The notes under the pieces are model-generated. The model ran no database searches and was not told the origin of the DNA. It worked only from the letters and a program-made list of their open reading frames with translations. Positions 1 to 64,000 of a stretch of DNA of 64,000 nucleotides are shown one piece after another (position 1 is the first letter of the stretch; the number at the start of each line of letters is the position of its first letter). The translations under genes and the position numbers were made by a program. Origin of the DNA: a bacterium (GTDB lineage Bacteria > Patescibacteriota > Gracilibacteria > JAUYGZ01); assembly GCA_030690415.1 (NCBI GenBank), contig JAUYGZ010000008.1:47281-111280 (forward strand). The letters run 5' to 3'.

Positions 1-1
1 A

Positions 2-850
2 ATGCAAGGCGACAAGCGGTCTGTCCGAATGCTCAGTGATCTCATCGACGAATCAGTCGATCACGTGATCGTCGCTGATCACGGCCTGGAAAGCTATGAG
101 GCGACTTTGAAAGCGATTGCACTCCGAAAAAAGCTTTCTTTAGCCAATAAGGAACTGATCATCGCTCATGGCAAAGACCTGATATATTTTGCACAGGAAC
201 AGCGTGTCCAGGTAATTCCGCTCGATAGTGAACACAATGCCTTGTTTCAGTGCTTGCAAGGAGAACAGATTTCGGATGTTCGTCGTCTGATTATTACGGC
301 ATCAGGAGGGCCGTTTTTAAATAAAAGAAGCGAGGAACTGAAGAACGTTTCTGTCGAGGATGTTTTATGTCATCCGAATTGGTCAATGGGGAAGAAGACC
401 ACAGTCGACAGCGCGACCCTGGTGAACAAGGCCTTCGAGGTCATTGAAACGCATATTCTGTTTGATATCCCTTACGAACAGATCGAAGTCCGTCTACATC
501 CCGAAAGTATCATTCATGCCATCATCGAATTTAAGGATGGAAGCTCCAAAATGCTCGCGTATCAACCGGACATGCGCTTCGCCATCGGTTATGCGCTCTT
601 TTATCCGAACAGGGCTCCTGAGTCGCTCAGTGGAAGTGAAAGAGATTTTTTTGACTACGATCGGGATCTTCACTTGAGTCGAATCGAGGAAGGACAGTTT
701 CCCTGCTTTGATCTGGTGATGGAGTCTGCGAAAATGAAACCACGGAGTTTAAGAAGACTAATAGAAAATGATATGCTTGCCGTTGATCAATTTTTATCTG
801 GTGATATAGACTTTCCTCACATATTGCAATCTTTAAAGCAGAATCTATGA
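2..850 (+). CDS. dxr: 1-deoxy-D-xylulose 5-phosphate reductoisomerase (5' partial)
   Basis: Motifs LANKE, PLDSEHNALFQCL, TASGGPF, HPNWSMGKKTTVDSATLVNK; N-terminus lies outside the window. Confidence 0.95.
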   Translation: MQGDKRSVRMLSDLIDESVDHVIVADHGLESYEATLKAIALRKKLSLANKELIIAHGKDLIYFAQEQRVQVIPLDSEHNALFQCLQGEQISDVRRLIITASGGPFLNKRSEELKNVSVEDVLCHPNWSMGKKTTVDSATLVNKAFEVIETHILFDIPYEQIEVRLHPESIIHAIIEFKDGSSKMLAYQPDMRFAIGYALFYPNRAPESLSGSERDFFDYDRDLHLSRIEEGQFPCFDLVMESAKMKPRSLRRLIENDMLAVDQFLSGDIDFPHILQSLKQNL

Positions 851-1320
851 GTTTTCGGAGAATCTTTGAAACTATGAAGCATTTTTATTTCTTTGAGTGG
901 AGAGGGAGTGAGAGACCCAGTCCAGCCTTTCAAGGGGAAGTAATTCAGATCTCTCGCTCGGCTTGGAATCATATTACTTCTTCTCCAAAGCGCTCACGAT
1001 CAGAGATTCTCGTGAGACTTACTTTATTACCATTAGCACGAGAACTTATTGAGAAGAGCACTTTTATCCAGACGTATCGATGTGAGGAAAAGTATGAATA
1101 CTGGTCTCTCCAAGGCCTTTTTGATGAATTGCCAGTGAGAGTCGTCGTTCGATCTCTCAACAAAGGCCCCAAACACCTCTACAGCGTCTTCAGGCCACTC
1201 CCAAATCTTCATTCTCGAAGACACAAAAAAGAGCCCCTCTCCCGCTTGGCTCCGCGGAGCGGAGTTGGCGGTGCCGAGCATTTAAGCTCCGGGGCCGAAG
1301 TAAATCTAACACATGACTAA
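847..1320 (+). CDS. Hypothetical protein, putative BECR/RelE-like (LPD3/PBECR-type) RNase; start could be 874
   Basis: Pattern IQISRSAWNHI...RLTLLPLARELIE...YEYWSL...VRVVVR...KHLYSVF resembles a BECR-fold nuclease; ATGA overlap with the dxr stop; C-terminal tail reads through an antisense structured RNA. Confidence 0.5.
   Translation: MSFRRIFETMKHFYFFEWRGSERPSPAFQGEVIQISRSAWNHITSSPKRSRSEILVRLTLLPLARELIEKSTFIQTYRCEEKYEYWSLQGLFDELPVRVVVRSLNKGPKHLYSVFRPLPNLHSRRHKKEPLSRLAPRSGVGGAEHLSSGAEVNLTHD
1225..1296 (-). ncRNA. Candidate 72-nt structured small RNA convergent on the upstream RNase-like ORF
   Basis: GGCCCC/GGGGCU closing stem, internal hairpins, U6 tail; promoter places +1 at about 1296. Confidence 0.55.
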
Positions 1321-1331
1321 CCATTTTTCAA
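1303..1331 (-). promoter_or_regulatory. sigma70-type promoter for the antisense small RNA
   Basis: TTGAAA (1331-1326), 17-bp spacer, TAGATT (1308-1303). Confidence 0.55.
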
Positions 1332-2458
1332 TGAATTCAAGCATTATCATCGTCGCCGCGGGATCCGGATCCCGATTTGGACAACCGAAGCTCTTTGTTC
1401 AGCTCGCCGGTAAGACCCTGCTGGAATGGAATCTGGAGGTGATTCAGCACCTGAACTTCGAAAAAGAAGTGGTGATCGTCCTCCAACCGGAGCACCGTGA
1501 GAAGGTTCGGGTAATTGTAGATCGGTTTCCTGAACTGGACGTAAAGTTTGCAGATGGAGGAAAGGAGCGCATTGATTCCTCTCGTAACGGACTTGCGGCG
1601 AGTTCTGGGGATATCGTCATGCTCCACAACGTGGCCAACCCGATGGTTCAGCCACAAGATTATCAGCAACTTCATGATCTTCTCGTCAAACAGGACGCCG
1701 CTTGTTTTGTCGGGATCAAGGCCGTAGATACCCTGAGAAGAATTCAGGGAGGGGAATCTCAGACGATTGATCGAACTGATGTCTGGAGAGTCCAGACCCC
1801 TCAGGGATTTCGTCGGTCAATCCTGATCAAGGTTCTTGAAACGAAATCTGATCATGCCACGGACGAAGTCATGATGTTTGAAGGTAGCGATATTCCGATT
1901 CGGGCCTTTGAAACTTCACCGTTGAACCAAAAGATCACTTACCCCGCTGATCTCGAGCTGCTTGAGCGGTATTTGACGAATGATGTTCTGGTCGGGATTG
2001 GTGAGGATTCCCATCGATTTGGAGAAGCTGGGATACTCATCCTCGGCGGAATTGAAGTTGAAGGGATGCCTCGTTTATTCGGAAATTCTGATGCCGATGT
2101 CATCCTCCACGCACTCTACAACGCGATTAGTTCAGCACTGGGTGAGCGATCGATAGCTGTCGTCTCGGACCCAATGTGCCTGGAGGAGGGGATTACGGAT
2201 TCATCTGAATATCTCCAGGTTGTTCTAGCTCGCGTAAGGGAGTTGGGATATCGCTTCAACAATATCTCGATCAGCCTGGAATGCCAGAAGCCGAAAATCG
2301 AACCCCTCGTCGATCGTATGAAAGAGCGATTATCTGAATTACTCGACCTTGATCCTGCTCGAATTGGGATCACGGCCACAAGTGGGGAGGGGATGAGTCG
2401 TGAAGGGATGGGAGAGGGCATTCGGTGCAGCTCAACGGTCTCTTTAATTCGACTCTGA
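1331..2458 (+). CDS. ispDF: Bifunctional IspD/IspF
   Basis: AAGSGSRFG and VQTPQGF (IspD); GIGEDSH, SDADVILHA and GITATSGE (IspF). Confidence 0.93.
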   Translation: MNSSIIIVAAGSGSRFGQPKLFVQLAGKTLLEWNLEVIQHLNFEKEVVIVLQPEHREKVRVIVDRFPELDVKFADGGKERIDSSRNGLAASSGDIVMLHNVANPMVQPQDYQQLHDLLVKQDAACFVGIKAVDTLRRIQGGESQTIDRTDVWRVQTPQGFRRSILIKVLETKSDHATDEVMMFEGSDIPIRAFETSPLNQKITYPADLELLERYLTNDVLVGIGEDSHRFGEAGILILGGIEVEGMPRLFGNSDADVILHALYNAISSALGERSIAVVSDPMCLEEGITDSSEYLQVVLARVRELGYRFNNISISLECQKPKIEPLVDRMKERLSELLDLDPARIGITATSGEGMSREGMGEGIRCSSTVSLIRL

Positions 2459-3210
2459 TGCCTCATCTCAACTCTCCCTCTAAAATAAACCTGACGCTTG
2501 ATGTGATGGGACGCGACGAACGAGCCGGAAAGCATTTTGTGAATACCGTTTTTTATATTGATGAAACCATTTTTGACGAGATTGAAGTCAGGCCTAAATT
2601 GGGTGGTGTGAAGAATCTGATTCACTGCGATTATCCAGCAGTTCCGCTGGACGAGACAAACACGATTTCTAAGGCTTTGGAACTTCTTGGGATAAGAGGA
2701 GCTGAGGTCATGATAAGAAAACGAATTCCTATTAAGGCCGGACTGGGAGGAGGGAGCAGCAATGCGGCAGCGGTCTTGAAGCACTTTGGCGAACAAAAGG
2801 GGATTCCACTCTTCCAACTTCAGGAGCTTGCCACACAGATCGGAGCAGACGTGCCCGTCTTCCTTGCAGAGGGAAATGTCGTGTACTGCGAGGGCTTCGG
2901 CGACAAGATTATTCAGAGCTGGCAGATCAACCCGCTAAAGATTAAGTACCTGGAAACTGGCATGGAAGTCTCCACACCTGAAGCCTATGCCCGACTTGAT
3001 CTCGATCAGTGCGGCCGGAATTCCGTGAAGACAGAGGCTCTCATTCAGGTGCTGAACGCTCCTTCTGGAATTACTGCAAAGGAGCTCGCTTCCTATGTTC
3101 ACAATGATTTTGAAGATTCTTTCTTTGAGGCCAGTCCCCAGTGGAAAGGAAAGGGGAATCTCTGTGGGAGTGGGGGGATGCTGTGGAGCATTCAGCATAA
3201 TGGAAGATGA
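2458..3210 (+). CDS. ispE: 4-diphosphocytidyl-2-C-methyl-D-erythritol kinase
   Basis: PSKINLTL, KRIPIKAGLGGGSSNAAA, IGADVP; TGATG coupling to ispDF. Confidence 0.93.
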   Translation: MPHLNSPSKINLTLDVMGRDERAGKHFVNTVFYIDETIFDEIEVRPKLGGVKNLIHCDYPAVPLDETNTISKALELLGIRGAEVMIRKRIPIKAGLGGGSSNAAAVLKHFGEQKGIPLFQLQELATQIGADVPVFLAEGNVVYCEGFGDKIIQSWQINPLKIKYLETGMEVSTPEAYARLDLDQCGRNSVKTEALIQVLNAPSGITAKELASYVHNDFEDSFFEASPQWKGKGNLCGSGGMLWSIQHNGR

Positions 3211-3276
3211 CTAGAAAATGAGAAGATGTGAAGAATAGGAGGGGGCGAGTGGAACGAGTAGGGCGGTGGAGGGGGG

Positions 3277-3304
3277 CCGCAAAAACGTTCCCACGTTTTT
3301 GCGG
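3277..3304. repeat. Perfect 12-bp inverted repeat
   Basis: CCGCAAAAACGT-tccc-ACGTTTTTGCGG. Confidence 0.8.
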
Positions 3305-3375
3305 AGAGGAGTCCGAAAACAAAATTGAAGAAGCCTTCGAAGAAGGATTCGGAAATGGAGATTTCGTGACGACGA

Positions 3376-3489
3376 TGGTGGGCAGTGAGGGACTTCTCTC
3401 GACTTCACTCCGTTCCGCTCGAGACAGGCTTCTCGTCCCTCACTGGTTTAAGGGTTGTCACCCTGAGCGAGTGCTAGCAAGTCGAAGGG
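3376..3489 (-). repeat. 19-bp duplication of the tRNA-Tyr 3' end with REP-like hairpins in between
   Basis: TGGTGGGCAGTGAGGGACT at 3376-3394 repeats 3490-3508; gtcaccctgagc...gtcgaaggg REP-like unit lies between the copies. Confidence 0.85.
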
Positions 3490-3575
3490 TGGTGGGCAGT
3501 GAGGGACTCGAACCCCCGTAGGCGTAAGCCAGCAGATTTACAGTCTGCCCCATTTGACCACTCTGGTAACTGCCC
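3490..3575 (-). tRNA. tRNA-Tyr(GTA)
   Basis: GGGCAGTTACCAGAGTGG...GCAGA CTGTAAA TCTGC...long variable arm...GGTTCGAGTCC...CCA. Confidence 0.97.
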
Positions 3576-3601
3576 GGGCACGATATTGCCCTGAGAGGGT
3601 A

Positions 3602-6600
3602 TCAAATATCTGTCCCCTGAGGAAGAGTTTTTTCTGTATTCACTCCTTCAGCAAAACGCTCATAAAGCATTGGAACGAAAATCAATGTGAGGACGGTCGC
3701 AAAAGTCAGACCAAAAATGATCGTGAAGCCCAGTGGTCCCCAGATAGGTTCGCTTAGGGTCAAAGGCAAGATACCAAAAACAGTCGTCACGGTCGTGAGG
3801 ATCACCGGTTGAAGTCGGGATACGGCTGCCTCTACCACGGCCTTGTGGCGAAGCATCCCCGCTCTGAGATTGTTGTTCATCTGATCGATCAGAATAATGG
3901 CATCATTTACGACGATCCCCACGAGAGCTACAATCCCAATAAAGGCCGGGAAGCTCAGAGATTGGCCTGTAATGGCCAGTCCTGGAAAGACTCCGATCAT
4001 GGCAAAAGGTAGAGATACCATAATGAAGAATGGCTGTCGAAAAGAATTGAACTGGAGCACCAGAATACTGGCGATCAGAAAGACTCCGATGATCATCGCC
4101 CGGTACATATCTCCGAAAGATTGCTGGACTTCCTCTCTCTCTCCTCCAAAGCTCACCTGGTATTCTTCTGGGATATCGAGTTCGTCTTCTCTCTGCTCAA
4201 ATGCAGACACTATATCTCCCGGGTTGGCACCCGGGGTAGTCTGAGAAGTCACTTTTGAAATTCGGTCCCCCTCTTCATGCTGAATACTGTTTTGACTTCT
4301 TTGAAGGCTGGTATCCAATAGTGAGGCCAATGGGATTGTACCCCGTGGTGTTTGCATGGCGAGAAGTTGAATGTGATCAACTGAAGTCATCGTGCTTTCA
4401 TGAGTGTCGCTGCTGGAATGGTTGAGGTTCATCTTCACCAGAACCTCGACATCATTGCTTTCGATCTTGAGCGTCGTCGCATTCACTCCGAAGACTGCTG
4501 TTCGAATAAATTGGGCGATCTCGATTGGCGTCACTCCCACTTGTATGGCCTTTTGACGATTGATGTGAAAGGCATATTCGAAGGGACTATCCTTGATCGA
4601 ACGATCAATGTCTGCTGTTCCCTCGATACTTTCGAGAAGAGCTTCTCCTTCCTTCATCAAAGATTCCAGCTTGTTCAGATCCGGCCCACTGAAGGTGATT
4701 TCGACCGGAGCTCCTTGTGGAGGCCCTGCGTCTTGTTGACTCACGGTGACTCTGACCTGAGGATAGGATTTCATCTTTTCTCTATATTCTTCAACAATAA
4801 GCTCACTCGGTTCCCGATCTCCAGCCTCTACGAGGTTGACGGTAAACCTCGCGAGATGGCCACTCGACCCGCTCGAAGACGTGGACTGTCCACCAGCCGA
4901 TCCAACCGTGCTCACGAAGGAAAGAATTCGTATATCTTGATAAAGGAGGTTTTCGAGCTCCCGAGTATACTGATCGGTCTGCTCCACAACTGTCCCAATC
5001 GGAGCCTCAATCTGTATTGAAAACTGGTCCAGATCCGGGGTGGGGAACAACTCAATTTTGACCGCACCTAAAAAGGGAAGTGACATAGCAAATACGAAAG
5101 CTCCAACCATGAGTACTGAAAAGATTCTCTTCTCCTTTTTGTTCCCCAAAAAATGTTCCAATCTTACCCTGTACCAGGTTGCCATGTGATCGATGAAGAC
5201 CACCCTCTTCTTTTTTTCAGAAGGTTTATCGTGCTTGAAGAGACCTTTGAGAAATCGTGAGCCCAACACAGGAGTGACTCCCAAAGCTACAAAAAGAGAG
5301 GATATCAGCACAATGCTGACGGTCACGGGGATGGTTCGAATAAACTGACCCGTCACACCCGAGGCGAAGATCATGGGAAAAAAGGCTGAAACGGTCGTCA
5401 TAACCCCTGAGATAATAGGCCATTGGAATTCATGAATGGTATCCTTTGCTGCCTGAATCGCTGATTTTCCCCGGTTAATTTGTTCGTGCATACCCTCCAC
5501 CATCACGATCGCGGCATCGACCAGAATCCCGAGAGAAAGGATCAGCGAAAAGAGCGTGAGAAAATTGAGGGTAAATCCCAAAGCTGAAAGTGCCGTCAAA
5601 GCGATCAGAAAAGTAAATGGAATACTCATTCCCGCGAGCCCCGCTTCACTCAGGCCCAGGAAGAAAAAGAGCAGCAAAAATACGATAATCACCGTTTGTG
5701 TCCCGTTCCAAAGCAGATTGTTCAAACTTTTTCGGATCTCTTTGGCCTGGTTGAATGAAACGAAGACTTCAGCAGTGCTGAGTGCTCCCTTTTGAAGCTC
5801 AGCAACCGTCGACTCAACCTGATCGAGCACCCTGAGGATGTCGGCACCGTCTTGCTTAAAAATCTCTATCCCCACGGATGATTGCGCTGGCCGCCCCTCC
5901 ACGCTGAGTCGGGAAATCGTCGTAATGTCTTTCAGCCCATCGGTCATCGTCGCCAGGTCCTGAACCAGGACAGGAAATCCGCCTCGGGTCGTCACCGGAA
6001 TGAAAGGTATAATGCCCGTGTCTTTCAGGCCTCCTTCGAAACGGAGCGTGTATTGCGTGTTATTTTGCTCGATACTTCCCAGGGGAAACTGCGCGTCATT
6101 TTGCTGGATGGCTCTGACGATCTCCGAGAGTGATACCTCATAGTGCTCCAGTTTGCTCTGGTCAACGATGATTTGAATTTCCCGGTCTCTTGCTCCGGTG
6201 ATCTTGGCTTCCTGAATCCCTGAAATTTTTTCTACTGCGTTTTGAAATGTTTCCGCCATATCTTTGAGATCCACTTCGGTGACCGGAGCGGACAATGAGA
6301 AGATCATGATCGGTTGATCGGAAAAACTGACCTGCTGAACATTTGGAGTTTCAGCATCCTGAGGGAGATCCGGCATTGCACTGTCTACGGCATCTTTAAG
6401 CGCCTGAATACGGTCCCTGATCTCCGCGTCAGCATTGAATTCCACCACAATCGATGAAAAACCTTCTGTAGAAGTTGAGGTGTAGCTTTTGACATCATCA
6501 AGATTCTCGATTTCCTTTTCGATTTCATTGGTGATCAATTCCTCCACATCAAGCGCACTGGCTCCCGGGTAGTGCGTATTGACGACTCCCACGGGAACAA

Positions 6601-6724
6601 TGACCTGAGGATCGGATTCCTTGGGCATCATCATGATCGAGAAGGTCCCCAAAAGAACTATCGACGCGATGATCACGTAGCTGAATCGAAAATGGTCGAT
6701 AAAGAAGTTCCAGAGGTGGTTCAT
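3602..6724 (-). CDS. RND efflux permease (AcrB/AcrD/AcrF family)
   Basis: 1040 aa; GILVDAAIVMVE, GIVVNDAIILID, SRLQPVILTT. Confidence 0.95.
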   Translation of the reverse strand: MNHLWNFFIDHFRFSYVIIASIVLLGTFSIMMMPKESDPQVIVPVGVVNTHYPGASALDVEELITNEIEKEIENLDDVKSYTSTSTEGFSSIVVEFNADAEIRDRIQALKDAVDSAMPDLPQDAETPNVQQVSFSDQPIMIFSLSAPVTEVDLKDMAETFQNAVEKISGIQEAKITGARDREIQIIVDQSKLEHYEVSLSEIVRAIQQNDAQFPLGSIEQNNTQYTLRFEGGLKDTGIIPFIPVTTRGGFPVLVQDLATMTDGLKDITTISRLSVEGRPAQSSVGIEIFKQDGADILRVLDQVESTVAELQKGALSTAEVFVSFNQAKEIRKSLNNLLWNGTQTVIIVFLLLFFFLGLSEAGLAGMSIPFTFLIALTALSALGFTLNFLTLFSLILSLGILVDAAIVMVEGMHEQINRGKSAIQAAKDTIHEFQWPIISGVMTTVSAFFPMIFASGVTGQFIRTIPVTVSIVLISSLFVALGVTPVLGSRFLKGLFKHDKPSEKKKRVVFIDHMATWYRVRLEHFLGNKKEKRIFSVLMVGAFVFAMSLPFLGAVKIELFPTPDLDQFSIQIEAPIGTVVEQTDQYTRELENLLYQDIRILSFVSTVGSAGGQSTSSSGSSGHLARFTVNLVEAGDREPSELIVEEYREKMKSYPQVRVTVSQQDAGPPQGAPVEITFSGPDLNKLESLMKEGEALLESIEGTADIDRSIKDSPFEYAFHINRQKAIQVGVTPIEIAQFIRTAVFGVNATTLKIESNDVEVLVKMNLNHSSSDTHESTMTSVDHIQLLAMQTPRGTIPLASLLDTSLQRSQNSIQHEEGDRISKVTSQTTPGANPGDIVSAFEQREDELDIPEEYQVSFGGEREEVQQSFGDMYRAMIIGVFLIASILVLQFNSFRQPFFIMVSLPFAMIGVFPGLAITGQSLSFPAFIGIVALVGIVVNDAIILIDQMNNNLRAGMLRHKAVVEAAVSRLQPVILTTVTTVFGILPLTLSEPIWGPLGFTIIFGLTFATVLTLIFVPMLYERFAEGVNTEKTLPQGTDI

Positions 6725-6744
6725 GAGGAGGGGGGGGGGAAGGA

Positions 6745-8706
6745 CTATTGGGAAGGTTGGGAAGGTTGGGAGGGTTGGGACTGTAAGGAAAAAGAGGAAG
6801 ATTTAGCCTCTTCAATGGTCACCTCTTCACCTTCTCGAAGGCCTGATACCTTCGGAATAATAAGCTGATCATCTGTGATTCCCTCTACTTCCACCAAGTC
6901 TCCTCTGACGCTTTTAACCGTGATTGAGATCGCCTGAACTTCGCTTTGATCGTTTACCGTGAAGACAAAAGACTGATCCTGCGTTACTTTCAACGCTGAA
7001 ATAGGCACATATCGATTGTCAGGACTGAGCTGAGTCGCAAACTCGAGGAACACGGTTTGTCCTATGAGCAGTAGCTCATAGCCTTCCGCTAGACTCACGG
7101 TGACTTCCACTTTTTTGGTCTCTGTATCAACCGCTGGAGAAATCAAAGTCACTTTTCCTTTGGCATCTGAACCCTGGATGCGGACTTGTATTCCGGCAGT
7201 GCCCAGAAGCTCCGTGTCCGTCTCAGGAATAAAGGTCTGAACTTCAATTGCTCCTTCATTCGCGATGAGCGCGATCACCTCTCCAGTGTTGACATAGTCA
7301 CCATAATCAATCTTGAGGCTCATGACTGATCCGCCGATCGGTGTGGAAATAATGCTCATATTCCGACTGATGGTCGCAAGTGACACTTCCGCCCGCGCCT
7401 GCTGTACAGATGCTTCCTGGGCCCGTACATCTTCATCCCGGGCTCCTTTCTGAGAAATCTCGAGCTGCAGCTCCATCTGACGAATATTACTTCGCTGAAT
7501 CTCAAGCTGCTCTTCTGTCGCGCTTACTTTCTTCAGATCCAACTCTCTTTCGAGCAAGTGAACTGCATTTTCTCTTTCGCTCACGAGATTCTCAGCGTTG
7601 TCGAGGCTCGTCGTGTTTAGAACCACTTGCGTTTTTAAGGTTTCAAGATGACTTCTGAGGATAGACAGTTCTGATTCAATCTCTGATTGTGCCGTAGTGA
7701 CCTGCATTTTCAATGCTGCTAATTCATCATTTGATATTTGACGGTCCCTGAAATCAACAATGATGGAATAAGTTCCTTTCACCATCTCAAAGACCTGCGT
7801 CAGAAAGCTCTGAATTTTTTCGAGCTCTTCCAGAGTTGTTTCCAGCTTGTCCACAGCTTCATCAGTTTCGAGACTACGAGATATTTCGTCAGCAAGAACC
7901 TGAACTTTGAGTGAAGCCTGCCAAGCATCATTGCAGGCTTGGACGATATTTCCGGAATAAACAGATAAAACATGAAGCCTGCAGTTGAGAGTTCCTGGGA
8001 AGGCATCCGGATAGATGATCTCCTGAAGGGTTTGTCCCAAAATCTTCTTCACGGTCGAGCTCGCTGAACGGATCCTGTCAGGAGTGTTCACCAACAGGGT
8101 GTGAAGACTCCGCTCATTCGTCTGACGGGCGTTTTCAAGACTTTTCCTGGCATCGACAAGACTCTGTTGCGCATTCTTCAACTGCGTAAGCGTGATTTCC
8201 ACTTCTTCAGGTCGCGCCCCTCGCTCGAGCTCTGAAAGTCGCTGCTGCTCTGAATTCAGTTTTTCCTGAAGAATTGCTATCTCCTCGGGGCGATCTCCCA
8301 TTCGGAGCCTGTCCAGGCTAGCCTGAGCTGAGCTAAGTCTGGCCTCTGCCTGGAGGACTTGGGCATCAAGTGTCTGGTGGTCGATCTCAGCAATCAGTCC
8401 TCCAGCTCCAATGCGATCACCTTCCCGCACAAACAAACCGGTAATTTTTCCATTGCTTTCCGCTCTGATCTCTACCTGCTGCGCCGACTGAACGGTCCCA
8501 ATGGTTATCACTTTGGCCGGCTCCTGGATAAAGGAGCTGACTTGAACCAGCGAGACGGATTTTAGTGTTTTCTCTGGCTCTGTGACGAGGATCTCCTCTG
8601 TTTGAACTGAATACGCCACAATACCCCCTAAAAGAGCAAGAATGAAAGCTCCTGAAACGAGTTTCTTCCGCTGACGGAAGAAGGGAATGGCTGAAATAAG
8701 ACGCAT
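6745..8706 (-). CDS. RND periplasmic adaptor (HlyD/MFP) with long coiled coil
   Basis: N-terminal TM, split lipoyl motifs (GKITGLFVREGDRI; ISTPIGGSV), long helical hairpin; adjacent to the RND permease. Confidence 0.9.
   Translation of the reverse strand: MRLISAIPFFRQRKKLVSGAFILALLGGIVAYSVQTEEILVTEPEKTLKSVSLVQVSSFIQEPAKVITIGTVQSAQQVEIRAESNGKITGLFVREGDRIGAGGLIAEIDHQTLDAQVLQAEARLSSAQASLDRLRMGDRPEEIAILQEKLNSEQQRLSELERGARPEEVEITLTQLKNAQQSLVDARKSLENARQTNERSLHTLLVNTPDRIRSASSTVKKILGQTLQEIIYPDAFPGTLNCRLHVLSVYSGNIVQACNDAWQASLKVQVLADEISRSLETDEAVDKLETTLEELEKIQSFLTQVFEMVKGTYSIIVDFRDRQISNDELAALKMQVTTAQSEIESELSILRSHLETLKTQVVLNTTSLDNAENLVSERENAVHLLERELDLKKVSATEEQLEIQRSNIRQMELQLEISQKGARDEDVRAQEASVQQARAEVSLATISRNMSIISTPIGGSVMSLKIDYGDYVNTGEVIALIANEGAIEVQTFIPETDTELLGTAGIQVRIQGSDAKGKVTLISPAVDTETKKVEVTVSLAEGYELLLIGQTVFLEFATQLSPDNRYVPISALKVTQDQSFVFTVNDQSEVQAISITVKSVRGDLVEVEGITDDQLIIPKVSGLREGEEVTIEEAKSSSFSLQSQPSQPSQPSQ
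6748..6780. repeat. 9-bp tandem repeat (TTGGGAAGG) encoding (SQP)n at the MFP C-terminus
   Basis: ttgggaagg ttgggaagg ttgggaggg ttggga. Confidence 0.8.
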
Positions 8707-8767
8707 AAATTGAAATTTTTACGAGCCAATATTTGACCATAATATGTATTTTATTGCAAGTGTTTTG

Positions 8768-8864
8768 TGGAGCCACCTATCGGACTCGTTCTCCTTCGCT
8801 CCCAACTATTGGCGGAATCCTCCGTAGCTCGAACTGTGGAATCAGGAGGTGGAGCGGAGGAGGA
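8768..8864 (-). repeat. 21-bp duplication of the tRNA-Thr 3' end with a REP-like hairpin in between
   Basis: TGGAGCCACCTATCGGACTCG at 8768-8788 repeats 8865-8885; cctccgtagctc...gagcggaggagg between the copies. Confidence 0.85.
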
Positions 8865-8940
8865 TGGAGCCACCTATCGGACTCGAACCGATGACCCACG
8901 GTTTACAAAACCGTTGCTCTACCAACTGAGCTAAGGTGGC
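8865..8940 (-). tRNA. tRNA-Thr(TGT)
   Basis: GCCACCTTAGCTCAGTTGGTAGAGC-AACGG TTTGTAA ACCGT...GGTTCGAGTCC...CCA. Confidence 0.97.
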
Positions 8941-8967
8941 ACTCTCTTCCTTCTCGAGTACGCTAGC

Positions 8968-8993
8968 AAAAAACCTTCCGGGAGGAAAGGTTT
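8968..8993 (-). terminator. Probable intrinsic terminator after ORF 9011-9421
   Basis: AAACCTTtcctcccggAAGGTTT followed by a T-run on the minus strand. Confidence 0.55.
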
Positions 8994-9010
8994 CTTGATG
9001 ATAATCGTTC

Positions 9011-9421
9011 CTATTGCTGAAGGCGTTGTTTCATCACAGCACTCTCAACTTCCCGTCGTACCTCTTCATAATTAACGATGACGACCTCCGCTACTTCTCC
9101 AAACGTCAGCACAGTGCTGATATTCTGAGAGAGGCGATTGAGCATGAGGGATCGCAGCTGATAGAAGATTCTGGTGGAGGCCAACTCAGCAGCTCTTTCC
9201 ACAAGATCCACACAGTCCCCATGAGCTCGTTCACTCATCAGGATTTTTATCGTTTCCGTGACTCGAACGACATAATCAATTGGAGATGGGATTTCGCTTT
9301 CATATGGAACAAAATCATTAAAGCTTTCGCACGAAAAATTATTATTCTGAGAAAAAAAACTGTTCAGCGTTTTTTGTTCTTCTGGTGTGTAGACCTCAAA
9401 GAGAGGAGCTTCTTCTTGCAT
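9011..9421 (-). CDS. Hypothetical protein
   Basis: ATG-initiated ORF with a downstream hairpin; no motif recognised. Confidence 0.55.
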   Translation of the reverse strand: MQEEAPLFEVYTPEEQKTLNSFFSQNNNFSCESFNDFVPYESEIPSPIDYVVRVTETIKILMSERAHGDCVDLVERAAELASTRIFYQLRSLMLNRLSQNISTVLTFGEVAEVVIVNYEEVRREVESAVMKQRLQQ

Positions 9422-9485
9422 GGATTTTGATGTGAAAGGGTGTCATTATTAGTAATGTGATACTCTTGTCAAGATTATTCAATTC

Positions 9486-10385
9486 ATGGCTGTCGCTGAT
9501 TTCATACAACACTCCGTTCCCCTCAAATCCCTCACCTGGATGAAAGTTGGTGGTTTCGCAGACTATTATGCTGAAATTAGGACAAAGGAGGAACTCCGGA
9601 AGGCTTTTGAGTTTGCTTCAGATCGGAAACTTCCCATCGTGTACCTGGGCCAGGGAAGTAATATGATCCTGCCCGACGAGGGAATCAGAGGTCTGATTCT
9701 AAAACTGATGAATGACCAGGTCGAAGTTGATGTGAATTACTCGGCTGAGCTGGCAGCCGTGAATGTCGGTGGCGGCATGGTGCTTGCCCGGTTGATTCGG
9801 GACTGCAGAAAACAGAGCTTGAATGGTCTGGACAATTTTGTGGGGATTCCGGGGACCGTTGGTGCCGCGGTTCGAGGGAACATCGGCATTCCGGAGGAGG
9901 AGTTCGGTGAGCTGGTGAGGCAAGTAGAAATCTTCGACGGTCAGAAGTTTCGAATACTTCAGCCGGAAGAGTGTGAGTTTGTTTACCGTGGCAGCCGAAT
10001 CAAAGATCAATATTGGTTGGTCTGGTCGGTTGAACTGATGGTCCGAAAAGGCGATCCGCCTCATCAGGACGAGTGGTTGCTTGAGCGGGTGACGAAACAA
10101 CCAAAAGGACACAGCTGCGGGTCATTTTTCAAGAATCCGGATCCGGAAAAGGGAGTGTTCGCTGGGCGGGTCATCGAGGAGTGCGGACTGAAAGGAAAGA
10201 AGATTGGTGGGGCCTTTGTTTCCGAGAAGCACGCGAATTTTTTGATGAATGACGGCACGGGAAGCGCGGCTGAGATTTTGGAACTCGCAAGGAAAGTAAA
10301 GCAGACCGTGAAGGAGCAGAAGGGGATTGAGCTGGAGAATGAGGTGCTGATGTATGATGAGAGGAGGGGGCTGATAAGGCTGTAG
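9486..10385 (+). CDS. murB: UDP-N-acetylenolpyruvoylglucosamine reductase
   Basis: GQGSNM, GIPGTVGAAVRGN, SCGSFFKNP, SEKHANF, LENEV. Confidence 0.96.
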   Translation: MAVADFIQHSVPLKSLTWMKVGGFADYYAEIRTKEELRKAFEFASDRKLPIVYLGQGSNMILPDEGIRGLILKLMNDQVEVDVNYSAELAAVNVGGGMVLARLIRDCRKQSLNGLDNFVGIPGTVGAAVRGNIGIPEEEFGELVRQVEIFDGQKFRILQPEECEFVYRGSRIKDQYWLVWSVELMVRKGDPPHQDEWLLERVTKQPKGHSCGSFFKNPDPEKGVFAGRVIEECGLKGKKIGGAFVSEKHANFLMNDGTGSAAEILELARKVKQTVKEQKGIELENEVLMYDERRGLIRL

Positions 10386-10444
10386 GTCTTGGATTTGAGG
10401 CCGTTTTGAGGTATAATGATGAGAATATTTTCTCATTATTTTTT

Positions 10445-11185
10445 ATGGCGCAAAGAAGAGAAGCAGAAACTGATGAACTTGAGGAAGACCTTGAGGCACA
10501 GTCTCCGAATTTTATTCTTCAATTGGGAAAAGAAACTGCTGAGCCCAGTCCAGAATCTGATACGACACATTTTTCTGCCACAGAGATCAGAGCAGCCATG
10601 CACGAGGGAAACATTTCAAGAGAAGTTAGACAGCACATTGACGACCTTGAATGTATAGATGTTCCTCTGCTCTACACTCTTCCTCTGAAAGAAATGGTAC
10701 AGGAAGCTGATGAAGATCGATTCCTGGCGAAAGTTTTTTCACACTATTGGAAAAGTGAGGATCTGGAACCACTCCTGAGACCTGAAGCTGAAGAAGGCCT
10801 TCAAAAGGCTATTGATTTTCTTTCCCGGGATCGGAAGTGGGATCTTATGCGAATTTTGAGAGATGTATTTCAGATACAAGTTGCGAAAAATGCGACACCG
10901 GTATCATTGAAATCCGAATTAGAGCAAAAATATCGAGTCCTTCAAAACTACTACAATCCTCAAGGAGAACTCAAAGGGAATAATTTCCCCTCATGGGCCT
11001 ATTCCTACGAAAGAGATCTCCGAAAGCAGGGACGTCCTACAACTCAAAAATCAATTCAGACTCTGGCACACGAGGCAGGGCTTCAGGCTCAACAAAAGGC
11101 AGTCCGTATTTGCTGGGGTTTTCAGGATGCGCTTGATCGGGTCACTCGGATTGCGGTTCAGCTGCTGGATTCTCCTTCTTCTTGA
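10445..11185 (+). CDS. Hypothetical protein
   Basis: 246-aa ORF preceded by TATAAT; no motif recognised. Confidence 0.6.
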   Translation: MAQRREAETDELEEDLEAQSPNFILQLGKETAEPSPESDTTHFSATEIRAAMHEGNISREVRQHIDDLECIDVPLLYTLPLKEMVQEADEDRFLAKVFSHYWKSEDLEPLLRPEAEEGLQKAIDFLSRDRKWDLMRILRDVFQIQVAKNATPVSLKSELEQKYRVLQNYYNPQGELKGNNFPSWAYSYERDLRKQGRPTTQKSIQTLAHEAGLQAQQKAVRICWGFQDALDRVTRIAVQLLDSPSS

Positions 11186-11699
11186 TCTCGACCTCAGAGA
11201 GCGTCTGCTTCCTGATGAGTGTTTCAGCGAGACTTACTAATCTGGAATCGTCTTTGAATCCGTTTGATTCGGACAGAAGTGAAAGCGTTTCAAAATTGAT
11301 GGTATAGACCGACTTCTGCCCATCACTGTCTTCGGACTTGGCGCGATACTGATAGTGCTTTTCATTTTCTGAGAGAAATAAATCCAATATATCGGGGAAC
11401 ATTTCGACGAAAAGGTTTTTTAAATCCCCCTGTAAAGGGATTTCATTTTTTTGCTCTAATAGCGTATGAATTTTTCCCCTGATTCTTCGAGTCCAGGTAG
11501 AAACATAAGTTAAAATGAGTCGTTGTGTTTTGCTCTCATCAGCATTTGACTGAGTCGTAAAGCGAGGGATGTAGCTCGCTGCCAAAACGAGGAATATGAG
11601 CACGTATCGGTCTTCCAGCGCTTCAGTCGGTCCGTCGACCGGAAGCGACGAAAAATCTGCCGGCACAAAATCGTCTGAGAATATTCGGGTTTTTTCCAT
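11142..11699 (-). CDS. Hypothetical protein
   Basis: 185-aa ORF, convergent overlap with the previous ORF. Confidence 0.55.
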   Translation of the reverse strand: MEKTRIFSDDFVPADFSSLPVDGPTEALEDRYVLIFLVLAASYIPRFTTQSNADESKTQRLILTYVSTWTRRIRGKIHTLLEQKNEIPLQGDLKNLFVEMFPDILDLFLSENEKHYQYRAKSEDSDGQKSVYTINFETLSLLSESNGFKDDSRLVSLAETLIRKQTLSEVEIKKKENPAAEPQSE

Positions 11700-11826
11700 T
11701 ATGATGGTAAAGTGCAGAAAGGCATCGTACTCTTATTGTGCCTTTTGTCAATTCCTGTTTTTTGCTCTGTTCGCTCCGATTCAAAGCATGCTATAATTTC
11801 ATTCCAGTTTCATTGATATCCTCCCC

Positions 11827-13179
11827 ATGCGCTTCATCGTCAAAGGTGCTCGTCCTCTCAAGGGTGATATCACCGTATCGGGATCCAAGAACGCCGCGCT
11901 TCCCATCATCGCGGCAACGCTGCTGAGCGAAGAGGAGTTTACGATCTCCAATATTCCGGATATTCAGGATGTGCGAACGCTACTCGAGATCATGCGGCAT
12001 TTGGGGAGTCAGTTCACCTTCGATGACAATACCTTGAAGATCTGCACTCCCGCAATCCGGACAACGGATATCCCCAAAGAGATGGTCAAGACCATGAGAG
12101 CATCGATTTTGCTGGTGGGGCCGCTACTCGCACGTGCGAAGCAGATCCGCATCGGGTACCCTGGAGGATGCGTACTGGGGAAACGACCTGTGGACACGCA
12201 CCTAGATGCTTTGCGCGAGCTGGGAGTCCGGGTGAGAGAAGATGGCGATATGATCTTTCTTGATTCGGGTGACGCGAAGGCGGGAAAAGTCATTCTCAAA
12301 GAAATTTCCGTCACTGCGACCGAAAACCTCCTGATGTTCGCCTCGGGACTCACAGAGGAGACTGAGATCCGTCTGGCAGCTCAGGAGCCCCATGTCCAGG
12401 ATCTTTGCCGATTTTTAATCGCCATGGGAGTGTTTGTGAATGGTGTCGGAACGCATGTGGTCACGGTGAGGGGTGGTGGAGTGCTTCGGGGTACAGAGCA
12501 CCGGGTAGTATCGGATTATCTCGAAGTCGGGACTATGGCCATCGCGGCAGCGGCAACCTGCGGAGATGTGACCATTCACGATGTCCATCGGCATGATCTC
12601 GATGCTCTCTGGCAAAAAATGTGCGAGGCCGGGATTATCATTGATTTCGATAAAGAACATCAGGTGAGAGTCAGGGGAGTGAAGAGCATGGACTCGATCG
12701 CCAAAGTGGATACGGGCATTTTTCCAAAATTTCCCACGGATCTTCAGGCACCATTTATGGTCATGCTCACCCAGGCTAATGGGGTCTCGAAGGTTTTTGA
12801 GACGCTTTTCGAGGGACGACTCAACTATTTATTTGAGCTGGAGAAATTGGGAGCACGTTTTGAGTTTTTGAATCCTCACCAGGCAATTATCCTCGGACCA
12901 ACGCCTCTCTATGGTGCCCCCATAGCTTCCTGTGATATCCGAGCGGGAGCAGGAATGATCATCGCCGCTTTGATCGCAGAAGGCACCACTGAGGTCAGCA
13001 ATATCAACTATATCGATCGAGGATATGAAGCCCTGGATGAAAAATTCCGCCAGCTGGGAGCCTATATCGTCCGCAGCCAGTCTCCTGAAGATCTTCCGAA
13101 CGAACAGCGATCTCTTCACCAAATGGAAGATCGTGAAAGAAGCGGGGAGCTGAGGCCGGAGGTGCCGGTGTCGTTTTGA
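11827..13179 (+). CDS. murA: UDP-N-acetylglucosamine 1-carboxyvinyltransferase
   Basis: GSKNAALP, PGGCVLGKRPVDTH (catalytic Cys), FPTDLQ, IDRGYE. Confidence 0.97.
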   Translation: MRFIVKGARPLKGDITVSGSKNAALPIIAATLLSEEEFTISNIPDIQDVRTLLEIMRHLGSQFTFDDNTLKICTPAIRTTDIPKEMVKTMRASILLVGPLLARAKQIRIGYPGGCVLGKRPVDTHLDALRELGVRVREDGDMIFLDSGDAKAGKVILKEISVTATENLLMFASGLTEETEIRLAAQEPHVQDLCRFLIAMGVFVNGVGTHVVTVRGGGVLRGTEHRVVSDYLEVGTMAIAAAATCGDVTIHDVHRHDLDALWQKMCEAGIIIDFDKEHQVRVRGVKSMDSIAKVDTGIFPKFPTDLQAPFMVMLTQANGVSKVFETLFEGRLNYLFELEKLGARFEFLNPHQAIILGPTPLYGAPIASCDIRAGAGMIIAALIAEGTTEVSNINYIDRGYEALDEKFRQLGAYIVRSQSPEDLPNEQRSLHQMEDRERSGELRPEVPVSF

Positions 13180-13270
13180 ACGAGGAAACAAGGAAACGAG
13201 GAAATAGCATTTAGGCCACTCTTTCGTTCCTCGTTTCCTCGTTTCCTCGTTTCCTCGTTTCCTCATTTCC
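13179..13270. repeat. Inverted pair of 8-bp tandem arrays (AAACGAGG)n / (CCTCGTTT)n
   Basis: About 3 units at 13179-13204 and about 5-6 complementary units at 13222-13270. Confidence 0.85.
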
Positions 13271-13287
13271 TTCTTCCCTTGTTTTTT

Positions 13288-14028
13288 ATGGATGGAGTAT
13301 TACTCATTGATAAACCCAGCGGCATTACCTCCTTTGATGTGATTCGACAGCTCAGAAAGTGTCTTGGAGTTCGTAAAATGGGCCACCTTGGGACTCTTGA
13401 TCCTCTTGCAACCGGACTTTTAGTGGTCTTCCTGGGAAAGGCGACGAAATTGATCCCATATTTGACTGAGGCTGAAAAAGAATATGTTGTAGATCTTGAG
13501 TTGGGAAAAACTTCGGACAGCTATGATGTGACGGGTGAGGTTAAGAGCATGAAGGGTTTTCGGATGCCGACTCAAGAGGAATTTTCAGATGCTGTTCAGA
13601 GCTTTCTGGGCCCCCAACTCCAGATTCAACCACCTTTCTCGGCAATCCGAATTCAAGGCAAGCGCGCTTATGAATTGGCTCGAGACGGAAAACAGGTTGA
13701 CTTGGGAAAAAGGCAGGTGAGCCTTTTTGAAATTCAGATAATGGACTTCACCCCACCATTCGTCCAACTCAGGCTCCACTGCTCAAGTGGAACCTATGTC
13801 AGGTCATTTGTTCACGAGCTTGGGGAGAAGCTGGTGACTGGTGCCATCATGACTCAATTGATGAGAACCAGGGTGAATAAATTCTCTCTTGAACAGGCCC
13901 ATAGGCTTGATCACGTTGGTGAGAAAAACGTTCTCGATCCCCTCTTCGTGGTAGATGAATACGGCATTTGGGAGGGAAAGTCAGACCAGGAAAAGGCTTA
14001 CCTGAAAACAAAACTTTCTCAAAAATGA
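13288..14028 (+). CDS. truB: tRNA pseudouridine(55) synthase
   Basis: IDKPSGITSFDV, KMGHLGTLDPLATGLL, CSSGTYVRS. Confidence 0.96.
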   Translation: MDGVLLIDKPSGITSFDVIRQLRKCLGVRKMGHLGTLDPLATGLLVVFLGKATKLIPYLTEAEKEYVVDLELGKTSDSYDVTGEVKSMKGFRMPTQEEFSDAVQSFLGPQLQIQPPFSAIRIQGKRAYELARDGKQVDLGKRQVSLFEIQIMDFTPPFVQLRLHCSSGTYVRSFVHELGEKLVTGAIMTQLMRTRVNKFSLEQAHRLDHVGEKNVLDPLFVVDEYGIWEGKSDQEKAYLKTKLSQK

Positions 14029-14153
14029 GGGCTTCCCAATATATATGTCCTAATATTGTGCTCAAAACATGTCAACGTCATTTCATTTCAGGGCTTGCAG
14101 AAAGCCGATTGATTACCTACACTTTTGTTAACCTAGTCTTAAAATTTTCAAAA

Positions 14154-14549
14154 ATGAGTAAATCGCTTCGACCGTTGGTGCTCATGTCTACAATTCTTGT
14201 CCTTGGAATGGCACTCTTCAATACCGTGAGTATAGAAGCCTTTGCTCAGACTGGGACCGGATTCGGAGTTGGCCAAAACATTGTTCCCGGAGAAATCGTT
14301 TCCGCGACGGGTGGTGAGACCAGTCTCATCGATCTGGTTCGGACCATTTTAAATTATTTCCTCGGATTCCTCGGTATTCTCACTCTCGCCATCGTCATTT
14401 ACGGAGGCTTCATGTATGTGACAGCAGGAGTAAATGAATCCGGGGCTGAAACAGGGAAGAAAGTCCTGACCTATGCCGCGATTGGAATCATTGTGATTTT
14501 GCTTTCCTTCGTGATAGTGAATACCTTGCTGCAGGCGGCGGTGCAGTAG
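14154..14549 (+). CDS. Pilin-like membrane protein (TrbC/VirB2-type, CPR)
   Basis: Signal peptide (AFA), two hydrophobic helices, IYGGFMYVTAG...GKKVLTYAAIGIIVILLS. Confidence 0.75.
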   Translation: MSKSLRPLVLMSTILVLGMALFNTVSIEAFAQTGTGFGVGQNIVPGEIVSATGGETSLIDLVRTILNYFLGFLGILTLAIVIYGGFMYVTAGVNESGAETGKKVLTYAAIGIIVILLSFVIVNTLLQAAVQ

Positions 14550-14552
14550 GGG

Positions 14553-14702
14553 AGGTTGTAGGTTGTAGGTTATAGAGAGTGGGTTGTGAGAAATATAAAA
14601 TGCCCCAGGTTTTATGATCTGGGGTTTTTTGATACATCAGGATCAATTATAATATTCTTAACAACCGACAACCTACAACCTACAACCTACAACCTACAAC
14701 CT
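14553..14702. repeat. Inverted pair of 7-bp tandem arrays (GGTTGTA)n / (TACAACC)n
   Basis: About 3 units at 14553-14575 and about 6 complementary units at 14661-14702. Confidence 0.85.
14602..14630 (+). terminator. Intrinsic terminator of the pilin gene
   Basis: CCCCAG...CTGGGG followed by TTTTTT. Confidence 0.7.
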
Positions 14703-14709
14703 CATTCCA

Positions 14710-15339
14710 ATGACCTCTTCTCTCGAACTATTCATCGGGCACCCCATCGGCTCCGTTAGATCCCTTGGCTGGTTTGGCTTCGCGGCTGATCCTCCGACTC
14801 TTGCTCATCGGGCAGTCGTTGATGCTGTCCTGGGATCTGGCCTGGTGGAAAAGGTGATCGTATTCCCATCAGGGCGTCTGGACTACAAGGAATTTCAGTG
14901 CACCGACTGGCAACGAGCTGAAATGGTTGAGCTCTGGAAAGCTGCAGCTGACTACGGAGATGATGTCCTCGTGAGCCGCTTTGACCTGATCAGGGACAGG
15001 GCTTTTTACTGGTATGATCTTTGGAGACACCTACATCAAATCGCACCGAAAATTGAGCATTTTTTTGTTCTTGGCTCGAAAGAATATGCTGAAATAGAAA
15101 GGAAATGGGATAGAGGTGTTGAACTCATGTTTAATGCCCGATTTATCGTCATCCCACGGAGTGGATACCCCCTCAAGAGCATTCAAAGCAAGGATTATCT
15201 CCTTCCTCTCCCTCCCATTTCTGGATCCAGTACACAGGCGAGGAAGGGAGAGCGTACCCTCCTCGATGAGCAGGTCAGAAAGTACATTGTAGAACATCAT
15301 CTCTATAGCTCTCATGCCTCTCTCCTCTCAACAGCTTGA
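14710..15339 (+). CDS. nadD: Nicotinate/nicotinamide mononucleotide adenylyltransferase-like
   Basis: ADPPTLAH (HIGH-like), FVLGS, VIPR, SSTQAR, VRKYIVEHHLY; upstream of nadE. Confidence 0.8.
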   Translation: MTSSLELFIGHPIGSVRSLGWFGFAADPPTLAHRAVVDAVLGSGLVEKVIVFPSGRLDYKEFQCTDWQRAEMVELWKAAADYGDDVLVSRFDLIRDRAFYWYDLWRHLHQIAPKIEHFFVLGSKEYAEIERKWDRGVELMFNARFIVIPRSGYPLKSIQSKDYLLPLPPISGSSTQARKGERTLLDEQVRKYIVEHHLYSSHASLLSTA

Positions 15340-16198
15340 ATCTGTCATCACAAAAGCTTCTCACGCACTTGCGGAATACTGCATGAATGCTGAGATTCAC
15401 ACGACGGTGACCGGAATCTCGGGGGGTTTGGACAGCGCGGTAACCCTTGCTCTAGCCAAAAGAGCCAGTCAGAATGCCATTTCTCAGGGTTTTGAGCTGC
15501 GAGCACTCGGACTCATATTACCCTGTCACTCCGATCCGGATCATGCTATTTTGGCCAAACAATTGATTCAACAGGTCGGAGCTGAGTTGATCGAAGTTGA
15601 TCTGACGGGTGTGTATGATCACATCGAAGCAGGGGTTCTCAAGCCACTTGCTGAACGATTGCTTGAATATCAGGATACGGATCAGGAGGGGCGGTATAGG
15701 ACCTCACAGGGGAATGTGAAAGCTCGACTAAGAATGGCTCTTGGCACCTATTATGTAGCTAATATGGTCAATGGTTTGGTCCTCTCGACCGACAATTATT
15801 CAGAATACTGGATGGGTTTTTGGACATTACACGGTGATGTGGGAGATTTTGGGATGATTCAGGAGCTCTGGAAGGGGGATGAGCTCATTCAGATCGCTGA
15901 GTATCTTGATATCCCCAGAGAAATCCTCGCCGCAGCTCCGACAGATGGACTCGGAGTCCAACCAGGAGGAGACGAAGCTCAGCTTGGGGCCCCTTATCCG
16001 ATTGTTGATCGGGTTTTGAAAGATTTATTGGGGAAGGGGATTGATCTGAATGGGGATGAAAAACAACTAGATAAACTCCCTCAAATCGATGGGATTGAAT
16101 CGGAATTGGTAAAGAAAATAGCTAAAAGAGCCTTGAATAATGCTTTTAAGAGGAGACATTCGGTGAATTTGAGCAGGAAGGACTTGGGACTAGAGTAA
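15314..16198 (+). CDS. nadE: NH3-dependent NAD+ synthetase
   Basis: GISGGLDSAV, GNVKARLRM, STDNYSE, TLHGD, PTDGL. Confidence 0.93.
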   Translation: MPLSSQQLESVITKASHALAEYCMNAEIHTTVTGISGGLDSAVTLALAKRASQNAISQGFELRALGLILPCHSDPDHAILAKQLIQQVGAELIEVDLTGVYDHIEAGVLKPLAERLLEYQDTDQEGRYRTSQGNVKARLRMALGTYYVANMVNGLVLSTDNYSEYWMGFWTLHGDVGDFGMIQELWKGDELIQIAEYLDIPREILAAAPTDGLGVQPGGDEAQLGAPYPIVDRVLKDLLGKGIDLNGDEKQLDKLPQIDGIESELVKKIAKRALNNAFKRRHSVNLSRKDLGLE

Positions 16199-16320
16199 GA
16201 TTGTCATTGAGGACCCTGAATCTGATTTCTTCTCTATTTGAGCGGTTTTTCTGATTGACATGGTATATTTTATCATATATAGTAATATGAATTGTTTATT
16301 TGTCAATTACCGCCAAAATT

Positions 16321-18024
16321 ATGGAAGATCTCTTGCTGCTACCCCCGCCAAGTGGCAAAAAAGAGGAGAGGAGGGTGCTCAAAAATCGTGTCATCGGAGT
16401 TGTTTTTGGCCTCCTGGTCTTCGTCGGAGGAACAGGCACTCTTTATTCAGCCCTGGCCGGTAGACTGGGAGGAGACACAGAGGTATTACGGGCCAATTTT
16501 GTCCTCGAGCCGGAGCTAAACGACCAGGAAAATATCGCAAATAAGATCGCCGAGGTACTTCCCCCCAATGCACCTTCAAAAACTCTTATTCGAACTTCTG
16601 AAGCACCAACCACTCTCACATTAGCTGTTCAAAAGAATAATCAACTCGTCACAGTACTGGTCGACGGGAAATCAAACAGCGAACAATCTCTAGATGACCT
16701 TGGCATATCTTTCCAACCCCAGGGGGCAGGGTCTCATGTGGATCTAACTCTTGATCGGACCAAGTGGAATTCATTTCTCGAACAATTGGCTCAAGAGGTA
16801 TCGGTCCCCTCAGTAAACTCGGATCTCCTCTGGACTCAGGACAATGGATGGAGTATCCACCAGGGGGTTGCAGGCCGCACCTTGAATTCCAGTCACTTGG
16901 CATTAGCCCTTGACCGTCTTACTCGTCAACTCGAGTCTCAGCAAACGAACCTGACTCTCCAACTGACAACCACCAGCTTGAAGTCGAGCGCAGGTGAAGA
17001 AGATGCGCTCATTCAAGATCAGCTTCATCACATCCAACGACTCGTTGAAATTCCCATTGTCGTTCGAATCGGTAACGAAGATCATATCCTGGATATGAAT
17101 ACACAAAAGGATTTCATCAGGATCGATGAACACGGTGTTTCTCTCAATGAAACTCTTGTCCGTTCATGGCTTCAGGAGCTGGAAAAAGGAGCTTATCGGG
17201 AGACCAATACCATCCGCATCACGGGAAAAAATGAAGTCCGTCCCGGTATTTTCAAGGCCATCACAGATGGTGAGTTTCTAGAAGGACAACGCATTAGCTC
17301 AGATGAAATCTACAAGGACCTGGTCGCCATGCTGGACGATAATGCTGTGGAAGAAAGGGTTATCACTGCAAAAGTCTTCGAAATTCCCCTCAAGGTCTAT
17401 TCAGAGTTGGAAGGAGAAGACTATGATCTCCTCAGTGTCGGGTACTCTGAGTACTCCCACGGGAACGCTCCAAATCGAGTCCACAATGTCAAGAATGGCC
17501 TTGCTCTCATTAATGGGTCTCTGATCGAGCCGGGAGCAGAAATTTCGTTTAATAAAAATCTGGGGAATGATTGGAGCAACTTTCTCATGGGCTGGGGTAT
17601 TTTCGGGACTGTCGCAAAGCCGGTCCTTGGCGGTGGACTCTGTCAGGTTTCAACCACTTTTTATAGATCCATCGCCTGGCTCGGAGTACCCGTCACGATG
17701 CGCCAGCCGCATAGCTGGGATCTCAGCTACTATCGTCAGGGGGGGTATGGTCTGGACGCAACGGTGTATCCGGCAGAAGGACTGGATGTGAAGGCGATCA
17801 ATGACTATGGTAGCCACCTCTTCTTTTATTCCTATACCAGACCAGAGACGGAAGAAGCATTTGTCCTTGTCTATGGGAAGAAGGATGGAAGAAAAGTAAA
17901 TCTCTTCCCGGATGAAGAATACATTCCAAAAAATGGCGCGAAGACGATTTGGTGGACACAGACTATCGAGTATCCTGACGGAGAGGTGAAAGAAAACCGA
18001 ATCGAGAGTCGTTATCGTTCGTAG
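16321..18024 (+). CDS. VanW-family protein with membrane anchor
   Basis: NRVHNV, PGAEISFN, GGGLCQVSTT, RQPHS, GLDATVY. Confidence 0.88.
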   Translation: MEDLLLLPPPSGKKEERRVLKNRVIGVVFGLLVFVGGTGTLYSALAGRLGGDTEVLRANFVLEPELNDQENIANKIAEVLPPNAPSKTLIRTSEAPTTLTLAVQKNNQLVTVLVDGKSNSEQSLDDLGISFQPQGAGSHVDLTLDRTKWNSFLEQLAQEVSVPSVNSDLLWTQDNGWSIHQGVAGRTLNSSHLALALDRLTRQLESQQTNLTLQLTTTSLKSSAGEEDALIQDQLHHIQRLVEIPIVVRIGNEDHILDMNTQKDFIRIDEHGVSLNETLVRSWLQELEKGAYRETNTIRITGKNEVRPGIFKAITDGEFLEGQRISSDEIYKDLVAMLDDNAVEERVITAKVFEIPLKVYSELEGEDYDLLSVGYSEYSHGNAPNRVHNVKNGLALINGSLIEPGAEISFNKNLGNDWSNFLMGWGIFGTVAKPVLGGGLCQVSTTFYRSIAWLGVPVTMRQPHSWDLSYYRQGGYGLDATVYPAEGLDVKAINDYGSHLFFYSYTRPETEEAFVLVYGKKDGRKVNLFPDEEYIPKNGAKTIWWTQTIEYPDGEVKENRIESRYRS

Positions 18025-18063
18025 AGAAAATTATGAACCCCTGAGAAAGATATGCCATCTTTC

Positions 18064-18087
18064 TTCCCCTTGTAAGGGGTTAGGGGT
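18064..18087 (-). repeat. 24-bp dispersed element, identical to 56545-56568 in the opposite orientation
   Basis: ACCCCTAACCCCTTACAAGGGGAA. Confidence 0.85.
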
Positions 18088-18114
18088 AAAATACGCAGGC
18101 TCATAATAGAGCCC

Positions 18115-19056
18115 ATGATGAAGATCAAAACACCTGACCAGATCTCACTCGAGATCAGATCATTTCTTGATACTGCTAAAAACCCCCTCCTGGTCGTTGT
18201 CGGCCCGACGGCTTCCGGGAAGACCAAGCTTGCGGTGCATCTGGCGAAACAATTCAATGGTGAGATCATCAATGCTGATTCCCGTCAAATCTATGAGGAA
18301 ATGAAAATTGGGAACGAACTCACAAAACCGGAAGAGATGGAGGGTATCCAGCATCACCTCCTGGGCTGTTATCCGATCTCGTCGAACATTTCTATAGCAG
18401 AATACAAGCGCGATGCTGAAGCAGTAATTGGAGATGTTCTCAAGCGAGGTAAACTTCCCATCCTCTGCGGCGGCTCCGTCATGTGGATTGACGCGGTGGT
18501 GGACAATTATGTCATCCCGGAAGGGAACCCTGATTGGAAACTGAGAGCTGAACTGGAGAAGAAGGGGATTGATGAATTGCTGGAGGAACTGGATCGGATT
18601 GATCAGGAGTCGGCGGAGCACTTGCGTGGCGAACGAAACAAGCGATATATCATTCGTGCGCTGGAGATTTACTCTCAAACAGGACGGAAGAAGTCTGAGA
18701 TCATGAAGAAGGGAATTCGAAAATATGAAATCTTCAAGCTCGCTCCCTATCGAGACCGGAAAGATATTTATAAGCGGATTAACGAGCGAACAGCCTATCA
18801 GGTCGATCATGGAATGATCCCGGAGGTTCAGGCTTTGGTCAACAAATACTCGAAAGGCGATCCTCGAAAACTTCTTGAACTGGGCTGGCCTGGGATCACT
18901 TCGATCGGGTGCAAGGAGGTAATTCCCTATTTGCTGAACGAAATCACGAAGGAAGAGTTGATTTCAACCCTGCAGCAGCACAATCGAAACTATGCGAAGC
19001 GACAATTGACTTGGCTGCGAAAAGACCAGGAAGTCAACTGGATTCAGAGGATTTAA
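18115..19056 (+). CDS. miaA: tRNA dimethylallyltransferase
   Basis: GPTASGKT, NADSRQIY, RALEI, NYAKRQLTW. Confidence 0.97.
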   Translation: MMKIKTPDQISLEIRSFLDTAKNPLLVVVGPTASGKTKLAVHLAKQFNGEIINADSRQIYEEMKIGNELTKPEEMEGIQHHLLGCYPISSNISIAEYKRDAEAVIGDVLKRGKLPILCGGSVMWIDAVVDNYVIPEGNPDWKLRAELEKKGIDELLEELDRIDQESAEHLRGERNKRYIIRALEIYSQTGRKKSEIMKKGIRKYEIFKLAPYRDRKDIYKRINERTAYQVDHGMIPEVQALVNKYSKGDPRKLLELGWPGITSIGCKEVIPYLLNEITKEELISTLQQHNRNYAKRQLTWLRKDQEVNWIQRI

Positions 19057-19126
19057 GCTCTCAAGGTCGTGCAAGAAGAACATTTTTCCGCTATAATACT
19101 ATGAACAATAAAACCAATACAAACTC

Positions 19127-19828
19127 ATGCAGTGGAAAGAACTTGAAGGTATTATTCATGATCACAGCAAGGCTCTGAAGAGTGAGCAGGTTGAGGAAAT
19201 CTCTTCTGAACTCCTGAAGGATCTCGGCAATGGCGACAAACCGCTTCAGGCAGCTAAGATTGCATACGTATTGGCGCTGCTTCAGCTCAGGACGCAGTTT
19301 CCCAATGCTGAAAAGTGTCTGCAGTTTATTCAACACCTCAAAACGATTCTGGATCACGAAGTGCAGGATGCTGAGCTGAGTGAATCAGAACATTCTTTGG
19401 CCCACCTGGTGTATGTCAGAAAGCTGGCGGAACATTACTATCACCACCTCATGATGCTGGCGGAAGGTCATCAGGAAGGTAAGATTGTCGCTGAACTCAA
19501 GACCCTTAGGAGAAAAAACCATATCCAGCTGCTCAAACTTCAAACCAGTTCCAACCCCTTCTGGAGACAGGAAAGAAATGTGATCAGGAAAGCCATGAGA
19601 AGCCATTATCTCTTTACCGCTTTGATCTTCAGCATCGCTCTGTTTTTTGCCTGGGACACCTTCTGGAGCCTGATGGATTATGGTATGGCTCAGATGATCT
19701 ACAGCGAATATCCGGTTGAAGCGGTATCGACCATCGTTCAAAAAGTTCTGCTACTGCTCTTTTCTCTGAGCTTTGTCTGGGGATTTGTGAGTTATCAGAG
19801 AGGGCATTCAACGGAGGAAGCGGCCTAG
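19127..19828 (+). CDS. Hypothetical membrane protein
   Basis: Helical N-terminal domain plus two C-terminal TM segments. Confidence 0.65.
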   Translation: MQWKELEGIIHDHSKALKSEQVEEISSELLKDLGNGDKPLQAAKIAYVLALLQLRTQFPNAEKCLQFIQHLKTILDHEVQDAELSESEHSLAHLVYVRKLAEHYYHHLMMLAEGHQEGKIVAELKTLRRKNHIQLLKLQTSSNPFWRQERNVIRKAMRSHYLFTALIFSIALFFAWDTFWSLMDYGMAQMIYSEYPVEAVSTIVQKVLLLLFSLSFVWGFVSYQRGHSTEEAA

Positions 19829-19899
19829 ATGTCATTTTACGGTTTGACAATTCTGATTAATTGGTCTATTTTGCGTGCCTGAATTTTTGTTAAAAATGT

Positions 19900-20157
19900 A
19901 TGACAACGCCAGATTCTGAATATCCCCCTTTGCAATTTGATTGGAAAAGAATTCTGCCGGGTGAGGTGAGAAATATCGACGGGGAAATTATCCCGAGAAA
20001 TATTGTAGAGAGGAAAATGAAGGGTGCGGTCAATCTGGACACTTTTTTATCTGCATATCGAAGCCTCCTTATCACCGTCTTTCAAGGTAAAAGTTCTGAT
20101 AAATCTGATGACGAGCTGGATGCATTTATTCGTGATGCCTTTAGTCAAAACGAGTAA
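19900..20157 (+). CDS. Small hypothetical protein
   Basis: 85-aa ORF after a TTGACA-containing promoter-like sequence. Confidence 0.45.
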   Translation: MTTPDSEYPPLQFDWKRILPGEVRNIDGEIIPRNIVERKMKGAVNLDTFLSAYRSLLITVFQGKSSDKSDDELDAFIRDAFSQNE

Positions 20158-20175
20158 ATATCCTCAATTCTTATT

Positions 20176-21840
20176 CTATGCGGCTCTCCCAAAAGCAAAG
20201 TTGATGATTTCATGGGATTGTTTGGTGTATTTTTTGAGAAAATCTCTGCCTTTCCAGTTCAGGAGGTTCTGATAGGTATCATCGTAGGCCTTTCTAAAAA
20301 ATTTTTGATCATTAATGTCTGGCATGTTTCCAGATGTTATTCTTTCATAGATTTCTTTCAGGAGTTCTACTCTGAAGTCTAGGCTAAGATCGTTATAGAA
20401 TTCCCTTCTTGGAAGATCTTCAACTTCTACCACCTCAAGTTCGGGAGTCCTTTCCATGAATAGCTTACTGTTAGACACCTTTCGGGCTATTTGAGGATTG
20501 AAATGAAGCTCCTTTGCGACCGTTCTCAGTATTTCTCCATTATAAGTAGCAATTTCCTGGTCTTTTTTTCCATCCTCTCCTTCTTCCTCTATTTCACCCT
20601 TCTTTGGTTCCGTTTTCATTTTGAAATCGATGCCAAATAGTTTCCAACCGTCTTTCAATTTTCTTTCTATGAAGAGATCGACTCCTCTCAGATCGATTTT
20701 CTTACCGACTCGAATGACCTTTATGTTTTTTTTATTATCGTAAGCTGCTTCTGCCAGGATGTACGACATGATTTTTTCAGCAAATTTTCCCCAGGTGATC
20801 TGCTTCATTTTTCTCTCTTCTTCTTCGGTAGGGAATCGTACATCCTCCAGGATTCTCCCACCAAAAAGCTCTGCATCTCGCGCCAGCAGCTTTGTTCTCA
20901 CTTTCATCGCTTCTTTATGCGCTTCAAGAGTCTTCATATCTTTTTCCCATTGCTGGTACAAGGCTTTCATCCCTTCTAAATCAAGCTGCCTTTCGGAAAT
21001 CATGTCACGATGAGCAATGATTTCTTCCCACGGCTGAGTGTTGGATGAGAGCTCCCTCATGAGTGCATCGAATGATCTGTATTTATTCAGTGTTTCTGGT
21101 TGAAAAAATGTCTTGAAGTAAGCATCAATCTCTTCGTTCTCTCCCATGAGAGCAACCATCATAGCTTTGTGCGCGGAATCTATACCAGCCAGTTCATCTT
21201 GTTCCTGAGCTTTTTCCGATAGTGGTATTGAGATTTGTTCTCTGACTGTTTTTAGCAACTCATTTCGTATCCTTTCTCTCTCTTTTTCTTCTTCTACCCT
21301 TAGACTCTTTTCCTTCTTATGTTGAATTTCTACAAGCTCTTTTAGCAGAGTAACAATCCTTGGTATGACCCGAATCAGGTCCATCAGGACTTTTTGCCGA
21401 CTTTTCGGCTTTCCTATTGGAAGAATTGGATGCTCGCCAGATTGATCTTCAAAAAGAATTTCCTTGTAGGCCTTCATAATCTGTTCATCATCTGTTCCGT
21501 TCGGGAGTCCCCGCAGAAGAGCATCAATTTCCTGTATTCGAAAAGGTGTTCGAAGCTCCTTGAGCAAGTATTGAAGCCTATTCCCATGATCAATCAGAAA
21601 TCGAAGTGATTGGATAGAAGTCTCAGAAGGACGATCGTGGGAATAGCTCTTTCCGAACAATTCTTCGAAGATTTTGAACGCATCATTGTCCAATTCTTTT
21701 TTGTAAGCACGCCTGAGGACAGAGAGGAGATCTGTCCTTTTCTGAATCTCCTGAATCATATCTTTGGCCTCCTGCAGCAGTTGTTCCTCAGATTTTTGAG
21801 GAGCATTTTCTAATGTTTTTTCTAGAGGTATTTTTTGCAT
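20176..21840 (-). CDS. Hypothetical coiled-coil protein with a possible PD-(D/E)xK-like C-terminal domain
   Basis: E/K-rich helices; FAEKI...DLRGVDLFI...GIDFK. Confidence 0.6.
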   Translation of the reverse strand: MQKIPLEKTLENAPQKSEEQLLQEAKDMIQEIQKRTDLLSVLRRAYKKELDNDAFKIFEELFGKSYSHDRPSETSIQSLRFLIDHGNRLQYLLKELRTPFRIQEIDALLRGLPNGTDDEQIMKAYKEILFEDQSGEHPILPIGKPKSRQKVLMDLIRVIPRIVTLLKELVEIQHKKEKSLRVEEEKERERIRNELLKTVREQISIPLSEKAQEQDELAGIDSAHKAMMVALMGENEEIDAYFKTFFQPETLNKYRSFDALMRELSSNTQPWEEIIAHRDMISERQLDLEGMKALYQQWEKDMKTLEAHKEAMKVRTKLLARDAELFGGRILEDVRFPTEEEERKMKQITWGKFAEKIMSYILAEAAYDNKKNIKVIRVGKKIDLRGVDLFIERKLKDGWKLFGIDFKMKTEPKKGEIEEEGEDGKKDQEIATYNGEILRTVAKELHFNPQIARKVSNSKLFMERTPELEVVEVEDLPRREFYNDLSLDFRVELLKEIYERITSGNMPDINDQKFFRKAYDDTYQNLLNWKGRDFLKKYTKQSHEIINFAFGRAA

Positions 21841-21997
21841 GTGTATTTTTTCATTTCAAACCAAGGAACCGGGCCCTAGGCTTTCTGCCTATTATATCAT
21901 ATTTTCGATACCTTTGCCAGCAGCGCTACCAGCTTGAAGATCTCGCTTCAACAGTTCCCGTGCTAGAGTGTTTTTTGAATCATTAATTCTAGGTTCC

Positions 21998-24706
21998 ATG
22001 ACTGTCCGTCTGTCCTCTGCTCTTTTCATTTGTCTATTTATTCTTACCCTTTCCGGGTGTTCTCAAACCAACACCATTGTATTTGAAAAGCCCATTCCCG
22101 GAGAAGAGGTCTATCGCTATCAGCTCCAAAACGGTCTGAAGGTGATACTCCAACCAGTGCACTCCACTCCCGTCGTGGCCATGAATGTCTGGGTCCATGT
22201 AGGAGCGAAGAATGAAGACTCCGATACTCGTGGAATTGTGCATGTTCATGAACACATGGCTTTTCAGGGTACGGATTCTTTTCCCGAAGGAGAAATATTC
22301 AGTCTCGTGGAAGGTTTGGGAGGAGACTTGAATGCCTTTACCGACTTTGATACCACGGTGTACTTCATTACTCTTCCCTCCAGAGGACTGAACCAAGGTC
22401 TCGAAATCCTTTCAAGCATGGTCCAGGAAAGCAATTTCCCAGAGGAATCCCTTAAGAATGAACTTCAGGTGATACTCGAGGAATATCGTGCGGCTCAGGA
22501 CCAACCAGTCGATATCCTACGCAATGCGTTTTTGAAGGAAGTCTTTTCGGTTCATCCGTATCGTGAGCCCATCCTTGGCACTGAGGAATCTATCCCCTCT
22601 ATCACCCGAGACCAGGTGGTGGCCTTCAACAAGAAATGGTATGTTCCCTCCAATATGAGCCTTGTTTTGGTGGGGGATTTTGATCCTGATCAGGTCATTG
22701 CCCAGATTCAGAAGTTTTTTGGAGATGCTCCTTTCCACCCCGTTCCGGAAAGGTCTGTGCCTCAAGAACCTCCTCAAACGGAAATGAAAAGCATCATTCT
22801 CCAGAAGCCTTTTGACAGTACCTTCATGGGTTTTGCCTTTCAAGCACCAGGACTCTCCGACCCTGAGACTCCCGTCCTCGACGTGCTCCTGAGTCTGGTG
22901 GGCACCGGACGCAGCTCCCGACTTATTCAGAAAATTCGAGAACAGGCGCAACTCGTTCAAAGTATCCAAACAATCCCCTTTACCCCTGAAGACCCCGGGC
23001 TTTCTGCTGTCCTGGCTCAACTGAAACCTGAAGATATTGAAGAGGCCTTTCGAGCAACCCTAAGGGAATTTTATCTGCTTAAGTATGTCCCCGTACCCGA
23101 TCATGAACTCGAAAAAGCCAGGCTTTTATCCGCGTCCGGGTTTATTTATGGGAAGGAGAGCTATAGTGGCCTTGCCGGGAAGTTGGGGTCATTTGAAACC
23201 ACCGGAGGTGGCCTGGAAAATGAACCCTTTTATTTAAACCGGATTCAAACTACGAGTGCCCGAGATATCATGGATTACGCCCTGAAGTATTTTCAAAACG
23301 ATGCCCTAAGTGTCGGGATCATGTATCCCGAATCTCTTCCCGTTTCCGAGCTCATCACTCAAGATCGGATCAAGGAAATCGCAGAATCAGTCGAGGCAGA
23401 TCTCCAAGTACAGTATGGGTTTTCAGACGAGATTGCTTCACAGGAATACTTCGTAGACTCAGGAGTCACGAATGTTCACTTCCAGAATGGAATGACGCTT
23501 TTAGTTCGTGAGGACCCCAGTGTAGAGACCGTCGGTATTTCAGCGGTGTTTTTGGGAGGACTCAGGTTTGAAAACGATGAGAATGCCGGAACTTCGGCCT
23601 TCCTGGCGGAACTCATGACCCGTGGAACACAGAGCCGTGACCAGATCCAGATCGCCGAGGAAATAGAATCCATCGCCGGAGGATTGAGTGGGTTTTCAGG
23701 ACGAAACAGTTTTGGGCTCAATGCCAACAGCCTAAGTCGCTACTCTCCGGAAATGCTGAGCATTGTAAGCGACCTCATTCGGAACAGCAGCTTTCCGAAA
23801 GATCAGGTCGAAGCCGTTCGGAAACTGGTCGTTGGAGCCTTGGAAGATGATGAGAGTAATGCCATCCAGCTGGCTTTGGATGCCTTCACTTCGATGCTTT
23901 ATGGAGATCATCCCTATCACTTCAATACTTTCGGAACCCTTACCAATGCACAGTCCTTTACGAGTGAGGATTTTCAAGACTTCTCCCTCCAATATGTCGT
24001 TCCTCAAAATCTGGTTCTTTCTGTCGTAGGAGATGTTTCGACTGAAGATGTCATCAGGAGCGTTGCTCAGGGACTTGGAGATTGGGAGGGGCCTGATCAG
24101 TTTGTGGAGCCGGTCCCTGCGGCACCGGCTTTCCCAAGCCAGTCACAGGAACGGAGGATTCATGTCGTGAAAGAGCAGACGAATACATTTCTCGGATTTA
24201 AGGGTATCACCCTTGATTCACCTGACCGCTATGCTTTTCAGGTCGCTGATAAAATTCTTTCCGGCACCAGCGGTCGTCTCTTTAGCACCCTGAGAGATCA
24301 GGAAGGACTGGCTTACACGGTGACCGGATTTAGTGTGGAAGGCTTCCGTGAACCCGGCTTTTATGTGGTGTATATCGCGAATGAGCCCTCCAAAACAGAG
24401 CAGGCGATCGAAGGGATAAAGCGAGAGATTCAAAAGCTCATCGACGATGGAGTGAGCGACGAAGAGCTGGAAAAAACCAAGCGCCTGGTTACCGGAAACT
24501 TTGTGATCGGACTTCAGACTTTCAAGTCGCAGGCCAGTGCTCTTGCCACTTCAGAGCGCTATGGGATGGGGTTTGATGACTATTTGAAGTTTGAAGACTC
24601 CATCAATGCCGTCACCAAAGAAGATGTCCAGCGTGTTGCTCAGAAGTACTTTACGCTCGATGAATCCATACTTACCAGTGTTGGGCCACAAAATCCTCAA
24701 GAATAA
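21998..24706 (+). CDS. M16 (pitrilysin) family zinc protease, lipoprotein
   Basis: Lipobox LSGC; HVHEH (HXXEH); LNAFTDFDTTVY; second, degenerate M16 half. Confidence 0.93.
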   Translation: MTVRLSSALFICLFILTLSGCSQTNTIVFEKPIPGEEVYRYQLQNGLKVILQPVHSTPVVAMNVWVHVGAKNEDSDTRGIVHVHEHMAFQGTDSFPEGEIFSLVEGLGGDLNAFTDFDTTVYFITLPSRGLNQGLEILSSMVQESNFPEESLKNELQVILEEYRAAQDQPVDILRNAFLKEVFSVHPYREPILGTEESIPSITRDQVVAFNKKWYVPSNMSLVLVGDFDPDQVIAQIQKFFGDAPFHPVPERSVPQEPPQTEMKSIILQKPFDSTFMGFAFQAPGLSDPETPVLDVLLSLVGTGRSSRLIQKIREQAQLVQSIQTIPFTPEDPGLSAVLAQLKPEDIEEAFRATLREFYLLKYVPVPDHELEKARLLSASGFIYGKESYSGLAGKLGSFETTGGGLENEPFYLNRIQTTSARDIMDYALKYFQNDALSVGIMYPESLPVSELITQDRIKEIAESVEADLQVQYGFSDEIASQEYFVDSGVTNVHFQNGMTLLVREDPSVETVGISAVFLGGLRFENDENAGTSAFLAELMTRGTQSRDQIQIAEEIESIAGGLSGFSGRNSFGLNANSLSRYSPEMLSIVSDLIRNSSFPKDQVEAVRKLVVGALEDDESNAIQLALDAFTSMLYGDHPYHFNTFGTLTNAQSFTSEDFQDFSLQYVVPQNLVLSVVGDVSTEDVIRSVAQGLGDWEGPDQFVEPVPAAPAFPSQSQERRIHVVKEQTNTFLGFKGITLDSPDRYAFQVADKILSGTSGRLFSTLRDQEGLAYTVTGFSVEGFREPGFYVVYIANEPSKTEQAIEGIKREIQKLIDDGVSDEELEKTKRLVTGNFVIGLQTFKSQASALATSERYGMGFDDYLKFEDSINAVTKEDVQRVAQKYFTLDESILTSVGPQNPQE

Positions 24707-24711
24707 ATTCC

Positions 24712-25824
24712 ATGCGACGTCTTATTTCTCTCGCGTTGTTTTCTTTCCTCCTGGTGATCAGCCATTCTCAGGCTTTCGCTCAGGAGGAAATAACTACTCC
24801 TACGTATCGGGATGACTACTATCGTGGGCAAGTCACGAAAATTCTTGATGAACACGATACGGAAGTCATGGGAGATCATCAGATCACGCAGAAACTCCTG
24901 GTAGAAATCACAGAGGGGCCAGAGAAGGGGAAGGAAGTTGAAATTGATCAGCCCGTCACCTCATCCCAACCCGATGATCTGAAGTTTCGTATCGGAGATA
25001 CTGTAGTCGTCCTGAGGAATCAGGAGTTTGACCAGCCCCTTTACTACATCATGGACCAGTATCGATTGCCCTCTCTCATCTGGCTTTTTGGGGTGTTTTT
25101 TATTCTCACGATTATCTTCGCAGGCTGGACGGGTCTCACTGCCTTGATCGGACTGGCGTTCAACCTTCTGGTCATTGTTTCCTATATCATCCCCCAGATC
25201 ATTGCAGGAGAAAATCCTCTTGTAGTCAGCTTCATCGGAGGAGTTGGGATAGCTCTGGTGTCCTTATACTTCGCGCATGGCTTCAATAAGCGTACGTCGA
25301 TTGCACTGGTGGGGACTCTATCGACACTCGTCATTGCTCTACCGCTCTCTATGCTCTTCGTCGGAGTGAGTAGACTGACCGGAGTCGGGACGGAAGAAGC
25401 CTTCTTTCTTCAGCTAGGGACCCTGGGCAATATCAACCTCAAAGGACTTCTCCTAGGAGGGATCATGATCGGTGTGCTGGGAGTCCTGGATGACGTCACG
25501 ACAGCACAGTCTGCCGCTGTGGAAGAATTGAAGAAGGCGAATCCTCGATTAGGATTTGGAGAACTTTACAGGAGGGGGCTCTCAATTGGGAAAGAACACA
25601 TCACATCGCTGATCAATACGCTCGCTTTGGCTTACGTGGGTGCTTCATTTCCCGTTCTTCTTATTTTTCATGTCTCGCAACAGCCGGTCTGGGCTATTTT
25701 GAACAGTGAGTTTATTGCGGAGGAAATTGTACGGACATTAGTGGGCAGTGTCGCCTTGATTTTGGCGGTGCCTATTACGACGGCATTGGCGGCATGGTAT
25801 TTTGGAAAGCAGAGAAATCTTTGA
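24712..25824 (+). CDS. YibE/F family membrane protein
   Basis: IGVLGVLDDV, NTLALAYVG, EEIVRTLVGS. Confidence 0.9.
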   Translation: MRRLISLALFSFLLVISHSQAFAQEEITTPTYRDDYYRGQVTKILDEHDTEVMGDHQITQKLLVEITEGPEKGKEVEIDQPVTSSQPDDLKFRIGDTVVVLRNQEFDQPLYYIMDQYRLPSLIWLFGVFFILTIIFAGWTGLTALIGLAFNLLVIVSYIIPQIIAGENPLVVSFIGGVGIALVSLYFAHGFNKRTSIALVGTLSTLVIALPLSMLFVGVSRLTGVGTEEAFFLQLGTLGNINLKGLLLGGIMIGVLGVLDDVTTAQSAAVEELKKANPRLGFGELYRRGLSIGKEHITSLINTLALAYVGASFPVLLIFHVSQQPVWAILNSEFIAEEIVRTLVGSVALILAVPITTALAAWYFGKQRNL

Positions 25825-25861
25825 CATTTGGACTGATTTCCTTAGACTTTCTGATGCTCAT

Positions 25862-25936
25862 GGCGCCATCGTCTAGTGGTTAGGACATCAGGTTTTCATC
25901 CTGGCAACAGGGGTTCGATTCCCCTTGGCGCTACCA
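25862..25936 (+). tRNA. tRNA-Glu(TTC)
   Basis: GGCGCCATCGTCTAGTGGTTAGGAC-ATCAGG TTTTCAT CCTGG...GGTTCGATTCC...ACCA. Confidence 0.97.
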
Positions 25937-26385
25937 TCTTTTACCATCAGATAGTCTAAGAAATATGCTAGTTTCAGCTTTTTTTCGAAGATGAAACCCT
26001 GCTTTTCGTAATACGATACAAGAGATTTCTGACACAGAAGCCAGTTTGCTTTCCCCCGACTGGAGCCTTCGGCAAAATTCATAATCTGTTTCCCATATCC
26101 CTTTTTTCTACTTGCCGATTCAACATAAAGAAAAGCCCAATACACTCCTTGTGATTTCAGGAGTTCATGAATCCTGAGATCCTTCTCTCCTCCTGGTTCA
26201 GGACACACCCCTGAAAAAAGAACCATGCCCCCCCTAATTTTCGCCTTCTCTTGAAGTAATACAAAGCGCATGCTTTCAGACGTGCTTTTCAATAGGTCTT
26301 TTATCTCCACCTTCCATGAATTGGGAATGATGCGTAAAAAACTCTTGATTATAGAGTCGCCATTCTGTGGTATCAGGAGTTTCAT
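25888..26385 (-). CDS. GNAT-family acetyltransferase
   Basis: LYVESASRKKGYGKQIM (motif A), YYEKQGF (motif B); TGATG coupling to the upstream gene. Confidence 0.75.
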   Translation of the reverse strand: MKLLIPQNGDSIIKSFLRIIPNSWKVEIKDLLKSTSESMRFVLLQEKAKIRGGMVLFSGVCPEPGGEKDLRIHELLKSQGVYWAFLYVESASRKKGYGKQIMNFAEGSSRGKANWLLCQKSLVSYYEKQGFIFEKKLKLAYFLDYLMVKDGSAKGNRTPVARMKT

Positions 26386-27698
26386 CAGATATATCCCCAA
26401 GAATGCAGTTTGTCTCCCTCATCATACCAACGGTTTCCTATATCCGTGCGATAGTACATATTGGGGATCAGAATATGCTGAATCCGCCCATAAGCCTGTT
26501 TTTGGGCTTCTCTCATCGTGGTTCCGGTGCCTGTCACCAGGAGGGCGATTCCTGAACTTCCTGTAATAAGCCATTCTCCCTTGTAGGACCTGAGATCCTG
26601 AGGGTGGATTCCCTCATAGTTTTTTTTCTCAAAGACCACCACTGCGTCCTTGGAAAAGGAGTTAAGAGTTTTGTTATCTTTGTAAGGGAATGGTGGGACG
26701 ACCAGGAGGACGCCCACCTGAAATCCTTTTCGGGTCTTGAAGGTGAAGTCTTTCCCCTGTGCAAGCTGATAGAATAGAGCCCCCATCTCATCCAGAATCC
26801 CTTCCCGCTGGATACTGATCTGGGGATGACCAAAACGACAGGTAAACTCTAAAGGGTAGATACCATTATTATTCACAATGGTGTTCAAGTCGATAGATCC
26901 GACATAGCCGGTTTTGGCCAAACGGGGCTCCATTTTGCGCAGGGTTTTTTCGAAGATGGGACTGCTTTTATTCCAGAACATGCTGGTTCCCATTTCTCCT
27001 GTCGAGACCCCAAGCTCTCCAGGGAAAAGCTTTTTGTGTTCAAAGGTGATGTTGATGGGAGCGATGAATTTTTTCCCATTGAAGAAAGCCGCGACGCTGA
27101 CCTCCACTCCGGTCATCTTTTTCTGAAGTTGAAAGGTCGAAATTTCATCTCCCCAGGTCTTCTGATAGCTCTTCAGTATCCTGATGACATCTGAGCCGTC
27201 TTCCTCCGCCCCGATGAAAACAAATTGTTTTTGATGCTGGGCTTCACCGGATGGCTTAATGACGTACTTTCCAGGGTTTGTTTTGACAAAGGCAATCGCC
27301 GTATCGAAATCGGAAAACTCTTCATAGTCCAGAATCTTGATCCCATGTGCTTCGAGCTCGTCCTGTCCAAAGCTGCGGTCATTTTCCAGCTGGTCAGTGT
27401 ACTGCGATCCCCCCACGACGAGTTTTCCCTGCTTCCGGAGATTTTCCGCAATCTCACCGTAACCCACATGATCAAAAATAATAATATCGGCCCAATCGAT
27501 ATGTTTTTCCCAGTGTTTTACCCGCTGGACAAAACCCGCTCCGACTTCTCTTTCTGACTTCACGTCGATATAAAATTTGACCTTGTGTCCTTCATTTTTG
27601 ATACACCAAGCAAGATCAAGAATAACCGCTTCACGGGAGATAAAAAGAAAGTTTTTAGGGGAGAGAGCTTTCAAAAAAAAGGTTTCTGATGGTTTCAT
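26385..27698 (-). CDS. PurD-like ATP-grasp ligase (phosphoribosylamine-glycine ligase family)
   Basis: LENDRSFG, YVIKPSG, EHKKLFPGELGVSTGEMG, LEFTCRFGHP, YYRTDIG. Confidence 0.8.
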   Translation of the reverse strand: MKPSETFFLKALSPKNFLFISREAVILDLAWCIKNEGHKVKFYIDVKSEREVGAGFVQRVKHWEKHIDWADIIIFDHVGYGEIAENLRKQGKLVVGGSQYTDQLENDRSFGQDELEAHGIKILDYEEFSDFDTAIAFVKTNPGKYVIKPSGEAQHQKQFVFIGAEEDGSDVIRILKSYQKTWGDEISTFQLQKKMTGVEVSVAAFFNGKKFIAPINITFEHKKLFPGELGVSTGEMGTSMFWNKSSPIFEKTLRKMEPRLAKTGYVGSIDLNTIVNNNGIYPLEFTCRFGHPQISIQREGILDEMGALFYQLAQGKDFTFKTRKGFQVGVLLVVPPFPYKDNKTLNSFSKDAVVVFEKKNYEGIHPQDLRSYKGEWLITGSSGIALLVTGTGTTMREAQKQAYGRIQHILIPNMYYRTDIGNRWYDEGDKLHSWGYI

Positions 27699-27748
27699 AT
27701 TGGAGAATATCCCTTCTTTTGAAATAATAAAGCTGATTTGAATGGCTT

Positions 27749-28447
27749 ATGAAACCTCTCCTTACCGTCCCCATTGTTACTCACGAACCGAAACAGATTG
27801 AAGACCAGCTTCGTTCGAAGGTTCAGGGAGTAGAAGCCTACGAGATCTGGCTGGATCATCTGAAGAGAAAATATCTGAAACCCGAAATCATCGCTGAACT
27901 GGTGAAGAGCTGGAAACGGATTACGGATAAAAAGTTGATCTGTGTCTTGAAGAGCAAGCGGGAAAAAGGGAAGTACACTGATGGATGTCGAGGAAGAGCC
28001 GATCTACTTTTAGCGGCTGCTCAGAGTGGAGCTCATTATCTCGATATCGGTTTCCTGACCAGTAAGCAGCAGATCGAGCGCCTGAGAAATGGCAAGGGAA
28101 ATGCAAAGTTGATCATCTCCTGGCATAATTTCCTGAAAACCCCTTCCCGAAAAATCCTTGAGGAAAAAATTCAACAGATGAAGGTGTTAGGGGCTGATGT
28201 CATCAAGATCGCCACGATGGTGAAGACTCTTCAGGATAATGAGAATCTTTTGCAGCTCGCGATGGAGTTGACCGTGGACAAAAAAGCTCATATTATCATC
28301 GGTATGGGACAGCTCGGGGTCCTGACTCGTGTCTTCGCAAAGCAATTCGGCAATGAGTTGAACTTTGTAACCCTGGAGAGTCAAACAGCCCCGGGACAGC
28401 TTACTCTGAATCAGATGCTCACCTTTGAAGAGGTTTTACACTCCTAA
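27749..28447 (+). CDS. aroD: Type I 3-dehydroquinate dehydratase
   Basis: EIWLD, IISWHNF, ADVIKIA, MGQLGVLTR, APGQ. Confidence 0.85.
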   Translation: MKPLLTVPIVTHEPKQIEDQLRSKVQGVEAYEIWLDHLKRKYLKPEIIAELVKSWKRITDKKLICVLKSKREKGKYTDGCRGRADLLLAAAQSGAHYLDIGFLTSKQQIERLRNGKGNAKLIISWHNFLKTPSRKILEEKIQQMKVLGADVIKIATMVKTLQDNENLLQLAMELTVDKKAHIIIGMGQLGVLTRVFAKQFGNELNFVTLESQTAPGQLTLNQMLTFEEVLHS

Positions 28448-29146
28448 ATGGAAACGATTCGACTCAATAAATATATTGCTCAAACCGGATACTGTTCCAG
28501 ACGCCAGGCGGATGAGCTCATCGCGTCCGGAAAAGTTTTTTTGAATGACCGTAAGGTCACTGAGCAAGGAGTAAAGATGGATCCGCAAACAGATCAGGTT
28601 CGCGTCAAAGACGGTCCCACTCTTCAGATCAAGCAAGAGAAGGTTCTCCTCATGATGAATAAGCCTAAGGGCTATATCTGCACAAAACGTGACCGGCATG
28701 CTACACGAACTGTTTACGAACTCTTGCCTCAAGCTTATCAGCACCTCAACAGCATTGGTCGCCTGGACAAAGACTCCGAGGGACTGCTCCTCTTCACGAA
28801 TGATGGGGAACTGGCAAACCAGCTCACTCATCCAAAATTCGCTAAGGAAAAGGTCTATCACGTGTCGATTCGAGGTACCGTGGATGAAAAAGACCTGGAT
28901 CGCATGAGAAAGGGGATGAGATTACTCGATTATTCGGTGTCTCCTGCAGTCGTCCAGGAAATCAGTCATGATGAGAAAAAGAATAGAACTGTCCTCGAGA
29001 TCACGATCAAAGAAGGAAAAAATCGCCAGATTCGAAATATGTTTTTGGCGTTGAAAAAACAAGTGAAGAAACTCGTTCGGCTTCGAGCAGGGAAGTACGA
29101 GCTGGGGAAGCTGAAGACAGGGGAGTGGCAGAAGATAAGAATGTAA
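28448..29146 (+). CDS. rRNA pseudouridine synthase (RluB/RsuA family)
   Basis: S4 domain RLNKYIA..SRRQAD; NKPKG; IGRLDKDSEGLL; EGKNRQIR. Confidence 0.93.
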   Translation: METIRLNKYIAQTGYCSRRQADELIASGKVFLNDRKVTEQGVKMDPQTDQVRVKDGPTLQIKQEKVLLMMNKPKGYICTKRDRHATRTVYELLPQAYQHLNSIGRLDKDSEGLLLFTNDGELANQLTHPKFAKEKVYHVSIRGTVDEKDLDRMRKGMRLLDYSVSPAVVQEISHDEKKNRTVLEITIKEGKNRQIRNMFLALKKQVKKLVRLRAGKYELGKLKTGEWQKIRM

Positions 29147-29159
29147 GATTTCACCCCTC

Positions 29160-30311
29160 ATGACCATAGGCATCGACTGCAGATTGTATAGTCCGAAATA
29201 CACCGGCATAGGCCGATACGTGTTCGAACTGATCAAGAACCTGATGAACCTGGATCAGACGAACCACTATATCTTGTACTTCAACTCTGAGGAATATGAC
29301 GATTTTGTGTGTCCCAACGAGCGCTGGGAGAAAAGACTCGTCACCATTCCTCACTATTCCCTGGCTGAACAGACGAAGTTTTTGAAAGTGCTGAACCGCG
29401 AGCAAATTGATCTGATGTACTTTCCCCATTTTAACGCTCCTATTCGGTACAAGAAACCTTTTGTCGTTACCATCCATGATTTAACGCTGCACCATTACCC
29501 GAACAAGTCCTATCATCCGAGGTGGTCAGCCAAAAAATCCCTCCAGATCGCTGTGTACCGATTCATAATGGGGCGGGTTCTCAAGCATGCCCGGAAGATT
29601 ATCGCCGTATCTGATAACACCAGACAGGATCTCATCAGGGAGTACCTCATACCGGAAGAAAAAATCGTGAAGATCCTGGAGGGGGTTCCTGAATCTTTTC
29701 AGCAGGCCTCGGAGGAGCAATTGGATCGGGTGAGGAATACTTATGCCATTACAAAACCCTATTTGCTCTATACCGGAGTCTGGCGGTCTCATAAGAATCT
29801 TTTGAACCTGATCCAAGCCTTTCATCAGCTCCTCAAGAGGGGACATGACATTCAGCTCGTTTTAACAGGGAAGAAAGATCCGTCCTATCCTGAGATCCCG
29901 AAGCTGATTGAGGATTTGGATCTGAAGAATGAAGTTATCCTGACTGGATTTGTCTCCGAGGAGGATCTGATCGCGCTGAACTCCGGAGCCAGGGTCTTTG
30001 TTTTTCCTTCCCTGTACGAAGGCTTTGGCCTGCCTCCCCTGGAGGCGATGCAGCTGGGAGTACCGGTCGCTTGTTCAAAAAACTCCTCTCTCCCTGAGGT
30101 CTGTGGGGATGCCGCTCTGTATTTTGATCCCCATCAAAAAGACGACATGGTCCGACAAATAGAACTGCTCCTGATCGACGAAGCGTTGAGAGATGAGATG
30201 ATTCGGAGAGGTCATGAAAACCTTAAGCGCTTCTCCTGGAAGACGATGTCGAGCGGAATACTTGACATCTTTAATTCTTTCAGGAATAATACTAACTTAA
30301 AAAAAATTTAG
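29160..30311 (+). CDS. Glycosyltransferase family 4
   Basis: TGIGRY, VTIHDL, HKNL, FPSLYEGFGLPPLEAM. Confidence 0.93.
   Translation: MTIGIDCRLYSPKYTGIGRYVFELIKNLMNLDQTNHYILYFNSEEYDDFVCPNERWEKRLVTIPHYSLAEQTKFLKVLNREQIDLMYFPHFNAPIRYKKPFVVTIHDLTLHHYPNKSYHPRWSAKKSLQIAVYRFIMGRVLKHARKIIAVSDNTRQDLIREYLIPEEKIVKILEGVPESFQQASEEQLDRVRNTYAITKPYLLYTGVWRSHKNLLNLIQAFHQLLKRGHDIQLVLTGKKDPSYPEIPKLIEDLDLKNEVILTGFVSEEDLIALNSGARVFVFPSLYEGFGLPPLEAMQLGVPVACSKNSSLPEVCGDAALYFDPHQKDDMVRQIELLLIDEALRDEMIRRGHENLKRFSWKTMSSGILDIFNSFRNNTNLKKI
30262..30290 (+). promoter_or_regulatory. sigma70-type promoter for the downstream structured RNA
   Basis: TTGACA, 17-bp spacer, AATAAT, inside the 3' end of the GT4 gene. Confidence 0.55.
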
Positions 30312-30712
30312 GGCCCCCTCCTTTGACACTTGGTTGCTCAGATGAGCAACAGGGGAAGTGTGGAGAAAGGCCCTACGGTACTCAATGGATTGGTGAAAGC
30401 GTTTCGCGGTAAAAATTGGAAATGCTCACATAAGACCATTGAGGGATCGATCTCGCCAGTAGCGTGAGTTCGAATATGTCACTCCCGCTAACGCGGGATG
30501 CGCTCCTACTGTTCTTTCGTGGTTTTAACGAGGTCACGCCCTCGTCCCCATAAACGTGCAGAGCCCGTCCCGCTAAGCGGGACAGGAATGCATCAAAGGG
30601 AAATTTGAGAGGCCTGTACTGGCAGGCCCGGTTCCGACAAGTCGGAACGAGTCGAAAAGTAGGAAGCTCAGGATCATTTCACTCTGAAATAAGACTGGGC
30701 TTACTGCTTTTT
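30311..30712 (+). ncRNA. Candidate large (~400 nt) structured ncRNA, family unassigned
   Basis: At least 10 nested stems, G-U pairs and a cUAACg tetraloop on the + strand, upstream promoter, terminal hairpin plus T-run, no credible ORF. Confidence 0.7.
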
Positions 30713-30863
30713 TCTTTGTGCTCTGCGGTCTTTCAAGGTTCATAATATGATACCACTTATTTTTACTAATGTCAATATCAAGGTCGTCATTTACCGGGGG
30801 GTTTGACAATCATTATGCAATCAGTAAACTGCTGCTGATTTTCATCGAAATTGTATAGACTCT

Positions 30864-31556
30864 TTGTACTCACATTTGAAACCAATCGACGAAAGTAATC
30901 AGGAAGATGAGGCTTCTCATGAGCTTGTCATTCAGGGGTCATCTGTTCGAATTCTGTGTTCAGTTCTCGAACTCAAGCTCAGGTCTCTCTTGGATGACTA
31001 CCACTCCCGTTTGAATCAGTTATTGGGACAGATTTCCTGCGATGGGATTTCGTCTGTCGCTGATAAATCGTACGTCAGAGACGTCGATGGTTTACGAGTA
31101 CAGCAATTTTTTGCCCAGAGAAATGAGCTGTTGTCATTCCCAGAAGAGCTTCAGAGCATGATCAAAGCTCAGGTAGGAGTGATTGTGAGGGAGAATCCGG
31201 GAGTTAATCTTGATATTACCCAGGATTTTAGTATCCGACTGACATCAAAGGAGGAAGAGGGCATACCGCTCCTCGTCGATCGACTTGCTCCGGAAAATGA
31301 GCGAGATCGATTCGTTCTTCGCTCTGTTCAGAGAATTATGGATATGATCCGCACCCGTATCGACGAGCTCAATACTCAGCACCCGAAGGCCTCAAGTTAT
31401 CTCAAGTCACGGGTCATTCTCCACATGGAAACTGCCCTCAATAAAAGCGTCCTGAATGACCCGTCAGCTACACTGGGAGATCGTCTCTCCGCGGCTCGAC
31501 GAATCCTGATTGAACAGCTTTCCCAGTGGGTAGGTTGGGTACTGAGGCCCTCTTAA
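30864..31556 (+). CDS. Hypothetical protein
   Basis: 230-aa ORF (TTG start) after a TTGACA..TAAACT promoter-like sequence. Confidence 0.55.
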   Translation: MYSHLKPIDESNQEDEASHELVIQGSSVRILCSVLELKLRSLLDDYHSRLNQLLGQISCDGISSVADKSYVRDVDGLRVQQFFAQRNELLSFPEELQSMIKAQVGVIVRENPGVNLDITQDFSIRLTSKEEEGIPLLVDRLAPENERDRFVLRSVQRIMDMIRTRIDELNTQHPKASSYLKSRVILHMETALNKSVLNDPSATLGDRLSAARRILIEQLSQWVGWVLRPS

Positions 31557-32320
31557 ATCGTCATTCGCACATACTCGACCACCTTTGCATCTCCGAGGAA
31601 TCCTCCTACCGTCATGCTGGAGTCCTTCACAAAGGCTTGTGAAATGAGGGCGTTTTCTTCACGGAATTTTTTCTCTTTTCCCTTCATGATGTTTTCCAAC
31701 ATATTTTCAGGTTTTCCCTCGTTTTTGAGCTGATCAGCCCAGATGTCCTTTTCTTTCGCCACCAACTCATCAGTGATTTCATCGGGTGAAACAACTGAAG
31801 GATTCATGGCAGCGGCATGCATAGCGACATCCCGCGCCTTCTCAGCATCTCCTCCTTCCAGACCGATTAGGACCGCGATCTTCCCGTTACTGTGAACGTA
31901 GCCACCAATAATGGGGGATTCGATCAGGGTATGGCCACCTAGCTGAATGTTTTCACCCAGGGTATTCACCGCACCTTTGACAATTCCCTCATTTTCTTCC
32001 TGAGATCCCTCACCCTTGTTGAAGTAGTTGTCGGTAATGTTCTGAACGATGGCTTTGAAGTCATCGTTTCGGGCGACGAAGTCGGTTTCACACCGAACAA
32101 CAGCTAAGCAGCCCTTGCTTCCTTCGATTTTGATCCCAATTGCTCCCTCACCGGCTTGACGATCCGCTTTGTCAGCTGACTTGGCTTCGCCTCGCTTGCG
32201 GAGGATCTCAATCGCCTTGTCTTCATCGCCATTTGCTTCCACTAAAGCCTTTTTAACTGCCATCATAGAGACACCGGTTTTGTCACGAAGGGCCATGACC
32301 TGTTGTGCTGTAATTTTCAT
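31553..32320 (-). CDS. tsf: Elongation factor Ts
   Basis: LRDKTGVSMMAVKKAL, CETDFVARN, AMHAAA. Confidence 0.97.
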   Translation of the reverse strand: MKITAQQVMALRDKTGVSMMAVKKALVEANGDEDKAIEILRKRGEAKSADKADRQAGEGAIGIKIEGSKGCLAVVRCETDFVARNDDFKAIVQNITDNYFNKGEGSQEENEGIVKGAVNTLGENIQLGGHTLIESPIIGGYVHSNGKIAVLIGLEGGDAEKARDVAMHAAAMNPSVVSPDEITDELVAKEKDIWADQLKNEGKPENMLENIMKGKEKKFREENALISQAFVKDSSMTVGGFLGDAKVVEYVRMTI

Positions 32321-32379
32321 ACGTGGAGAATGAAGGAGTAAGCTTTCGAATCGCTCAAGCAAGCGATGGATAATGAAGG

Positions 32380-33144
32380 TTAGGCAAACGCAGTCTCCTG
32401 AGCCATTTCTTCAGCCTTCTCCACCTTCAAAGGCTCTCGGACACTAGTCGTTGGCCTGACGGAAACAGCCGGCTTGACAGACTTGAGGACTTCCTCCACT
32501 TTACCGAGCAAATAGGTCAGTGACTTGAGAGCATCGTCATTTGCCGGCACGAGATGGGTGTAGAGCTCTGGGAAAGCGTTGCTATCGCAGATTCCGATCA
32601 CCGGAATACGCAGTTTTTTGGCTTCCTTTACCGCGATCAAGTCTCGCTTGCCGTCTACGATGAAGACGGCGTCAGGAAGTCGTCGCATACTCTGGATACC
32701 TCCAATAGCGTTTTCCAGCTTGGCAATTTCTTTCTCCAGCTTCACGGCTTCTTTCTTCGTGTATTTCTCAAACTCTCCTGTTTGCTTTTGCTCCTTCAGG
32801 TTTTTGAAGTATCGAATGCGTTCCTTCATGGTATCAAAATTGGTCAAAACCCCTCCAAACCACTTCTTGGTGACGTAGGGGAATCCGTGCAGATCAGCCA
32901 TTTTTGGGATCATCTCTGCTGTCTGAGGCTTCGTGGAAACAAAAAGAATGGTCTTTCCTTCTTCGACCAGTTTCCTGATGTAGTCGAGGAGGGTCTCCAG
33001 ACGTTCCTTGGTCTTCTCAAGATTAAAAAGGTGGACTCCATTCACTTGCCCGTAAATATAGGGCTTCATATTGGGGTTCCACTTCTTGGTCCGATGACCA
33101 AAATGCACGGCATTTTGAATCATCTCTTCAACTGAAATACTCAT
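32380..33144 (-). CDS. rpsB: 30S ribosomal protein S2
   Basis: VHFGHRTKKWNPNMKPYI, WFGGVLTNF, PANDDA. Confidence 0.98.
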   Translation of the reverse strand: MSISVEEMIQNAVHFGHRTKKWNPNMKPYIYGQVNGVHLFNLEKTKERLETLLDYIRKLVEEGKTILFVSTKPQTAEMIPKMADLHGFPYVTKKWFGGVLTNFDTMKERIRYFKNLKEQKQTGEFEKYTKKEAVKLEKEIAKLENAIGGIQSMRRLPDAVFIVDGKRDLIAVKEAKKLRIPVIGICDSNAFPELYTHLVPANDDALKSLTYLLGKVEEVLKSVKPAVSVRPTTSVREPLKVEKAEEMAQETAFA

Positions 33145-33240
33145 AATCCTTGGGGTTAAACACCAGACTCCGTCACTTCGCAGGTGGCTCCGACTGGTCG
33201 GAGAGGATGCTGCGATCCGAAGCCTGACTGGAAATAATAT
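33145..33240 (-). promoter_or_regulatory. Structured rpsB 5' leader (possible S2 autoregulatory element)
   Basis: CCAG-TCAGGCTTCG...CGGAGTCTGG stem and inner CTCCGACC-AGTCGGAG hairpin just upstream of the start. Confidence 0.5.
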
Positions 33241-33307
33241 TGCCCGATCATTCTAAGGAAAAATGGTGTAAATGCAAATCTTTTGCTATATTAGTCGAGC
33301 TGTAAAT

Positions 33308-33383
33308 GCGCCTGTAGCTCAGTGGATAGAGCGTTCGGTTGCGGTCCGAGAGGTCGTAGGTTCGATTCCTGCCAGGCGTACCA
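33308..33383 (+). tRNA. tRNA-Arg(GCG)
   Basis: GCGCCTGTAGCTCAGTGGATAGAGC-GTTCGG TTGCGGT CCGAG...GGTTCGATTCC...ACCA. Confidence 0.95.
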
Positions 33384-33404
33384 TACCTATAAATCGCATC
33401 TCAC

Positions 33405-34775
33405 ATGCTCAAGCTCCTCCACCGACTCCGAGCAAGATACCAATACCGTCACGAAGAAGCGGGTGGCTTCAAAAATCTAATCCTCCACACCGCCTTTGCA
33501 CTCTCACTGACTTCGGGACTGAGCTATTTCCTGGGACTGGTCCGGGACAAAAGCTTCGCCTATACCTTTGGTGCTTCCGCTGAACTGGATGTCTACAACG
33601 CGGCTTTTGTGATTCCAGATCTCTTCCTGGCGGTGCTGGTAACTTCTGCTTTGTCGGCCGCTTTCGTCCCCATCTTCAGCAACTTTGACGAACAGCAGAA
33701 GGCAAAGGCGATTCGGTATACAAATCAGGTACTGAGCTATGGATTGCTTTTTTTAGCCATCGTATGTGCCGTCTTTGCCCTCATTTTGCCGAACATTGTT
33801 GATTTCTTGGTCCCAGGTTTTAACCATGAGCAGCAGGCTCAGTACATCAGCATCACCCGCCTCATGCTGATCAGTCCCTTTCTGTTTACGATTTCGAATA
33901 CTTTTGGGAATGCTCTCATCAGCATCAAGGAATTCCTCTGGTACGGGCTCTCGCCCGTGATGTACAACCTGGGCATTGTGATGGGAGTTATTCTGTTCGT
34001 CCCTTCGATGGGTCTGATGGGCCTGGTGCTTGGAACTGTTCTTGGAGCATTCCTTCACCTGCTGATTCGAATCCCATCGATGATTCGCTACGGGTATCGC
34101 CCGCGGGTGGAGCTGGAGATTACACCTGAAATCAGAGAAACCGTGCTGCTCATGCTGCCGAAGATCGCTCAGATCGGCATGTGGCAACTCCTACTCTGGT
34201 GGTTTGTTCGCTTGGCCAGTCAACTAGAGGAGGGAAGTGTGACCATCTATTCCTTCGCTAGGAACTTTCAGAGCGTCCCTGTCAGCTTGGTTGGAATCGC
34301 AATCGCCCTTGCCGCCTTTGCCAGGCTCTCCCATGTTGCTTCAAACCGGGATTATAAGGAGTTTGTGAAGACGGTGAAGGAAAAAACCCGGATCATCCTC
34401 CTCTATACGACTCCCGCAGCCCTGGCCATGGGCATTCTGAGTTATCCCATGGTGAATATTCTGCTCGGTGGAGGAAAGTTTGATGCCACTGCCGTATCGG
34501 CAACCGCAAGTCTACTGCTCGTCTACTGCCTCTCAATTCCCCTGGAAAGCCTCATGCACCTGCTCAGCAGGGCTCATTACGCCATGAAAAATACGCTCCG
34601 TCCCTCAGCTATTCATGTCTTTACCATTGCCATGACGATGCTCAGCTCCTCTCTGCTCTTGGGCCCCATCGGTCTCTTCGCCATTCCTGCAGGATTTACG
34701 GTGGGTCTCTTCCTTCAGATTATTCTGCTGAAGCTGTCCCTGGCTCATCTGCTGCGTCGTCATCGTTCGGCATGA
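33405..34775 (+). CDS. murJ: Lipid II flippase MurJ (MviN)
   Basis: LGLVRD, DVYNAAFVIPD, SAAFVPIF, PVMYN, many TM helices. Confidence 0.9.
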   Translation: MLKLLHRLRARYQYRHEEAGGFKNLILHTAFALSLTSGLSYFLGLVRDKSFAYTFGASAELDVYNAAFVIPDLFLAVLVTSALSAAFVPIFSNFDEQQKAKAIRYTNQVLSYGLLFLAIVCAVFALILPNIVDFLVPGFNHEQQAQYISITRLMLISPFLFTISNTFGNALISIKEFLWYGLSPVMYNLGIVMGVILFVPSMGLMGLVLGTVLGAFLHLLIRIPSMIRYGYRPRVELEITPEIRETVLLMLPKIAQIGMWQLLLWWFVRLASQLEEGSVTIYSFARNFQSVPVSLVGIAIALAAFARLSHVASNRDYKEFVKTVKEKTRIILLYTTPAALAMGILSYPMVNILLGGGKFDATAVSATASLLLVYCLSIPLESLMHLLSRAHYAMKNTLRPSAIHVFTIAMTMLSSSLLLGPIGLFAIPAGFTVGLFLQIILLKLSLAHLLRRHRSA

Positions 34776-35541
34776 TGACAAGGACTCTTTTTTCGCCTTT
34801 TACGATTGCTTCGGAGTTCGTGAACACTTCGGGAACCAGATCGTGAATAGCATTGAGGAGAACATCATATGGGTAGACAAAATTTTCGCCCCGTCTGGTT
34901 CCGACATCATTGGTGATGAAGTGTTCTTCATCGTATCCGCGAACGACCAGCATATGGTAAAATGGCTCAGTGCCATTGAAAAAAGGATTTCCAAGGGCTC
35001 GACCTGAAGTCGGGACCAGAACAGGAAATCCCTGAACGACCGCCTCTTTAATCTGGTCCACCGTGGGATTATCAATGATGAGATACTCCGTCAGTCCAAA
35101 GTACTTGGCTCCCATTTCGGCCGTCTCAGCAATACTGGTGTGTAAATACTGACCGAAATAAACCTCTTCCCATTCGATAAGCTTCAGGAGGTCCTGATGA
35201 TAGCTTTCGATATCGGGTGATTTCCCGGTTAAATAGTAATAGCCGAGAATCAAACTAGCCTCCTCGCAGGCTTCTTGATAGGGAAGTCCCCAGTCACCAT
35301 ACGGCGACTGAGAGAAAAATTTCATATCGAGGTTGAATGACTTTGGCAGATCGGAAGGGGCATTCTTCGAGTCTGTTCTTTCTACAGGACTTCTCTCAAT
35401 TACCCTTTTGGGAGTACTCACCTGAACCTCAGACTTGTAAAAGCCTTCTCGAATATTATCAATCCAATCGCATCCACTGAGGCTCAGAGCGCAGAGGAGA
35501 ACTAAGAGTAATTTGACGAGATGGGGTTGGGGCAGCTTCAT
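34720..35541 (-). CDS. C39-like peptidase lipoprotein
   Basis: Lipobox LSGC; QSPYGDW..YQEACEEAS; YHMLVVRGYD; ITNDVG. Confidence 0.85.
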   Translation of the reverse strand: MKLPQPHLVKLLLVLLCALSLSGCDWIDNIREGFYKSEVQVSTPKRVIERSPVERTDSKNAPSDLPKSFNLDMKFFSQSPYGDWGLPYQEACEEASLILGYYYLTGKSPDIESYHQDLLKLIEWEEVYFGQYLHTSIAETAEMGAKYFGLTEYLIIDNPTVDQIKEAVVQGFPVLVPTSGRALGNPFFNGTEPFYHMLVVRGYDEEHFITNDVGTRRGENFVYPYDVLLNAIHDLVPEVFTNSEAIVKGEKRVLVIMPNDDDAADEPGTASAE

Positions 35542-35561
35542 AGCATATATTATCAGAATCT

Positions 35562-35780
35562 CTACAATAAAATCCACTCTCTCCTTAAAACTCCAGCTTG
35601 TTTTAGGATTCTGATGAGAAGGTCTGTGCTAATATCGGATCTATGAGGGTTAGGTATCCTTACGTCACATTCATCCCTCGACATGAACATGTGTTTTCCC
35701 CCTGAGAAAGGACCTTAAAATCCTATTTTCTGAAGTTTCTTGATGAATTTTTCTCTGCTAATAGGACCAATTTTTGTCAT
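35562..35780 (-). pseudogene. hicA: HicA mRNA interferase with a premature TAA at codon 22
   Basis: MTKIGPISREKFIKKLQKIGF*GPFSGGKHMFM...RIPNPHRSDISTDLLIRILKQAG; not in the ORF track; ATGA overlap with hicB. Confidence 0.85.
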
Positions 35781-36022
35781 TTCGACAGGAGAGTATTAAG
35801 ATCAAACTTTTTGGTAGTTGGCAAAAATTGTTTCTTTCTCAATTTGAGGATCATCCATTCTTCTAAAACCTCGCGGAGAGTTTCTTCACACTCTTTTAAA
35901 GTTTTTCCTTGTGCCCAAACCCCCTTAAAGCCCTTAATGAATCCGTAATAGGGTTCATCATCTTTAATCAGCTCAAAGACAGCGAGTTTGCTCATCACAT
36001 ATTGGACATAGTCTGTGAACAT
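35777..36022 (-). CDS. hicB: HicB antitoxin (short, no DNA-binding domain)
   Basis: YYGFIKGFKGVWAQGKTLKECEETLREVLEEW. Confidence 0.88.
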   Translation of the reverse strand: MFTDYVQYVMSKLAVFELIKDDEPYYGFIKGFKGVWAQGKTLKECEETLREVLEEWMILKLRKKQFLPTTKKFDLNTLLSK

Positions 36023-36078
36023 CGAATGGCATTAGTGAACAGATAGATTTTACACTCTCAGGAGATCTTCCACAATCC

Positions 36079-37869
36079 TCAGCCTACCATCTCCGTCTCC
36101 TCATTCATAAGCTCTTCGAACTCGCGATAGAGCTGATCTGTCTCGTCCTGGATTTCCTTGTCTCTTGATCCGAGGATTTTGATTCGCTCGTAATTTTTTT
36201 CCTCGCAGGCTTTTTGAAGCTCTTTGGCGTTGGTATGGCGTTTCGTTTCGAATTGAGAGAGTTCTTTTTCAATCTGTTTTTGACGACTCTGGATCTTTCT
36301 CAGGCGCTTTTGATCCTCCTTCCGCTTCAGGTACTGTTCCTTGTTATCTGAATCTTTCCTCGCAAACTGGAAAACTCCTTCGTCCTCCTCCTCTGACCAT
36401 CCTCCGGAGACCAGGAAATCTGTGTAGGTCTCTTCCCGTACCGTAACCTTCCCCTCGTCAAACACGACCAGTCGATTCGCCAGCCGGGAAATCATGTCTT
36501 CATCATGAGACACGAAAACCACGGCTCCCTTATACTCCTGCAAGGCCTTGATGAGGGCTTGACAGGACTCCATATCCAGATGATTCGTAGGCTCATCGAG
36601 GAAGATCACATGAGAGCTGAAAAGGATCACTTTACCCAGGCAAACCCTGCTCTTTTCACCTCCTGAAAGTTTTGAAATTTCCTTTTTTGCCGCGTCACCC
36701 GTGAAAAGCAGTGAACCGCAGAGGTTTCGAAGTTCTTGTTCTTTCACTCCCGGGAGCCTTCTGAGCTCCTCCAGGATGGTATTGGATTCATTCAGCTCCT
36801 CCTTGCTCTCCGCGCCGAAGTATCCCACTCTCAGCTCAGGGTATTGCTTCAGTTTCCCGTTTTTAGCCTCCAGTCTACCGCTCAGCAGCCGGAGAAGGGT
36901 TGATTTCCCTTTTCCGTTGCGTCCAATCACTCCAATACGGTCTCCCTGATTGATCGAGAGAGAAAAATCTTCGATCAGCAGTTTTCCCGGTTCGTATCCA
37001 AACTGAAGATTATGGGCTTTGAGAAGGACATTGCCGCTAAAAACCTTGCAGTGAAAGTGAAAGGCAATTTCGGGGATTTTCTCGAGCTTATCTCCCAGGT
37101 CCTGTTTCTCGAGCGATTTGATGCGGGATTGAACCAGTCCGGCTGATCTGGCCCCGGCCCGGAAGTTGCGGATGAATTCTTCGGTTTTTTTGTTCTTCTT
37201 CTCCTGGTTTTGTCGGGTTTTTTCATAGATTTCTTCATCCATATGGATCTGGTCCATGACTTTCTGAGGCCCTCCAACCATCTTTCTCATTTTTCCCCGA
37301 TGAACGGCGATCACATGAGTCACGACGTTTTCCATAAATTGCCGGTCGTGTGTCACCAGGATGAAGGCTCCTTTCCAGTCTCTCAAGAATCGAGAGAGCC
37401 AACGAAGGGTCAGGATATCGAGGTAGTTGGTGGGCTCATCCAGGAGGAGTAAGTGGGGCTCGGCAACCAAAGCTTCCGCCAGTCGGATTCGAATCTGGAA
37501 TCCTGAAGAAAAATCTTTCGGTGACTTATCAAAGTCTGCCTCTGTAAACCCTAATCCCGTAAGGATTGTTTTAGCTTTCCAATCCTGGTCCTGGAGGCTG
37601 GCTGGAAGAGCGGAACAGACTTGACCCAGCAGTGTCCCGTGCTCGAAATCCAGGTGCTGCTCGAGCGCTGAGACAACCAAGGTCTGTGGCATTTCTATCC
37701 CGTCATCCCGATCCTGGATCATTTTGAGAAAGGTACTCTTTCCGGATCCGTTTCGGCCAATAAGTCCGATTTTTTCTTTCTCCCCAATGCGAAGATTGAC
37801 GTCGATGAAGAGTTCTTGTTTGCCGTAGGACTTGCTGAGGTGTGAAACTCGGATCATGGTATGGTTCAC
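36079..37869 (-). CDS. ABC-F family ATPase
   Basis: Two NBDs (GRNGSGKST, GRNGKGKST; DEPTN twice), no TM domain, C-terminal coiled coil. Confidence 0.93.
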   Translation of the reverse strand: MNHTMIRVSHLSKSYGKQELFIDVNLRIGEKEKIGLIGRNGSGKSTFLKMIQDRDDGIEMPQTLVVSALEQHLDFEHGTLLGQVCSALPASLQDQDWKAKTILTGLGFTEADFDKSPKDFSSGFQIRIRLAEALVAEPHLLLLDEPTNYLDILTLRWLSRFLRDWKGAFILVTHDRQFMENVVTHVIAVHRGKMRKMVGGPQKVMDQIHMDEEIYEKTRQNQEKKNKKTEEFIRNFRAGARSAGLVQSRIKSLEKQDLGDKLEKIPEIAFHFHCKVFSGNVLLKAHNLQFGYEPGKLLIEDFSLSINQGDRIGVIGRNGKGKSTLLRLLSGRLEAKNGKLKQYPELRVGYFGAESKEELNESNTILEELRRLPGVKEQELRNLCGSLLFTGDAAKKEISKLSGGEKSRVCLGKVILFSSHVIFLDEPTNHLDMESCQALIKALQEYKGAVVFVSHDEDMISRLANRLVVFDEGKVTVREETYTDFLVSGGWSEEEDEGVFQFARKDSDNKEQYLKRKEDQKRLRKIQSRQKQIEKELSQFETKRHTNAKELQKACEEKNYERIKILGSRDKEIQDETDQLYREFEELMNEETEMVG

Positions 37870-37884
37870 TACTGCGGTATTGCT

Positions 37885-38346
37885 CTACCGACTTCTCCCC
37901 GGCCTTCTTCCCCGAGATGGGGTTTTCTTTTTTCGGGGTTGTGGCTTTCGCGATGGTTCTTCGAGGACATCCGGAGTGAGGATATAGGTCCGGTTTCGAG
38001 CTTTTGAATCCAGTGGCTTTTTGATCATTTCCTTTTGGGGAGGTTTTCGTTCCTTGTCCTTCACCGAAATGACTGTGCAGTCAGGGATTTTTGAAAATTC
38101 CGAACGATTGACTTCCTCCGCGCGGAAAAACAGGTCATGACTGAGTCCATTGAGCACCTTCAGGGTGTTTTCCTTATCATGATATCTGTTTTCCGCCTTG
38201 TCAGCCGCTCCCCCAAATAGCCCGTCATCATTCCATCGTAGCTTGTGAACAGAAAAAAGGGGGCGCTCGTATCCGGTTCGCTCATCAGTCTTCACGGTTT
38301 GAATGTCCTTTTTGGTCTCGATCTGATCGTCGCCAAGAATACTCAT
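37885..38346 (-). CDS. Hypothetical protein with basic C-terminus
   Basis: ORF co-oriented with neighbours; no motif recognised. Confidence 0.55.
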   Translation of the reverse strand: MSILGDDQIETKKDIQTVKTDERTGYERPLFSVHKLRWNDDGLFGGAADKAENRYHDKENTLKVLNGLSHDLFFRAEEVNRSEFSKIPDCTVISVKDKERKPPQKEMIKKPLDSKARNRTYILTPDVLEEPSRKPQPRKKKTPSRGRRPGRSR

Positions 38347-38406
38347 AAGAAATGGAAAATATCGAATTGGAGTATACCCCAACAGGAGGGCATCAAAAAG
38401 CGTGAA

Positions 38407-39369
38407 TCATTCTGAATCGGATTGGGAAATCATTTTGACTTCACCAATTCCCTTTAACGGCCTGATACTGCCGGCATTTCCGATGGATAAGAGCCGCTCA
38501 TTGATTTCCTGCCCCGTTTTCGAGACCGCGAGACCTCCTGTTGAGGTTTCCCGGATCGCAGGCGACATGTTTTTCGCGATGTTATTCATCGCCATCACAA
38601 CCTCATCGAAGGGAACTACGGACTCGATACCTGCGTAGCTCATGTCACTGGCCGTCATGGCGTGACAGACTCCGATCGCGTTTCGTTTGGCGCAGGGGAC
38701 TTCAACCAGTCCCGCGATGGGGTCACAGGCCAGACCCAGCATGTTTTTTAGGGCGAGAGCTGAAGCATTGATGCTCTGCTGAGGAGTCATGCCTCTCAAT
38801 TCGGAAATCGCCGCCGCCGCCATGGCACTCGAAGCTCCAACTTCCGCCTGACACCCTGCCTTGGCTGCTGAGAAGGTGGAAATATGAGCAATCACCATAC
38901 CAACTCCTGCGGAAGTCAGCAGTGCCCGTGCAATCGTTTCATCGTCAAATCCCAAATCTTCCTGCATGGCAATGAGAAGTCCGGGAATAATACCTGAAGA
39001 TCCTGCCGTGGGTGCGGCGACAATGGTGCCCATGGCCGCGTTACAGCCCATCACCGAAAGCGCGTACGCGCAGGCTTTGACCATCAGTGGACTGAGGAGC
39101 ATCTGATCATTTCCGATTTTTTCCGACATTCTCTTCGCCTCATCTTTGATCATCCCACTCTTACTCTCCTTCACCGTCATTCCCATATCTCGCGACTTCT
39201 TCATCACCTGGAGACGGTCAATCGCATTGCTGATGACATCTTCAGAGGAGTGACCTGTCAGCTCCTGCTCCGTCTTGATGACCAGGTCGGAAATGCGACT
39301 CAGATCAGACTCTCGACTGATGAGAGTGAGCATCCGTTCCGATGAATAGAAGAGGTAGCTATCAGCCAT
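38407..39369 (-). CDS. sdaAA: L-serine dehydratase, Fe-S dependent, alpha subunit
   Basis: AAPTAGSSG, GCQAEVG, LGLACDPIAGLVEVPC, RETSTGGLA. Confidence 0.95.
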   Translation of the reverse strand: MADSYLFYSSERMLTLISRESDLSRISDLVIKTEQELTGHSSEDVISNAIDRLQVMKKSRDMGMTVKESKSGMIKDEAKRMSEKIGNDQMLLSPLMVKACAYALSVMGCNAAMGTIVAAPTAGSSGIIPGLLIAMQEDLGFDDETIARALLTSAGVGMVIAHISTFSAAKAGCQAEVGASSAMAAAAISELRGMTPQQSINASALALKNMLGLACDPIAGLVEVPCAKRNAIGVCHAMTASDMSYAGIESVVPFDEVVMAMNNIAKNMSPAIRETSTGGLAVSKTGQEINERLLSIGNAGSIRPLKGIGEVKMISQSDSE

Positions 39370-39375
39370 AAGGTA

Positions 39376-40065
39376 TTATGCGAAGTGTTGGTAATTGGAA
39401 ATATGATTGAGAAAACGCAAAAAAATCACACCTTCTGTCGTCTCCAGGTCTTCGATAATCTTCGAATCAAAGTGTTCAAAGGTTTCTACCGTAAGCATCG
39501 AGAGTTCTTTGTAATGACTGATATCAAATTTTACGATGTTCATATTCATCTGCTTCACCTTGTCCAAAATGCTGAGGGCGTCAGTCGTACGATTGCTCAG
39601 CATCACAATGAGACAGGAATAAGACATATCGATCTGACAATCCACCTTGTCGATTTCCCGGATCACAATTTTCCCGCCCCCAATTGATTTTCCCCTCACG
39701 CGATGAAACGAACCGTCCGCATTGGTCATCTCGATGCGCACTGAATTAGGATGAACCGTGTCCCCGAGATTTGAGGGGGATATGATGACCTTCATGCCCA
39801 CCTGCTCGGCAAGTTCCGCGGCATTTCGTATCTGATCGGAGTGGGGAAGGAGTCCCAGCAAACCCCCAATGATGGCTTTATCGGTACAATGGCCTTCGTA
39901 GACCTGCCCAAAAGAACCATGCAGGAGAAGCTTGACCTCTTTAGGCTGCTGACCATTGATAATCCTCGCGAAATACCCAATCTTGGCAGCGCCAGCGGTA
40001 TGGGAGCTGGATGGGCCAACCATGACCGGACCTATGACGTCAAAAACGCTCCAAGATTCAGACAT
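39376..40065 (-). CDS. sdaAB: L-serine dehydratase beta subunit
   Basis: SVFDVIGPVMVGPSSSHTAGA, HPNSV, SIGGG. Confidence 0.95.
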   Translation of the reverse strand: MSESWSVFDVIGPVMVGPSSSHTAGAAKIGYFARIINGQQPKEVKLLLHGSFGQVYEGHCTDKAIIGGLLGLLPHSDQIRNAAELAEQVGMKVIISPSNLGDTVHPNSVRIEMTNADGSFHRVRGKSIGGGKIVIREIDKVDCQIDMSYSCLIVMLSNRTTDALSILDKVKQMNMNIVKFDISHYKELSMLTVETFEHFDSKIIEDLETTEGVIFLRFLNHISNYQHFA

Positions 40066-40136
40066 TTATCAGGGTAAATGATGCACCAACTATACCGTCA
40101 ATGTACTATTTTTCAATTCAATTTAGCCTCTTTGGA

Positions 40137-41099
40137 TCATCTGTAATCATCCGAACTCGTCTCCCGAATCCGATCCTTCCGGAGATTCTCCACCTGGTCT
40201 CTGATCCCATCCTCCAGCTGAACTGTCGGCACGTAGCCGAGGACTGAGCGAATTTTGTCGATGGAAGCGTGTTGGCCTTGGATATAGCCTTCTTTTACGG
40301 GGTTCTCGATGTATTGGGGCTGGACTGGCTTTCCGAAGGCTTTCGAAAGGGCTGAAACAATGTCGTTCAGGGAAGTTCCCTTTCCCGTGCCGATATTGAA
40401 CACTTCGGCTCCTAATAATTGGGGATGCTCGATCGCTTTCGTAATACCCTGAACCACATCGCGAACGTTGGTGAAGTCACGAGTCTGAGATCCGTCACCG
40501 TAGATCACGGGAGCTAAATCACGAGCGACATCCCAGGCGAACTGAGAAATGATGTTCGCATATTTCCCCTTGGCCTCTTCGTTGGGCCCATAGACACTCA
40601 TAAATCGGAAGCCAATGATGTCCATCTCGGGGTACACCCGGTTGTAACACTCACCGCAGTGCTCATAGACTTCTTTCGTCACCGCATAGTGATTGAGAGG
40701 TCGCACCTGCTGGTCCTCGGTCAATGGCATGGGGTTGTTTCCATAGAGAGAAGATGTGGAAGCATAAAGCACTTTTTTCGTCCCATTTTTTCTGGCCCAG
40801 TCCAGGACCGTGACGAAGGATTGGACGGAATTGACATAGCCCTGTACGAACCCGTCTCCCATAAACATCGGGGCTGATGAAGTGCCAGCAAGATGGAGTA
40901 CAGTATCCACCGGATCAACCTTATTCAAATCGTCGGTATTGCAGGCATCTCCTCTTATGAATCTGATGTGCTGATCAAGGTTTCTTTCGTCACCGAGGAA
41001 AAGGTTATCCAATGCAGTGATCTCAAAGCGTTCTTTGTTGAGATTGCAGAAGTTGGAGCCGATGAAACCGGCTCCGCCGGTGACGAGGATCTTTTTCAT
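40137..41099 (-). CDS. NAD-dependent epimerase/dehydratase
   Basis: TGGAGFIGS, ASTSSLYG, YAVTK, VYGP, GDGSQTRDF. Confidence 0.92.
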   Translation of the reverse strand: MKKILVTGGAGFIGSNFCNLNKERFEITALDNLFLGDERNLDQHIRFIRGDACNTDDLNKVDPVDTVLHLAGTSSAPMFMGDGFVQGYVNSVQSFVTVLDWARKNGTKKVLYASTSSLYGNNPMPLTEDQQVRPLNHYAVTKEVYEHCGECYNRVYPEMDIIGFRFMSVYGPNEEAKGKYANIISQFAWDVARDLAPVIYGDGSQTRDFTNVRDVVQGITKAIEHPQLLGAEVFNIGTGKGTSLNDIVSALSKAFGKPVQPQYIENPVKEGYIQGQHASIDKIRSVLGYVPTVQLEDGIRDQVENLRKDRIRETSSDDYR

Positions 41100-41103
41100 G
41101 TCA

Positions 41104-42486
41104 CTACAATTCTTTAACCGATTCGAGAATTTTCTCAGCCGTCTTTGGCCCGACTCCATCGAGTGATTCTAGATCCGCTATCTTTGCCGCCTTCAGTTTT
41201 TCCACCGTGTCAATTCCAGCGGCAGTTAATGAACCTGCGATTTTTTCTGAAACGCCATCAACAGAAGTGAGGTCATCTCCTGGTAAAGCTTCCTCCTTAT
41301 CATCCTTATCATCCTTATCGTCCTTCCCCATATCGTCCTTCTTCATAACATCTCCGAAAGCTCCCGGCGCATTATTCATTTCTTCATCCATATTTTCCAT
41401 CCCGGGTGGAACCGGAAGCAGTTTTTTCATGGAAAGTCCGATTCGGTGGTCCTTAAGATCAAGCTTTATGACTTCGGCTTCGATTTCCTGGCCTACTTTC
41501 AGAACTTTGTCGATATCATCGATCTTTTCATGAGAAATCTCGGACAGGTGAATCAGTCCATTGATCTCATCCTCAAGCGTGACAAAGGCTCCGAAGGTCG
41601 TCAGTCGATTGACCTTGCCTTTCACCTTGGCTCCCATATCATACTTCTTCGCGGCCTCCTGCCAGGGGTCTGCTTGTAAACGCTTGACGGAGAGTGAAAT
41701 CTTTTCTCCTTCCATACCGATCACCATGACTTCTACCGGGTCGCCGAGTTTTCCGTAATCGGATGGATTGCGAACATGGCCCCAAGCGATTTCTGAGATA
41801 TGCACCAGTCCCTCCAGACCATCAAAAGCCACGAAGAGTCCAAACTTGACGATACCGGAAATCTTTCCCTTCACGACATCGCCCGCCTTTAGCTTGTGCA
41901 AACGATCAGATCGTCCTTCTTCTTCTGCTGCTCGTTCAGAAAGAATAAGTTTGCCGTTTTCTCGATCAATAGAGATAATTTTGACTCGAAACTTCTCCCC
42001 GATCAGATTTTGGAGACGTCTCAGGATTTCCTGTGAATTTGCTTCATTCACTCTAGGATAGTGCATTGGTGCCAACTGAGAAACGGGAAGAAATCCTTTG
42101 ATCGAATCGATCTCCAGAAGCAATCCTCCCTTATTGGCCTCATCCACTTTGACATCGAAGACTTTTCCTTCGTTATACATTTTTTCGAATCGATCCCAGG
42201 CTGTGTTTTGAGCTGCTTTTCGGAGTGAGAGGACAAAAAAACCTTCGTCATTCTCATCTTCCACGACAACCGCTTGTATTTCGTCTCCTTTCTCAACAGT
42301 TTTGTAGGTCCCGGCACTATCGTGGGTTTCACGACCGGAAATAATTCCAACGGCCTGTCCCTGACACAAATCAACCAGGCAACGATTCTTGGATCGATCG
42401 AGAACAATACCGGTAACAAGGTCTCCCGGCTTGGGAAAAGGATTTTCCTGGGCGGCCGTAACCGCCATGAGCATGACATCATCCAT
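41104..42486 (-). CDS. rpsA: 30S ribosomal protein S1 with C-terminal helix-hairpin-helix domain
   Basis: Four S1 repeats (GFLPVSQL, EGLVHISEI, GLIHLSEI); C-terminal VDGVSEK...LDGVGPKTAEKI. Confidence 0.88.
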   Translation of the reverse strand: MDDVMLMAVTAAQENPFPKPGDLVTGIVLDRSKNRCLVDLCQGQAVGIISGRETHDSAGTYKTVEKGDEIQAVVVEDENDEGFFVLSLRKAAQNTAWDRFEKMYNEGKVFDVKVDEANKGGLLLEIDSIKGFLPVSQLAPMHYPRVNEANSQEILRRLQNLIGEKFRVKIISIDRENGKLILSERAAEEEGRSDRLHKLKAGDVVKGKISGIVKFGLFVAFDGLEGLVHISEIAWGHVRNPSDYGKLGDPVEVMVIGMEGEKISLSVKRLQADPWQEAAKKYDMGAKVKGKVNRLTTFGAFVTLEDEINGLIHLSEISHEKIDDIDKVLKVGQEIEAEVIKLDLKDHRIGLSMKKLLPVPPGMENMDEEMNNAPGAFGDVMKKDDMGKDDKDDKDDKEEALPGDDLTSVDGVSEKIAGSLTAAGIDTVEKLKAAKIADLESLDGVGPKTAEKILESVKEL

Positions 42487-42621
42487 AAAACATTCACGCG
42501 ATCTTGAGGAGTACAAAGGCCTTCCAGCTATGGCTCCGATCGCATGAGTGATCACAGCAAAGAAAGCCAAGGTATTATAATGAATATGGGAGTGGAGTAA
42601 AGGAGAATTGATAGACTCTCA

Positions 42622-43692
42622 TCATCTAGCCCCTTGTGCCATCTTCTTTGCCTGATCCTCGATCATAAGACTCTCCATGATGTCATCAATATCGCCATTC
42701 ATGATCGTGGGAAGGTTTGACCAGCTCTGCTTGATCCTGTGGTCGGTCACCCTGTCCTGGGGAAAATTGTAGGTTCGGATTTTTTCCGAACGATCTCCTG
42801 AGCCGATCTGAGCCAGACGTTCTTCTCCTCTTTCCTTTGCCGACCGTTCTTCTTCCGCGGCCAAAAGACGGGATCGAAGAATTTTCATAGCCTTTACCTT
42901 GTTCTTCAGCTGGGATTTTTCGTCCTGGCAGGAGACCACCATTCCTGAGGGAATATGGGTAATACGAACCGCGCTATCAGTCGTGTTTACGCTCTGCCCA
43001 CCATGACCACCGGCACGGAACACATCGATACGCAGGTCTTCCTGTTTGATATCGACATCCACTTCCTCAGCCTCCGGGAGCACCGCCACGGTAATGGCTG
43101 AAGTATGGATTCGTCCCTGACTTTCCGTCACGGGGATACGCTGGACCCTGTGGGTTCCCGACTCGTATTTGAAAATGGAATAGGCTCCATCTCCCTCAAT
43201 CCGGAATGAAGCTTCCTTGATCCCCCCGGCCTCCGCGTCACTTTTTGACATCATTTCAGTTCGAAATCCTTTTTTTTCCGCGAACCGTAGGAGCATGCGC
43301 ATAATCTCCGCCGCGAACAAGGCCGCTTCTTCTCCGCCAGTCCCGGCCCGCACTTCGACAATGACATTCTTTTCATCGTTAGGATCCTTCGGCAGCAGGG
43401 CTATCTTGATTTCTTCTTCCAGTATCTCTTTTTGCTCTTTCGCGTTCGCCAGCTCTTCTCTCGCCAGCTCCAGCAAATCTGAATCGGATTCCGTCTCGAT
43501 CACTTCTTCGCTTTCCTGAAGGCTCTTCAAACACTGCTCATAGCGTTTGGAGAGACTAACAAGAGGCTCTAGTCGTGCTCGACGTCGCGTCAGCTCAACG
43601 TATTGTTTTTGATCAGAGGCTATTGATGGCTGCATCAGCTGTTGGTTGATCTCTTCGAATTCGGCGACGATCTGTTGGAGTTTCTTGAGCAT
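42622..43692 (-). CDS. prfA: Peptide chain release factor 1
   Basis: RVQRIPVTE (PxT), [15 protein letters not shown]. Confidence 0.98.
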
Positions 43693-43806
43693 AATGATGT
43701 GATTCCGGACCAGAGTAGTGGATTTTCGAGCTCTTTTCAAGCACAGCCCTTGAAAGGCTCATTTTCTCATGCTACTTTTGGTGTACTTGTTTTCTTTACT
43801 CTTATT

Positions 43807-44163
43807 ATGAAAAAAATTGCTGTGTTTTCTTTTGCTCTTTTCTTGGCTTTGAGCCTGACAGCCTGCACACGTACTGCTGGAAAATACGATCAATTTGCCC
43901 AATGTCTGACAAAAAAAGGCATCACCATGTACGGATCGGACGAGTGTCCTCACTGTATGGATCAAAAGGCTTTATTTGAAGGATCCTTCGATATGGTTGA
44001 TTATGTGAACTGTCTTGTGGAGGGCGGCAAGTGCCAGAAAGCCGGTATCGAAGGTTATCCCACCTGGGTTGGGCCTAATAACAAGCGAGTGGTCGGGACA
44101 CAAAGCCTCAGCAGCCTCTCAGAAGAGTTTGATTGTCCACTGGAAGTGGAGACGGCCGGGTAG
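43807..44163 (+). CDS. Thioredoxin-fold lipoprotein
   Basis: Lipobox LTAC; MYGSDECPHC; GYPTW. Confidence 0.8.
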   Translation: MKKIAVFSFALFLALSLTACTRTAGKYDQFAQCLTKKGITMYGSDECPHCMDQKALFEGSFDMVDYVNCLVEGGKCQKAGIEGYPTWVGPNNKRVVGTQSLSSLSEEFDCPLEVETAG

Positions 44164-44353
44164 CTGGAAAAATCATCCTGATTAAAAAAAACCTTGTTGT
44201 TGCTTGACATACGACAGGGTTTTGTTTTATGATGATGCACTATTATCGCTTATTGACTAGCCGTTTTAGGAAGATTTGATTGGCCGTGGAGATTGACAAT
44301 CAAGCCTTTTCACATAGAATGGCGGCCTCAAATCTTGCCCATTTTGGTTTATC

Positions 44354-45517
44354 ATGAGTCATCCCAACCATATTTCTTCAGAACACCTCCCCTCGAAGAA
44401 TGGAGCTAACGGTTTGAGTGGTATTGATCCCGAAGAGCTTGAAAAAGCTGTTCGGTGTGGAAGCATTGATGAAAATCTTGATACCAAGCATATCGCAGAG
44501 GTCGCTCGATTTCTTTTCAGTCATAAGGATATCCTCACCCAGGGAGGATTCCCTAATATCATCCGAGCCAATTATAAGGGGCTTAATCTTGAGGCTCATG
44601 GCAGACCTCATTTTATTACAGATTCTTTGCTGGTCATTGAATGCCTGAATAATGCCATTAATACCGGTGAACAAACCTCTGAACAAAGACCAAAAAAGGT
44701 GCTCATACTGGGGCCTGGCCCAGGTCGATTGGTCATTCCTGAAATTGAAATGGCTATAAAACTTGGCGTGAAGGAACTTCTCTTCAATGATTTGAGCCCC
44801 GATCACATTGACCAGCTTCGAGAAAAGATTGCGGAGAGCTATGGTACTCGAGACCAAAAAATTGGAGGGGTAGAACTTAAGTTTGAAGTGGGTGACTTTG
44901 TTGATGTTGCTGGGAAATTGGAAAACAACTCGTTTGATGCTGTATCAGCCATGTGGTTCGTAACTCCTGAAATCGCCGATTTCAGTTCTGTTGAGGCTTT
45001 GAGAGCAAAGCGAGAAAAACTTTACGGCCATATTCGCAGACTCCTCACGAAACAAGGGAGCTTCATTGAAGATGTTCCGCTTAGCGATAGCCGATTGGGC
45101 GGATTTTATTATCTGGTAAGACTCAAAACATATAAGGTCTTACATGATCTTGATATCCTTGAAGGGGAAAATGAACACTGCATTATTACAAGCTACAGCT
45201 CTCAGAAGGGTGGACTTCCATACCATATTCGCTTTGCCCCTTCGCACATCAGACATAGCAAAGAAATGGAAGATGCCCAACTCAGGTTTGTTAAAGCTAT
45301 TGATACCCTTCAACCAGTGGGGATTCGCACTGATGGAGAAGAGGCGTTTAAGATGAAATTTGGATCTGCTAGTAACATCATAGACCTCTTTCGCAATAAT
45401 ACGATCGAAGCGATTCAGGCTTGTTTCAATGAAGGCAGTGCTAAATTACTTCTCCGCCCTAGCTCAAATGACCCGTTGAGAAAAGTGAAGCGAACGTACA
45501 TGTTCGAAAGCCACTAG
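44354..45517 (+). CDS. Class I SAM-dependent methyltransferase-like protein
   Basis: VLILGPGPGR, NDLS, GDF, SFDAV, RLLTKQGSF. Confidence 0.7.
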   Translation: MSHPNHISSEHLPSKNGANGLSGIDPEELEKAVRCGSIDENLDTKHIAEVARFLFSHKDILTQGGFPNIIRANYKGLNLEAHGRPHFITDSLLVIECLNNAINTGEQTSEQRPKKVLILGPGPGRLVIPEIEMAIKLGVKELLFNDLSPDHIDQLREKIAESYGTRDQKIGGVELKFEVGDFVDVAGKLENNSFDAVSAMWFVTPEIADFSSVEALRAKREKLYGHIRRLLTKQGSFIEDVPLSDSRLGGFYYLVRLKTYKVLHDLDILEGENEHCIITSYSSQKGGLPYHIRFAPSHIRHSKEMEDAQLRFVKAIDTLQPVGIRTDGEEAFKMKFGSASNIIDLFRNNTIEAIQACFNEGSAKLLLRPSSNDPLRKVKRTYMFESH

Positions 45518-46251
45518 TCTTTCTTGAGTTCCCAAATAAATTCAAATAGGGTTCTCCAGGTGTTAGCTTCTGCTTTGTTTCTCCTCAATGTACCTTGCTG
45601 AGGGCTCACTGAGAAGGCCATCACCAGATCGCCCACAATATTGATGTTGGCATCGACATTAAAATCTTTGATGAGTTTCACTTCCGTAAACTCTCCCTGA
45701 TTTTTTTCTTTGTACTCCTTATCCTCCTCGTTAAAGGGACAAATGACAAAGGCCTTCACCTTGTTCATTTTTCTCTTTTCAACATAGTTGTTGAGAAAGA
45801 TTTCTCCAATTTCGCTACTACTCAGTTTGTTCTCTAAGGCATAAATGGGTTGTCCTGTTCGTATCGCTTCATCCAGTATTTCCATATACACCCTCCGAAT
45901 TCCTTCCCATCCTTCGTATTTCATGATCCCCAATTTTTCCTGCTGCTGAAACTGTGGGATTAATTTTTTCAGAGCTGTGATTGATTTTTTTTCCCTCTCT
46001 AGGCGTTCTTCAAGCTGGAGTACGGAAAGTGCATGAAAGATTTCTTCACCTGTTGTCCCTTCGAAGGAAAAAATAAGTCCTTTTTCAAGGAGTTCATCAA
46101 TTCCCATTTGAATCGTGTCCTGGGGTTTATCCATGAGCTCCTGAAGTTTTTTGTGAGTCAATTCTCCGTGAACCAGGAGTTCCACATACAAATCAGCACT
46201 TGCTGATTGAATTCCGAGAGTCTGTCCAAGATCTGTTACATCAAGAGCCAT
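45514..46251 (-). CDS. TrmB-family transcriptional regulator
   Basis: LGI..ADLYVELL wHTH, KYEGWEGIRRVY, C-terminal TLFEFIWE. Confidence 0.8.
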   Translation of the reverse strand: MALDVTDLGQTLGIQSASADLYVELLVHGELTHKKLQELMDKPQDTIQMGIDELLEKGLIFSFEGTTGEEIFHALSVLQLEERLEREKKSITALKKLIPQFQQQEKLGIMKYEGWEGIRRVYMEILDEAIRTGQPIYALENKLSSSEIGEIFLNNYVEKRKMNKVKAFVICPFNEEDKEYKEKNQGEFTEVKLIKDFNVDANINIVGDLVMAFSVSPQQGTLRRNKAEANTWRTLFEFIWELKKD

Positions 46252-46260
46252 ATATTGTGG

Positions 46261-46806
46261 TTATCGATGGTGATTACTGGCTTTTCTAGTCTCTTTCTCA
46301 AGTCGATCATAGAGGCTTAGGAGGCTTTTTTGGAGATAGGACAATCTATTGTTTTTGATTATCCGTTCGAAGAGAGGAAGCAGCATATCATTTGTTTCAT
46401 CGATATACTCATTCTGTTTTTCAGGGCTAAATCCATGAATCGTCTGAAGATTGTGGAGCCGATCAGCCATTTTGATGAGGACGGATTCAGGATGCACTGA
46501 CCAGGCTTGCTCCATATCATCCAGGCTTCCCTTCATCTTGCAGTAGGAGGTATTCCATGAGGAAAGCTTGGAGACAAGATCCACCAGCTCAGCTACCTTG
46601 TCGCCGAAGCGGAGCCTGAGATATTCCTTGGTAATCGAAGTGTCTTCCAAAACATCGTGGAGCAGCGCGGCGTTCAAAATAGCTTCTTCCTTGATCCCTT
46701 CGTCCACCAGGATTTTTCGCACGGCAATAGGGTGACTGGAGGCCTTGGCTCCTGTCTTTCGCTTCTTGCCTTCGTACACGTGTTCGAGAAAGGCTCTGAT
46801 ATTCAT
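46261..46806 (-). CDS. HD-domain small alarmone hydrolase (Mesh1/SpoT-like)
   Basis: RKTG..SHPIAV, AALLHDVLEDT, IKMADRLHNL; no synthetase domain. Confidence 0.82.
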   Translation of the reverse strand: MNIRAFLEHVYEGKKRKTGAKASSHPIAVRKILVDEGIKEEAILNAALLHDVLEDTSITKEYLRLRFGDKVAELVDLVSKLSSWNTSYCKMKGSLDDMEQAWSVHPESVLIKMADRLHNLQTIHGFSPEKQNEYIDETNDMLLPLFERIIKNNRLSYLQKSLLSLYDRLEKETRKASNHHR

Positions 46807-46872
46807 AATACGATGAAACGATGTCATTCATCATATCGTGTTTTTGCCTTTATTCCAAGCGATTTCGTGCTT

Positions 46873-47304
46873 TTACCCCTTCTGATTGTAGAAGGGGTCT
46901 TTCCAGACACTCACGCCAAGGTAGACCACGAAGGCATTGATGGCAATGCCTACCACCTCGCCCATGGAGAGAGACTGGAGGAGGCCCAAGACAGAGAATA
47001 CCAGCACTACGATCAGTGCCCATCGGGCTCCCGCGAATAGGCCTCTGGTCATAAAGAAAGAAAAAACGGCTATACCTATCAGAATCAACGCGAAGACCCA
47101 AAACATACCCTGAAGCATGCCGGTGACTCCTCCCGCCACCAGAGGATCCATTCCGGGTGCCCCCTGAAGCATTCCCCCCATCAATCCGAACATCATACCT
47201 TGTCCAAAGAGTGCCAACACGCCACCGATTGCCGCAATCGCGGTTCCAATAGCGGCAAGATAACCCAAGACGGTACCCTGCCAAGGACGAACTACTTTTA
47301 CCAT
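46873..47304 (-). CDS. Hypothetical membrane protein
   Basis: Four hydrophobic segments. Confidence 0.7.
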   Translation of the reverse strand: MVKVVRPWQGTVLGYLAAIGTAIAAIGGVLALFGQGMMFGLMGGMLQGAPGMDPLVAGGVTGMLQGMFWVFALILIGIAVFSFFMTRGLFAGARWALIVVLVFSVLGLLQSLSMGEVVGIAINAFVVYLGVSVWKDPFYNQKG

Positions 47305-47461
47305 AAAAAATAATTAGGAATTAAGCTGATTGTATCATATCTCGAACATCAGTGTCCAAACTGTGAGAAGAGTTGTAATAAGAACGTCATAAATTCTCTT
47401 TGATTTATAGTCAAGTTTCTTTTATAGTACACTCCTTTGTGTATTCATAATCTCTTCACTT

Positions 47462-49753
47462 ATGAAGAAGATCCTTTCTTTGCTCCTCATTGGGTTTTTT
47501 GGAGTCCTCTTTGTTTCAACTCATTCTGCTCATGCTACCGGTCCAATCACTACCTCACAAATCTTGTCGCCGACAGTCAAGATTTTTTCGTTGAGGCTGA
47601 CCGCCAATAATAATGTTTCGTCGCAGAGCCTGGCTTCAGGGACACTCATCAGCGCGGACGGGAAGGTCATGACGAATGACCATGTGGTGAAGAATGAGTA
47701 TGATGAGATCCAGGAAGCATTCCAGATCTGCGTGGTCCTCAATCTCCAGGAGAAACCCCAATGTCTTTTCACCGCTTCGCTCATCTCCACGAGTAAGAGC
47801 CTCGACATCGCCGTGCTGCAGATCAACCCTCAGGATATTTATGGGAACCCTATTCCGACCTTTCCTTTTTTGAAGGCTGATACTGATTATCTCCCCGCGG
47901 AAGGGGACAAGCTGAAGGTCTGGGGTTATCCCGGAATCGGAGGTGATACCATCACGCTCACCGAAGGAACAGTCGGAGGCTATGATGAACGCGAAGGAAT
48001 TAAGCAAATGAAAACGGATGCGAATATCAGTCCCGGAAACTCCGGAGGGACCGTCATCGATAGTCAGGGAAATTTTATTGGTGTCCCATCATATCTGCGC
48101 TCCAATTATACTTCTCTCGGTTTCGTGGTCCCCATGGCTGAAATCTTGCCATGGCTTACGCTTCATATCGATAATGCTCCGGATGTGAATGAGTTTGCTC
48201 GTCTCCTAACCAATGAGTCCGCACAGGTGGAAGTGGAAACCGACAAAAGCCTCCGTTACCATTCAACCCTTTTTCCCCAATACCGGATCGATATCCCCAA
48301 ACCCTGGAAAACCATTTTTATCAATCGCAATAACTTTGTCGCCCTGAATACGGTAGAGGGACAGGACCTCTACATCGTCATCACGGTGAACAATATGCCC
48401 TTCGAAGTGGATCAGAAAGTCATGGACTTTCTCCTGGGAAAGATGGAGAAGGATCAGCATGAATACACCAATTACAAGCGAGAGAAGGCCAGCTTCAAGG
48501 GCCTGGATGGATTCCTGATCCAATATGATGAAGGACAGGTCCGTCACTATCAGTTTATTGCCCCCAAGGAGAATACGACCGTGACCTACCGCTATCGAGT
48601 CATTCTCGAGAATCGGGACGTTATGGAGCAGGCAGCCCTGGATTTTTTGGAGACCTTCGAACTGATGGATGGAGTGAATAATACGCTCCCCATGCTCCGC
48701 GAGTACTCCCAATCGCATCCGAATATCTCACTCAAGGCATTTGATGATTTCCTGATCAATCCCGTCTTCGACAGCCAGTATGAGGAAGAAATCGTGCGCC
48801 TGGAAAATCCGAAGTCTTTCGAACAAAATTTCCGTATTTTTGAAAAGCATCTGTCCAAAGACTACTGGGATCTAAGTATTCCGGAAATCCTGGAAGAAGA
48901 AACGAAGGAGATCGGGACACGATTGGTCAATAGCTTTGACGATGTCGTCATCGATGGACTGGAAGGATATGCCTACACCTACACCTACCAGGGCGATGAT
49001 TTTAATCAGCTCAGGAAACGAACCGTCGTAGTCCTCCTCACGGCGAATCATCGCTATCTGGAAGTTCAGTATGATGATCTGGTGAAGAATTATGAGCAGA
49101 ATATCGAGACCACTCTCAAGGTCCTCAAAAGTATTCAGTATGATGGTCAGGATCCGCCGCGGCGGACTGAACAGAAGGGTGTCTACCGTGTGCCGCATTT
49201 TAAGCCTCTCTTTGAAGATATTGAAAACCATCTCTACGAGCGTGAGATCAATGCTCTGGCTAGCAAGAATCTGTTGAGTCCTGAGACGGATCTGTTTTTA
49301 CCTGAGGAAAAAATCACGCGGCTGGAAGCTCTCAAGGCCATCGTCGATGCCAAGATCTTTGTCGAGAAAGGCCGCAACCTGAATACCACCCAGGATGCTA
49401 TTGATGTGTCCCCGGTTTACTCCACTTTTACCGATCTTCCCGATGGAGGCGCCAATCAAATGCTGCAGTTCGCGGTGGAGAAGGGCATCGTGGGAAGCGG
49501 TAAACTCTTTCATCCGGAGGGAGCCGTCCATCTGACCGATGCTCTGCGCATGCTCTGCGAGACCTTTGAGCTTCCGATGTGGAAGCCACCCTATGAAATT
49601 GAAATTCCCTGGTTTGTTCCGTACATCTACAAGGGTATTGAGCTCGATGTGATTCCGGTCAATGTCAAATTCTATGACCAGCTCACCCGAGGACAATTCG
49701 CACACCTACTCTATAAGTTTGTGAAAATCGTGGGGGAAAGAGAGGACCTTTAA
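47462..49753 (+). CDS. Secreted trypsin-like serine protease with C-terminal SLH domains
   Basis: Signal peptide; TNDHVV, DIAVL, ISPGNSGG; ITRLEAL and LTRGQFAHLL SLH motifs. Confidence 0.85.
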   Translation: MKKILSLLLIGFFGVLFVSTHSAHATGPITTSQILSPTVKIFSLRLTANNNVSSQSLASGTLISADGKVMTNDHVVKNEYDEIQEAFQICVVLNLQEKPQCLFTASLISTSKSLDIAVLQINPQDIYGNPIPTFPFLKADTDYLPAEGDKLKVWGYPGIGGDTITLTEGTVGGYDEREGIKQMKTDANISPGNSGGTVIDSQGNFIGVPSYLRSNYTSLGFVVPMAEILPWLTLHIDNAPDVNEFARLLTNESAQVEVETDKSLRYHSTLFPQYRIDIPKPWKTIFINRNNFVALNTVEGQDLYIVITVNNMPFEVDQKVMDFLLGKMEKDQHEYTNYKREKASFKGLDGFLIQYDEGQVRHYQFIAPKENTTVTYRYRVILENRDVMEQAALDFLETFELMDGVNNTLPMLREYSQSHPNISLKAFDDFLINPVFDSQYEEEIVRLENPKSFEQNFRIFEKHLSKDYWDLSIPEILEEETKEIGTRLVNSFDDVVIDGLEGYAYTYTYQGDDFNQLRKRTVVVLLTANHRYLEVQYDDLVKNYEQNIETTLKVLKSIQYDGQDPPRRTEQKGVYRVPHFKPLFEDIENHLYEREINALASKNLLSPETDLFLPEEKITRLEALKAIVDAKIFVEKGRNLNTTQDAIDVSPVYSTFTDLPDGGANQMLQFAVEKGIVGSGKLFHPEGAVHLTDALRMLCETFELPMWKPPYEIEIPWFVPYIYKGIELDVIPVNVKFYDQLTRGQFAHLLYKFVKIVGEREDL

Positions 49754-52338
49754 ATTCCTAACGGATTACTCATCGGTCCGCTATCAGCCGAGATATTGAC
49801 TCCGATCCGACGGATGATTTCGCGACTGACAAATTCTTTATCTCGACCGTATTTGAGCCGCGAGAGCTGAACCAGAGCTTCTCCGACTTCCTTGTCGGGC
49901 TGAAGCTCAGGGTGTTCCTGCCACCACTTGTAGGTCTTCATACTGAACGGACGGCTGATCTGGTTGTGAATACTGAGCTTAATGCAGGCATTGAATCCCT
50001 CAAGGTTGATCACGTCGGTTTCCGTGAAAACGGGGGCCATTTCTTTAGCCATGTACTCAGCATCTTTGGCTCCTATCTTGAGGTTTAGCATGGTCCCAAC
50101 GTTTCCAAAGACGGCATTCTTAATCTTTTCATCACCACCCCCTCCAGCGCTTTTTTTGATCAGCTGATCGATGTACTGGTGAGCGATGACAAGGCCCAGC
50201 TTGTACTTGCGCGCCTCGGAAAGAATGGACTCAAAGCTATCCGTGATAAAGTTTTGAAACTCATCCACGTAGAGGAAGAAAGGCTGTCTTTCTGATTGGT
50301 CCGCGATGCGCTGGCGCTTCATGGCGGCCACCTGGATCTTATTAACGAAGATCGTTCCCAGAAGGTTCGAATTGATGTCACCAATCAGTCCTTTGGCCAG
50401 CTTAACCAGCAGGATCTTTCCACTGTCCATGACCTCGTCAAATTTGAAGGCGGATTTGGTCTGACCGACAATATTGCGCATGAGGGAATTCGTGATAAAA
50501 CACCCGAACTTTGCAGCAAAGTAGGGGATCATTTCCTGTCTCTCCCGTTGTCCCGTCTGAGCCATCTGATTGACCCAAAATCCCTTCACGATAGGGTTCT
50601 TGATGTGTCTGACTTTCTCCTGTTGCCAAGCTTCATCCGTAAAAAGACGAACAATATCGGTCAGGGCACCCCCGTCGGGATCTTCCATAAGGGTCAGACA
50701 ACCGTTTCGGAAGTAGTCCTGGATACGTGGTCCGAAGATCTCGTCACCGAACATCCCGATCATCATGTTCATGGCTTCCAAAGCGATGTAGTCGCGCTCT
50801 TCAGGATTGTCCGCCTCCAGCATATTGAGTCCCATAGGACGCTCGGTGTCTGAAGGGTCGAAGACAATGACGTCGTCAGCCCTCTCCCGTGGGATCCAAC
50901 CCAGAATCCCGTCAACCAGATCACCGTGAGGATCCACCACACAGATTCCTTTCCCATTTTTGACATCCTGCTTGATCAGGGACTGAAGAAAAACGGATTT
51001 TCCCGTACCGGTCTGACCGATCACGTAGAGATGACGAAAGCGATCCTCCAGCTGCATGGGAATATCCGTTCGTTCACTGCGGTGAAGATTGTAGCCCAGC
51101 CAGATATCTCCATCCTCCGGCAATCCATCAGGGGGAGGAGTGATCCGAAAGCGTTGCCAGGCGAGGTTTGGAATATTGTTGTACTTGGCTGCCGGGACAT
51201 GCCAGATCGAGGCGATTTCTTCGGAACTCATGATCATCTTATGACCTTGGAGCCAGGCTGTCAGATGTCTCCAGAGTGATCTGTAGATGAAGTTGATAAT
51301 TAATCGCTTTTGAGAGGCATAGAGCACTCCCACAAATCCGTTGAGTGAAGGGGAATTGTATTGTCCAAACGCCGTGGATATCCCATTGACGATTTCCTGA
51401 GCGTGCTTTTTGCTTTTTGAGCTCCCTACGATGCGAAGAACGGTTTCCCATCCCGCGTGCGAGGCTTTTTCGCCAATTGATTTCACGATTTCATCAGTTT
51501 GGGGGGTGGTTCTGGTCGTCCCTTTCGCTAGGTCAACATTGTCAATAGACTCATCCGTCCCCAGGGCAAAGATCCTGACGAGCATCCGAAGCCAGGAGAG
51601 GGGATTAATATAAGTTAAGATGCTTCGTTTTGCTTTGTTTTCAAAAAGGTCTTCTGAAATAGCCTTACTCTTCTCCTGCCAGCCGTTTTCACGGGGGCGA
51701 ATGACCAGCTGCACCCCTGCGGAATCGGTGAGGCCCAGCTTGGCCATGGCATTGAGCACGGCGTTCATGGGCTCAGTATTCGTGTGCTGATAGGTTTTGA
51801 TGGGGTAAGCATAGTGCTTGCTGAGCTTCAGGTATCTTCCGACAGCATGTGTCCCGGGCTTGAACAGATTGTATTCCTCGACCTCTTCGATCAGAGCGTC
51901 AGGATAAAATGAAGTCAGCGTTTTCTGGAAAACAGATTTTTGGCTGTGTGGGATCACCACGTAGAAAAATATCTGCCCGTCCGTGGCAACGATCTCCAGG
52001 GAGTAAAAGTTTTGACCGGCAAAGTAACGGTACCAGTAGCGGGAAGAAGAAAGAGCGCTGAGTGACTCCAGACACTGGGTCATAATCCCGACTTGTTTGA
52101 TGAAGTCCTTTGACGAACCAAACATTTCTCCTTCATCTTCTTTTTCTTGTTTTCCCTCTTTTTTCGGCACGAGAATCTTCAAAAAGATCATTTCGAGACT
52201 CCTTTTTCGATTATAATACCATTCGATCAGATAGCTGAGGAGAATGATCAGCAATACTCCCAGAACAAGCCCCAGTATCAAGGAAAGAATGGGGTGAAGA
52301 GAGAGCCAGCCGAAAAGGGAAGACAACCATTGGATCAT
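49750..52338 (-). CDS. VirB4/TraG/HerA-like ATPase (type IV secretion coupling-type, CPR)
   Basis: N-terminal TM; RHLYVIGQTGTGKS, VDPHGDL, LYVDEFQNF, SEARKY, AHQY. Confidence 0.88.
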   Translation of the reverse strand: MIQWLSSLFGWLSLHPILSLILGLVLGVLLIILLSYLIEWYYNRKRSLEMIFLKILVPKKEGKQEKEDEGEMFGSSKDFIKQVGIMTQCLESLSALSSSRYWYRYFAGQNFYSLEIVATDGQIFFYVVIPHSQKSVFQKTLTSFYPDALIEEVEEYNLFKPGTHAVGRYLKLSKHYAYPIKTYQHTNTEPMNAVLNAMAKLGLTDSAGVQLVIRPRENGWQEKSKAISEDLFENKAKRSILTYINPLSWLRMLVRIFALGTDESIDNVDLAKGTTRTTPQTDEIVKSIGEKASHAGWETVLRIVGSSKSKKHAQEIVNGISTAFGQYNSPSLNGFVGVLYASQKRLIINFIYRSLWRHLTAWLQGHKMIMSSEEIASIWHVPAAKYNNIPNLAWQRFRITPPPDGLPEDGDIWLGYNLHRSERTDIPMQLEDRFRHLYVIGQTGTGKSVFLQSLIKQDVKNGKGICVVDPHGDLVDGILGWIPRERADDVIVFDPSDTERPMGLNMLEADNPEERDYIALEAMNMMIGMFGDEIFGPRIQDYFRNGCLTLMEDPDGGALTDIVRLFTDEAWQQEKVRHIKNPIVKGFWVNQMAQTGQRERQEMIPYFAAKFGCFITNSLMRNIVGQTKSAFKFDEVMDSGKILLVKLAKGLIGDINSNLLGTIFVNKIQVAAMKRQRIADQSERQPFFLYVDEFQNFITDSFESILSEARKYKLGLVIAHQYIDQLIKKSAGGGGDEKIKNAVFGNVGTMLNLKIGAKDAEYMAKEMAPVFTETDVINLEGFNACIKLSIHNQISRPFSMKTYKWWQEHPELQPDKEVGEALVQLSRLKYGRDKEFVSREIIRRIGVNISADSGPMSNPLGI

Positions 52339-52367
52339 GATATGAGATCAACCGGGTCGAGGTAAGA

Positions 52368-52880
52368 CTAGAGAAAAAGGAAGAAAGGGACTTTGAGCAG
52401 GTCGGTAGAGTCCGCAAGAAAGGTACTGAAAACGATAAACAGGATATAAAAGAGGCTCAGTGATCCGATAACCCCGATCAGCGTCCCCAGCATAATATTT
52501 TTGACGGGATAGCGGGTAGCAATGATGAGCAGCAGAGATTGAAGAAGGGTGTAGAGAGGCACGACGACGAAAATGACGATGATATTGCGGTAAACCCAAT
52601 AATACTCCGTCGCAGTCTCTCCCCCCGGTAAGAAAACAGAATCCGCAAGAAAGCTGACACCGTATCGTGCCACTGCTGCGAGTAAAATGCCGAGGACAAA
52701 GGTACCCAGGAACAACTTAAATGACAGCCAGGCTGACTGAAGCCACTTGAGCTGAAACTGCCATCGAAAAACGATGATTTCGATGAAGAAGGCAAAGAAA
52801 AAAGGAGCTACGAACCCGAAGGTCACGGAGAGGAGGGCGGGAGCAACACCACCCAGCATGTCATTGAGATTTTCGAACAT
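52368..52880 (-). CDS. Hypothetical membrane protein
   Basis: Four or five hydrophobic segments. Confidence 0.65.
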   Translation of the reverse strand: MFENLNDMLGGVAPALLSVTFGFVAPFFFAFFIEIIVFRWQFQLKWLQSAWLSFKLFLGTFVLGILLAAVARYGVSFLADSVFLPGGETATEYYWVYRNIIVIFVVVPLYTLLQSLLLIIATRYPVKNIMLGTLIGVIGSLSLFYILFIVFSTFLADSTDLLKVPFFLFL

Positions 52881-53025
52881 AAATAAGGGGGCTAATGGTC
52901 AGGACAAGGGTCCAAATGTTTCTCCATCAGTGTAGCACCATCTCAGGGGCTTGTCCTCAGAATGAGATGAGATGATTTAATAGGGATTGCGGTGTTAAAA
53001 AAATTCTCTACAATGACTTTGCTGC

Positions 53026-53118
53026 GGAAGGATACTCAAGTGGCTGAAGAGGCGGCTTTGCTAAAGCTGTAGGGGGGTGCAAGCCCCCGCGAGGGTTCGA
53101 ATCCCTCTCCTTCCGCCA
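53026..53118 (+). tRNA. tRNA-Ser(GCT)
   Basis: GGAAGGATACTCAAGTGG...CGGCT TTGCTAA AGCTG, long variable arm, GGTTCGAATCC...GCCA. Confidence 0.97.
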
Positions 53119-53130
53119 TCCTCAGCCCCC

Positions 53131-53188
53131 TTCCTCCTTATTGTCCTTATCGTCCTTCCCCTCCTAACAGTCCTTCTTCCCCTTGTCC
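53131..53188. repeat. Degenerate 9-bp tandem repeat (TCCTTATCG) after tRNA-Ser
   Basis: ttcctccttattgtccttatcgtccttcccc closely matches 41290-41329 inside rpsA. Confidence 0.7.
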
Positions 53189-54166
53189 AATCTCTTCCTT
53201 TTTACCGGCGAGAACCATCAGGCTCTTCAGGAAAAGCTGAAATTTTGGGAAAAGGCCTTTATCGAAAAGCATTCCGATAACAATCTGGAAGTCTTCGATG
53301 ATGTCCAACAGGGGGATCTTTCCCGCATTATCAACGCTGTCGACTCCCAGCCTTTTCTTGCGGAGAAACGAATGATCATCATAAAAGGTCTTCCCCAGGG
53401 GGCCGACGTGAAAAAGAAGATTGAGCTTGAGAGTCTGGAACCACTCTTAGAAAAAGACAACATACCCGAGAGCAGTGTGGTCATTTTCGTCAGCCCCCGG
53501 CCGGATAAGCGATCCCGTTTTTTTAAGCTCCTGAGCAAGGCTGCGCAAGTGGAGACCTTTGAGCTGCCCAAAGGAGCCGCGTTGCGGCAGTGGGTCCAGC
53601 AACGCTTAGCGGCTCAGGAGAAGAAGATTACTCCTCAAGCCATTGACTTGCTCCTCCTCTTTTGCGCTGAGGACGTCAATCGCATGGCGAGTGAGATAGA
53701 GAAGCTGGGACTGCTTCAACGGGATCTTATCGACGAAGAGGCCATAGAGCTGATCGTGAGTCCCAATCCTGAAGCGAAAATCTTCAAAGCTCTGGATCAG
53801 ATCGGAAAACAGAGTCTGAGTGAGGTCCTGAAAAGCTTTGAGGAACTGGTCAGAGGAGGTGAAGAGGTCATGCTCATCTTCTTTATGATCGTTCGGCAGT
53901 TTCGACTTCTCATCCAGATCCGATCCCTTCTGGATAGAAGATCCCCCCAGGGACTTATCCAAAAGCGATTGAAACTGGCTCCCTTTCAGGTCGCCATGCT
54001 GGAAAAGCAGGCCTCTACTCAAAGCCTGGACACCATGAAAAAAGCCTACCGTCAGCTTGTGGAAATTGACTGGCAGCTGAAAACCGGAAGGATTCCAACC
54101 AGTGTCGGACATGAGGAATTGTTTGTATTGAAGATTGATCAATTTTTGTGTTCTCTCTATGAATAA
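53183..54166 (+). CDS. holA: DNA polymerase III delta subunit
   Basis: LFLFTGE, SQPFLAEKRMIII, DKRSRFFK, SEIEKL, IDWQLKTG. Confidence 0.9.
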   Translation: MSNLFLFTGENHQALQEKLKFWEKAFIEKHSDNNLEVFDDVQQGDLSRIINAVDSQPFLAEKRMIIIKGLPQGADVKKKIELESLEPLLEKDNIPESSVVIFVSPRPDKRSRFFKLLSKAAQVETFELPKGAALRQWVQQRLAAQEKKITPQAIDLLLLFCAEDVNRMASEIEKLGLLQRDLIDEEAIELIVSPNPEAKIFKALDQIGKQSLSEVLKSFEELVRGGEEVMLIFFMIVRQFRLLIQIRSLLDRRSPQGLIQKRLKLAPFQVAMLEKQASTQSLDTMKKAYRQLVEIDWQLKTGRIPTSVGHEELFVLKIDQFLCSLYE

Positions 54167-54318
54167 TTTTTTTATTCTTTTTGCTTAAATTGAGAGCAAA
54201 ATGCCTTCTGAGATCGAATTGAGTTATCTCAGGCCCTTGTGTCTTTTTCACAATAGTGGTTTTTTTGCTTGAATAATTTTTCAGGACATGTATAAATCAT
54301 GTGTACGTAAATGTGACC

Positions 54319-54897
54319 ATGCTGAAAGCGCTCTTCAGTTCCAATACTCGAGTAAAGCTTCTCATTGCCTTTCTCTCAACACCGGGGGAAGAGTTTTTTA
54401 TAAGGGAACTTACCAGAAAGCTGAACGAGCAGATTAACTCCATTCGTAGAGAGCTGAATAATCTGAAAAAAATTGGACTCCTCAAGTCCCGTTCGAAAAA
54501 CCGAAAGAAGTATTATTACGTTAACGAGGATTTCCTAATCCTTGATGAGCTGCGGTCCATGGTCAACAAGTCAACGGATCCCAAAAAAGAGCTCATCAAG
54601 AAGCTCCAGAAGCTTGGGAATCTTTGGTTGGTTATTTTTTCGGGTGTTTTTGTCGATAAAAAGGATAAACCTTTGGACTTTCTGGTCATTGGGGATATCA
54701 GCAAGCAGGATCTCAGTGATTTTTTTGCGTCTGAAGCCAAGGAATACCGAGATGTGAAATTTGGTATCCTGAGTAAGGATGATTTCATGTACCGCCTCCG
54801 TTTGAACGACAAGTTTATCGTTGACATGCTCAAAGACCCTGATAATATCATTGGGCTCAATAAGCTGAAAGGTCCGCTCAACAAGATCGTCAGCTAG
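54319..54897 (+). CDS. wHTH plus nucleotidyltransferase-like regulator (CPR-type)
   Basis: LFSSNTRVKLL, FIRELTR..EQINSIRRELNNL, LDFLVIG. Confidence 0.75.
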   Translation: MLKALFSSNTRVKLLIAFLSTPGEEFFIRELTRKLNEQINSIRRELNNLKKIGLLKSRSKNRKKYYYVNEDFLILDELRSMVNKSTDPKKELIKKLQKLGNLWLVIFSGVFVDKKDKPLDFLVIGDISKQDLSDFFASEAKEYRDVKFGILSKDDFMYRLRLNDKFIVDMLKDPDNIIGLNKLKGPLNKIVS

Positions 54898-54923
54898 TTT
54901 GAGTCGCATTCTAAGCCACTTTC

Positions 54924-55493
54924 ATGGATTCAGCACTCGCCCTTATTGCCCAGTCAAGTCTCAAACAAGGTCTCCCAACTTTCAAGGTGGGACAGACCGT
55001 CCGTGTTCATCAGAAGATTAAGGAAGGAGGAAAAGAACGCGTCCAGGTTTTTGAAGGCTTAATCATTCAGACCAATAAAGGAACCGGAATCAGCGGCACT
55101 GTCACAATTCGAAAAATCGTTGATGGCATTGGCGTTGAGCGTATTTATTCGATTCATTCTCCGAATATTGCCAAAATTGAAATTACCAAGGAAGCCAGGG
55201 TCCGACGAAGCAAACTCTATTACATGCGAGATTTGACCGGCAAGTCAGCTCGTATGAGGACGACTATACTTGAGGGACAGGTCTTCGAACCAAAGTCTGC
55301 CGCTCAGATTCAGGCTGAGAAAGATGCTGTAGAAGCTGAAAAGCAGGCTCAGAAGGACGCTGCTGAGGCTAAAAAGGCTGCTGAGAAGGTTCAGGATGCT
55401 GCTTCGGAGAAAGAAGTACAGAACGATGCTCCTGCTGACGAATCAGGTAAAGATGAAAATAATGCTGTAGAGGCAGAAAAAAAGAGCGAGTAG
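54924..55493 (+). CDS. rplS: 50S ribosomal protein L19 with A/E/K-rich extension
   Basis: FKVGQTVRVH..IKEG.KERVQVFEG, GVERI, VRRSKLYYMR. Confidence 0.97.
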   Translation: MDSALALIAQSSLKQGLPTFKVGQTVRVHQKIKEGGKERVQVFEGLIIQTNKGTGISGTVTIRKIVDGIGVERIYSIHSPNIAKIEITKEARVRRSKLYYMRDLTGKSARMRTTILEGQVFEPKSAAQIQAEKDAVEAEKQAQKDAAEAKKAAEKVQDAASEKEVQNDAPADESGKDENNAVEAEKKSE

Positions 55494-55541
55494 AGTCATC
55501 TTCACTCGGGTTTAAACCCTTCATCATGCTATGATGAGGAC

Positions 55542-56525
55542 ATGAAACTCGCACTATTCGGCAACTACGGTGTCAATAATCTCGGGGATGACCTCATCCT
55601 GAAGGGATTTTTGAATCAGCATCCGGACGATGAAGTGATGGTTTTTTGTGGGAACCCCGATCGGGTCCACAAGCAATTTGGGCTGGAAGCTCATCCCTTC
55701 TTTCCGGGAGGCTTCAGATCGATTTGGAAGTATTTGATTTCCTCGCCTTATCGGCGGCTCTTCAAACGAGGCTTGAGAGAACTGAAATCGGCTGATCGAA
55801 TCTTTGTCGGTGGAGGAGGGATCCTTGTGGACCGGCATTTCAAGGCGGTTTTTCTTTGGTGGAGGCAGTTAAGAAATATTTCCCGAAGCGGAACTCCCTT
55901 TGCATTCGTAGCGAACTCGTTTGAATTGAAGCACTGGTGGAGCCAATGGCTTTTCAAAACGTATCTGAAAAGTGCTGAACAGGTCACGGTAAGGGACAGC
56001 GCTTCTCTCCGCCTCGCTCACTCGCTCGGCGCGCAGGCTAAACTGGTGGAGGACCTGGCGATGGAGAATGTAGGAGTGAAATTTAGAATGAAGGATCCAA
56101 AGAAAACTATCGTACTGGCTCTTTGCAAGTGGGGCCTGGACAAGCGGAAGATGGCTGAACTGAGGAACTTCGTTCGGTCGCGACAGGAGGAAGGCTTTGA
56201 AGTTATCGGCCTGGCCTTCCAGACGGAAGGAGATGATGATCGGGAAGTATTCGCTGAACTGGACACGGGAATCCCTGTTCGGAGTGGGATGGAGGAGGTT
56301 TTGACTGAACTCGGAAATTGTAATCTGATCGTCGGCATGAGATTCCACTCCGTCCTCCTGGGCCTGAAAATGCAGAAGCCTGTCATCGCCATCGCATATC
56401 AGAAGAAGGTCAGGCACCTCATGGAGGATGCCGGCAAAGAGATGCTGTGTCTTGAGATTCAGAACCTGAATGGGGAAAAGCTCCAATCGGTTTTTGAGAA
56501 AGCGGTTGAAGAAGGGGATGGGTGA
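55542..56525 (+). CDS. Polysaccharide pyruvyl transferase (CsaB-like)
   Basis: GNYGVNNLGDD, VGGGGI, VTVRD, GMRFHS, IAYQKKV. Confidence 0.85.
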   Translation: MKLALFGNYGVNNLGDDLILKGFLNQHPDDEVMVFCGNPDRVHKQFGLEAHPFFPGGFRSIWKYLISSPYRRLFKRGLRELKSADRIFVGGGGILVDRHFKAVFLWWRQLRNISRSGTPFAFVANSFELKHWWSQWLFKTYLKSAEQVTVRDSASLRLAHSLGAQAKLVEDLAMENVGVKFRMKDPKKTIVLALCKWGLDKRKMAELRNFVRSRQEEGFEVIGLAFQTEGDDDREVFAELDTGIPVRSGMEEVLTELGNCNLIVGMRFHSVLLGLKMQKPVIAIAYQKKVRHLMEDAGKEMLCLEIQNLNGEKLQSVFEKAVEEGDG

Positions 56526-56544
56526 TCGTAGAGTGATTGCATGA

Positions 56545-56568
56545 ACCCCTAACCCCTTACAAGGGGAA
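56545..56568 (+). repeat. 24-bp dispersed element (copy 2)
   Basis: ACCCCTAACCCCTTACAAGGGGAA, identical to the reverse complement of 18064-18087. Confidence 0.85.
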
Positions 56569-56576
56569 AAAGAATT

Positions 56577-57818
56577 ATGTCCTTTTTTAAAAGACGACAT
56601 CGCCGACGGAGCACGGGAGTCTCTAAACCCCGCTGGAATATGCGCCATAAGCGCACCAGTCTGCTGAAAATCACGCAACTCTTTCGGGGCAGTCGTCTGG
56701 CTTTTTTAATCAGTTTTGTGCTCATCTTCCTCGGAGTGTACGTTGCTTTTTATACTCCCATCCTGCTCGTCCAGACCGTGGAAGCCACGACGGAGTACCA
56801 GGACATCAATATTGAAGAGCTCAGACAGACGGTTGGCGAAAAGGTGGTCAATCAGAATGCTCTCACCATGGATCTGCACGGTATCGAGATGGAAATTTAT
56901 GAGCGTTTTCCTGATATTTCAGCCCTAAACTGTGATCGACACCTCTTCACCCGCTCAATCACCTGTGAGGTCATCGGGTACGAACTGGTCGCGGTGGTGA
57001 AGAATCTCGGAGAACGCTATTACATCAACGAAAACGGGGTTGTGATCACTTTTGACAACCGGAAAATCGGACTGCCGATCTTTGATCTGGTCCTGAATCC
57101 CGTGTATGCAGACCTGGAGCCATCAGAAGCATCTCCCCTCAGCGCCCTTCAAACCCCTAACCCCTTACCGTTCGGTCCCGAGCTCACGGTCGAGGGACAT
57201 GGGGAACCAACACCTCCCGCTTTGGTGAACACTCCTTTGGATCCATCATCCGGATCACTGACGGGGAGTATTTTGCTAGAGAGGGCTAGGGGAGTGAAGA
57301 AGGAAGATAATCCCCAGGCTCTCGACCCTCAACCCATAACTCTGAACTCTGAACAAGATGCCATTACCTTCATTTCTCCCTTTGATGCCCCGCCCGTAGA
57401 ACCCGTGATCAAGGCTCAGAGAGAAGTTTTTGATATTGTTGTGGGCAAAAAAATTCTCGATCCTGAAGAATTGAAGAAAATATTGGACACGATCAAGGAA
57501 TTGGAAAAGGTCTTGGGTCGTAAAGTGATTCATGTCCAGTATGTACAGGTAGCAGCGGAGTTGAGTTTGACAAGCAGGCCACAAACCCTCGACCCTGAAC
57601 CCTCAACTCTCAACTCTGAACCATCGACCCTCAACCCTGAACCCTCAACTCTGAACACCTCTGAAGCTCCGGACCATGAATTTACCATTTTCCTGGATTT
57701 GCGGCGCAATCTGGAAGACCAGTTTACGAAGCTCAAAAAAGTCAAAGAAGTCATTGATTTCAGCATCGTGGAGCGGATTGACCTGAGTATTGACGGGGAG
57801 AAAGTGTTTTATAAATAA
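56577..57818 (+). CDS. FtsQ/DivIB-like cell division protein with repeat-derived insertions
   Basis: Basic N-terminus, single TM, POTRA-like segment, YYINENGVV, C-terminal RIDLSIDGEKVFYK. Confidence 0.65.
   Translation: MSFFKRRHRRRSTGVSKPRWNMRHKRTSLLKITQLFRGSRLAFLISFVLIFLGVYVAFYTPILLVQTVEATTEYQDINIEELRQTVGEKVVNQNALTMDLHGIEMEIYERFPDISALNCDRHLFTRSITCEVIGYELVAVVKNLGERYYINENGVVITFDNRKIGLPIFDLVLNPVYADLEPSEASPLSALQTPNPLPFGPELTVEGHGEPTPPALVNTPLDPSSGSLTGSILLERARGVKKEDNPQALDPQPITLNSEQDAITFISPFDAPPVEPVIKAQREVFDIVVGKKILDPEELKKILDTIKELEKVLGRKVIHVQYVQVAAELSLTSRPQTLDPEPSTLNSEPSTLNPEPSTLNTSEAPDHEFTIFLDLRRNLEDQFTKLKKVKEVIDFSIVERIDLSIDGEKVFYK
57585..57657. repeat. Degenerate 7-bp tandem array in the FtsQ-like CDS encoding (TLxPEPS)n
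   Basis: accctcg accctga accctca actctca actctga accatcg accctca accctga accctca actctga. Confidence 0.85.
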
Positions 57819-57845
57819 GGGGGTGTAACCTCAGGCCGGATGGGC

Positions 57846-57888
57846 TTGATAAATACTGGATTTCAGTATATCATAATTACCGTAATTC
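57846..57888 (+). promoter_or_regulatory. TA operon promoter with palindromic operators
   Basis: TTGATA..TATCAT with ATACTG-gattt-CAGTAT and AATTAC-c-GTAATT palindromes. Confidence 0.6.
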
Positions 57889-57901
57889 AGTAATTTTTAC
57901 C

Positions 57902-58252
57902 ATGGACATCATCTCACAGATCAATGAAAGAGGAGTTCTTACGTTGCCATTGAAGGTAAGGAAACAGTTTCCCGGACTTCAGGTGGTTCATATTCGAGTC
58001 GTGAATAACGCTATTATGCTCCAACCACTTGAGATCAAGAAAGATGTGACCCTTGAACTCAATAATCGATCTCAAGAGGCTTATGAAAAGGGAACGCTCA
58101 CTCTGAATGAAGTTGATAAGATCATGACCAGGCATCAGACTCTCGAAAAGCAGATTAATGATGGGATTGATGAGATGCTGGAGGCTGGTGAAGATCAACA
58201 GATGATTGCGGAAAGTGGCTTCAGTCCTCGAATCGGTAATGAATTGCTCTAA
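57902..58252 (+). CDS. AbrB/MazE-fold antitoxin
   Basis: SQINERGVLTLPLKVRKQF...IMLQPL; TAATG coupling to the toxin. Confidence 0.75.
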   Translation: MDIISQINERGVLTLPLKVRKQFPGLQVVHIRVVNNAIMLQPLEIKKDVTLELNNRSQEAYEKGTLTLNEVDKIMTRHQTLEKQINDGIDEMLEAGEDQQMIAESGFSPRIGNELL

Positions 58253-58611
58253 TGATCTCAAAAAAGATCTCTTATGAGAGAGGAGACGTTGTTCTCGTGG
58301 CATTTTCTCCCGTTGTGGGTTCGGAACAAGCCGATACCAGGCCAGCTATTGTCGTCAGCAATGAGCTTTTTCATCGGCTCCGGATTGTCACGGTGGCGGC
58401 TGTTACCTCGCGAAAAAGAGCCTTCCCGGGTCGCGTCAGTATCGATCCCGATTCCTCAAATGGTATCTCAAAGCCCTCAGATGTACTGGCCTTTCAGCTT
58501 CGAACGATCTCTACCAATCCGAAAAGGATTCTGAAAAAACTCGGGAAAATTGCCCCTGAGGATCTCAAACGATTGGATGTGGCCTTAAGGGTGGTTCTGA
58601 AGCTTGGGTGA
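58252..58611 (+). CDS. mazF: PemK/MazF toxin
   Basis: RGDVVLVAFSPVVGSEQADTRPAIVVSN, QLRTIS. Confidence 0.92.
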   Translation: MISKKISYERGDVVLVAFSPVVGSEQADTRPAIVVSNELFHRLRIVTVAAVTSRKRAFPGRVSIDPDSSNGISKPSDVLAFQLRTISTNPKRILKKLGKIAPEDLKRLDVALRVVLKLG

Positions 58612-58703
58612 AGTGAGAACGGTAAAACAAGATTTGACCACTAGTAAAAAGGGCTGTTTTTTGGTATAATGAAGAGATTAAAACCAATATAAACACCAAA
58701 ATA

Positions 58704-59108
58704 ATGCAGGACGAATACGCCCAAAATCCTTTCAAAGGTATCATCCCCACAGACGAGATCGACTTCGGCGAACTGATCGAGGTGATCAAGAGATCTGAGC
58801 TGTCTGAAGGCAAAAAGATTGCCTATTTGTATATGATCGCGGAAGAGACCTTCACCCTGGCCGATCTGGAAGAAATCGAGAATGAGATGATCATGGCGGG
58901 AAGAGAACTGGAGAAAGAACAGGGAAAACAGATGAAGAAACTGCAAGAACTGAAGGCAAAGGAAGCAAAACTCCGCGAAAAGGTGGCCAAAGCACAAGTC
59001 AAATCCGCCCGGGAAATGGAGCGGAATTTCTCCAAACTGGAGGATGCCATGCTGGAGGAAGCCAACGCGAGCCAATTGGAAAAGGTTTATCAAAAGCTGA
59101 CCAGGTAA
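58704..59108 (+). CDS. Hypothetical coiled-coil protein
   Basis: TATAAT upstream; charged helical ORF, 1 nt before the next ORF. Confidence 0.7.
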   Translation: MQDEYAQNPFKGIIPTDEIDFGELIEVIKRSELSEGKKIAYLYMIAEETFTLADLEEIENEMIMAGRELEKEQGKQMKKLQELKAKEAKLREKVAKAQVKSAREMERNFSKLEDAMLEEANASQLEKVYQKLTR

Positions 59109-59109
59109 C

Positions 59110-61359
59110 ATGACCTTTCGTTTTTCACAGAGCGAGCTCTTTTTCCCAAAACGATTGGCGTACGTCAGAAGTGCTGGGACAGACCCAGGTGCTGAGGCAG
59201 GGGAAGAAGCGGAGAGCCGACGCCGAGCTCCGGAAGCTGAGGAAACGCGTCGGACTTCCGATGAAACCCGGTCGAAGATTAAGGATCTCTTTGATCAGGG
59301 AAAATTTGAAAAACTCAGGGGGAGGGAAGGCGGAGAGGAGGTCAGCATCGCGCCAAAAGAAATTTATGAAAACCTGAATAAGATCCTGGATGAAAAACAG
59401 TCTCCGGTAGAATGGGTCATCAGCACCTATCGACACCTGTATCCTGCACTGGTAGGGCGGCCCATTGATGCCCGCGTACGACAGGATATTGTCGACGCAG
59501 AATGGCAACGTTTACGGGATCTTCTGCCAGCAACCATTCTTGATCGCGTGAATCAAATCCTCGGCACTGAGGCTGCCCCTTCCTATACTGATGCCGTCAC
59601 CGGCATCGTCGGAGGAAGTTTTTCTGACATCTCACCTGAAGGCCAACTCCTGGCGCAGAGGCTGCAGCTGGACACCACGGAGGTGATTTCCTGTCATGAG
59701 AATATGGAAGCTTTGAAGTTGATTGAAGCTGATATCAAGGCAATTGAAAATCGAACAGTTGATATCACGAAGCGTATTGAACAGCAAAAGGTGGATACGG
59801 GAAACATTACGGAATGGAAAAATAAGTGGGAGAAGAATAAGTGGGGATGGATCAAAAAGGGCTTCGGACTTGCCGCCAAAGGAACACTCATCGGGCTTGG
59901 AGTCACTGCTCTGGGAGGTGCGGTTGTTGGAGGTACAATGGCATTGGCGGGATATGGTTCTCTGTTTACCGGCGGTGTTGGAGCAGTTGGCAAGTATATT
60001 GGAGGAATGGGGATCTGGGGTGGAGTTGCCAAAATAGTATCCTCAACAGCCTTTGGGGTAACCGGTCTGGCTGCGATAAGCAACTGGGTATATGCCCCCG
60101 GGAAAGAGTGGTGGCTCAAAAGAAGGCATAAAAAAGAAACTGAGCGTCTGGAAGCAGAAAAAGAAGCTACTGAAGAACAGCTGGGTTTGAAACAACTCCG
60201 CGAACAAGAAAGCGAAACCAAAAATATTATTGACCGTAAAAAGGCCCGATCTAAACAGATCGTCACGGATATGACAGTGGAGAAAACTAAGGCTGAGAAA
60301 CTGGAGAACACCTATCAGTCAGAGCTCAAGACCGCCGTCGATCCTCGACGAGGAGAACTTCAGACCCTGCTCGAGCAGCTGAGGCAATACATCACATACC
60401 TCCAGACTATCATCAGCGTACACGAGTCCGTAAAAAATCCTGAAAAGTATCCCGCTGCCGTGAGGGCTGATGAGAATGCCATCGCTGCCCATATTCACGC
60501 CATGAATGCCGGAAAGAAACGCACCGAAGCGATGCTGAAGCTCTTGGGTGAACAGCAAAAAGAATGGCAGGAGCAGATGGGGAAGGCGGGGGAGGCTGGG
60601 TATAAGGAAGGGGTTCACAGAGAGATGTCCAAGGGACTGCTTGATGAGCAGGATCTCCTCGACGCGGTCAGCAATTTTTTTGATCCGGCAGGAGCCCGAA
60701 CAGCAATCGACTCTGGCACCCTGGGCCGCATCAAGCTCAAGGCTCCGGAGATTGAGAAGTTGATTCGATCACTGCAAAACCTTTCCACTCAATCTGTGCT
60801 TCAGACAGAGATACGGGAGACGATTTATCCGGTGTTTAGGAAAGCGAGGAGGGAATATGTAAGGGCGCCGGCGAGGGAAAAAGTAGATGATTCTCTAGCT
60901 GAATTGTCTAAAGACGTTCAGCGTCAATTTAAGAAAGATCCAGTGCAGATCTTCAACTTTGCGGACAATTTAAGTCCTCCAATTTCGCTTCTTCGACCGC
61001 GTCGTCGTCAGCGTTCCAGCTTTAAGATCTGGGCTGACGCGATGACAAGAAAACAGCTTGAACAACTCAATGATGTGCTTCAAAAAATCAAAGCGTCATT
61101 TGCGACAGGGCCAGCAGTACCAGCAGCACCTGCAGCACCAACGGCGCCAGTAACGCCAGCTGCTCCTGTTCCACCGGCACCAATTCCCACTCCTGTTCCT
61201 CCTCCTGCTGCTCCTGGTGCACCAGCAGCACCAGCAGCACCGGCTGCTCCAGCTGCACCAGCGCCGGCGGCAGCACCTCCAGCAACACCAGCTGCAGCGG
61301 TGCCAGGAGCGACGGGGGCAGGGCCAGCAGCGGCACCGGCGGCAGCAGCAGCGCCATGA
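59110..61359 (+). CDS. Hypothetical protein: coiled coils, Gly-rich hydrophobic hairpin, Pro/Ala-rich tail
   Basis: 749 aa; GLGVTALGGAVVGG segment; about 80-aa PA-rich C-terminus. Confidence 0.75.
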   Translation: MTFRFSQSELFFPKRLAYVRSAGTDPGAEAGEEAESRRRAPEAEETRRTSDETRSKIKDLFDQGKFEKLRGREGGEEVSIAPKEIYENLNKILDEKQSPVEWVISTYRHLYPALVGRPIDARVRQDIVDAEWQRLRDLLPATILDRVNQILGTEAAPSYTDAVTGIVGGSFSDISPEGQLLAQRLQLDTTEVISCHENMEALKLIEADIKAIENRTVDITKRIEQQKVDTGNITEWKNKWEKNKWGWIKKGFGLAAKGTLIGLGVTALGGAVVGGTMALAGYGSLFTGGVGAVGKYIGGMGIWGGVAKIVSSTAFGVTGLAAISNWVYAPGKEWWLKRRHKKETERLEAEKEATEEQLGLKQLREQESETKNIIDRKKARSKQIVTDMTVEKTKAEKLENTYQSELKTAVDPRRGELQTLLEQLRQYITYLQTIISVHESVKNPEKYPAAVRADENAIAAHIHAMNAGKKRTEAMLKLLGEQQKEWQEQMGKAGEAGYKEGVHREMSKGLLDEQDLLDAVSNFFDPAGARTAIDSGTLGRIKLKAPEIEKLIRSLQNLSTQSVLQTEIRETIYPVFRKARREYVRAPAREKVDDSLAELSKDVQRQFKKDPVQIFNFADNLSPPISLLRPRRRQRSSFKIWADAMTRKQLEQLNDVLQKIKASFATGPAVPAAPAAPTAPVTPAAPVPPAPIPTPVPPPAAPGAPAAPAAPAAPAAPAPAAAPPATPAAAVPGATGAGPAAAPAAAAAP

Positions 61360-61497
61360 AGACGATGAACAGAAATGAACCGATTCGTTTATTCCCATCA
61401 ACGAAAGGATGACCCTTGATGATGAATTAGATGAGATAAGATAAGATGAGATGAGCAGGCGTGAACTTTGCCGATGTCGGAAGTCAATCTATCGCCA

Positions 61498-63147
61498 TCA
61501 AATCTTAGTTTCCTCCTCATCGTCAAAACGCATATATCCGCCTGGTTCGTCATTCATTGTTACATTGCTTAAAGATCTGGAACTAGAATCAGTTACCTCT
61601 GATTCCCAAACCACCTCACCAGGAAATACCCCCACAAAATCCTCTCCATGATAAACATTATATGTTTTCCCCGGGACCAGCTTTTTTTCCCATTCCAATT
61701 CTCTATATTCAGGCCACGATATTGTTTCTCCGCTTGCATCAGGAGTTTCCATATTTGCATCAGGAAAAAACTGCTCCGGTTTTTCCCATTCTAAATATTT
61801 CGCGACATGTTGTGGGGGCGGCGGGGGGAGAGGTGGCAAAGAAAACGATTCCGAAAACGATGGTGCGCTTTCTCCACTTGACTCTGCTACAGACTGAGTC
61901 TCTGACGCATCCTCAAGAAGATCAAAAAGATCAGTTGGAATTGATTGAGATTCGGCTCTCATATTCTCTTTATTACCAACCCGTCTCGTTTGCTCATCAG
62001 GCTTTTTTTTTTGAATCTGGGCGGCCCATTCGTCCCAATGAATCGCAGCCTGACATAACTGATTTTTCAGCGGTATGGCGAACATGCATTGGGAAGCTCC
62101 ATAGCTTCCATCTTCTTTTCTCAACTTATAATCAATCATATTTTGTCTATTTTCGGCTTTACCCGTAATGACAATCGTCTCAATCTTTCCTCCTTTTCCC
62201 ATCATCGGCAGCAGACAGTTCATTGGGAACGTGTACCCCTGGATGAGTTCAGTCAACACCACATCCTTTCCTTCGTTCGCTAGGGCGATTTTCCCTCGAT
62301 CCAATTCTTCTGGAAGTCTTTCTGCAATCTTCAACGAGCTTACCTTTTTTTTAAATTCTCTTGCGGGTCCTTTTTCCTGAAAATTAAAGCTTCCTTCATC
62401 CATGTTTTCATGCCGTACTTGTGGTTTCTGATCAACTGATATCTCAGTTTTTTGAGTAGCTTTCGGCGCTTCTGGAGAAGACACCCCTCCTTTATCCGAA
62501 GCAATTTGGGGTGATTCTGATCCTCGAGAGAGTGGTACTTGGAGAGCTTCGATTTTGGTACGGTGTTCTTCAGTCTGTATAATCAGGGATTTGTTGGTCT
62601 CTTCTTTTTGCAATGGCGGAATATTACTTATTTTCAGGCTTTCTGCGATTCCTTTCTGAAAGCTGGATGCTTTGAGAAGACTGATCAAGTCGCTGAAATA
62701 TGGAACCAGAATTTCTCCCTGTGCCTTCAAAACCTTTCCGTGAACCCATTCAGCCTCTTCGACCAGGAAGTACAAGAGGTCAAGGGTTGTCCGCTGCTGA
62801 TCAGGTTTTAGATCCCGAGAAATCAGCATGAGAAGAAGGGCTAATGCTTCGAGACTCTTATCTTCCGATGGCAAACCCAGGGACTTGAGATGATCAACAT
62901 AGGATAGATGATAGCTCGTCAGATCATGGTAAAGGGAATTGGCCGCCGTATAAAAGGGGATGAAGTCAGCCTGATTTCTTGTCATGAGGAGCTCAGGAAG
63001 CTGCCCTGCGATGTTGAGCGCCTGCTGAACTTTGTCGAGGTTGCGAAAAAGTCGCTCAGAATCGGTTTTCAGTACTTTGGAAAATACTATCATGAGCTGT
63101 AGCTCAGGACCTTTGAGAAAAATGCGTCCCTGCTCTTCTGGAATCAT
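61498..63147 (-). CDS. Hypothetical protein
   Basis: 549-aa ORF, helical N-terminal domain and low-complexity linkers. Confidence 0.7.
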   Translation of the reverse strand: MIPEEQGRIFLKGPELQLMIVFSKVLKTDSERLFRNLDKVQQALNIAGQLPELLMTRNQADFIPFYTAANSLYHDLTSYHLSYVDHLKSLGLPSEDKSLEALALLLMLISRDLKPDQQRTTLDLLYFLVEEAEWVHGKVLKAQGEILVPYFSDLISLLKASSFQKGIAESLKISNIPPLQKEETNKSLIIQTEEHRTKIEALQVPLSRGSESPQIASDKGGVSSPEAPKATQKTEISVDQKPQVRHENMDEGSFNFQEKGPAREFKKKVSSLKIAERLPEELDRGKIALANEGKDVVLTELIQGYTFPMNCLLPMMGKGGKIETIVITGKAENRQNMIDYKLRKEDGSYGASQCMFAIPLKNQLCQAAIHWDEWAAQIQKKKPDEQTRRVGNKENMRAESQSIPTDLFDLLEDASETQSVAESSGESAPSFSESFSLPPLPPPPPQHVAKYLEWEKPEQFFPDANMETPDASGETISWPEYRELEWEKKLVPGKTYNVYHGEDFVGVFPGEVVWESEVTDSSSRSLSNVTMNDEPGGYMRFDDEEETKI

Positions 63148-63156
63148 ATGGGTGCG

Positions 63157-64000
63157 TTAATCAAAAATGTCCTCTCTTTTTTTTGCTTGTGCCGTCTCTT
63201 CCATTTCCGCAGCCTGGTCCTGAGTTGGGAGATCTTCGTCTTCGCGGTCTAAGGATTCTGGGGTTTTTCCTGCTGTGTCACTCCATTCCATATTCGGCAC
63301 AAAAAAATCCCATCTGTCTCGTCCAATATCGTAGACCATCTCATATTCCGGTGTCTTTTCTTTGACTAAAGGAAAAGCCTGAACTCCATTTTTCTTCTTT
63401 GGCGTCAGGGTAAAGCGACAGGTAACATGGAGAGATACGTCGCTTGTTACCTTATAATCACCGAGGCATTTGCTTGCGGTGACATCGTGCTTTCTCAGAT
63501 CCCACTGATCTGAAGCAAGGTCAGCTTCACGATAATCAGGCTCTTTAATACCAAACTCTCGCATTGCTAATCCAAGATAAGTGCTACATTCGATATTCGG
63601 TAAAAGAATATTGATCCGTTGCAGTTTAATCTGAGATCGCTGTTCATTTACCCGTTTTTTCAAAGCCCCTTCCAGTTTTATTGTTTTAAGAGGTATTGAT
63701 GACTGTTCAGTGCGATATGGGTCATCGCTGTTCTGAGCTGACAAATGATCAACATCTATTGTTAAAACCCGATCTTCATCATCCTCAGGACTCCGTTTCC
63801 AGACGATAACGAGCTCGTCTTTAGTTCCCGCTTCAGCCCCGGACTGCTTTGATACGATGAGGTGGTATTTGGGTTCGGGCGCAATGACTTCGAGGGCGTT
63901 CAGGAGATGAGGGTCAGTGATGATCCCCAGCTCCGTGACGACATCTTCCTCCCTGATGTTTTGCTGGATATAGTCAAAGGCTTCCAGATAATCCTGCCTA
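63157..64000 (-). CDS. Hypothetical protein (5' partial, frame open to the window end)
   Basis: Manual translation upstream of 63744 shows no stop up to 63999 (RQDYLEAFDYIQQNIREEDVV...). Confidence 0.65.
   Translation of the reverse strand, partial: RQDYLEAFDYIQQNIREEDVVTELGIITDPHLLNALEVIAPEPKYHLIVSKQSGAEAGTKDELVIVWKRSPEDDEDRVLTIDVDHLSAQNSDDPYRTEQSSIPLKTIKLEGALKKRVNEQRSQIKLQRINILLPNIECSTYLGLAMREFGIKEPDYREADLASDQWDLRKHDVTASKCLGDYKVTSDVSLHVTCRFTLTPKKKNGVQAFPLVKEKTPEYEMVYDIGRDRWDFFVPNMEWSDTAGKTPESLDREDEDLPTQDQAAEMEETAQAKKREDIFD

Follow-up and report, generated by a model that had tools for sequence, protein, structure and literature searches.

The region between positions 30311 and 30712 of the window (the whole stretch of DNA analysed, 64,000 nt) belongs to a real, conserved and folded non-coding RNA gene that lies outside all described RNA families. 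It is probably an independent structured ncRNA gene of about 440 nt, running on the minus strand from about 30740 to about 30300, and the first member of a family that has not been described. The novelty is that no described family contains it; the loose kind to which it belongs, the orphan structured ncRNA, is already familiar. A first-pass annotation of the sequence had proposed a novel large ncRNA at this place, and this is supported: no Rfam family matches the RNA in the window or in seven homologous loci, its homologues show covariation, and short contigs with the cores of relatives occur in RNA-type libraries. The plus strand chosen in that annotation is most likely wrong, judging from signals in the sequence, which favour the minus strand, and its limits of 30311–30712 fall short, as the RNA reaches further.

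Searched with Rfam 15 (4227 models) at gathering threshold, the whole window gives five matches, all of them tRNAs and none the structured RNA. At E ≤ 10, positions 30200–30800 return two junk matches, far under the cut-offs of their models. The same scan of the seven homologous loci yields 20 matches, none inside the RNA core: one, at E = 6, overlaps the edge of the RNA (locus L038), and the sole significant one is a tRNA. No chance match at this level is common to several homologues. To our knowledge, few ncRNAs have been described in candidate-phyla bacteria. We found no account of the RNA in the literature on Peregrinibacteria noncoding RNA and CPR structured RNA, supplementary family lists being outside this search, and two preprints of 2026 that deal with noncoding space are silent on these candidate phyla.

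The other identity first put forward, a very divergent housekeeping RNA, is not supported. The genome has its RNase P RNA (rnpB, RF00010) at contig C18:65285-65690, with 167.8 bits, and its tmRNA (ssrA, RF00023), with a tag peptide, at C18:30467-30919, with 87.3 bits; neither model matches the region. SRP RNA (RF00169, RF01854) is found neither in the window's own genome nor in any of 31 genomes of the class, the SRP_SPB domain is not found, and an SRP54 GTPase above cut-off occurs in 0/31 of these genomes. An identity as SRP RNA is rejected, since the whole SRP system was not found in the genomes of the class that were searched. One published source (PMC8080830) already states that many candidate-phyla bacteria have lost SRP subunits. 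The multibranched fold is unlike 6S RNA. The proposed check for rnpB, ssrA, ssrS and ffs elsewhere in the genome is thus positive for the first two and negative for 6S and SRP RNA.

Ten homologues, from six related genomes and four metagenome contigs, bring the known sequences to 11 with the window. A DNA search is positive in 5/61 genomes, the window's own included; covariance models R1 and R2 are positive in 7/151 genomes of the class and in 7/41 genomes, respectively. Metagenome collections, scanned by exact pattern, give five stretches, four of which the covariance model confirms. Pattern matches in Rhizobium, Frondihabitans and Wenzhouxiangella records and at metagenome locus L034 fit no model and are attributed to chance, and no viral contig contains the pattern. 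The RNA is found in one Peribacteria-like family-level clade of the Peribacteria/Gracilibacteria-like candidate-phyla bacteria, ultra-small organisms from groundwater and sediment, and the sister family has one divergent copy. The host lineage is uncultured. Downstream of tsf in genomes G007 and G010, we looked for a positional equivalent and found none. The RNA is also not found in G006, probably through an assembly gap, because this genome is 74% complete and gives no tsf match either. The RNA gene measures 320–500 nt, with a core of about 170 nt.

Both strands of the region fold far better than shuffled sequences, which bears out the structured stretch that had been annotated. The plus strand reaches a minimum free energy (MFE) of −167.2 kcal/mol (z = −7.1, 0/100 shuffles as good) and the minus strand one of −160.5 kcal/mol (z = −6.7). 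The homologues add the covariation that the annotation had called for: in a MAFFT alignment of ten sequences, made without fitting to structure, 88.1% of cells are paired and 27/63 pairs are changed on both sides, counts that are inflated by kinship among 11 known sequences from few lineages. Shuffled alignments reach these values in 0/500 cases for four of five measures and in 2/500 for the fifth, and in slid controls 37–48% of cells pair. In the model-fitted alignment of the core, 90.2% of cells pair and 18/36 pairs are changed on both sides, with 0/500 shuffles as high.

In the consensus fold, a closed multi-helix junction comes first, and a 3′ domain and a terminator lie behind it (Table 1). 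The junction, with its three or four hairpins and its highly conserved unpaired positions, is shut by the closing helix, whose strands X′ and Y′ are rich in pyrimidines and in purines, respectively; the 3′ domain consists of two or three hairpins. The closing-helix duplex is better than with shuffled X′ in 10/10 sequences; in G008, taken without shuffles, it amounts to −11.4 kcal/mol. In hairpin H_A′, 98.3% of cells are paired and two pairs are changed on both sides (C-G to G-C and G-C to A-U), and in G008 the stem is fully swapped with the loop kept. The stem of H_C′ co-varies. H_B′ is tipped in relatives by UUCG, CUUG or GCAA. The optional hairpin H_D′ is present in G000, G004, M38 and G005 and absent in G002, G003, M36 and M37.

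Table 1 Features of the RNA gene, from promoter to terminator along the minus strand
Feature	Position	Strand	Details
Sigma-70-type promoter	30747..30775	-	−35 TTGACA (30775-30770); 17-nt spacer with TG; −10 TATCAT (30752-30747)
Inferred transcription start (~30741-30739) and conserved 5′ leader AACCUUGAAA	30731..30741	-	Start placed by distance from the −10 box
5′ hairpin S1 (strands Z′ and X′)	30655..30713	-	From folds and duplex table; length variable; missing from G001 and M35
Closing helix, 5′ strand X′ (GCUUCCUACUUUUC)	30654..30667	-	Pairs with 30502-30514
Optional hairpin H_D′	30631..30648	-	CUUG cap in minus sense
Hairpin H_C′ (GGCCUG-CCAGUA-CAGGCC)	30611..30628	-	Loop 30617-30622 is one kissing partner
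Helix P_e (30597-30600 with 30546-30549) around long hairpin H_B′ (30555-30595)	30546..30600	-	RNAalifold on MAFFT alignment
Hairpin H_A′ (ACGAGG-GCGUGA-CCUCGU)	30528..30545	-	Near-invariant hexaloop
Conserved strand of the junction (UUAAAACCACGAAAG in minus sense), with Y′ (30514-30502), the 3′ strand of the closing helix	30502..30527	-	Invariant columns
Hairpin P4′	30483..30498	-	Variable; UUCG cap in G004 and G002 in minus sense
Hairpin P3′	30447..30473	-	Loop UACUGG (30461-30456) is the second kissing partner
Long hairpin P2′	30381..30443	-	Conserved internal loops; 82.4% of cells pair; two-sided changes in 4 pairs
Intrinsic terminator	30299..30373	-	Hairpin P1′ (30373-30311), then U AAA UUUUUUUU (30310-30299)

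The loops of P3′ and H_C′ are complementary in sequence and co-vary, and are thus candidates for a kissing contact. Between cognate loops, 5.4 bases are paired on average, compared with 2.9 between shuffled ones, and 0/2000 shuffles are as high. The swaps run from CCAGUA/UACUGG to CCAAUA/UAUUG and to UUGAUAG/CUAUCAA, and G008 has AAUUAC/GUAAUU.

Most of the local hairpins that the annotation had listed are kept in relatives: that at 30311–30373, CTCAATGG/CCATTGAG, TCCCGC-TAAC-GCGGGA, ACGAGG/CCTCGT, TGCA/TGCA, GTCCCGC/GCGGGAC, GGCCTGT/GCAGGCC, GTTCCGAC/GTCGGAAC and the AAGCTCAG/CTGGGCTT hairpin. Its two long-range pairings find no support. The stem TCGA(T)CTCG/CGAGTCGA is not kept, and its 5′ half belongs to the local hairpin at 30447–30473 (by eye). 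Neither is CAGTAG/CTACTG: CAGTAG lies within a hairpin loop, whose pairing partner is the loop of the GGCCTG hairpin, and CTACTG is paired with AGTAGG in the closing helix. The supposed T-loop-like GTTCGAAT is merely a stem strand, in the window's genome alone.

The minus strand is favoured because it has a universally conserved promoter, a terminator and stable tetraloops. In a consensus scan, the promoter of the window matches 11 of 12 positions, with TG present. TTGACA-N17-TATTAT stands at the same place in all 11 sequences, each with at least 11/12 matches, and TG in 10/11. The leader AACCUUGAAA is kept in 8/10 aligned sequences, of which G003 and G002 each carry one changed base; G001 and M35 differ. 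At the other end, a run of at least five U directly follows the P1′ hairpin in 7/11 homologues in the minus sense, against plus-sense T-runs after S1 in about 3–5/11. All these tails were read by eye; automated folds paired the U-runs with upstream A-runs, and the consensus scanner reported neither terminator, as their loops are above its limit. GNRA, UNCG or CUUG caps (UUCG, GCAA, CUUG) account for 12/29 four-base loops in the minus sense and 0/34 in the plus sense, and the core consensus energy is −29.6 in the minus sense versus −24.4 in the plus sense. The gene thus has the two generic marks of an independent sRNA gene, a conserved promoter of its own (11/11) and an intrinsic terminator (U-run hairpin in 7/11). 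A small ORF from a conserved AUGAACC is open in the window's genome and stops after 3 codons in G002 and 10 in G004, which marks it as non-coding.

In its main alternative, which we consider quite unlikely, the RNA would be made from the plus strand. It would start at the TTGACA-17-AATAAT promoter in the end of the glycosyltransferase gene and stop at the 30655–30713 hairpin with its T-run. It could then be a structured 3′ UTR, or else behave like a riboswitch, with the closing helix in competition with the terminator stem. This promoter, cited earlier in support of the plus strand, does exist at 30262–30290 with 11/12 matches in the window, and reaches at least 10/12 in 6/11 sequences. However, it is missing (at most 7/12) in four of the 11 (G002, G008, M36 and M37) and, where present, overlaps conserved glycosyltransferase codons (ILDI). 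The strand AGUAGGAAGC can pair with either the upstream closing strand or the downstream terminator strand, the layout of an ON switch, but no conserved plus-strand gene lies downstream: G001 and M35 have an opposite-strand tRNA, and others have an opposite-strand tsf. In G001 and M35 there is no plus-strand terminator either, and the minus-strand tRNA gene follows immediately. The MFE is lower for the plus strand in 5 of the 11 homologues and for the minus strand in 6, a split that leaves the strand undecided.

G·U pairs, also cited earlier for the plus strand, lean the other way in the union of both strands' consensus pairs, with 43 in the minus sense versus 29 in the plus sense. Among interior pairs of the helices common to both MFE folds, the weak lean is the same (16 plus, 25 minus). 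The plus-fitted core alignment has 20 plus versus 19 minus, with a single invariant pair accounting for ten of the 20. Several G·U pairs exist in the plus sense only; one position of the P2 stem is U·G in the plus sense and C·A in the minus sense in four sequences, and the kissing pair of G005 is better in the plus sense (loops read by eye). On the other side, the extended H_B helix and the optional hairpin show A·C mismatches in the plus sense where the minus sense has G·U. The optional hairpin has a 7–9-pair stem that is closed by U·G in the minus sense only, P_e/H_B′ alternates U·G/C-G and U·G/U-A (columns 248/289, 256/280 and 257/279), H_C′ has a minus-sense U·G in 5/10 sequences, and the P3′ stems of M36 and M37 have two G·U pairs in the minus sense only (read from the sequences).

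Contigs of 157–229 nt that hold only the cores of relatives come from three RNA-type libraries of three studies; they show neither strand nor ends and could be DNA carry-over. The small-share runs (X2, X4, X6 and X7) contain relatives at less than 95% likeness and not the source organism, and stretches left uncovered by the sequencing runs were given no weight.

On the minus strand, the RNA would be transcribed from its near-consensus extended −10 sigma-70 promoter and stop at its own intrinsic terminator, which abuts the stop codon of a convergent glycosyltransferase gene. Since this gene is the next one downstream in the minus sense, the RNA is not expected to act in cis, as the leader of a neighbour. 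A cis-acting riboswitch or leader is rejected for either sense, as no regulated same-strand gene lies downstream. Convergence with a GT4 glycosyltransferase gene, seen in 10/11 loci, could also mean that the region is a cis-acting module for that gene, through transcriptional interference or an antisense RNA against read-through, with the structure incidental. The 30311–30373 hairpin has no T-run in the plus sense, so glycosyltransferase transcripts would read through to S1 and its T-run, which look like a terminator in that sense and may stop them. We nevertheless judge such a module very unlikely: neither interference nor antisense needs a conserved junction, kissing loops or invariant unpaired bases, the RNA does not overlap the coding sequence, and G008 keeps it without a glycosyltransferase neighbour. 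Gene order is generally kept within one family, which makes the linkage weak evidence.

That the RNA is a stand-in for 6S RNA or an extreme derivative of it, abundant and bound to RNA polymerase, is highly improbable. Like 6S RNA, it has a strong promoter and a terminator of its own and is probably abundant, and a very strong constitutive promoter is typical of 6S-like abundant RNAs. RF00013 is detected in 0/7 genomes of the RNA-carrying family and, at E ≤ 0.01, in 9/34 other genomes, one of which is G007, a sister-family genome without the RNA; yet detection this patchy makes 0/7 not significant. Against it, RF00013 finds no match in the region even at E ≤ 10, and the RNA, more than twice as long, is a branched fold with a multibranched junction, a 3′ domain and unpaired 5′ and 3′ ends, not a rod with a central bubble. 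In G007, the 6S gene has an unrelated setting, with miaB-like and rsmE genes on either side, and the matching place in the window's genome has no RNA gene.

For the minus-strand RNA, our best guess, by exclusion and analogy, is high abundance and a trans-acting role as a folded particle. This particle could be a scaffold for a protein or for copies of the RNA itself, or it could sense or catalyse by means of the conserved junction. X′ is at once the 3′ strand of S1 and the 5′ strand of the closing helix, which leaves two competing pairings; in the model, the third strand Z′ could replace Y′ on X′, which would hint at a switch in conformation or an intermediate in folding. A conserved junction enclosed by a closing helix, with a strand able to pair in two ways, resembles a riboswitch aptamer with its expression platform. 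On the favoured strand, however, there is no downstream gene, a core of about 170 nt is large for an aptamer, and no ligand is indicated.

The closest likeness is to the orphan large ncRNAs OLE, ROOL, GOLLD and the raiA motif RNA. Here as there, the RNA is stand-alone, several hundred nucleotides long and rich in co-varying helices, with conserved junction bases, a narrow distribution, loop-loop complementarity and a function that was unknown at discovery. None of their models matches at E ≤ 10, though, and GOLLD, ROOL and OLE are larger; the four occur in Firmicutes or phages, the present RNA in candidate-phyla bacteria and on no viral contig. Kissing loops have a role in the homo-oligomers of ROOL, GOLLD and OLE. 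By analogy with ROOL and GOLLD, which together with OLE are described as homo-oligomers in a published report (PMC12286853), the RNA might represent a new class of self-organising particle in ultra-small bacteria, with the junction as ligand-binding or catalytic site, Z′, X′ and Y′ as a switch and the loop pair made between molecules; taken as a whole, this model is unlikely.

A gene of 320–500 nt is costly in genomes of 1.1–1.8 Mb. It is kept nonetheless, and its promoter is near-perfect, its tertiary contact co-varies and its junction is invariant, so an important role in the lineage is likely. Few large bacterial RNAs without known function are on record, and this family joins them; its exchangeable strands and its loop-loop pair are concrete, testable hypotheses, and its core is small enough for structural work.

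The structured RNA at 30311-30712 is probably a stand-alone non-coding RNA of a new family. It lies very probably on the minus strand, where its gene has both a promoter and a terminator. The promoter, TTGACA-N17-TAT(T/C)AT, is found in 10 of the 11 sequences at an equivalent position, and reads TTGACA-N16-TATAAT in G008, a genome of the sister family. It scores at least 11/12 in all 11, 10 of which also have the extended -10 TG, and its spacer sequence varies freely. Read in the minus sense, the hairpin at 30311-30373 is followed by U AAA UUUUUUUU, and at least five consecutive U directly follow it in 7/11 homologues (read by eye). In minimum-free-energy (MFE) folds of the 11 sequences, 12 of 29 minus-sense four-base loops are GNRA (5), UNCG (5) or CUUG (2), versus 0 of 34 in the plus sense. 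One hairpin tip switches among UUCG, CUUG and GCAA across relatives, an exchange known from ribosomal RNA. RNAalifold lengthens one minus-sense hairpin through U.G alternating with C-G or U-A (7/3, 5/5 and 4/5 sequences at the positions concerned), and five sequences have an optional hairpin whose 7-9-pair stem is closed by U.G in the minus sense only. The consensus energy of the core is -29.6 kcal/mol for the minus and -24.4 kcal/mol for the plus strand.

A plus-strand RNA, as proposed in the first-pass annotation, is disfavoured by this conserved promoter, by the terminator, by the tetraloops and by the G.U pairs, and we regard it as unlikely. The plus-strand promoter does score 11/12 in the window, but reaches at most 7 in G002 (a family member), G008 and the metagenome contigs M36 and M37; where present, its TTGACA sits within conserved glycosyltransferase codons. 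No plus-strand terminator occurs in G001 (same family) or contig M35. The G-U pairs once invoked for this strand point the other way, with 43 in the minus and 29 in the plus sense once the consensus pairs of the two strands are combined. Against the minus strand, the MFE favours plus in 5/11 sequences, one P2 position is U.G in the plus sense in 4 sequences, and G.U counts on the plus-fitted core alignment are 20 in the plus and 19 in the minus sense. Both strands fold stably: -167.2 kcal/mol (z = -7.1) for plus and -160.5 kcal/mol (z = -6.7) for minus, with 0/100 dinucleotide shuffles as good in either case.

The RNA is narrowly distributed. A DNA search of 61 genomes gave matches in 4/6 genomes of the same family. 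Run on 151 genomes of the class, R1, a covariance model of the core, found it in seven: the window's own, five of the six others of its family, and G008. The G008 match is weak with R1 (E = 0.004) and has E = 4e-4 with R2, a model built from ten sequences that recovered the same seven genomes among 41 searched. G006, the one other family member without a match, also shows no tsf in an assembly that is 74% complete, so the locus was probably not assembled. A pattern scan of species genomes returned seven stretches, four of them the relatives already found; the other three have no covariance-model match and were rejected as chance. Metagenome contigs yielded five, of which four were confirmed by covariance model and the fifth was a chance match in high-GC coding DNA; viral contigs yielded none. 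This makes 11 sequences in total. The window's assembly (1.45 Mb, 30 contigs) is 98.8% complete, and the sequencing runs containing the window sequence are groundwater metagenomes.

Parts of the RNA in the minus sense, neighbouring genes, and a 6S-like RNA of the sister family
Feature	Position	Strand	Remark
Family-4 glycosyltransferase gene	29160-30311	plus	left of the RNA, ends at the gap
Transcription start	~30740	minus	inferred
Conserved leader AACCUUGAAA		minus	first element after the start
S1	30713-30655	minus	variable 5' hairpin; absent in G001, M35
Z'	30698-30713	minus	5' strand of S1
X'	30667-30654	minus	pyrimidine-rich 3' strand of S1; pairs with Y', closing the core
H_D'		minus	optional hairpin inside the core, before H_C'
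H_C'	30628-30611	minus	core hairpin
P_e		minus	four-pair helix after H_C', encloses long hairpin H_B'
H_A'	30545-30528	minus	near-invariant loop GCGUGA
Junction strand CACGAAAG		minus	last part of the core, invariant
Y'	30514-30502	minus	closes the core with X'
P4', P3', P2', then terminator P1'		minus	after Y'
Promoter-like site of the ORF	30803-30830		the ORF's own
230-codon ORF, TTG start	30864-31556	plus	right of the RNA, begins at the gap edge
tsf, rpsB		minus	further right of the ORF
6S-like RNA of G007	G007:C2:157364-157515 (locus L043, 2865-3016)	minus	between a MiaB/RimO-like gene and rsmE

Covariation supports this fold. The core alignment fitted to the covariance model has 90.2% of its cells paired and both sides changed in 18/36 pairs; in a full-length MAFFT alignment, fitted to no structure, the figures are 88.1% of 599 cells and 27/63 pairs. 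For the latter, the observed value of four of five measures was never reached in 500 shuffles, and that of the fifth (further pair types) was reached in two; when the partners are shifted by 1-3 columns, pairing falls to 37-48%. Such counts overstate independent events because the sequences are related; both-side changes occur in several separate lineages. Two pairings of the first-pass annotation, the long-range stem TCGA(T)CTCG/CGAGTCGA and CAGTAG/CTACTG, fail in the family members G005 and G002 (read by eye). An extra hairpin also lies within P_e in five relatives. The most conserved bases are unpaired, at the closed junction; in riboswitches and ribozymes, conserved unpaired junction bases mark binding or active sites.

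Strand X' can pair either with Y' or with Z'. The latter two are similar purine-rich strands that track the changes of X' in relatives, including the sister-family copy; G005 (UCACU/AGUGA), G003 (a CU-rich/GA-rich version) and G008 are examples. Pairing of X' with Y' is stronger than that of shuffled X' in 10/10 sequences; G008, scored without shuffles, gives -11.4 kcal/mol. Z'.X' is stronger than the shuffle mean in 7/8 sequences with S1, the window's own tying at -7.8, and its margin is wide only in G004, M38, G003, G005 and G002. This three-way pairing would fit either a folding intermediate or a switch.

The H_C' loop CCAGUA is complementary to the P3' loop UACUGG, and both co-vary: G004 and M38 have CCAAUA with UAUUG, G002 has UUGAUAG with CUAUCAA (7 pairs), the M36 pair contains a U.G wobble, and G008 has AAUUAC with GUAAUU. 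Just three Watson-Crick pairs are left in G005, and P3' is missing entirely from G001 and M35. Cognate loops have a mean of 5.4 paired bases against 2.9 when shuffled, with 0/2000 shuffles as high. Judged from the sequences, the two loops may form a tertiary contact, intra- or intermolecular.

The earlier suggestion of a novel large non-coding RNA is supported by the absence of a family match in Rfam and by homologues with covariation. At gathering thresholds, Rfam 15 has five matches in the whole window, every one a tRNA; at E<=10 the RNA region has only two chance matches, well below cut-offs. The seven homologous loci together give 20 matches at E<=10, none repeated across loci and none inside the RNA except one (E=6) that overlaps its edge in locus L038. 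A tRNA-Thr(UGU) at 8865-8940 on the minus strand of the window is missing from the ARAGORN output for contig C7. Supplements apart, we found no description of the RNA in the literature. Its nearest known counterparts, the orphan large bacterial RNAs OLE, ROOL, GOLLD and raiA, are alike in kind but differ in sequence and covariance model.

The other suggestion, a very divergent housekeeping RNA, is not supported: RNase P RNA (167.8 bits) and tmRNA (87.3 bits) lie on another contig of the genome, and the SRP system was not found. Searches of this genome and of 31 genomes of the class did not find SRP RNA; no SRP_SPB (Ffh M) domain was found in the window's genome, and a GTPase of the SRP54 type, whether Ffh or FtsY, scored above the cut-off in none of the 31. 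A hidden SRP RNA is ruled out, since neither SRP RNA nor SRP proteins were found in the genomes searched. Many candidate-phyla bacteria are already reported to have lost SRP subunits (PMC8080830).

The RNA sits within a non-coding gap of ~550 nt. In 7/10 other loci tsf lies just past the end of the RNA that faces away from the glycosyltransferase gene, close to the RNA's promoter, and encodes an EF-Ts 63-71% identical to that of the window. In the window ~780 nt (30776-31552), including the ORF, which has no Pfam match, separate the promoter from the tsf end; given the seven related loci, this segment looks like an insertion specific to the window's genome. G007 (sister family) and G010 have no counterpart of the RNA in the DNA downstream of tsf, which holds a terminator and protein genes instead. 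To the left of the RNA in G008 (locus L033, ~1140-1310) stands a series of several strong GC-rich hairpins with T-runs, resembling stacked terminators or a repeat.

The core of relatives also turns up alone, without flanking genes, in contigs 157-229 nt long, whose matched parts differ from the window sequence by between a few and ~12 letters per hundred. They come from three RNA-type libraries of three studies (aquifer, freshwater sediment, marine sediment), one of them probably DNA, going by its record. They hint at abundance and are neutral on strand. An abundant RNA acting in trans is what we would propose, because the favoured strand offers no gene to regulate in cis; any particular mode of action is rated far below the stand-alone reading itself. 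The RNA follows the glycosyltransferase gene in 10/11 sequences (read by eye), and a module acting on that convergent gene is improbable. A stand-in for 6S RNA is most improbable: 6S was not found in the window's genome or six others of the family (0/7) and was found in G007, where the new RNA is absent, but with 6S at E<=0.01 in 9/34 other genomes of the class 0/7 has a chance of ~12%, the G007 gene is in an unrelated locus whose match in the window's genome has no RNA gene, and the new RNA's fold is not rod-like. The 6S-like RNAs of G007 and eight other genomes are ~150-160 nt long, and their scores, 34-47 bits, reach the Rfam cut-off or fall slightly short of it.
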